Source: Vitrella brassicaformis CCMP3155
Taxonomy: Eukaryota > Protista > Chromerida
DNA: 26,177 nt
Assembly: GCA_001179505.1 (NCBI GenBank)
Contig: CDMY01000734.1
Location: forward strand, 1 to 26,177
Reading direction: 5' to 3'
The position numbers were made by a program, and so were the translations under genes. The notes beneath the pieces are model-generated. The model was given only the letters and a program-made list of their open reading frames with translations. It was not told the origin of the DNA and searched no databases. Numbering within the stretch: the first letter of the stretch is position 1; each line of letters begins with the position of its first letter. Of the stretch, positions 1 to 26,177 are shown piece by piece.

Positions 1-131
1 GAGGCTCAGACGATCACTCCTCTGAGCGCCGAGTGCATGCCGTATGGGTCGCACTCCACATTCTCCTCTAATCTTCCAACGAACAACGACTCAGAGGATT
101 CATTCCAATCGCAAGCTTAGCTCGCAAAAAG

Positions 132-171
132 GTTTAGGGTTAGGGTGTGAGGTTACGAGCCCCTAGGGTTT
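132..171 (+). repeat. Short telomere-like (TTTAGGG/TTAGGG) motif cluster, telo-box-like, upstream of the XRN gene
   Basis: GTTTAGGGTTAGGG at 132-145 and CTAGGGTTT at 163-171. Further partial copies are CCCTAAC at 284-290 and CTAGGG at 318-323. Confidence 0.6.
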
Positions 172-392
172 GAAAAGTTATGAGCTCGGAACTACTAGTT
201 CTTTTTCTTCCCGAAACTCTACCATCTCACGTCGAGATGTATTGTGTCCTACGCCGACGGCTTCCGGTTAACGGCGCTGTCGGCCCTAACTCATTAGGCC
301 GCGGGCGGCATTGGGACTAGGGCGGTGATGCCATCGATTCGAACGGGATCTGTGTGCATGAGCATGGTCGCGTCGAAAGCTGACGAGAGGCG

Positions 393-1195
393 ATGATGTG
401 GATCATGGTGAAACTTGTGCTGGCGCTGCTGGTGGTGGACGGGCTGGTGTGGATGGCCACAGCGGGCATCGCTGGTTTCCACAAGTTCTTCGAGGCCACT
501 TTCAAGGCGAGCCGATCGATCAGTGCACTGAGTGCATGAACCACACAACGGAAGGCACCTGTCCTGCTTGATATATCGAGGACAGACAGACAGACAGATG
601 GACAGACAGAATCATCTTATGGGATTTATTGGCGTGTCGATCTTGTGTCACGTCTGTCTGTCTGTCTGTGTGCTTGCAGGAGGCCGTCAACGAGGACCCG
701 ACGACGCTCGCCCCCTGCAGCCATCTGTGCATTGACCTGAACCAGCTGCTGCACCAGGCACGTGCACCACAACCATCTGACAGAGCAGTCTATGCATGCC
801 ACGATAAAGCACAATCGACTCTTCCCTCCATCCCTCCCTCCCTCCCTGCATGTGTGTCGGCTCGGCTCGGCAGGCGATGACAGGCAAGGGTGCGAGCGTC
901 TCTCGTGGGCTGCGGTTTCGCTTACGGCGGCTGCTGGGCCAATTCAGACCGACGCGCAGGCAAAGCAATGCGTGGATACAGAGAGCGATGGATGGATGGA
1001 TGGCGGGATGGTCATGCCATGCGACGACAGACAGACAGACAGACCAGTGGGTGTATCGTACGTGTGGCGTGTGCAGTGTGGTGATAGCGATCGATGGCTC
1101 CGCACCCCTGGCCAAGTTGATCACACAGAGGAAGAGGCGACTCGCACCGTTGCCAACAGACAAAAAGAAGAGGTACACACACACACAGAGACACA

Positions 1196-1231
<36 letters not shown>

Positions 1232-4200
1232 CAGACAGACGCACAGACGTACCTGCGAGTGCGTCGACGTGCGTGTGTCCATTGATTGATTGCATATATT
1301 GTGCAGGGCGAAGACATTGGAGAAGTTAGCGCTCTCCCCTGGCACCCGTGTGATGGACGAGATGGACAAGACGGTCGCCGCCATCGCACTCGAGTGCATG
1401 AAGCGACAAATGGACAAAGGAAGGAGGCCATCCACGTGAGTGAGTGATGTGAGCAGACAAGACACCAGCGGGGGGGGGGGGCGGGGGCACCACACTCGTG
1501 TAGTGTATGTATGTCTGTAACAGTCAGTGTGGGGTCGTATCGTGTTGTGTGCTGTGCACTGCACTGCACGTGTGTGTGTGTAGATTCTATATCTCGGGGT
1601 CTCGGTCGCCCGGTGAGGGCGAGCTCAAGATATTCGACTGGCTCATGACGGGCATGGCCACACACACACAGCAGAACACCCGGATTTGCATCGTGGGCGG
1701 CGATGCCGACCTCCTCCTGCAGGCACGTACTGTCTGTCTGTACTCATCCAATCCACCCAAGTCACCCCCGCCGACATGTGTCTGTCTGTGCAGGCGATGG
1801 CTCTTCCGGAGGTCCTCGATATTCACGTGCTCGTACCCACAATGCGCAGCAAGCCCCACCCCAAGACGCAGAAGAAGAAGCAAGTACGGACTGTGTTGAC
1901 ACATATGACTGTCACCCACGTCACGGATACACACACGCTCGTCTGGCCTGTCTGTCCGGATGGAATGGCATGGCCTGGTGGCAGGCCTCAGCGGCTGTCC
2001 CCCCCGGCGAGGTGGTGCCATTCCGTGCCTATTCTTTGCGGAAGCTGTGCGAGGTGCTCAAGTGGTACAGCATCGACGTGGACAAGTGGGCGGCCCGGCT
2101 GGACTTCATCCTGTTGATGATCCTCAATGGCAACGACTACGTGCCGCGGCTGCCTGGGGTGGGATTCGACAACCTGCTCGAGGCATACAAACAGGCAAGC
2201 GCTTACCCACCCCACACACGAGGCACACGAGATCTGTCCAGGCGTGTGTGCTCTGTCTGTGTTGTGCTGTGTGTGTTGCAGCTGAAGCGTCGTAAGGCGT
2301 TCGCGGACAGGACCATTGTGCAGATCGACGTCAGAGATGGCGGCAGTGGCAATGGGGAAGGGGATGGCGGTGTGCGCGTGTCGTTCGACCCGGAAATGTT
2401 GTGTGCTCTCATCGACGAGCTGCACCGGTGCTGGGAGTTCGTCGTCTCCCTCGAGGCACTTCACAGAGTCATCTGGCGGCAATGGCAGGTCGGTCGCTGG
2501 GGTGGGGTGGGCGCACAGCAACCACACATGTGATGTGTGTCGTCACTCACTCTGTGGCTGTGTGGCTGGCTGTGTGTGCAGGAGACGGACAGTTTGACAG
2601 GTGAGGAGAAGCGCCTCTCGGCTGCCGCTCCTGCCGGCATCCTCAACGACTGCATCCAACAGAAACGCCTACACGCCGTCCAGGTCAGGGAGACAGGGCA
2701 GCTCGGGTGCAGTGCGTGTGGACAATCGTCTTCTCTCGTGCGCCTTGTGTCTGTCTGCCACACAGGTGGACTTCGAGTCGGCCCCAGAAGGGCATAAGGC
2801 CGTTCTGACGGTGCAGGTCAAGGCGGACGAGGCCTTACAGCGGTGGGAGGCCACTGCCGCAGACAAGGCCACCGCCAAGAGGGAGTGCATCGGCAAGGTA
2901 TGACATCAGGCACACCACAGATGGACAACGCTCAACTATGGCAATACACAGCCTGTTGTGTCCTATGCTGTGCAGTTTCTGCTGGCGACATTTCCCCAGG
3001 ACCGTCGTGTGGCCACAGACATGGTGGCCCACCTGGAGATGCAGCGCAGGAGAAGCCAGCAACGAGCCAACGCTGAGCAAGCAGAGGAGGAGCAGCAGAC
3101 CTCAGCTATCGACCAGACGGCGGTCAGTTGGTGACACAGACAGACAGACAGACAGAGAGGCGGCCTAACACATTTCTCTCTCTGTGTGTGCACAGGAGCA
3201 TGAGACACTGCTGTTGCTGCAGTCCTTAGAGACCGATGAGGAGAAACGTGCCGTCGGCAACCCCTCAGCCGTACTCAACCTGCTCAAAATGGTGTGGTGT
3301 GTGCCTACCTGCCCACCTGTGTTCCCACTCACAAACAACCGAGTCTGTGTGTGTGTGTGTGTGTGCAGAAGAAGGTGTTCGGATCGTCTGCCTTCATGTT
3401 GGATGAGGAGAGGGCCAGTGTGCCGGGCGGATACATCCGCAACGCCACACTCGCCGTCCAACATGGTGGTTGTGGTGGCGGTGACAGTGGACCACCCGAG
3501 GAGGGAGCACTGCTGTCCTCCCACCATTTCCAGGGCCGGTCGGCGGCCAGCATCAAGCAGGCCAAGGCGTCCGCCGTCATGCACGTGAGTGCGTCAGCGA
3601 GAGAGAGACACAGACAGACACCCACGAATCAATCGGCTCAGCTGTGTGTGGTGCCTGCCAGGCTTTGGAGGAGCTGTCGCCTCCTCTGTGTCGCCAACTG
3701 GCCCGGTTTGGGTGGCAGCTGGACGGATCGTGCACACCGGGCAACGTGACAGAGCCTACTGCCGTGAAGGCTTCACCGAGTGCTCCTACCGTGCCGCCCC
3801 CCTCTGTGTCATCTTCCCGCCCCCCGCCCGTCGAGACCATGTTTCCTGCTGTCGATGACTACCTAGAAGGTAAGCTGCGGTGCGCATGGCATGGCTGCAC
3901 AGGGACTCGCATCTCATGTGCTTCGTCTTTTTGTGTCGACTGACTGCCACCGTGTCTGCAGCCATTCGTTGGTGTGTGGCTATGTATGCCGAGGCGCGCT
4001 GCAGCGACTGGTGTGTGCGGTACACGGCCGCCCTGGGCAACGCCACAGGCACACGAGCACCCACCCCATACGCAATACGAGAAAGACTCAAAGGTGGCCC
4101 ACAGCCACAGCAAGCGGTGGCTGGCAGCACGATGGGCCCCCTCCCCTCTGAGTTGGCCGCTCTGGCCGTCCTCCCTGTGCAGGGCGGCCTCCATCTGCTC

Positions 4201-5258
4201 GAGCCGTGGCTGCAGCAGGTCTGCATCTCACGCTCCCTGCTCTCGCGGCCGGCAGAGGCACCCCGAGCTATGCCAGTTGCGCCAACGGATGTGGTGGGCA
4301 GCGACAGCCGACCTGAGACCACCGACGTTGATGGCTATGAGAGTGAGGGCGAAGAGGATGAGGAGGAGTGTTTTGACGAGGTGGAGGAGATGTCTGTGGA
4401 CCAGCTGCCCAGCGAGGGGCTGCAGGTGTCACTCCTGGACATGGCCGTCGGACCCCAATACGAGAACCGCGACCGTGGTAGATTAGATAGAGGCAAACAC
4501 ACACGTGTCGATGCATCTGCACCCACCCGCTGTTTGGAGTGTTTGTCGTTTGTTTGTCGGCAGTTGAGCTGCTGCAGCTGGCGATGGCCTGCAACAGCAC
4601 GTGGCTGAGCCAGAGTGTCCGCGGCAGCAGGTGGCACCGCTACAAGGCTCACAGAAGGAAAAAGGGCTACCACACCACAGGCACACCACCAGCACCAGTA
4701 GCTGAGATCGCTGTGTCCGAGATGCCTCTCTTCGCCCCACGTCCCCGCACAAAGAAGCCACAGACAGCACCGAGGCAAGGACCACCCACACCCCCATCCC
4801 CACCCCCGCAAGCACGCCTCCCCACTATCGACCCGCGTGACAGCAACACCGGTGATGATGGGGCCGCCGTGTCTGTGCCTGCCGCTGCCCCTGCACCCCC
4901 ACCCCCACCCTCTCTCCGCTTTGTGCGCAAACCCAGGAGACGTCGGAAGCTGCCCTCGCCGTCATCTGTGTCGATGATGTTACCGGCCGCTGGTGGCGAC
5001 GATGGTGCCGATGACGACGCTCAGGGGGGAGTGCCGACGTCACTGGTACTCGACTGGCGGGGCGATAAGAGGACTGTGGTGGGTGTGGGTGTGAAAGGTG
5101 TGAGTGTGCGGCCGTCCTCAACCAGGGGTCGACAAGCTATGTCGGTGTTGCGGATGTGTGGGAGGTGGGGTGCGATGGGTGGCGGGGGGCCGGTGGGGAA
5201 AGCGGGGGTGAGTGTCTTAAGTGGTGCGAGGGGAAGAGCAGGGGTCGTGTGTAGATAG
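393..5258 (+). CDS. XRN-family 5'-3' exoribonuclease with N-terminal hydrophobic leader and two inserted dsRNA-binding domains (17 exons, about 1086 aa)
   Basis: Hand-spliced exons: 393-506, 680-757, 874-959, 1077-1172, 1307-1435, 1584-1722, 1794-1883, 1985-2194, 2282-2488, 2582-2683, 2766-2897, 2976-3122, 3196-3291, 3369-3584, 3662-3869, 3962-4477, 4564-5258. They total 3261 nt and all splice phases agree. XRN motifs occur in canonical order: GIAGFHKFF (MGVPKFF), HLCIDLNQLLH (LYLDMNGIIH), RPTRSVVIAIDGSAPLAKLITQRKRR, LSPGT, SPGEGELKI, CIVGGDADL, DFILLMILNGNDYVPRLP, DYLEAIRWCVAMY...DWCVRY...APTP, LPSELAALAVLP. The last exon is low-complexity and Pro-rich, so the true 3' end is less certain. 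Confidence 0.92.
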
Positions 5259-5796
5259 ACAAGGCAGACAGACAGACAGAGAGATGAGAGGAGAGGAGGC
5301 TAGGCTGTCGTGTGTGTGTATTGTAGAATGAATGCGTTTAGCTGACGGCGCGCACGCCGTGTGGTGATTGGATTGGCATGCATGCATGACCATACATCCC
5401 GTCATCTCAAGACCATTTATCGATCGGTCGGTCGGTCGGTCGGTCACGTGTGTGCGTGCGTTGGAGCTCATTTGTGAGACAAGCAAGACATTGATTCACC
5501 ATAGCAGTCAGTGAGGGGCGGGCAGGAAGGAAAAACCACTTCGCATCCCTCGGCCCCCATCGATGGATGGCATCCATCGGCACGGCAAGGCACGCACAAG
5601 TGTCAATCTGTGCGATTCATTCCATCCATCCATCGATCCATCACTCGGCACGCCCCTCCCTCCCTGGTGAGGGCTTTCTGCCGATGACGATGGCGCCAGC
5701 CGCGGCGGCCATCCCCCGCTGGTCGATCAGGTGATGCGCCAGATGCCTAGTCGTGTCGTCACAGGCATGAACCACCTGCATCCAGCCACTCACTCA

Positions 5797-6266
5797 TCAA
5801 GCGCATGAGTGGGGCCAGGCCTTCCTCAGGGCCCTCCTTGTTTGTACCAGCAGGTCTTGCCCGAGACAGCTCCTGCCCAACACTGATAGATTGACAAACA
5901 CACACAACACCACACATGGGTGACGACGACCCACCCCCTCCCTCTTTGCTGTCTGTCTGTGTGTCTGTCTGTCTGTCTGTCCTCGTCCATCCATCCAATC
6001 CACTCACTGTATCGAATCCGTCTGAAGACGTCCCTCTCCTTCATGGGCTCGTTGACGTCCCCCACACTCTTGGCGAACCCATCCCAGTCGGCAGCCTTGG
6101 GGTCTAGTATCTTCTGCAGTGTCCCGCTCTCAAAGGGGAACAGGGGGCAGTCCACACAAGGATACTGCTGCTGCTGCTGCTGGTGGGGATGCTCGGCTGG
6201 CGGCGGGGGCGGTGGCCCCGCCATGGCGTGGGATGACAAACGGGCCAGCTGATTCGCATACCTACG

Positions 6267-6300
<34 letters not shown>

Positions 6301-9300
6301 AACATCCACCAAGAGACAGAGACCTGGGGGTGGGGGGAGTGGAGTGGCACCTACTTGATCTTGTGGTTGAGCAGGGCGACCGTGGCGTTGCGCATCATGA
6401 CAGCCAGATGGAAGGCCCTGATCGACAGCGGCCTGAAGGACATCTCGAAGTGCACCGCCGTGGCCTTGGTGGCGTCAAGGTGCAGCAGACACCGGGCCAG
6501 CACATGGGGACACGGCACACGCAGAACTATCGACTCGCGCGGCGGCGGCGCGGCCGTCGGGGAGGCCGCCTTGCTCTTCTTGTCCTTGTCCTTCTCACGC
6601 TCTATCTTTAGCAGCAGCTTCGCACCGAAGATGCGGCTCAGATTGGCGAACAGGGAGTCCCACTGGGGGCGAGAGAGCTCACGGCCATCTGGGGGTGGGG
6701 TAAATAGGGTGTGTGGGGTTTTGGGGAGAGGGAGGCACACACGGCTGATGTGATGTGTGTGTTGGCTTGGCTTACAGAATGTTCCGTCTCTGTCTTGGTC
6801 GAGCTCATATAGGTCCAGCCTGTTGGCAACCAGGGGAGGGAGCCTGCCTGTGTGTGCTGTGCATCCGTGTTTGCCTTTCTCTGGCTCGCTCGTTGGGTGG
6901 CTGACCCGTCGTCGAGCATCTCCCGTAGCCTCCCTGGTGTCAGGCCAAGCAGCCCCTTAAGATGGTCGGCATTATTTGGGGATGTCAGCAGCTCACACAC
7001 ATAGTGACGCACCGCTGCACACACACAAACACACACACACACACACACAGATCCATCCATCCATCCACCAGACGCAGCCAGGCACACACAACAGACACGT
7101 GGGTGTGCGTATGTTATGTGCGGGTGGCATGGCACACCGTACCGTCAGTGGCGGTGTGCAGGAGGTTCTGCCAGGCGGTTTGGAACAGGTACATGAAGTC
7201 GGTGCACTGCTGTGGCAGCTCCAGGGCGCGCTTGCACAGCTCCTTGTACTCGGCCCTGACGCACACACACACACACACACGTCACCTCAATCACAAAGCA
7301 GCCCCCCCCCCCCCCCCCCCCCNNNNNNNNNNNNNNNNNNNNNNNNNNNNNNNNNNNNNNNNNNNNNNNNNNNNNNNNNNNNNNNNNNNNNNNNNNNNNN
7401 NNNNNNNNNNNNNNNNNNNNNNNNNNNNNNNNNNNNNNNNNNNNNNNNNNNNNNNNNNNNNNNNNNNNNNNNNNNNNNNNNNNNNNNNNNNNNNNNNNNN
7501 NNNNNNNNNNNNNNNNNNNNNNNNNNNNNNNNNNNNNNNNNNNNNNNNNNNNNNNNNNNNNNNNNNNNNNNNNNNNNNNNNNNNNNNNNNNNNNNNNNNN
7601 NNNNNNNNNNNNNNNNNNNNNNCCCCCCCCCCCTCCCTCCCGCACCTCATTTTCTCTCTGGCGCAGTTGTGGCTGACCATCATTGCGGGGTTGTGGAGGT
7701 CGGCCGAGGTGAGGACACACGCCGCGTCGTCCTCGGCGGTGTCGAACATGCAGCCGTGCCATATCTCCACACACCGGATGGCTGCACCCAAGTGCAACTC
7801 AGCTGCATTCGATTCGCACGACCATCACACACAACCACAGAGAGAGGATGTGTGTGGATGAGGTGGTGGCGGGTGAAATGACGTGACGTACGTGGAATGG
7901 TCTTGTTCCTGCAGCTGGGCGAGAGGGCGGACGGGAAGAGCTGCAGGCAGCCATCCAGCCGGACAGGCTGACACACACACGCATGCATCCATGGGTATAC
8001 GCGCGCACATACACTCACACACACACACACCTCAGGCCCTTTGTCTCTCTGTTTCTCTGCGTGTGTGTCGGGTCAGGTACACCCCTCCATCCATCCATCC
8101 ATCTACACGCACCTGCAGCAGCACGTGTTCCGGCCCCTGCAGCATGCGATCCACAAAGTCACTGCAGAACTGAGTGTACGCCTCGCGACGGGGCGGGGGG
8201 CCAACCTGCACACACCACCCACACACAGACACAGAGACGTTGTAAGCCCCCTCCCTCCCTCCCTCTCCCTCCTTGAGTGTGCCTACCGACCTTGTTGTGT
8301 CTGGAGACCATGTAGTTGGCGACTTGTTGGAACTGCACCATCACCACCGCCCCCACATCCACACCCGTGTCGCGCAACACGCACTCACGCCAGTAGGTCG
8401 CACTCGCGTACAGGTGACGCACGTTGTCATGCTGCAGGGCAGTGACAGTGGGCAGAGTGTGTGTGGGCCTTAAGGGAAGCATACCTACCACGAACATCTG
8501 AGGTGCGTTGACAACGGCAATCATGACCACGTGGTTGTTGTGAGACCCGCCGCACCGCAGGTCCTGACCCACTGCATTCATGGAGGCATCGATCGCGTCA
8601 ACACAACCACCCACACGCACCGAAGGAGAGGAGTCTTATGGCGTACAGGCGCCCCTCTTAGCTTGGCTGTGTTGTGTCTTCTGCTCACGCGAGAATGGCC
8701 AGAGGCTTATGATTTGTGGCAGCAGCGGCGCCCGCGCGCCGCTTGTGAAGCTGTCCTGCACCGCCCGGATGACCGCCTGAACGCACACAGACACGCACAC
8801 AGGTCTTTCTTTGTTTCTTTGTGTGCATGTCATGTGTGTGCGTGTCCAATATATGCCTGCCTGTCGTGGTGCGATATGGTTGTTGTTGGAGAAGAAGAGC
8901 TCGTCCCGCGAGCCGAGCAGAAACAGCTCGCCGTCGTGCATGAACCCCACATCGTGCGTGCGATAATATGCCACTTCTACAGAAATGGGTGGATGGATGG
9001 AACAGCCATCTATCTCATTCATCTGTGTGGTGTGTGTCCCTCCCTCCCTCCCTCCCTCCCTCCCTCTCTCCCTCTCTCCCTCTCTCCCTCCCACCGACAT
9101 ACCTGCCTTTTGTCCTTTGTCATCGTCGACTTTGATGCGTGTCTGCACATATCGCTGCATGTCAATTGGGTGGAAGTAGTTGCATACCACGCTCCCCTTG
9201 AAGTAGATCTCCCCACAGACACCCGCCGGGCACACTTCCCTCGTGAAGGGGTTGACGATGCGCAGGTCGACATCGTCCGCCGGCGCCCCGTGGCTGACGA

Positions 9301-11194
9301 ATGGCATGCCCTCCTTGTCGAAGGCACTCATGCGGCCGGCCTCAGGCACGGGCATCTCACCGAAACGCACCTCACTCAGCTGCACGCACAAGACAACACA
9401 ACACAACACAGCACAGCACAGCACACAGGGGCATGCACGAAAGAAGGGTGCGCTCCTTGTCTGTCTGCTGCCTCTCTCACCACTTTGACGGTTCCTGTCT
9501 TGGCCAGCTCTCTCATGTCGATGGTCAGCACACGCGGCCCCCCCATGTCGATGTCTGTGCGGGGGCTGTCCAAACCATCACCATCACCATCAGCATCAAC
9601 AGCATCGCCTTCTCTCTCTCCTCCATCGGCCTTGTCTTGTGTGCGTGTAGAATGCGATTGCCGCTGGTGCCTGCCGGTGAGCATGGCGCCTGTGTCGAGC
9701 AACTCGTAGATGGGCAGCAGGCAGGACGGGGGCAGGCCAGGCACACGCTTTGGCAGACAGACAGACAGACAGACGGACAGAGAGGATGCGTGTACTTGTG
9801 TGGATGTGTAGATGCGCATATGCGCTCTCTCTGTCTTACATGTAGGAATTTCCGTGCGATGACGGGGTCGACCCCCGCGTCGCCGCAGACCATTCCGCCC
9901 TGCTTGAGGAACTCCAGGTGTGCCGCCACGGGCCCCTCCCGCGCCTTGCGCATCATCTGCGTCATGGCCATGGTCGACATGGCCATCACCGAACACCGCA
10001 TCTCACCCGCCACCCGCGACAGGAACGACACGGGCTTGTTCCAGAAGGACAGGGGGGAGGTCAGCAGGGTCTCCATCCCCAGATACGCCGTCGTGAGGGC
10101 GAAGTATATCAGACCCGCGCCGTGCGAGAGAGGCAGCCACGAGAAGGCCCGGCATGGGTGGGAGAGGAGGATCTCTGACTCCTGGTTGCGCCGCCAGTAG
10201 AACGCCGTCAAGTCCTGTTTGTCGATTGACGGCACCTCGTTTAGCATGAGGTTTTTCTCCATCTCTTTCACCCGCCAGAGGGCCTCAAGGTCGCCCTTTG
10301 CGATGTAGCGCTCCTTGTCTTGTGTGAACTTGGTGGCGTAGAGGTCCCTCTCGGCCTCGTCAGAGATGGGAACGGCCGTGGCGTAGGCGCACAGCATGTC
10401 ACGCAGCTGAGCGTGGGTCAGGATGGCGAGCCGTGTGTCGTACTCGGTGTGGAGGATGCACGCCCTGTCCTCCCCCCTGACCTCCGCCGGCAGCTTGGTG
10501 GTGTCGTCGATGAGAGTACTGGCGATGTCTAGCGGGAATTTGCTCGTGTCGACGAACCGCACAGTGCAGCCCTTGAGCTTGTCGGTCCGGCTGGGGCCGT
10601 CCATCAGCTTGAACAGGCAGGGGTCGGTCAGGACGGCTGCAGGTTTGACCATGCCTAGCATCTCGAAGAAGTAGTGGTTGGACTCTCGCCGAGGGGTGTC
10701 CGGCCGGTCCTGCGGGTCGCACAGCCGCTGGCAGAAGGGCACGATGCCGTACATCAGACACGCCAAAAACACCACTATGAAATCCTGCCAGGCCAGCACA
10801 CACACATGCACAAGCAACGGATGCAATGCAGCCCAGCCAGGTCTAAGCATAATGTTCGTTTTTTCTCCCTTGATTCAGTCAATATATTTCTCACACACCT
10901 CACCAGGGATGGCATGAACCAGAGGACTGCGATGTCGCCCTTCTTGAGCTTGACCCAGTTGTGTAGGTACCACCCCATCCGCCTCACCTCACGCGCCAGC
11001 TGCCCATAGGTCAGCCACCGAACCACCTCGGCGTGGTCGTCGCACCACCGATACGCCATCCGGTCGGGGAAGTGCTTCGCCCACACCTTGTCTATCATCT
11101 CGTGCAGCAGGTAGTCCACCTCCGGGTGGACAGCCACCTCGGCCATGGCGGCGGCTGCAGGCCCGCCTGCCTGGACATTGGTCGAGGCAGCCAT
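5797..11194 (-). CDS. Fatty acyl-AMP ligase (FAAL)-like adenylation-fold protein with degenerate core motifs and a long C-terminal extension containing an EF-hand-like loop
   Basis: 5' exons: 11194-10904, 10784-9840, 9747-9481, 9379-9103, 8976-8861, 8776-8689, 8571-8489, 8431-8291, 8205-8113. Further phase-consistent exons run to the stop at 5797-5799. FAAL-type motifs: PDRMAYRW...LTYGQLAREVRR, GDIAVLWFMPSLDFIVVFLACL, SWLPLSHGAGL, SPLSFWNKPVSFL, LRIVNPFTREVCPAGVCGEIYFKG, YYRTHDVGFMHDGELFLLG. The ATG could alternatively be the MAEVAV start about 48 nt downstream. The downstream exon boundaries are less certain. Confidence 0.85.
7323..7622. other. Assembly gap (300 N) flanked by C homopolymers, probably inside an intron of the FAAL-like gene
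   Basis: The N run is flanked by C21 (7302-7322) and C11 (7623-7633). The minus-strand exons on either side join in phase 2 (...EKM-AG|G-AEYKELC...), so no coding sequence need be missing. Confidence 0.9.
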
Positions 11195-11542
11195 GATGAT
11201 GATGAGACGGACGGACGAAGATCAGGGAGATGGACACGGCAAGTCGGATAGGGTGCTCAGGGCGAATGGATGGATGGGCTGCATGCGCCTTGAAAAGAGA
11301 CGGCAGACGAAGCGGGAACGCCTTGAGCGTGGATGGCAGATGGACAACACCAGTCGGGCCCCGATGCTACGCAATGCCGAGAGAATGACAGACACGACTC
11401 AGACGCGCTTTCCCTTCGCGTGCGAGCTGCAATCTGCGAGCTAAGCCCGCAGCTGCCGGAGGCAGCGGCTTCCGCTCCCCTTCCCTCCCCAGCTCTGTGT
11501 TGCTGACGTTCCTATGTCCCCATTTCTGCCGATCCCCGTGGA
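11195..11542. promoter_or_regulatory. Probable bidirectional promoter between the FAAL-like gene (-) and the DnaJ gene (+)
   Basis: The head-to-head start codons at 11194 and 11543 are about 350 bp apart. No specific element was identified. Confidence 0.55.
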
Positions 11543-12599
11543 ATGAGCGCCTCATGTGGCTTCCTTCGTCGGAGTCTGCCGCGACTGAACCTCTACATCC
11601 GCCTGGGAGTCCGTCAAAACGCTTCACCTGAAGAAATCAAAGCCGCCTTCCGCGAACTGGCCAAGAAGTAAGCAACACAGCTGCTAGTTGTTCATTGGTG
11701 GTCATCTGTGTGCCTGTCTGTCGCGCCAGGTATCATCCTGACCTCAATCCCGGCCTCCCCGAAGCTCTCGAGAAGGTCAGATCCACAGAGTGAAGTGAGC
11801 ACTAAGGTTTCGCACGTGTGTGTGGAGTGTGTTGTGTGGCGTTGGATGTATGGTATGGATGTGTGTGAAGTTCAAGAAGATCCAGGAAGCGTATTCGGTT
11901 CTGTCCAACGATTCGTCGCGGCGTCAGTACGACAGCTCCAGCCACTGGGACGGCGATGTGTGGCCCAACCGGTCACGGCCGCCACCCGGTGCACGCCCGT
12001 GGGGGCCGTCCGATAGAGACAATGTGTGGAACAAGACCGAGACCATGGGCCACTTCAACTGGAGGAAACGGCACGAGGAGTGGGCCAGACGAGAGGCCAG
12101 CCACTACGCGGACACTGACTCGACCGACGATGGTGGTGGTGACTCAGCCGACGGGTCAGCAGCGTCATCCGCCACCGCATCGCCTAGCAGCAGCAGCCGC
12201 AGCGGGCGGTCGCGTCCGATCTTCCGGACGAGCGAGGCCAACGCGGAGGCCATGAGGAAGCGGATGAGCCGGGAGGAGCTCGAGGAAGCTGAAAGGGAGC
12301 GCGACGCACAGATGGACGCGTGGCGTGCCGAGGTGGAGCGCCAATTCGCGCAGATGAAGCAGGCCAAGGAGGAGGCAGAGGGCCCGCAGCTGGGCGTGGC
12401 GTCGGGGTGGTTCCGTCGGCGGCACCAAACGGCGAGTGAGTCGGCGCACGAGCGGTTCGAGAAGAAGAAGGACGTGTGGGACCGGGCAGAGGCGCGGGAG
12501 GCAGCGGATACGTGGTGGGTGAGGTTGCGGGGGGCGCTGTTTGTCGCGGTGGCCGCTCCGCTGGTGTTCACATTCGGAAAAGTGTTTCTCTATGGGTGA
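11543..12599 (+). CDS. J-domain (DnaJ class C) co-chaperone with C-terminal transmembrane helix, possibly mitochondrial
   Basis: Exons 11543-11667, 11730-11775, 11871-12599. The J domain reads [63 protein letters not shown], with HPD intact. The N-terminus is R/S-rich and acid-free (MSASCGFLRRSLPR). The C-terminal segment LRGALFVAVAAPLVFTFGKVFLYG is hydrophobic. Confidence 0.93.
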
Positions 12600-13356
12600 A
12601 TTACTTTATGGGGGTCTGTCCAGCCATCTGTTGCTTGATTTTTCGACGAGTGCGTCGTCGCGCGCGAGCTTTGTTGTTACCAGAGCCTGTACGCCACGAT
12701 GGCTTGGCTTGGCTGGAGGATCAGTGACAGGTGGGCTGATGGATGAGACCCGGGATGGGCTGTTTACTTTTTTCTTCTGGGCGAGAGCAGTCAGGTCAGA
12801 CCCGGGGGGTCAATCATGATGTGTGTACAGTCATCAGTGCGATCTGTGTGGGTGTGGGTGTCGATGGTTGGTGGGTATTTTTCTCTCCCTCTCTGCTTGT
12901 CGGCCGCCACGTGCTCTCTCAGGCGCGGCAAAGGTGTATCAAGATTCGTTGCTTGTCGTGTGTGTTATGAGTGAGCTGCATGGCTCGCTGGGTGGCTCTC
13001 CCATATAGTGAGTGAGTGATCCAATTCGTGAGAAGCGACAGACACGAATGCATTCAAGTGGGCGGTGTCGACGGACATGGCAACGTAGCTTAGCTTGATT
13101 GAAGCGATCGATTGGCCTTCAATCAATCGTGGGCATGCACACACATCAATCATCTCATCAAACAAAATCGATTACACAAGCACAAACAAAGCGAACAAAG
13201 CGATGCATATTCGTCGTACACACGCCTCTATTATCTCTATCCACACATCGTGTCGTGCACGAAATGAATGACAGGCAGCAGCAAAAACCTCTCACATCGC
13301 TCACTCACTCACTCATGTAGACACAACACACGTCAGTCAGTCAGTCCGAATCCATC

Positions 13357-13835
13357 TCACTCAGTCGAGGTCAGGTACTCGACATCACACCAGTTGACAC
13401 ACACACCGTCGGCAGCCGTCTGTGTCAGCCAGTACTCGTGCAGCTCATTACGCACAGCAATACCAATCACTTCACACAAAGACAGCCGGACGCCATGCAG
13501 CGCGAAGAGGCCTGTCGCGTACGAGTTCCCCTTGCTGTCAATCTCCCTCGCAGCCGTCCTGACATAATGGTTGACAGCCCCGTTGACATGCTGGCGCAGC
13601 TTGTCGGCACCCACAGTAATAGGAGCCGGTGGATCAAGTAGATACGCCGTCAGCTGAGAAGACTGGCCTTCTTGTTGTCTTGGATCGGTATCTGCCTCGT
13701 GAGGGAAGCAGAGATTGCGCGGACGGGGCGGAGGGCGGCGTTGATGGTCCTCATGACGATTCGTTTCGGCAGAGTCTCGCTGAGGAAGAACTGGTATGCG
13801 TCCCTGGCAGAGGCAGGCAAAGTGGCCCCGGCTCT
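13357..13835 (-). pseudogene. Frameshifted gene remnant (C-terminal part of a probable lineage-specific expanded family)
   Basis: Two adjacent protein-like frames, AGATLPASARDAYQFFLSETLPKRIVMRTINAALRPVRAISASLTRQIPIQDNKKASLL and QLTAYLLDPPAPITVGADKLRQHVNGAVNHYVRTAAREI...WCDVEYLTSTE*, join if 1 nt is added near 13650-13661. There is an in-frame TAG just upstream, and no start codon or usable acceptor was found. The resemblance to Vitrella hypothetical ankyrin-associated families is from memory and unverified. Confidence 0.5.
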
Positions 13836-13916
13836 CTACTCTGTGCAGCGGCCTGTTGCAGTGGATGGATGTCCCTAACTGGTCGACTGCAAAATAGACG
13901 CCTCAGGGGAGACCTC

Positions 13917-13917
<1 letters not shown>

Positions 13918-13948
<31 letters not shown>
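13918..13948 (+). repeat. C31 homopolymer followed by (CA)n
   Basis: Directly visible run. Confidence 0.9.
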
Positions 13949-13962
<14 letters not shown>

Positions 13963-14621
13963 ACTCTTACTTCATATGCACACGATAAACAAGAAGGGCA
14001 CACATGGAGTGGACTGATGGATGGCATGGCAGACGTCACGGGGTGGTGCCCAGTGGCACCAGAGTGTTTTGATGGTGTGTTGGTCGGCTGTTGGTCGGTC
14101 GGAGGGGTCGCGAGTCTCACCAGGGGAGCGGCTCAGCGACACACAGACATTCCCTTCTGTCTCTCCCTCTCCCTTGCCCATGGACGGATGGACGCCAGCT
14201 GAGCCGCCAATGCCGCGGGCGGCTGTCGACTTGGGCGCAGTCTGCACGACCATTCGACACACAGGGCACAAACACAACCACATACATGTCTCGGCATGTT
14301 TGGTTTCCTCGTGCATCGTGCATCTGTCGCCACCGGTGTGCATACGTACCGTGTTGGTGCGGTGTAGCTGAGAGAGGGAGGGAAGACGATGCCATGCCAC
14401 CTCGTGTCGGGTGGCGGTGCAGGTCCTCGGCTTCGTTTATAGTGAGGAGGACCCCTGGTCGCTGGCGAACGGACCACTTCACCAGCTGCCGCACTCTTCG
14501 ACTACTCGCACTCCGTGAGCACTTTCATAGGCCAGACCACGGAAATGGTCTGTGACTGGGTGGTTTCTGATCACCGCAGTCGTCTCGTGCTTCCGCCTCA
14601 GGGGAATGAGGACAGAGAGGG

Positions 14622-14735
14622 CGGGTCTGCCGGAATGGCCTCGCCCGCCCCACACGAGTGAGTGACCAACGGGTCTGCCGGATGGCCTCGCCCGCCGCTC
14701 ACTTGACCAACGGGTCTGCCGGATGGCCTCGCCCG
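14622..14735 (+). repeat. Three spaced copies of a 25-26 nt GC-rich hairpin-forming unit upstream of the Rolling-stone-like gene
   Basis: CGGGTCTGCCGGA(A)TGGCCTCGCCCG occurs at 14622-14647, 14670-14694 and 14711-14735. Copies 2 and 3 are preceded by TGACCAA. Confidence 0.9.
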
Positions 14736-14942
14736 TCGATACGCACGAAATTCCGTGAAACCGCTCTCTCTGGCTGCTGAGCTCGTTCAACGAAACTGGC
14801 CTGTTCGGTGTTCTCGACGACGTGAACTAAGCCTATCTGCTTCCTTGACGAAGATCCTGCTGCGCTCGGCTCAACTGGGCCGATCCAGAATCGGCGCTTG
14901 TTGGCGGATCCATCGTGGTGACTCATCTCGGCTGCTTTGACA

Positions 14943-16984
14943 ATGCTAGAGCCTCCGCTGCCCGCGCCTCCAGCGGATTCTCGGTCTAATGGCCATTTGC
15001 CAGCAGCCGCGGCACGCATCGAGTCATTCGAGATCTGCGATGCCGACAGCCCGCTCCCCCTCCCCTCCTATCAGTACTCAGCCAGCCAAGACCGGTCCTC
15101 CTCGCGGCAATGGCGATGGCTCAGGTGCTGCAGGTGCTTTGCCGTCAGCGAGTGCAGCGTTATCGTGGCATTACGGCACGAGTGGAGCAAGGACTCGCTG
15201 CACCTGGGGTATCTGACGGAGGCCGGCACTCCCTGGTTCGAGCTATTCGCCACCTCTGTGTGGCCGGCATGCATGCCGCCTGTCGTGCTGCTGCGGGTGC
15301 GGTACGGCGAGGCTGTCGCATCGGTCCTTCTGCTCTGTGCGTGGCTGCTATACGTCGGCCTGGCGTGGCAGCAGCTGCGGACGTTCCTGTGCTACTTCAC
15401 CGATTGGTCGATGGTGCTGGTGGTGGCATACAGCGTATCGATGGCACTGACTGGGCGGTATGCTTGTCGGGAACAGATCCTGTATGAGGCCAGCACACGA
15501 CAGCCGCACGAGCTGCTGAGGATACCGCGGATCGAGGTGTCGCTGGACGGGACGCCAAACACTATCGGGACGGCCAGTGAGACCACCGGCGGATCCACAC
15601 AGAGAGCTGCCTCATCCGTCAGGTCCGTCAGCCAGCCACACACAGCACACATCGACAAGACGTGCACTTCTCCTCTCCCTCCCTCCCTCCCTCACTCTCT
15701 CTTTCTGTGTGTGTGTGTGTGTGTGTGTGGCCGCCCCGTCAGCGCTCTGGAGTTCCTGCCGCCCACTGCCCAGGTCTCCTGGTTCTTTTTCGGGCCATCG
15801 TTGTGCTTTTCCATCTATTCGACAATCACGTCGTGGTCAGTGCAGTGCCTGCCTGCCACAGAAACATACACTTGTGATCACATCACGTGTAGTGTGCTCA
15901 TACGCATCAGTCATGTGCGTGTCTGTCTGTCTGTGCTGACCCAACTACTGTCTGTGCTGACCCAACTAACAGGCACTCACTGCGTCCCAAAGATCCCCCA
16001 GCATCATACGTCCTTTCCCCCGTCCCCCAACTACTACACGCCCTCATGACGGCTGTCATCCTCCTCGACGCGGCCGTCGGTCGCATCCCTTTCCGCATGT
16101 TCCACGCCGCCTACGTCACGGCATTCGCTTTTGCGTTTTTCGTCTTCTCAGCCATCTACAAGTTGGCAAGTGGGGGTCAGGGGCTGCCTGAGGGCACCCC
16201 CATTGAGGCTCTGTTTGACTACTCGAGCGTCCACTCGGGGTTTGAAGCCGTCGGCTGGAGCTTACTGGCGTTCTTTGGGCTGCTGTTGACGCATGCATCC
16301 TTGTGGCTTGCGCTGCTGCTTTGGCGCACACACGGTGTGCCCCTCACGCCATGCTATCGGCGGCCGACGGAGCGGCAGGCGACGGACCACAGCTCCACCA
16401 CCCCGCAGCATAGATACCAGCCGCAGCGGGAGGAGACCAACGGGCAGCGCCAGTCGCAAGAGCAGACCTTACCCAGCAAGACGTTCTTCGAGTCTCTCCC
16501 CTCCGTGCCGCCCCTCCCAGCCTTGCTTGGCCTCTCACGACAGCGCCCCACAGCCCAGCCAGAGCCGGCCATCGTCCCCCCAATGGCCGTAAGCGGCAGC
16601 ATTGAGCTGACCCGACGGGCCAGAAGGCAGAGTAGGAGGGAGAGACGAGGCGGCCGCGGCACGAGGGGCAGGAGAAGGGGCAGGAAGGCGTCGCGGCGCC
16701 AAACAGGTGGCACTGTGCGCCAGTCATGGCCGGATCGCTTCACGGGGGCGTCGATGATAGGCGAGCTACGGTCTGTGAGCGGTCTGGGCGAGTACGATCA
16801 GATATCGTCGATTCGGAGCTCCGGGTCGGGTGCGGCGCGGAGCGGCAGTGGGTGGCTGTCGAGGGAGGGGTCGGCGTCGTTTCACTCATCGATCGACATT
16901 GAGGGAGATGGGGAGGAGGATGGCGACTATGGGGGCTATGGAGACATTGAGGAGACGGAGGATGAGGGGGCGCAGAGCGCGTGA
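14943..16984 (+). CDS. Rolling stone-like (FAR-17a/AIG1-related) multi-pass membrane protein
   Basis: Exons 14943-15622, 15743-15835, 15973-16984 are phase-consistent. Motifs FLCYFTDWSMVL (cf. IYLTNW), QLLHALMTAVILLDAAVGRIPFRMFHAAYVTAFAFAFFVFSAIY (cf. HG.N....D.......P.R..H...P......Y..FS.IY) and PIEALFDY are present, with about 6 hydrophobic segments and a low-complexity C-terminal tail. Confidence 0.8.
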
Positions 16985-17647
16985 GTGGATCGATCGCATT
17001 GCGACTGTGGGTGGGGGGAGGGAGGGGTGGGCCTGTTAGTCACGTCACCCACATGTGCCTGATCGAGTGATTACAGACGGTCTGTATCATGTTTGTTGTG
17101 TTTCGGCGAATGGCTGCGTGATTGAGAAGATTTGTGGTACCTACCGGTGTGTGTGTGAGATTCGCATGGTCACGTGAGCATTTCGAGTACACGCCAATGC
17201 GGTGACCGAGTGGGTGAGTCAGTGAGTGAGCTGTGCTATGTACTTTGTCACGTGTGTCGGCCGCGGGCACTGCGGTTGGTACAGACAGTACAGTGTGTCG
17301 TCCAGTGCCTTTATCCATCCCTCCTTACACAGCCATGGGGGGACATTGCCCTTTTTGGCTTGCACTGCAGGCACGTCCATGTGAACCGAAATACGGCCGG
17401 CCACAAGAATTCAATTCGCAGCTGCACTGCATGCATTCAATGTATGTATGTGCCGTGCATCACACACTCGAGTAGTGAGTCGGTCGGCGTCCATATCCAA
17501 TGGAGGCACCAGACCAGCACCAAACATGCATACAGACCACACAGACCCAATGGACGTATCTGTGTATGCGATTTGCGATCTCCGTCCGTCCGTCCGTCCG
17601 TCCGGCCATCCCGAGCCATGACAGATGGACAACACGTCTCTAGCTCC

Positions 17648-20600
17648 TTATTCGTCAAACTGTCTGCCTTGCCTCTTACACACACGACTGCCCATGGATA
17701 CGGACAGCTTCATCACTCACTTGTGTTCGCATGCGTTGGGTCTGTCTGCCAGGACCTTGGCGTCTGCACAGTAATTCAACTCGATCTGCGCACACATCCA
17801 CCCACACCACACAGGCAGCCAAACACAGTGAGTGAGACACGCGCCTCATCCCTCCCTCCATAGTTGTGTGTGTCGACGGGGTGTCTGGTGCCTGTGGTGT
17901 GTTGTTTCTCTGCCCGGGGCCGATCGGCACGCTCCCAGTGAAGCTGACTCACAGCCACACACACACACACGTGTGTGGGTGTGGTGTGCGCCGCTTGTGT
18001 GTGTGTGAGCATCCCTTACTTGCGGCCCGCGACCGACATGGTGACATCTGCCGTAAAGGCCTTCCATGGCTCAGCCAGGGTGCCCCCGCCGCCCTTCGAC
18101 CAATCCACCAACGTCACAGAATCTACACACACACATGACGGGGAGACACACATCAGACATTGCCCTTTTGTTGCCACGTGTGCGGTGTCTGGCCGACCGT
18201 ATGGTGCGCGTGTGTTGTCCGTGTTGACGATGGTGAATGCCCACTGGTCAGCCAGGGAGGGCGATGTGGGGTCGGGCGTGTAGGCACTCGAGTGGAATCC
18301 GCTGTACAGGCAGCCCTCGTACCTGCACACACCCACTCAGACAGGCATGCACACATTTGCACGGACTGCATGGCCGTGTCCCCCTTCATTTCTCTGCCGC
18401 TTACGTGGCCAAGGGCCGCCTGCCGGCCACAATGAAGGACCCACCTGGACATCCCATCCACGCACAAGCAAGACACACAGATAGAAATACATACACTGAT
18501 GTCTGTCTGTCTGTCTGTGTGGCAGTGGACGAGTGTCTGTGTGTGTGTGCCCACCTTCCGTGTCAGGGAATGCGCCTATGTGCACGGCGGCCTTGCATAT
18601 GGCCGACCTGCCCGAGTAGGTGAAACATCCCTCAACCTCGTCATTGAACGTCGGATCCTTCTACACACACAATCACAGACACACACACACACACACACGA
18701 GAGCATCTCGTCCACTGCTCCACACACACAGAGAGGGACACCTGTCTGTCCGTCCATCTGTCTGTCTGTCTGTCTGTGTGCGTAGCCACGCACTCACTGA
18801 CCGGGCATGGAGGGCACTTTCTCCGGTAGGCAGTGAAGTCGGCCCCGATGGCGTCGATGAAGGTCGTGTTGCAGTCCAGCAGCAACTCATCACCTACAAG
18901 ACAAGACAAGACAAGACAAGACAAGACACACGGGGAGGGATGTTCACACCCAGTGCAGTGCGCGTGTCTCTGTCTCTGTTTAATTACTGCGTGGGCACCA
19001 TGAGGTTGCCTGGACAGCTTGGCCTGGTCTCCCCACCTTCACACACACACACACACACAAATGTGTTGTGATCGATCCAAAAAGGGACCGGTCTGCATTT
19101 GGCAGGCAGGGCTCCCTCCTGTGCCTCACTTGAGACAGTGCCATTCGTCTAGCTCAGCAAAGTACACTGGAAAGGACGTGTTGCGCGTGTTGGGACAATC
19201 GTCCTCCCTCAATCAACCACACACACACAGACAGACAGACAGACAGAGACAATCGGGCCGGATGGAGTGTGAGTTGCCTGTCCTTCAGTGGCTCAGCCAC
19301 TCACTCACTCCAGCAGTGCGCTGCCGAGGAGGAATATGTGCAGCCACAGCACCAAAGCAACGCCAAGACACCCGTCCAAACACCACCACACACACAACTA
19401 CATAAACAATTTGTCCCACATGCCAACAAATCGACACACAGAAACGATATAACAATGTCTCTGTCTCTCTCTGCCGCACTCACTTTAGCCCTGGACTGTC
19501 CCAATTTGGCACGTTTGCGTGTCTCAGCGAAGACAAACACGAGCAGCGACGCGAGAATGGCGGCGGAGGCGCCGAAGGCATACGGCTTGGTGCGGCCGCC
19601 GAGCACCACCACAAACAGAGCCAACACACCCGCTGGCACCCCTAGCACCAACCGAAGGCCCAACATGGGCCTAACCAAAGCGCAAAGTGCACACAAACAC
19701 ATCCCACCCATGTGTATGTATGTGCCGGCCGGTTGTCCATATGGGTTCACCTGAGCAGAGTGGCGGTCTGCATGGTTTCGCCCAGCAGCATAGCGGCAAG
19801 CAGTATAATGGCACACAGCGCCGCAAGCACCAACAGAGGCCACTCCACCGGCGGATACAGCAATGCCGCCATCTCAACTGGACGACAGCAATCACACACA
19901 CAGACAAAAACACGCATGCCATCCTGTCCACAGAGCGGCCGGACCCCCTCACACACCACACCACACTTGTGTGTGTGCCTACATCTATTGTACAGGTTCT
20001 TGTGCGGCGCGCTGGCCTCCGTCCATGCGAGGAAGAGGAAGAGCGAGTCCACCATGGCCAGCAGCAGCAGCAGCGAGTGCACCACCCATTTGTCGCACGT
20101 GAACTCCCGCGTGTAGACATCCACCGGCTCGCCTTTGTATTGCATGTCGCCGAGCTGGGGCTGCTGCTGCTGCCGCCTCGAGGGGGATTTAGAAGGGGAC
20201 TTGGAGGGCGATTTAGATGGAGATTTGCTGCTGGGTGATCTGTCTTCTGGCTCCGGGGTCTCAGGCACCTGCACGAGCCGCCTCATGTGGCTCACAAAGA
20301 CGTCCTGCCCATGCACCACAGAGACAGAGAGAACAGCACAAACATGGGCCCGGGGAGAGAGACAGATCACAACCGTCCCATCCATCATTCCTCTCCTCTC
20401 ATACATACATACTTACGTCAAGGAATGTTTCAATGCCGCTTTCCTCCAGCGGTGTCACGTTCACTATCGTCACATCTGTCGGCTCGTCTCCCTTCCCCTT
20501 GGCTGCGTCTCCCTCAGCCCCAACTGGCAGCGGCAGCGTCAGTGCCCCACCTGCAGCCTCCGCAGGCTGGCCGGCAGCCGTCTCCTCCTCCTGCTGCTCT

Positions 20601-20728
20601 TCTGGCAGCGGCTCGGGCCTCTTGTCCGCCGCCGAGGTCGGGGAGGGCACCCCGTCATCTGGAACGATCTTCGAATGGCGAACCTGGGCTGAGATCCTCT
20701 TGCGGGCGGCGAACTCTTGAAGATTCAT
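17648..20728 (-). CDS. Multi-pass (5 TM) membrane protein with a C-terminal Cys-rich region containing an LCCL domain
   Basis: The phase-consistent 5' exons 20728-20417, 20304-19983, 19877-19751, 19670-19484 and 19397-19309 give an acidic/SP-rich N-terminus and five hydrophobic helices. Exons at about 18890-18200 give RKCPPCPKDPTFNDEVEGCFTYSGRSAICKAAVHIGAFPDTEGGSFIVAGRRPLATYEGCLYSGFHS, matching the LCCL pattern C..C...G..YS..S.IC.AA.H.G.....GG.F.V.......Y.G...NG..S. The exons at 19.2-18.9 kb and the 3' end (stop 17648-17650) are tentative. Confidence 0.75.
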
Positions 20729-20821
20729 TGTTTTCTGATTCACACAAGGTGGACGGAATCTCTGTGTGTAGGATTAGCTCGCAAAATCGCTGGTGCTCCC
20801 TGAAACCGCTGCCGCTGATGA
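20729..20821. promoter_or_regulatory. Very short divergent intergenic region (93 bp between start codons)
   Basis: The ATG of the LCCL gene ends at 20728 (-) and the first ATG of NADK2 is at 20822 (+). Confidence 0.5.
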
Positions 20822-22765
20822 ATGTCGATGCTGGGATGCGTTGTGGCTCATCGGCTGTTGACGAGGGCAGCAGGAGGCATCTCCATCGTCTCTCGGCGGC
20901 AGCTGAGGGGTCGCATGAGCATTGACAAGCACCGCTGCAGCCCAACCAACATGTGCCAAGACCGAGGAATGCATCACTCGTCGCCCACCGCTCTCTCGCC
21001 CGCGTACCCACCCCCCGACCTGAAAGAGCGAGAAGCGCCCACCAGCGCGTCGGAGCACAACACGGACGATTCAGCGGTGCTGAGCCACTCGGAAGACATC
21101 ATGAATGGCGTGCCGACAAAGGACAGCTTCGCCTCGCTGCCGCCCGAGTGGCCTCCGCCCCGCGCGCCCCTTTGCCGCGTGTTGTTGGTGGACAAATTGA
21201 CTCGCTACGAGGCGTACCTGCGTGAGCACCACGCGCAGTGCGAGAAGGCGCGTGTCAAGTTCCCCAACATGTACAAGACGTACGTGATCCACCGGCGGAG
21301 CAGCGAGCTGATCCAGAAGCTGCTGCACCAGAATGGGGTGGAGGTGACGGTGTACAAGAGCCTCTCGAGGTCGATTGAGATGTCGCAGCTGGCAGAGTTT
21401 GACGCCGTCATATCGGCGGGGGGCGACGGGACCTTCCTCGACGCCGCCTCACTCATCTCGCCCATATCAGGAACAGGTGACTGACAACGATGCGCGCACA
21501 CAGACAGACACACACACACACGGAGAGAGAAGTGTGTGTTGTGTGCGCTGCGCAATGGTTCGTCTGTCAGGTCACCTGCCGTTGTTTGGGCTGAATACGG
21601 ATCCCGAGCGGTCTGAGGGCCGGCTGCTGATGAACAAGGAGGGCGAGTCGATAGAGTCGGCCGTGCAGCGCATCCTCGAAGGAGACTACACGCGACTCAA
21701 CAGGCAGCGCATCCACATCACCATCAAGTCAGACGGCTCACCGCTCGGCAGCACCTCGCCCCGCAGTGTCACAATGGCCACATCGCCATCACACGCCCAC
21801 GCGACCCACCACCCTTCCCCCCAAACAACACCCCCATCCACATGCTACCCGGCGGCTGCTGTTGAGAAGAGGGCGTCGAGTGAGGACGGTCAGATGATGA
21901 TGTGGATGATGCTGAGCCACCGGCCGCTCAACGACGTCATGGTGGCCGCACTCGAGGCCATGCCCACCGTCTACTGCGAGGTCAAAGTGGACGACAGGGA
22001 ACCTGAGCGGCAGAAACACTCGGGCATCATCATCTGCACCGGTGGGGTGAGGTGGGGTGGAAGGGAGGGAAGAGCGATGGATGCATGGAATGCATGCACT
22101 GCACTCACTGCACGCAGCCATTGATTGGTGTGTGTGTCATGCCTCCATCGATCCATCAACCAACAGGGACTGGGTCGACTGCCTGGGCGTACAACGTGTC
22201 TAAGGTGCGGCCGTCGGTGGTAGAGCACGTCTTGGAGGCCTTCGCGGACTCGCAGAGCAGCAACCCAGAGGCACAAAGTGCCATCAGACAAGGTAGGTAC
22301 CTACCTGGGCAGGCAGACAGCCATGTGACATGTCGCGGGTGACAGTGACTCTGGCTATGTAGCAGCCCTGTCTAACGGTGGCCGCGATATGGTAGACGAG
22401 GTGACTGAGGCCGTCAACTCGACCTTGGTGTTCGATCCCGAGGTGCCCCTGCTCAGATGGACCATCAGAGAGCCCATCGAAAACAGGTATGTATGTGTGC
22501 ATATGTATGTGTGCATGGGAGAGACAGACAGACGCAAGCCGCCCACGCCTCACTCCTATATTCGCTTTCGTTCGGGTGTGTGTTATGTTAATTAAGGGTG
22601 TTTCAAGTGAGCAAGTCGTCGGGCCACGCGCACCGTGTGAGTGTGCGGCCCCTGTCGGCTCCCCTGTATCTGTTTTTGGACGGCCTCACGACCATTCCCC
22701 TCAACATCGACCAGACCGCATACTTCACCGTCGACCCACAAGACGCCCTGCACACAGCGCTGTGA
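20822..22765 (+). CDS. NADK2: NAD kinase, NADK2 (mitochondrial-type) subfamily
   Basis: Exons 20822-21476, 21571-22041, 22167-22292, 22366(or 22363)-22486, 22597-22765. Motifs: VLLVDKLTRYE, DAVISAGGDGTFLDAAS, FGLNTDPERSEGRL, RQRIHITI, PLNDV, QKHSGIIICTGTGSTAWAYNV, LVFDPEVPLLRWTIREPIENRVF, LFLDGLTTIPLN...DALHT. The N-terminus is R-rich and presequence-like. Confidence 0.93.
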
Positions 22766-23569
22766 ACGCAACACAACACATACACACGGGCAGAGGCAGG
22801 CAGGCAGCCAGGCACGCTGCGCAGCGGCGGGCGAAGGGCCAGGGCGACGGGAGGGGGAAGGGCTTTGCTCGATGAACAGCGAGGGCCCCCGGTCAGTTGT
22901 ATAGATAACACCTCCCTCCCTGCGTCAATGACGGAATGAGTGGGCGGCTGTGGTTGATTGGTTGGCGGCGCCATTTGTGCCTTTGTGTGTGGTCCACTTT
23001 TTTGGCTCACCCACGCACCCACCGGAGTGTCTGTGTCGGGGTGCCGTGTCGGTCGTTGTGCCGTCAGTCAATCGTTCTGCTGTGTGTCTGTCTATTTTTT
23101 CGTTCGTCTGTATGTCCATAACATCTGGCTATTGTATGTATGCGTCCGTCCGTCCATCGGTGGGTGGACGGGACGAATGGATGGAGCCATCCATACGCCC
23201 GTGGACGTGTGTGTGTGTGGTCGATCATTGACTGACTCGTACAGTGAGTGTGTCGGCTCATCGCATGACGGACAAGTGAATGAATGCGCCGCCGCGTGCG
23301 ATTGGCAGGTGTGTATTCACAACACAGGAATGAAACAGGAGGGAAGTGGCAGACACGCACGCACCTAGTCACTCATACACCAGTTTACGAGGAAAAAAGG
23401 CAGACGGCAAGCAGCAATCACGCCCATCCATCCATCCATCCATCCATCCATCCATCAATCTCTCTCTCTCTCTCTCTCATTTCTCATTTCTCAACACGAG
23501 ATATAGGCCAAAGGTCGTGCCGTGTCGCTCTCCGCCACACGCGTCACCCGAACCTGACTGAGGTGGCTA

Positions 23570-25077
23570 TTATCTGCGTCTCTCTGCTGCACCATCAGCA
23601 GAGGCCCTGGCCTGCTGCTGCTCCATCCATGCCGCGGCATTCTCCTCGGCGTATGCCATCACATTCCGGCGATGCATGGCACTGATACACACCACACCAC
23701 AACACAACACGACACACACAGCTCTCCCTCCCTCCCTCCCTCCCTCCAGCTGTGCGTGTGGTTTGTGTGCGTGTGCTTACTTCTCTCGTTTCGTGGCCAA
23801 TATTTTGCGCCTCTTTTCCTCCTTCTCCTGCTCTACCTCCGGGATGACCACATCGCCGTGCCGCACCTGCTGCTGCCCGCCGCCAATGCTGCTGTCGGGC
23901 AGCTCCTCAATGGGCCCCGTGTCAGCCATGGGAGGCGGGAAGGGCTCCAACGCCGCGTGGCGCTTGCTCTCGTTGAACCACAGGGTCGTCACGAGATGCA
24001 GCTCTGACACCGCTGGCACCTCTTGCTGCTGTCTCCCACCACCGGCCGTCGGCTTGTACGGCAGGAGTGGGGCGGCTGCTGCTGCTGCTGCTGCTCCTGC
24101 TGATTGGCCGTTGCTGTGCTGGTGGGATCGCTGTGTGTCGTGGTGGTCCCGCCAGAGCACCGCCCACTCGTCGTCCGGCACCACCAAAATGCCCTTGTGC
24201 CCTGCCGGCTGCTGCTGCTGCTGGTGTGCGTATGTCTTGCAGAGTGTGTCGTATATGTGGGGGCACTGGAGGAGCTCGAACGGCGACATGACCGTCACTG
24301 TGGCGCCGCAGCCCCGGATGTCGGGGACGAGGGATTGGTGGTCCTTGACGTCGACGGCCAGGGTGGGCGACACGATGGCCTGCCACCCAGACAGCAGCGT
24401 GGACCGACGAAGCTGGTAGGCCTCATCCACCTGGGCCTGCACACACCACATCCACAGTATGAGGCCGCCCAGTGTGTGTGTGTGTGCGGGTGTCTGGCGT
24501 GGCGTACCCTGGCCTTGATTGGGTCGAACACCTCCCCGTTGGCCGTGATCTGTTGCTCGTGGCGCGTGTGGTCCACCAAACGACCCTGCCAGCCCAGCCC
24601 ACACCATTAACACAACAACACAGCCCATGTGTTTGCGACCCACCCGCCGTTGTCCCCTATGGCAGGCAGGCTTACATATGTCCAGCACTCCTCTAGCCAC
24701 TCATACTTGAGCACAAGAATGTCCCTCCTCTTGGCCGACAGCATCTTGGCGGGGTTGGGCCGCTCGTCGCCCACCACCAAGGCACATGGCTTGTCCCCGC
24801 CACTGCTCAGCTCCACCTGCTTCGCTCCCATGCCCTTCACCATCATGCGCACCAACTCACGGTCGCCCTTCTTGAGGGGGACCTGGTCCATACTGGCCCC
24901 CTCTGGCCGCCATCCGAACCCCGATATCGACACGCGGAGGCCTCGCAGGGGGCCGTTGTCGCCCCCAGGGGTGAAGTAGCGGTTGGGGCTGAAGATGGGC
25001 GAGATGTTGGGGTCGAGCAGTCGCCTGTGGGTCCAGCACGTGTAGAGGAACAGGAGGGTCACCTGCTTCTCGGGCAT
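23570..25077 (-). CDS. Tandem BRCT domain protein (possibly the 3' part of a USP-BRCT fusion)
   Basis: Exons 25077-24676, 24585-24508, 24436-23781 and 23681-23570 are phase-consistent. BRCT1 reads PLRGLRVSISGF...LVRMMVKGMGAKQV...CALVVG...AKMLSAKRRDILVLKYEWLEECWTYGRLVD. BRCT2 reads TLLSGWQAIVSP...LVPDIRGCGATV...GILVVPD. The start is uncertain because coding-like sequence continues upstream. Confidence 0.8.
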
Positions 25078-25880
25078 CTCGGGGATGTGGGCTTTGAATA
25101 GATGTTCCTCTTGACATGAAAGGCCAGCACGTCACTCGCGCCAAAAAACGAGAGCCTGCATGTAGGAAACATACAGCCTTCTTTTCATCACCCCCTTGAA
25201 TGGCCCGCGTACCTACCTCTTGTACCCTCGAGGACGTGCCGCCACACGCTGAACAGCAGAAGTCGTCCAGCAGCTCTGGGAGACGGACAGTCTTGTCGAC
25301 GGCGTCCATCAGGCCCCATACGCCCCCTCTCTTCTCCATGGCCTCATTGATAGGCACCCTGACAGTGCTGTCACTGCGGGCGCCCGTGTCCATGCTCACG
25401 TTCCCGCACTTAGTGCACAGCACGTCACTCTTGTAGCCGTGCCCAGCAAATTGGCAAAGCGCTCCCCCTCTGCCACACCAGCGGCGGCCTCCTCCTCGTC
25501 GATCAGATTCCCCATGGCCATGAATACGTCCGACGTGCACTGCTGACGGGATGAGTCGACGTGATACCCGCGGGCCCTCATCTTGTCGGCGAGATGGCTG
25601 AGAAGGCGATGTGCACTGTGCACTGGGAGGCGGCAAACGGAGGTCGAGGGGGGTCCTAGCAATGGCGATGGCCAGCCGCTTCAGCAGATGCAGGGTCGCT
25701 GACGGTTCCTGCGTGTCACGTCTGCATCAAAGAATACAATTGCGAATAATCATGACAATTTCCCTGGCTGCACGCATGTGTACCTGGTCAGTAGGCGATT
25801 TTTGATTGTGGGCGACGCCATCAGACTCTGAAGGAGCGAGTTACCTGGACAGAGCGTCGCCGGCGAGTTGCAAAGAAAAC
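25078..25880 (-). pseudogene. Ubiquitin-specific protease (USP/C19)-like N-terminal module interrupted by four apparent 1-nt frameshifts
   Basis: Cys box FLCNSPATLCPGNSLLQSLMASP (25821-25878), QQD-like box RQQCTSDVFMAMGNLIDEEE, Zn fingers KSDVLCTKCGNVS and DDFCCSACGG, and GASDVLAFHVKRN (cf. PEILIIHLKRF) appear in canonical order but in different reading frames. No His box was found. It may be an intact gene with assembly indels. Confidence 0.6.
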
Positions 25881-26080
25881 TAGAAGGCGCTTCAGGGTTT
25901 GTAGGGTTTGTCTCTCATTCTCGACATATATCATGCATTGATTGAATGAGAGTTCAGGTTGCGTAGCCAGATGCCGCAAGGTTCTGTGTGAGGAGGCAGT
26001 AAGGATATATATGTGCATTCAGTATCCATGTCGCATTGGCATGTCGCATTCATTCACTGTCATTGACACACACACGGCAG

Positions 26081-26177
26081 AAGGGGCAGGTGGAGGAGCT
26101 CGTGTGCGAGGCGGAGCGACTGGACCAGCAGTTCCCCACCACTCAGCCTCAGCTGGACGACGCGTCGGTCTATCGCA
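26081..26177 (+). CDS. Probable internal exon of a gene continuing past the window end (unknown product)
   Basis: The acceptor CACACACACGGCAG at 26080 is followed by an open, GC3-rich frame, KGQVEELVCEAERLDQQFPTTQPQLDDASVYR. A candidate upstream donor GCA|GTAAGG lies near 25998. Confidence 0.35.

Follow-up and report, generated by a model that had tools for sequence, protein, structure and literature searches.

The window analysed here is the whole 26,177-nt contig C734 of the Vitrella brassicaformis assembly (72.70 Mb, 1064 contigs), the assembly used for all whole-genome searches. A multi-exon gene predicted to encode a divergent XRN-type exoribonuclease lies on its plus strand, from position 393 to about 5255. 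The gene model was spliced by hand from the three-frame translation, and databases and profiles were searched exon by exon. The coordinates are listed in Table 1.

Table 1. Features of the window around the XRN-like gene, with matches to the profile of the diatom-type branch
Feature	Position	Strand	Basis or remark	Branch-profile match (profile positions; window; score)
Dispersed repeat, one end	1-320	+	Ends 72 nt upstream of start codon; contig begins inside	
Upstream ORF, 22 codons, other frame	328-396	+	Frame 1 segment 298-393	
In-frame TGA	381-383	+	Closes frame upstream of ATG 393	
Putative leader, 24 hydrophobic codons	393-464	+	KD19, GC3, codon log-odds	
Met21, alternative start	453-455	+	gtgtggATGg, T at -3; four residues before conserved Gly	
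CCACAG, possible alternative 3' splice site	455-462	+	One codon before Gly25	
Nuclease domain start, alpha-1 helix region, G-I-A-G-F	465-506	+	Branch profile	1-16; 465-512; 4.2 bits
Intron 1	507-679	+	GC donor AAG/GCGAGC, CAG acceptor; frame and profile collinearity	
Exon 2, first catalytic Asp motif I-D-L-N-Q-L-L-H	680-757	+	Branch profile	30-43; 719-760; 6.3 bits
Exon 3	874-959	+	Hand-spliced	
Exon 4	1077-1172	+	Hand-spliced; Pfam XRN_N and branch profile	62-126; 1042-1239; 33.1 bits
Exon 5	1307-1435	+	Hand-spliced; branch profile	129-162; 1311-1412; 9.1 bits
Exon 6	1584-1722	+	Hand-spliced; Pfam XRN_N and branch profile	169-217; 1579-1737; 47.5 bits
Exon 7	1794-1883	+	Hand-spliced	
Exon 8	1985-2194	+	Hand-spliced; branch profile	260-298; 2087-2200; 35.8 bits
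Exon 9	2282-2488	+	Hand-spliced	
Exon 10	2582-2683	+	Hand-spliced	
Exon 11	2766-2897	+	Hand-spliced	
Exon 12	2976-3122	+	Hand-spliced	
Exon 13	3196-3291	+	Hand-spliced	
Exon 14	3369-3584	+	Hand-spliced	
Exon 15	3662-3869	+	Hand-spliced	
Exon 16	3962-4477	+	Hand-spliced	
Exon 17	4564-5255	+	Hand-spliced; 3' end provisional	

The splice that joins position 506 of exon 1 to position 680 of exon 2 requires a GC donor at 507. GC donors, all of the form AG/GC followed by A or G, were assigned in five of the 16 introns (window positions 507, 758, 960, 1723, and 2195), and in introns 2 and 6 the GC donor is forced by the reading frame, with no GT alternative; a GC donor for intron 1 is therefore acceptable. 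The share of GC-AG introns in this XRN-like gene (5/16) is unusually high. Further downstream, an assembly gap, represented by a run of 300 N bases with poly-C flanks, is located at window positions 7323-7622 inside an apparent minus-strand gene.

Only 392 nt lie between the start of the contig and ATG 393, and most of them belong to a dispersed repeat with at least seven other copies in the genome, 77-97% identical (see also L017, L018, and L019). In every copy the homology stops at ...GGGACTAG, and in other copies the repeat extends at least 0.4-0.7 kb further left. A telomere-like GGTTTAGGGTTAGGG stretch occurs within the repeat at about 129-145. The idea that the leader is itself part of the repeat was rejected, since the homology ends at 320, and no further copies of exon 1 were found in the Vitrella genome. 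Between the repeat and the gene lies a short upstream ORF with three ATGs, the TGA of which overlaps the ATGATG at 393-398; this arrangement would be compatible with termination and re-initiation, and is relevant only if the transcript begins upstream of 328, with a long 5' UTR.

The leader encoded by exon 1

According to the original prediction, exon 1 opens with a signal-peptide-like leader, having a hydrophobic core and an A-X-A motif directly before GIAGF, and its N-terminus is fixed by an upstream in-frame stop codon; both points agree with the sequence. An in-frame TGA at 381-383 precedes the ATG at 393-395, the frame is open over 393-506, and codons 1-24 end in A-T-A (456-464), with G-I-A-G-F following from 465. 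The leader is laid out as a basic Lys7, an apolar core of eight residues (codons 8-15), Asp-Gly, and then a run ending in A-T-A. Its mean Kyte-Doolittle value is 2.28 over 19 residues and reaches 3.7 over the best eight residues. Among 588 ATG-started open stretches of 24 codons in the six frames of the window, such hydrophobicity is found in three (0.5%), while the membrane threshold of 1.6 is passed by 20. The features of an ER signal peptide are thus present, namely Lys7 as the n-region, the apolar codons 8-15, and Ala22 and Ala24 before Gly25. Two details are atypical: Asp16 breaks the hydrophobic region, and what follows would make an unusually long and apolar c-region.

The composition of exon 1 supports the view that the leader is translated. 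Third codon positions are G or C in 21 of its 24 codons, compared with 73% GC3 in the other exons of the gene; against the GC content of 55% in the introns and upstream DNA, a likelihood ratio of about 71 in favour of a coding leader is obtained. A codon score (log-odds of the gene's remaining exons versus its introns) gives the leader +4.2 bits in frame and -17.9 and +0.1 bits in the other two frames. The value of +4.2 bits was reached by none of roughly 1500 intron windows, and 15% of exon windows score below it. The contexts of the first two in-frame start codons, ATG 393 (G at -3) and ATG 405 (A at -3, G at +4), are better than that of Met21.

Relationship to XRN exonucleases and to a diatom branch

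Assignment of the gene to the XRN family is based on exons 4 and 6, which matched the Pfam XRN_N profile (cut-off 22.9 bits) at positions 88-111 with 26.0 bits and at positions 181-225 with 36.9 bits, respectively, and were also recovered in a whole-genome scan with this profile. Alignments read by eye show that the acidic active-site motifs I-D-L-N and A-I-D-G are present (branch profile), and that G-E-G-E, G-D-A-D, and G-N-D are kept relative to the diatom orthologue. Three further XRN_N loci with far stronger matches were found in the Vitrella genome, and the two of these paralogues whose first exons could be read have the canonical M-G-I start; exon 2 gave a weak BLASTP match to the L-D-M-N-G-I-I-H of a paralogue. 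The XRN_N domain, the acidic motifs, and a domain start at the Gly2 position are common to the Vitrella gene and canonical XRN1/XRN2 (Rat1; PF03159; PDB 3pie, 2y35, and 7opk). However, the Vitrella gene is more divergent (26-37 bits per exon versus up to 158 bits in a paralogue) and carries a 24-residue hydrophobic leader, whereas the canonical enzymes start with M-G, have no presequence, and are cytosolic or nuclear.

Relatives closer than the canonical enzymes were found through a metagenome scan with exon 8, which returned one locus (L012) with a stop-free ORF of 1057 codons running off the contig end. Exons 1, 4, 6, and 8 match this locus collinearly. Its covered part has no introns, compared with 16 in the Vitrella gene. 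The best tblastn match of exon 1 in the 5.3-kb L012 sequence places residues 25-37 on G-I-S-G-F-R-G-W-F-E-S-Q-F. The G-I-S-G-F motif of L012 begins at residue 100. The extension upstream of it opens with basic residues, continues through a hydrophobic core to S-Q-A plus Phe, and then becomes rich in Ser/Thr; it is predicted to be a classic diatom bipartite plastid signal.

A word-index search with the L012 ORF revealed 133 proteins. The best 120 of these 133 all have XRN_N, and every named protein among them is from a diatom, including Fragilaria crotonensis, Nitzschia inconspicua, Seminavis robusta, and Fistulifera solaris (P0003-P0122); looking up their clusters added no organism names to these. 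Presequences were counted in the 101 proteins, drawn from the best 120 of 133, whose alignment reaches the G-I-x-G-F motif. At least 15 residues precede the motif in 85 of the 101; of these 85 extensions, 64 contain a hydrophobic core (KD10 at least 2.0), 67 a small residue-Phe pair beyond the core, and 55 both. In the latter 55, the stretch between the Phe and the motif is 15-97 aa long (median 36), contains 27% Ser/Thr, and has a median of four basic residues and one acidic residue. Complete MMETSP transcripts (P0097) show the same build. The gene calls of 13 relatives begin directly at M-G-I-K-G-F; inspection of the contigs of two of them revealed an upstream Met in the same frame, with a signal and a transit peptide, and hence a start misplaced by the gene caller. 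Homologues thus do share the leader, and in a stronger form than that first described for exon 1: the typical extension of the diatom relatives is a complete predicted bipartite plastid presequence ending at the same Gly. Immediately before the motif, Leu occupies position -2 in 73 of the relatives aligned there, and position -1 is Met, Phe, Asn, Tyr, or His, with Met in 32 of 101; these two positions may mark a site of transit-peptide processing that has been conserved, or a remnant of the ancestral start codon.

To place the Vitrella gene, the plus strand of the window, translated in three frames, was searched with a branch profile built from the 101 mature N-domains. The profile's six best matches lie in exon order, collinear with the hand-spliced model (Table 1). 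The exon 1 match alone is weak (E about 0.07), but the order of the six matches makes Gly25 equivalent to profile position 1. Exons 6 and 8 score well above the three canonical Vitrella XRN loci, which reach 8-15 bits in these regions, and a search of the Vitrella genome with a diatom protein found this gene as the sole locus; therefore, among the Vitrella genes it is the one nearest to the branch that bears presequences. By its sequence, the gene is assigned to this divergent, diatom-type branch of XRN enzymes. Both share G-I-x-G-F-x-x-[WF]-F-E and D-x-N-Q-L-L-H, with 42-52% similarity in exons 4 and 8, and in both the predicted targeting extension ends at the same Gly. The difference lies in the extension itself, which in the diatom proteins comprises a signal peptide, a small-residue-Phe site, and a transit peptide of 15-97 aa, whereas Vitrella has only the signal-peptide part.

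The original alignment of GIAGF with Gly2 of XRN enzymes is borne out through these relatives rather than by exon 1 alone. Besides the branch profile, the motif Gly corresponds to position 2 of the Pfam XRN_N profile in the three diatom proteins scanned, and in alignments of relatives it falls within one residue of residue 1 in solved Xrn1 chains. On their own, exons 1 and 2 are too short for such searches: neither gave a significant match in Pfam or PDB, nor did exon 1 in a BLASTP comparison with the first exon of a paralogue. In the Vitrella protein, 24 residues precede the Gly2 equivalent, which is residue 25; the predicted precursor lacks the Met1-Gly2 start of the XRN family and would conform to it only after cleavage.

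No dsRNA-binding domain was detected by Pfam in the three diatom relatives scanned (L012:2130-5300, P0097, and P0060); the dsRBD insertion reported for the Vitrella gene may be lineage-specific, or that of the relatives may be too divergent to detect. A library search with exon 16 revealed a metagenomic read-through ORF with 95% amino-acid identity over exon 16 (L011, ENA ERZ893784) on a 2.9-kb contig that does not reach exon 1; the contig corresponds to about window positions 2270-5200, and a close relative of Vitrella is thus present in an environmental sample. A kinase repeat protein returned by the same search was spurious, and word-index searches with the stop-free read-through ORFs 850-1326 and 1649-2530 gave no matches.

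Cleavage, destination, and alternative readings of the leader

Taken together, these data make it fairly probable that exon 1 is the real first coding exon and that it encodes a cleaved ER-type signal fused without a linker to the Gly2 equivalent of the nuclease. We infer translation from ATG 393, entry into the ER, and the position of cleavage. The leader would direct co-translational insertion into the ER, and signal peptidase would cut after A-T-A (codons 22-24), most likely at A-T-A/G, freeing a native-like N-terminus with the alpha-1 helix needed for XRN catalysis. Vitrella would thereby keep only the signal-peptide half of the bipartite presequence of the branch. Since the protein has only this half, and a transit peptide could not be accommodated, its entry into the ER is likely, with the odds of a cleaved signal somewhat better than even.

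The alpha-1 helix of XRN enzymes (residues 3-12) is a mobile ratchet, and activity falls when the first four residues are deleted (PMC9512700). The original prediction had offered an alternative cut, I-A-G/F, which would leave Phe at +1. Such a cut would strip four conserved residues of the alpha-1 helix, a deletion of the kind that lowers XRN activity (PMC9512700), and a cut before Phe29 is unlikely because the G-I-A-G conserved across the branch would be lost.

Further routing is less clear-cut. No residues separate the leader from the conserved domain, and the first 20 domain residues contain two Lys versus four Asp/Glu (net charge -2). A transit-peptide segment, which would be hydroxylated, net basic, and typically 20 aa or more in length, is absent, and so is Phe at +1, the A-T-A/G cut leaving Gly there. 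A signal peptide abutting the domain is found in none of the 55 relatives, in which the minimum spacer is 15 aa, so the Vitrella arrangement is unprecedented in the family. Bipartite plastid-targeting signals of red complex plastids were reportedly described by Patron and Waller in 2007. Compared with the bipartite signals of chromerid and other red complex plastids (Fussy et al. 2019, PMC6668581), the Vitrella leader has the first module, an ER signal peptide, but neither the second module nor the aromatic +1 residue; reference plastid proteins of chromerids have bipartite extensions of 40-80 aa, and Phe at +1 is less conserved in Vitrella (PMC6668581). Because it has no transit peptide, the leader was not classed as a bipartite plastid signal. 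The originally proposed route via the ER to the plastid, the periplastid space, or the exterior thus stands in part: the leader is built like an ER signal peptide and ends at the conserved start of the family, whereas the plastid step is at odds with the missing transit peptide and with the 40-80 aa rule for chromerids. After the ER, an outer plastid compartment, the stroma reached by an atypical route, or secretion are possible destinations, and the family history points to the plastid.

Instead of being cleaved, the leader could be retained as a signal anchor: its 24-29 apolar residues would stay embedded and hold the nuclease on the outermost plastid membrane or on the ER, on either the luminal or the cytosolic side. 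Some outer-compartment proteins of the apicoplast use anchors rather than bipartite signals. The KD19 value of 2.28, which clearly exceeds the membrane threshold of 1.6, and the continuation of the apolar run into G-I-A-G-F are in line with an anchor. However, Asp16 would fall in the middle of the membrane, and the small residues at -3 and -1 suit a cleavage site. Moreover, a retained leader would be joined without a linker to the alpha-1 helix, which must move in catalysis (PMC9512700), so the leader is more likely cleaved than retained. We consider an uncleaved anchor unlikely.

A second alternative is that the leader is not translated, because the mRNA starts downstream of 405 or because the first ATGs are bypassed. 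Translation would then begin at Met21 (ATG 453), and the XRN-like product, extended by three residues at its N-terminus, would reside in the cytosol or nucleus. A Met21 start would place the first catalytic Asp at residue 37, close to residues 35-36 in two canonical Vitrella paralogues; the absence of a transit peptide is also in keeping with it, and the upstream ORF ending on ATGATG could favour downstream re-initiation. Against this, codons 1-20 are coding-like in composition, Met21 has the unfavourable T at -3, and a hydrophobic in-frame ATG-started extension rarely occurs by chance. In addition, all relatives with complete N-termini have presequences, and Met precedes the motif Gly in only 32 of 101. 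Both a bypassed leader and the cytosolic or nuclear product that it implies seem improbable on this evidence.

The spacer-free arrangement could, alternatively, reflect an incomplete 5' model, in which 393-462 is the end of an intron with CCACAG as its acceptor and the true signal and transit exon or exons lie beyond the contig start. This acceptor resembles those of introns 10 and 12, CCACACAG and GTGCACAG, the contig begins in a multi-copy repeat 392 nt upstream, and the transit peptides of the relatives are all 15 aa or longer; chromerid gene models are, moreover, often 5'-truncated (PMC6668581). However, on this model an intron would have to end, by coincidence, in a stop-free, in-frame, ATG-started, signal-peptide-like ORF with exon-like GC3 and codon usage, the joint chance of which we estimate at well under 1%, and no signal-peptide-like ORF was found in window positions 1-392. 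A truncated model is accordingly judged unlikely, and a cleaved ER-type signal remains the preferred reading of exon 1.

Possible role in plastid RNA decay

RNase J is the bacterial-type 5'-3' exoribonuclease of plant chloroplasts and has a metallo-beta-lactamase fold; plastid 5'-3' RNA decay is credited to this bacterial-type enzyme. An imported XRN-like nuclease would provide the same plastid activity with an unrelated fold. In the Vitrella assembly no clear RNase J was found: the only match, in the generic N-terminal portion of TIGR00649, scored 24.6 bits (C477:23475-23735), and RNase_J_C had no match, although exon-by-exon scans of this kind can miss genes. This negative result is consistent with an XRN-type enzyme working in the plastid. 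One could tentatively hypothesise that a eukaryotic XRN lineage was recruited into the red complex plastids of diatoms and chromerids for the 5'-3' RNA trimming or decay that falls to RNase J in plant chloroplasts, with the Vitrella member relying on atypical import or acting in an outer or ER-derived compartment.

To our knowledge, all characterised XRN enzymes act in the cytosol or nucleus, and no description of an organelle-addressed or secreted XRN was found in the literature searched. If the branch is imported, organellar RNA in algae with red complex plastids would be processed by a eukaryotic nuclease that has been given a new address, and the branch would be a candidate for the 5'-end maturation activity in the RNA metabolism of diatom and chromerid plastids, and perhaps of the apicoplast. 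The Vitrella copy would be an informative natural variant in this respect, as its putative export signal directly adjoins the catalytic alpha-1 helix, leaving no transit peptide in between, and its localisation would bear on how strictly the bipartite rule applies in chromerids.

An ESM Atlas feature search with residues 103-620 of the diatom-branch protein P0097 placed it nearest to generic XRN clusters, mostly labelled Nucleocytoviricota (giant viruses); the proximity of giant-virus-labelled clusters to the nuclease of this branch is considered here as a lead only.

What the first reader, a model, noticed from the sequence alone, without database searches (positions are those of the whole stretch)
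2582..3690. XRN exoribonuclease with two dsRNA-binding domains inserted inside the nuclease fold
Seen: between the XRN conserved region 1 (GNDYVPRLP) and region 2 (DYLEAIRW), the spliced exons encode two dsRBD-like units. Unit 1 is PAGILNDCIQQKRLHAVQVDFESAPEGHKAVLTVQV...WEATAADKATAKRECIGKFL. Unit 2 is NPSAVLNLLKMKK...PGGYIRNATLAV...FQGRSAASIKQAKASAVMHALEEL. Both fit the dsRBD consensus P...L.E..Q....G.SKK.A.Q.AA..AL..L. The XRN acidic catalytic residues (DLN, DG, EGE, DAD, ND) and the basic 5'-phosphate pocket (K..Q..RR) are all retained. Established: Xrn1 and Xrn2/Rat1 act on single-stranded 5'-P RNA, stall at strong structure, and have no dsRBDs in this linker. Inference: this is an active 5'-3' exonuclease steered to duplex or highly structured RNA (antiviral, small-RNA or organellar transcript processing), which could define an undescribed XRN subfamily. 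Because the domains are split across six exons, ORF-based annotation would miss them.
Basis: partly seen in the sequence, partly recalled or inferred. Interest (0 to 1): 0.82.

Follow-up and report, generated by a model that had tools for sequence, protein, structure and literature searches.

The report
XRN exonuclease carrying two built-in dsRBDs
This gene encodes an apparently active RNA-chewing enzyme of the XRN family that carries two copies of a double-stranded-RNA-binding domain in a loop that is normally floppy. It belongs to a widespread algal XRN branch that I did not find described in the papers I could search.

Summary
A 17-exon gene (393-5258, + strand, 1086 aa) encodes an XRN-family nuclease. 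All seven catalytic acidic residues and the 5'-phosphate pocket are present. Between CR1 and CR2, six phase-0 exons (2582-3869) encode two units, aa 398-468 and aa 532-621. Intron-free contigs from public runs confirm junctions 10>11, 14>15, 15>16 and 16>17.

The dsRBD call holds, but only through relatives. Pfam on single exons and AlphaFold on exon 14 alone gave nothing. The spliced units have no reference, so they could not be given to Pfam or AlphaFold.

Relatives in brown algae, diatoms, cryptophytes and other algae carry one domain at the same site:
- It hits Pfam dsrm (best E 2e-5, above the gathering cutoff).
- Its profile hits solved dsRBDs (DRB4, ADAR1, HYL1).
- The diatom version folds as alpha-beta-beta-beta-alpha, and 49 of its 50 best structural matches are dsRBDs.

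Both window units match this domain's profile: 22.9 and 13.3 bits, with 0 of 2000 shuffles reaching either score. They share an intron position and phase in helix alpha2, which points to a tandem duplication.

Databases name these proteins only "XRN", and no paper found describes the architecture. Function is inferred, not shown. The leader before the XRN start suggests compartment targeting; diatom relatives carry plastid-type leaders.

The parts
393..5258 (+). Whole gene model: 17 exons, 1086 aa. Five of the 16 introns have GC donors; the other 11 have GT donors.
   Evidence: Frame-by-frame reading and splicing. cDNA-like contigs confirm the 3' half. BLAST to relatives is continuous from aa 7-25 to aa 320-450.
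393..464 (+). Hydrophobic leader of 24 residues. It ends at the Gly (G25, nt 465) that aligns with Gly2 of canonical XRNs.
   Evidence: P0001-to-XRN1 alignment combined with window-to-P0001 alignment. The same layout is seen in Nemacystus P0134 and in P0131. Cleavage and targeting are inferred.
465..2488 (+). XRN conserved region 1 (exons 1-9). It holds D57, H63, D99, K106, Q110, R113, R114, E179, E181, D208, D210 and D295.
   Evidence: Pfam XRN_N on exon 6, E 3.5e-9. Exon 6 against human XRN1, E 7e-5. Exon 4 aligns with XRN2. Residue positions.
2624..2996 (+). dsRBD unit 1, aa 398-468, spread over exons 10-12. Helix alpha1 begins 'PAGILND'. A loop His is H427. Helix alpha2 begins 'KATAK'.
   Evidence: Smith-Waterman against the Pfam-dsrm-positive unit of P0139: z 8.9, 0 of 5000 shuffles. 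A7 profile: 22.9 bits, 0 of 2000 shuffles. hhalign against A7: 73%, E 3e-5, 71 columns.
2997..3258 (+). Charged spacer, probably helical, aa 469-531, between the two units.
   Evidence: Sequence only. No family hit on exon 12 or exon 13.
3259..3682 (+). dsRBD unit 2, aa 532-621, spread over exons 13-15. Helix alpha1 is 'PSAVLNLLKMKK'. A Gly-rich loop sits between the presumed strands beta2 and beta3. Helix alpha2 begins 'KQAK'.
   Evidence: A7 profile: 13.3 bits, 0 of 2000 shuffles. hhalign against A7: E 1.2e-3 over 79 columns. Against linker units of relatives: z 4.3-6.6. Language-model features of exon 14 lie nearest to dsrm clusters, score 0.85. AlphaFold on exon 14 alone was inconclusive.
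2898..2975 (+). Intron inside helix alpha2 of unit 1, phase 0, six residues after the 'AK' motif (K461|F462).
   Evidence: It is at the same place and phase as the intron of unit 2.
3585..3661 (+). Intron inside helix alpha2 of unit 2, phase 0, six residues after the 'AK' motif (H614|A615).
   Evidence: The junction is confirmed by X1 record 2.
3857..4191 (+). XRN conserved region 2, from 'DYLEAIRW' to beyond 'LAALAVLP'.
   Evidence: Alignment with relatives. tblastn to L007, E 0.004-0.006. Weak XRN_M hits at the equivalent place in relatives.
4192..5258 (+). C-terminal tail: acidic, then Pro-rich and Arg-rich. No further dsRBD was detected.
   Evidence: The A7 profile gives only a non-significant third match. 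Junction 16>17 is confirmed. The stop codon position was not checked with reads.

Best explanation
The gene encodes a catalytically competent 5'-3' exoribonuclease of a distinct XRN branch found in algae with red-type complex plastids. In this branch the CR1-CR2 linker, which is disordered in Xrn2, has become the site of a dsRBD. In this genome the dsRBD exons were duplicated in tandem, giving two units joined by a charged spacer.

Proposed mechanism (inferred):
- The flexibly tethered dsRBDs bind A-form duplex parts of a substrate. Unit 1 keeps most of the canonical contact pattern; unit 2 keeps only part of it.
- Binding raises the enzyme's affinity for structured RNAs and holds them while the XRN core threads and digests the 5'-monophosphate strand.
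- This resembles what the zinc finger inserted in Xrn2 does for structured substrates.
- The 24-residue hydrophobic leader ends exactly at the Gly that is the mature N-terminus of ordinary XRNs. This suggests a cleaved targeting signal and action inside a membrane-bound compartment. Diatom relatives carry plastid-type bipartite leaders.

Shown: the gene structure, splicing of the 3' half, XRN membership, conserved catalytic residues, homology of both units to a Pfam-positive dsRBD with a dsRBD fold, and the width of the subfamily.

Inferred: nuclease activity, RNA binding, the kind of substrate, leader cleavage, and localisation.
For: - XRN membership.
- Splicing.
- The linker domain of relatives is a dsRBD by sequence. 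Pfam dsrm hits 4 of 5 units, best 2.1e-5 and 25.5 bits against a cutoff of 23.
- The A7 profile hits 18 dsRBD proteins among 19 solved-structure matches: DRB4 2e-4, ADAR1 5e-4, HYL1 2e-3.
- hhalign of A7 against an RNase III dsRBD profile: 78%, E 2e-5.
- Fold: the AlphaFold model of the diatom unit has pLDDT 81.8 and topology H-E-E-E-H. 49 of its 50 best matches among 48,161 solved chains are dsRBDs, Z 5.3-8.4.
- A7 against the diatom domain alignment A6: 93%, E 3e-7.
- Window units: (figures given under parts). BLAST alignments to P0139, P0142, P0131 and P0132 run without a break from CR1 into unit 1.
- Duplication: the same intron place and phase in helix alpha2 of both units. Unit 1 against unit 2 gives a collinear alignment with p about 0.04.
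- Precedent: the Xrn2 linker is disordered, and a zinc finger inserted in the core promotes decay of structured RNA (PMC9512700).
- Leaders.
Against: - No direct fold or Pfam test of the window's own intact units was possible.
- Pfam on single exons found no dsrm. AlphaFold on exon 14 alone gave pLDDT 59.6 and no fold.
- Profiles of the diatom domain and of viral RNase III dsRBDs do not detect the window units.
- Unit 2 matches the A7 profile significantly only in its last third (aa 595-623).
- Unit 2 and the diatom domain lack the loop His and the helix alpha1 Glu of RNA-binding dsRBDs (by eye).
- Many diatom members have a long acidic insert in the beta1-beta2 loop.
- The best structural matches include protein-binding dsRBDs: STAU1 RBD5, TRBP dsRBD3 and Loqs dsRBD3.
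- The window's leader has no transit-peptide-like stretch, so plastid import cannot be inferred for this protein.
- The 5' end of the gene is not confirmed by reads.
Confidence: 0.62

Rival explanations
1. The units have a dsRBD fold but act as protein-binding or dimerisation modules (type B dsRBDs), not as RNA binders. They would recruit partner proteins or pair two nuclease molecules.
For: The top structural matches of the diatom unit are the protein-binding STAU1 RBD5 (Z 8.4), Staufen dsRBD5, TRBP dsRBD3, Loqs dsRBD3, DRB7.2/DRB4 and PACT D3. The RNA-contact pattern is incomplete in unit 2 and in diatoms. Many diatom members have acidic loop inserts.
Against: By eye, unit 1 keeps a helix alpha1 'LND', a loop His (H427) and a 'K..AK' start of helix alpha2. 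RNA-binding dsRBDs (DGCR8, Loqs-PB, DCL4, HYL1, RNase III) score within one Z unit of the protein-binding ones. The A7 profile's best sequence matches are RNA-binding dsRBDs of DRB4, ADAR1 and HYL1.
Confidence: 0.22
2. There is only one real dsRBD. It is split by a large insert in its beta1-beta2 loop, as in diatoms where that loop holds a long acidic insert. The inner halves of the two 'units' would be insert sequence that merely looks like a dsRBD.
For: In the multiple alignment, the relatives' single domain pairs with the start of unit 1 and the end of unit 2. The A7 profile matches unit 1 at positions 11-69 and unit 2 at positions 56-84. Diatom members do carry inserts at that loop.
Against: hhalign aligns each unit to the whole profile: 71 and 79 columns, each ending at the conserved Pro. 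Unit 1 aligns end to end with the Nemacystus unit. Unit 2 has its own 'P..VLN.L..KK' helix. Both units have the same intron place and phase in helix alpha2.
Confidence: 0.1
3. Artefact or dead gene. Either the exon model is wrong, or the protein is an inactive XRN relic whose insert is drifting low-complexity sequence.
For: The 5' junctions and five GC donors are not confirmed by the reads shown. This protein was not found in the protein collections. The His of 'GEGEHK' is Leu here.
Against: Intron-free contigs match four junctions without a single difference. All catalytic and pocket residues are kept. Relatives across several algal phyla keep the same architecture. The His-to-Val/Leu change is shared by the whole subfamily.
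Confidence: 0.04

Closest known systems
Xrn2/Rat1 and Xrn1 (canonical eukaryotic 5'-3' exoribonucleases)
   Same: CR1 and CR2 core. Seven acidic residues, a stacking His, and a K/Q/R/R 5'-phosphate pocket. The fold starts at a Gly. Solved XRN1/XRN2 chains are the only solved-structure matches (P0001 best E 2e-19; exon 6).
   Different: The canonical CR1-CR2 linker is disordered and holds no domain (PMC9512700). Here it holds two dsRBDs. There is a hydrophobic leader in front of the fold. Subfamily signatures differ ('PLAKLITQRKRR', 'GEGE[LV]K'). The Xrn1 D1-D4 domains and the Rai1-binding and zinc-finger features of Xrn2 were not seen.
CCHC zinc finger inserted in a loop of the Xrn2 core
   Same: An accessory nucleic-acid-binding module inserted into the XRN core. 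It is reported to aid RNA binding and decay of structured substrates (PMC9512700). This is the nearest functional precedent.
   Different: A different module (about 15-residue zinc knuckle against 70-90-residue dsRBDs). A different insertion site (a loop within CR1 against the CR1-CR2 linker).
RNase III, Dicer and Drosha-DGCR8 (nuclease plus dsRBD)
   Same: A nuclease joined to dsRBDs that position duplex RNA. The linker domain's profile matches RNase III dsRBDs and DRB4, HYL1, TRBP and DGCR8.
   Different: Those are endonucleases that cut both strands of a duplex, and their dsRBDs are terminal. Here the partner is a single-strand-threading exonuclease and the dsRBDs sit inside its fold.
Unstudied 'XRN 5'-3' exonuclease' entries of diatoms and brown algae (for example Fragilaria crotonensis, Seminavis robusta, Fistulifera solaris, Nitzschia inconspicua, Nemacystus decipiens g9017)
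   Same: The same subfamily: 27-38% identity over CR1. A leader in front of the fold. A dsRBD in the linker at the same place.
   Different: They have one linker dsRBD. Diatoms add one or two C-terminal dsRBD-fold domains and long bipartite leaders with an 'AF' cleavage-type motif. The window has two linker units and no C-terminal one.
RNase J of plant and green-algal chloroplasts (from my own knowledge)
   Same: If this subfamily works in plastids, it would fill the same role: 5'-3' trimming of organellar transcripts.
   Different: Unrelated fold (beta-CASP metallo-beta-lactamase) and bacterial origin. A plastid location for the window protein is not shown.

Membership tests
XRN 5'-3' exoribonuclease family | Match to the XRN_N profile (Pfam PF03159) | tested here: met
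   Exon 6 alone: E 3.5e-9, 36.9 bits against a cutoff of 22.9. Relatives: 1e-23 to 1e-41.
XRN 5'-3' exoribonuclease family | Seven conserved acidic residues that hold two metal ions | tested here: met
   D57, D99, E179, E181, D208, D210 and D295. Aligned with XRN1/XRN2 and through P0001.
XRN 5'-3' exoribonuclease family | Basic pocket for the 5'-monophosphate (K, Q, R, R) and a stacking His | tested here: met
   K106, Q110, R113, R114 and H63.
XRN 5'-3' exoribonuclease family | Second conserved region (CR2) after the linker | tested here: inconclusive
   'DYLEAIRW...' aligns with the relatives' CR2. Pfam XRN_M gives only weak hits in relatives, E 0.04-0.1, and none on exon 16.
XRN 5'-3' exoribonuclease family | 5'-monophosphate-dependent processive exonuclease activity | not testable with these tools
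   Needs recombinant protein.
dsRBD (Pfam dsrm, PF00035) | Match to the dsrm profile | tested here: inconclusive
   Single exons of the window: no hit. Units at the same position in relatives: 4 of 5 hit dsrm, one above the gathering cutoff.
dsRBD (Pfam dsrm, PF00035) | Significant homology of the window units to dsrm-positive domains | tested here: met
   Unit 1: z 8.9 against P0139; 22.9 bits on A7; hhalign E 3e-5. Unit 2: 13.3 bits on A7; hhalign E 1.2e-3. No shuffle reached either profile score.
dsRBD (Pfam dsrm, PF00035) | alpha-beta-beta-beta-alpha fold | tested here: inconclusive
   Met for the diatom unit: pLDDT 81.8, H-E-E-E-H, and 49 of 50 best solved matches are dsRBDs. For the window, only exon 14 could be folded, and the result was not confident.
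dsRBD (Pfam dsrm, PF00035) | Canonical RNA-contact pattern: helix alpha1 acidic or amide residue, loop His, and K-K-x-A-K at the start of helix alpha2 | tested here: inconclusive
   By eye against the pattern known from the literature. Unit 1 has 'LND', H427 and 'K..AK'. Unit 2 has only 'K.AK'. No binding test was done.
Plastid-targeted proteins of complex red plastids | Bipartite leader: signal peptide, aromatic residue at the cleavage site, then a transit peptide | tested here: not met
   The window has a 24-residue hydrophobic leader that abuts the fold, with no transit-like stretch. Diatom relatives: 70 of 70 have a hydrophobic core. 62 of 70 have an [AGSC]F motif after it, against 38 of 70 in shuffled controls. 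No dedicated predictor was available.

The most novel reading that the evidence does not exclude
This is a member of an undescribed, ancient XRN lineage shared by algae with red-derived complex plastids (ochrophytes, cryptophytes, haptophytes, chromerids). The lineage would be sent into the plastid or its surrounding membranes. There it would serve as the 5'-3' exoribonuclease that shapes organellar transcripts, with embedded dsRBDs recognising stem-loops or antisense duplexes. That would be a host-derived replacement or partner for bacterial-type RNase J.
Probability: 0.25. Interest if true: 0.85.

Novelty: new variant of a known kind. Interest (0 to 1): 0.68.

Why it matters
- XRN enzymes are thought to work on single strands and to rely on partners or small inserts to cope with structure. 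An XRN with full dsRBDs built into its own catalytic domain, kept across several algal phyla, is a new way of joining duplex recognition to 5'-3' decay.
- It can be tested directly: express the protein with and without the units, on duplex and single-stranded substrates.
- The leaders in front of the fold are plastid-type in diatoms. They raise the possibility that a eukaryotic XRN was recruited into complex plastids, whose RNA-processing nucleases are largely unknown.
- On the practical side, current annotation names about 200 such proteins only "XRN" and misses the dsRBDs.

Tried and rejected
- Pfam on ten single exons found only XRN_N.
- Exon 14 against solved-structure sequences gave nothing.
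- A representative-library search with exons 8-9 gave three fragments and not the window's own protein.
- A word-index search with exon 14 gave nothing.
- Language-model features gave dsrm as a lead for exon 14 but nothing for exon 11.
- The diatom-based profiles A4, A5 and A6 do not detect the window units.
- Those profiles did not hit solved dsRBDs by sequence either. Pfam did not find dsrm in five full-length relatives from metagenome contigs (L007-L012).
- E. coli RNase III relatives from genome contigs were all 96-100% identical, so they were useless for a profile.
- A dsRBD profile built from 117 RNase III genes on viral contigs recognised neither the window units nor the diatom domain, so that negative result carries no weight.
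- AlphaFold on exon 14 without an alignment gave pLDDT 59.6.
- I did not fold exon 14 with the diatom alignment, because that homology was not significant and the result would have been driven by the alignment.
- The spliced protein and the spliced units have no reference. They were used only in scripts and were never handed to Pfam, AlphaFold, the Atlas or the protein searches.
- Supplementary files of PMC5462543 are not held.
Full report
**Gene and observation.** The + strand of 393-5258 can be spliced into a 17-exon reading frame of 1086 aa. Eleven donors are GT and five are GC (after exons 1, 2, 3, 6 and 8). Introns are 71-173 nt long and rich in (CAGA)n and (GT)n runs. Exons 10-15 (2582-3869) all start in phase 0. 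They lie between 'GNDYVPRLP' (aa 293-301) and 'DYLEAIRW' (aa 680-687).

Two runs hold intron-free contigs without a single difference:
- X2 record 9 joins exon 10 to exon 11.
- X1 record 2 joins exons 14, 15 and 16.
- X1 record 3 joins exons 16 and 17.
- X1 record 1 carries exon 12 in its middle.

A contig that skips introns must come from spliced RNA, whatever the run's label. The junctions of exons 1-9 and 12-14 were not among the rows shown. They rest on frame continuity and homology.

**XRN membership.**
- Exon 6 alone hits Pfam XRN_N at E 3.5e-9 and human XRN1 at E 7e-5.
- Exon 4 aligns with the 'DG.AP.AK...QR.RR' segment of XRN2.
- Through these alignments and through P0001, the seven acidic residues are D57, D99, E179, E181, D208, D210 and D295. 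The stacking His is H63. The phosphate pocket is K106, Q110, R113 and R114.
- CR2 is recognisable by alignment with relatives.
- The fold starts at G25, which aligns with Gly2 of XRN1. Twenty-four mostly hydrophobic residues precede it.

**First attempts on the insert failed.**
- Pfam on single exons found no dsrm.
- Solved-structure sequences gave nothing for exon 14.
- The window's own protein is absent from both protein collections.
- The spliced units have no reference, so they could not be handed to Pfam, AlphaFold or the Atlas. I used them only in scripts.
- Exon 14 alone, about 80% of unit 2, lies nearest to three dsrm clusters by language-model features (score 0.85, a lead only).
- Exon 14 folded without an alignment to pLDDT 59.6 with no defined fold.

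**Relatives.** The search with exons 8-9 gave P0001. A metagenome scan seeded with the 'LMI[LM]NGNDY' block gave eleven loci. Several of these hold intron-free genes of 900-1290 aa.

A search with one of them returned 186 proteins. The named ones are all diatoms (Fragilaria, Seminavis, Fistulifera, Nitzschia, Amphora, Cylindrotheca). They are named only 'XRN' or 'hypothetical' and carry only XRN_N as a precomputed Pfam domain.

A search with P0001 added Guillardia, the brown algae Laminaria, Discosporangium and Nemacystus (identified), Chrysoparadoxa, and the haptophytes Prymnesium and Emiliania. The window protein is 27-38% identical to these over CR1. The alignments to P0139, P0142, P0131 and P0132 run on without a break into unit 1.

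**The linker domain is a dsRBD.**
- Diatom version, by fold:
  - Folded with 45 sequences, it gives pLDDT 81.8, pTM 0.68 and the order helix-strand-strand-strand-helix.
  - Foldseek's best rows are dsRBDs, but at weak E-values; the best is 0.02.
  - The structural aligner gives Z 8.4 to STAU1 RBD5, 8.0 to DGCR8 and 7.9 to Loqs-PB.
  - In the search of 48,161 representative chains that does not depend on Foldseek, 49 of the 50 best are dsRBDs.
  - These Z values are middling. The weight lies in how uniform the list is.
- Non-diatom members, by sequence:
  - Five non-diatom members have a more canonical unit. These are Nemacystus P0134, Chrysoparadoxa P0132 and three unnamed proteins, P0131, P0139 and P0142.
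  - Pfam dsrm hits four of the five over nearly the whole profile. P0142 scores E 2.1e-5 and 25.5 bits against a cutoff of 23. P0139 scores 8e-4, P0132 7e-3 and P0134 0.11.
  - Their profile (A7) finds DRB4 (2e-4), ADAR1 (5e-4), HYL1, TRBP, DGCR8, PKR and others. 18 of the 19 matches with E up to 1 are dsRBD proteins.
- Links between the profiles:
  - Profile-profile comparison ties A7 to the diatom domain (93%, E 3e-7) and to an RNase III dsRBD profile (78%, E 2e-5).
  - In diatoms the linker domain and the one or two C-terminal domains cross-hit each other.

**The window's two units.**
- Unit 1 (aa 398-468):
  - Against the P0139 unit it gives a Smith-Waterman score of 74, z 8.9, reached by 0 of 5000 shuffles.
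  - On the A7 profile it scores 22.9 bits, where the best of 2000 shuffles is 9.2.
  - hhalign aligns 71 columns from helix alpha1 to the closing Pro, 73%, E 3e-5.
- Unit 2 (aa 532-621):
  - It scores 13.3 bits on A7, where the best shuffle is 6.2.
  - It gives z 4.3-6.6 against three relatives' units.
  - It aligns over 79 columns at E 1.2e-3. Its strongest part is strand beta3 to helix alpha2.
  - Its 'PSAVLNLLKMKK' mirrors 'PAGVLNELMQKK' of P0139.
- The two units compared:
  - They align collinearly with each other, p about 0.04.
  - In both, a phase-0 intron lies six residues after the 'AK' of helix alpha2, and a Pro follows 13 residues after that 'AK'. I read this as a tandem duplication of the dsRBD exons.
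- The rival reading is one dsRBD split by a large loop insert. The multiple alignment and the diatom loop inserts suggest it. The full-length alignments of each unit argue against it.

**Mechanism.** What is shown ends at the architecture. In Xrn2 the CR1-CR2 linker is disordered. The N-terminal helix is needed for activity and is thought to exclude duplex RNA. A zinc finger inserted in the core helps RNA binding and decay of structured substrates (PMC9512700).

By analogy, I propose that tethered dsRBDs capture duplex regions and feed structured RNAs to the core. By eye, unit 1 keeps 'LND' in helix alpha1, a loop His (H427) and 'K..AK'. Unit 2 keeps only 'K.AK'. Diatom members often carry long acidic inserts in the beta1-beta2 loop. 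Protein-binding dsRBDs are among the best structural matches, so a protein-binding role is a serious rival.

**Leader and localisation.**
- In 70 diatom members that start with Met and have at least 35 residues before the fold, all have a hydrophobic core.
- 62 of these 70 have an [AGSC]F motif after the core, against 38 of 70 shuffled controls.
- This fits the known diatom plastid presequence pattern. It is a crude test without a dedicated predictor.
- The window, Nemacystus P0134 and P0131 have a short hydrophobic leader that abuts the fold.
- The leader therefore suggests entry into the secretory or plastid route, or a membrane anchor. Nothing more can be said.
- Another agent's unchecked note calls this genome Vitrella. 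I did not verify that.

**Novelty.** Six literature searches found no description of an XRN with a dsRBD or of a plastid XRN in these algae. The survey of eukaryotic mRNA decay factors (PMC5862402) does not mention one. I file it as a new variant of a known kind.

Noticed in passing
window 507-2281 (introns after exons 1, 2, 3, 6 and 8): Five of the 16 introns of this gene would use GC rather than GT donors (GC-AG). That is far above the usual share of about 1%. None of these five junctions was among the read rows shown.
   Followed up: partly
window 131-175: Short telomere-like stretch (TTTAGGG and TTAGGG units) about 220 bases upstream of the start codon.
   Followed up: no
window 650-1050 and 5255-5285: (CAGA)n, (GGAT)n and similar runs attract hundreds of unrelated contigs and false joints when reads are laid on them (depth 350-3000 against about 10-60 elsewhere). 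These are dispersed microsatellite-like repeats of this genome.
   Followed up: no
window about 7320-7640: A run of N (assembly gap). It explains the dip in G+C to 0.43 in the 7001-8000 bin.
   Followed up: no
window 11799-12596 (+): An open frame with a J-domain-like stretch ('KIQEAYSVLSNDSSRRQYD') followed by a Ser-rich and acidic tail. It is probably an exon of a DnaJ-type co-chaperone gene.
   Followed up: no
runs X1 and X2: Two transcriptome-like runs filed under two different organism labels hold contigs of this gene without a single difference. Either the organism is the same under two names, or one sample carries the other over.
   Followed up: no
P0004-P0123 (diatom relatives), residue before 'G[IM][KR]GF': In 18 members a Met sits directly before the Gly that starts the XRN fold, and 14 further entries begin there ('MGIKGF'). 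A second start codon could give a leaderless form and so two locations from one gene.
   Followed up: partly
P0006-P0114 and L009:5376-5813, L012:3513-3881: Many diatom members carry a 30-80-residue run of Asp/Glu in the beta1-beta2 loop of the linker dsRBD, the loop that contacts the RNA minor groove in canonical dsRBDs. It could mimic nucleic acid or hold the domain shut.
   Followed up: no
L002:3818-4152: The cryptophyte-like contig repeats the segment that encodes 'VEWKGRRFTGMYPPP...' three times in a row, at the exon-intron border inside its dsRBD. This is either a tandem duplication or an assembly artefact.
   Followed up: no
P0140, P0160, P0188 (haptophyte and similar members); P0133, P0144: These subfamily members have an Ala-rich or acidic linker without a recognisable dsRBD. 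The dsRBD was therefore either gained after the branch arose or lost several times.
   Followed up: no
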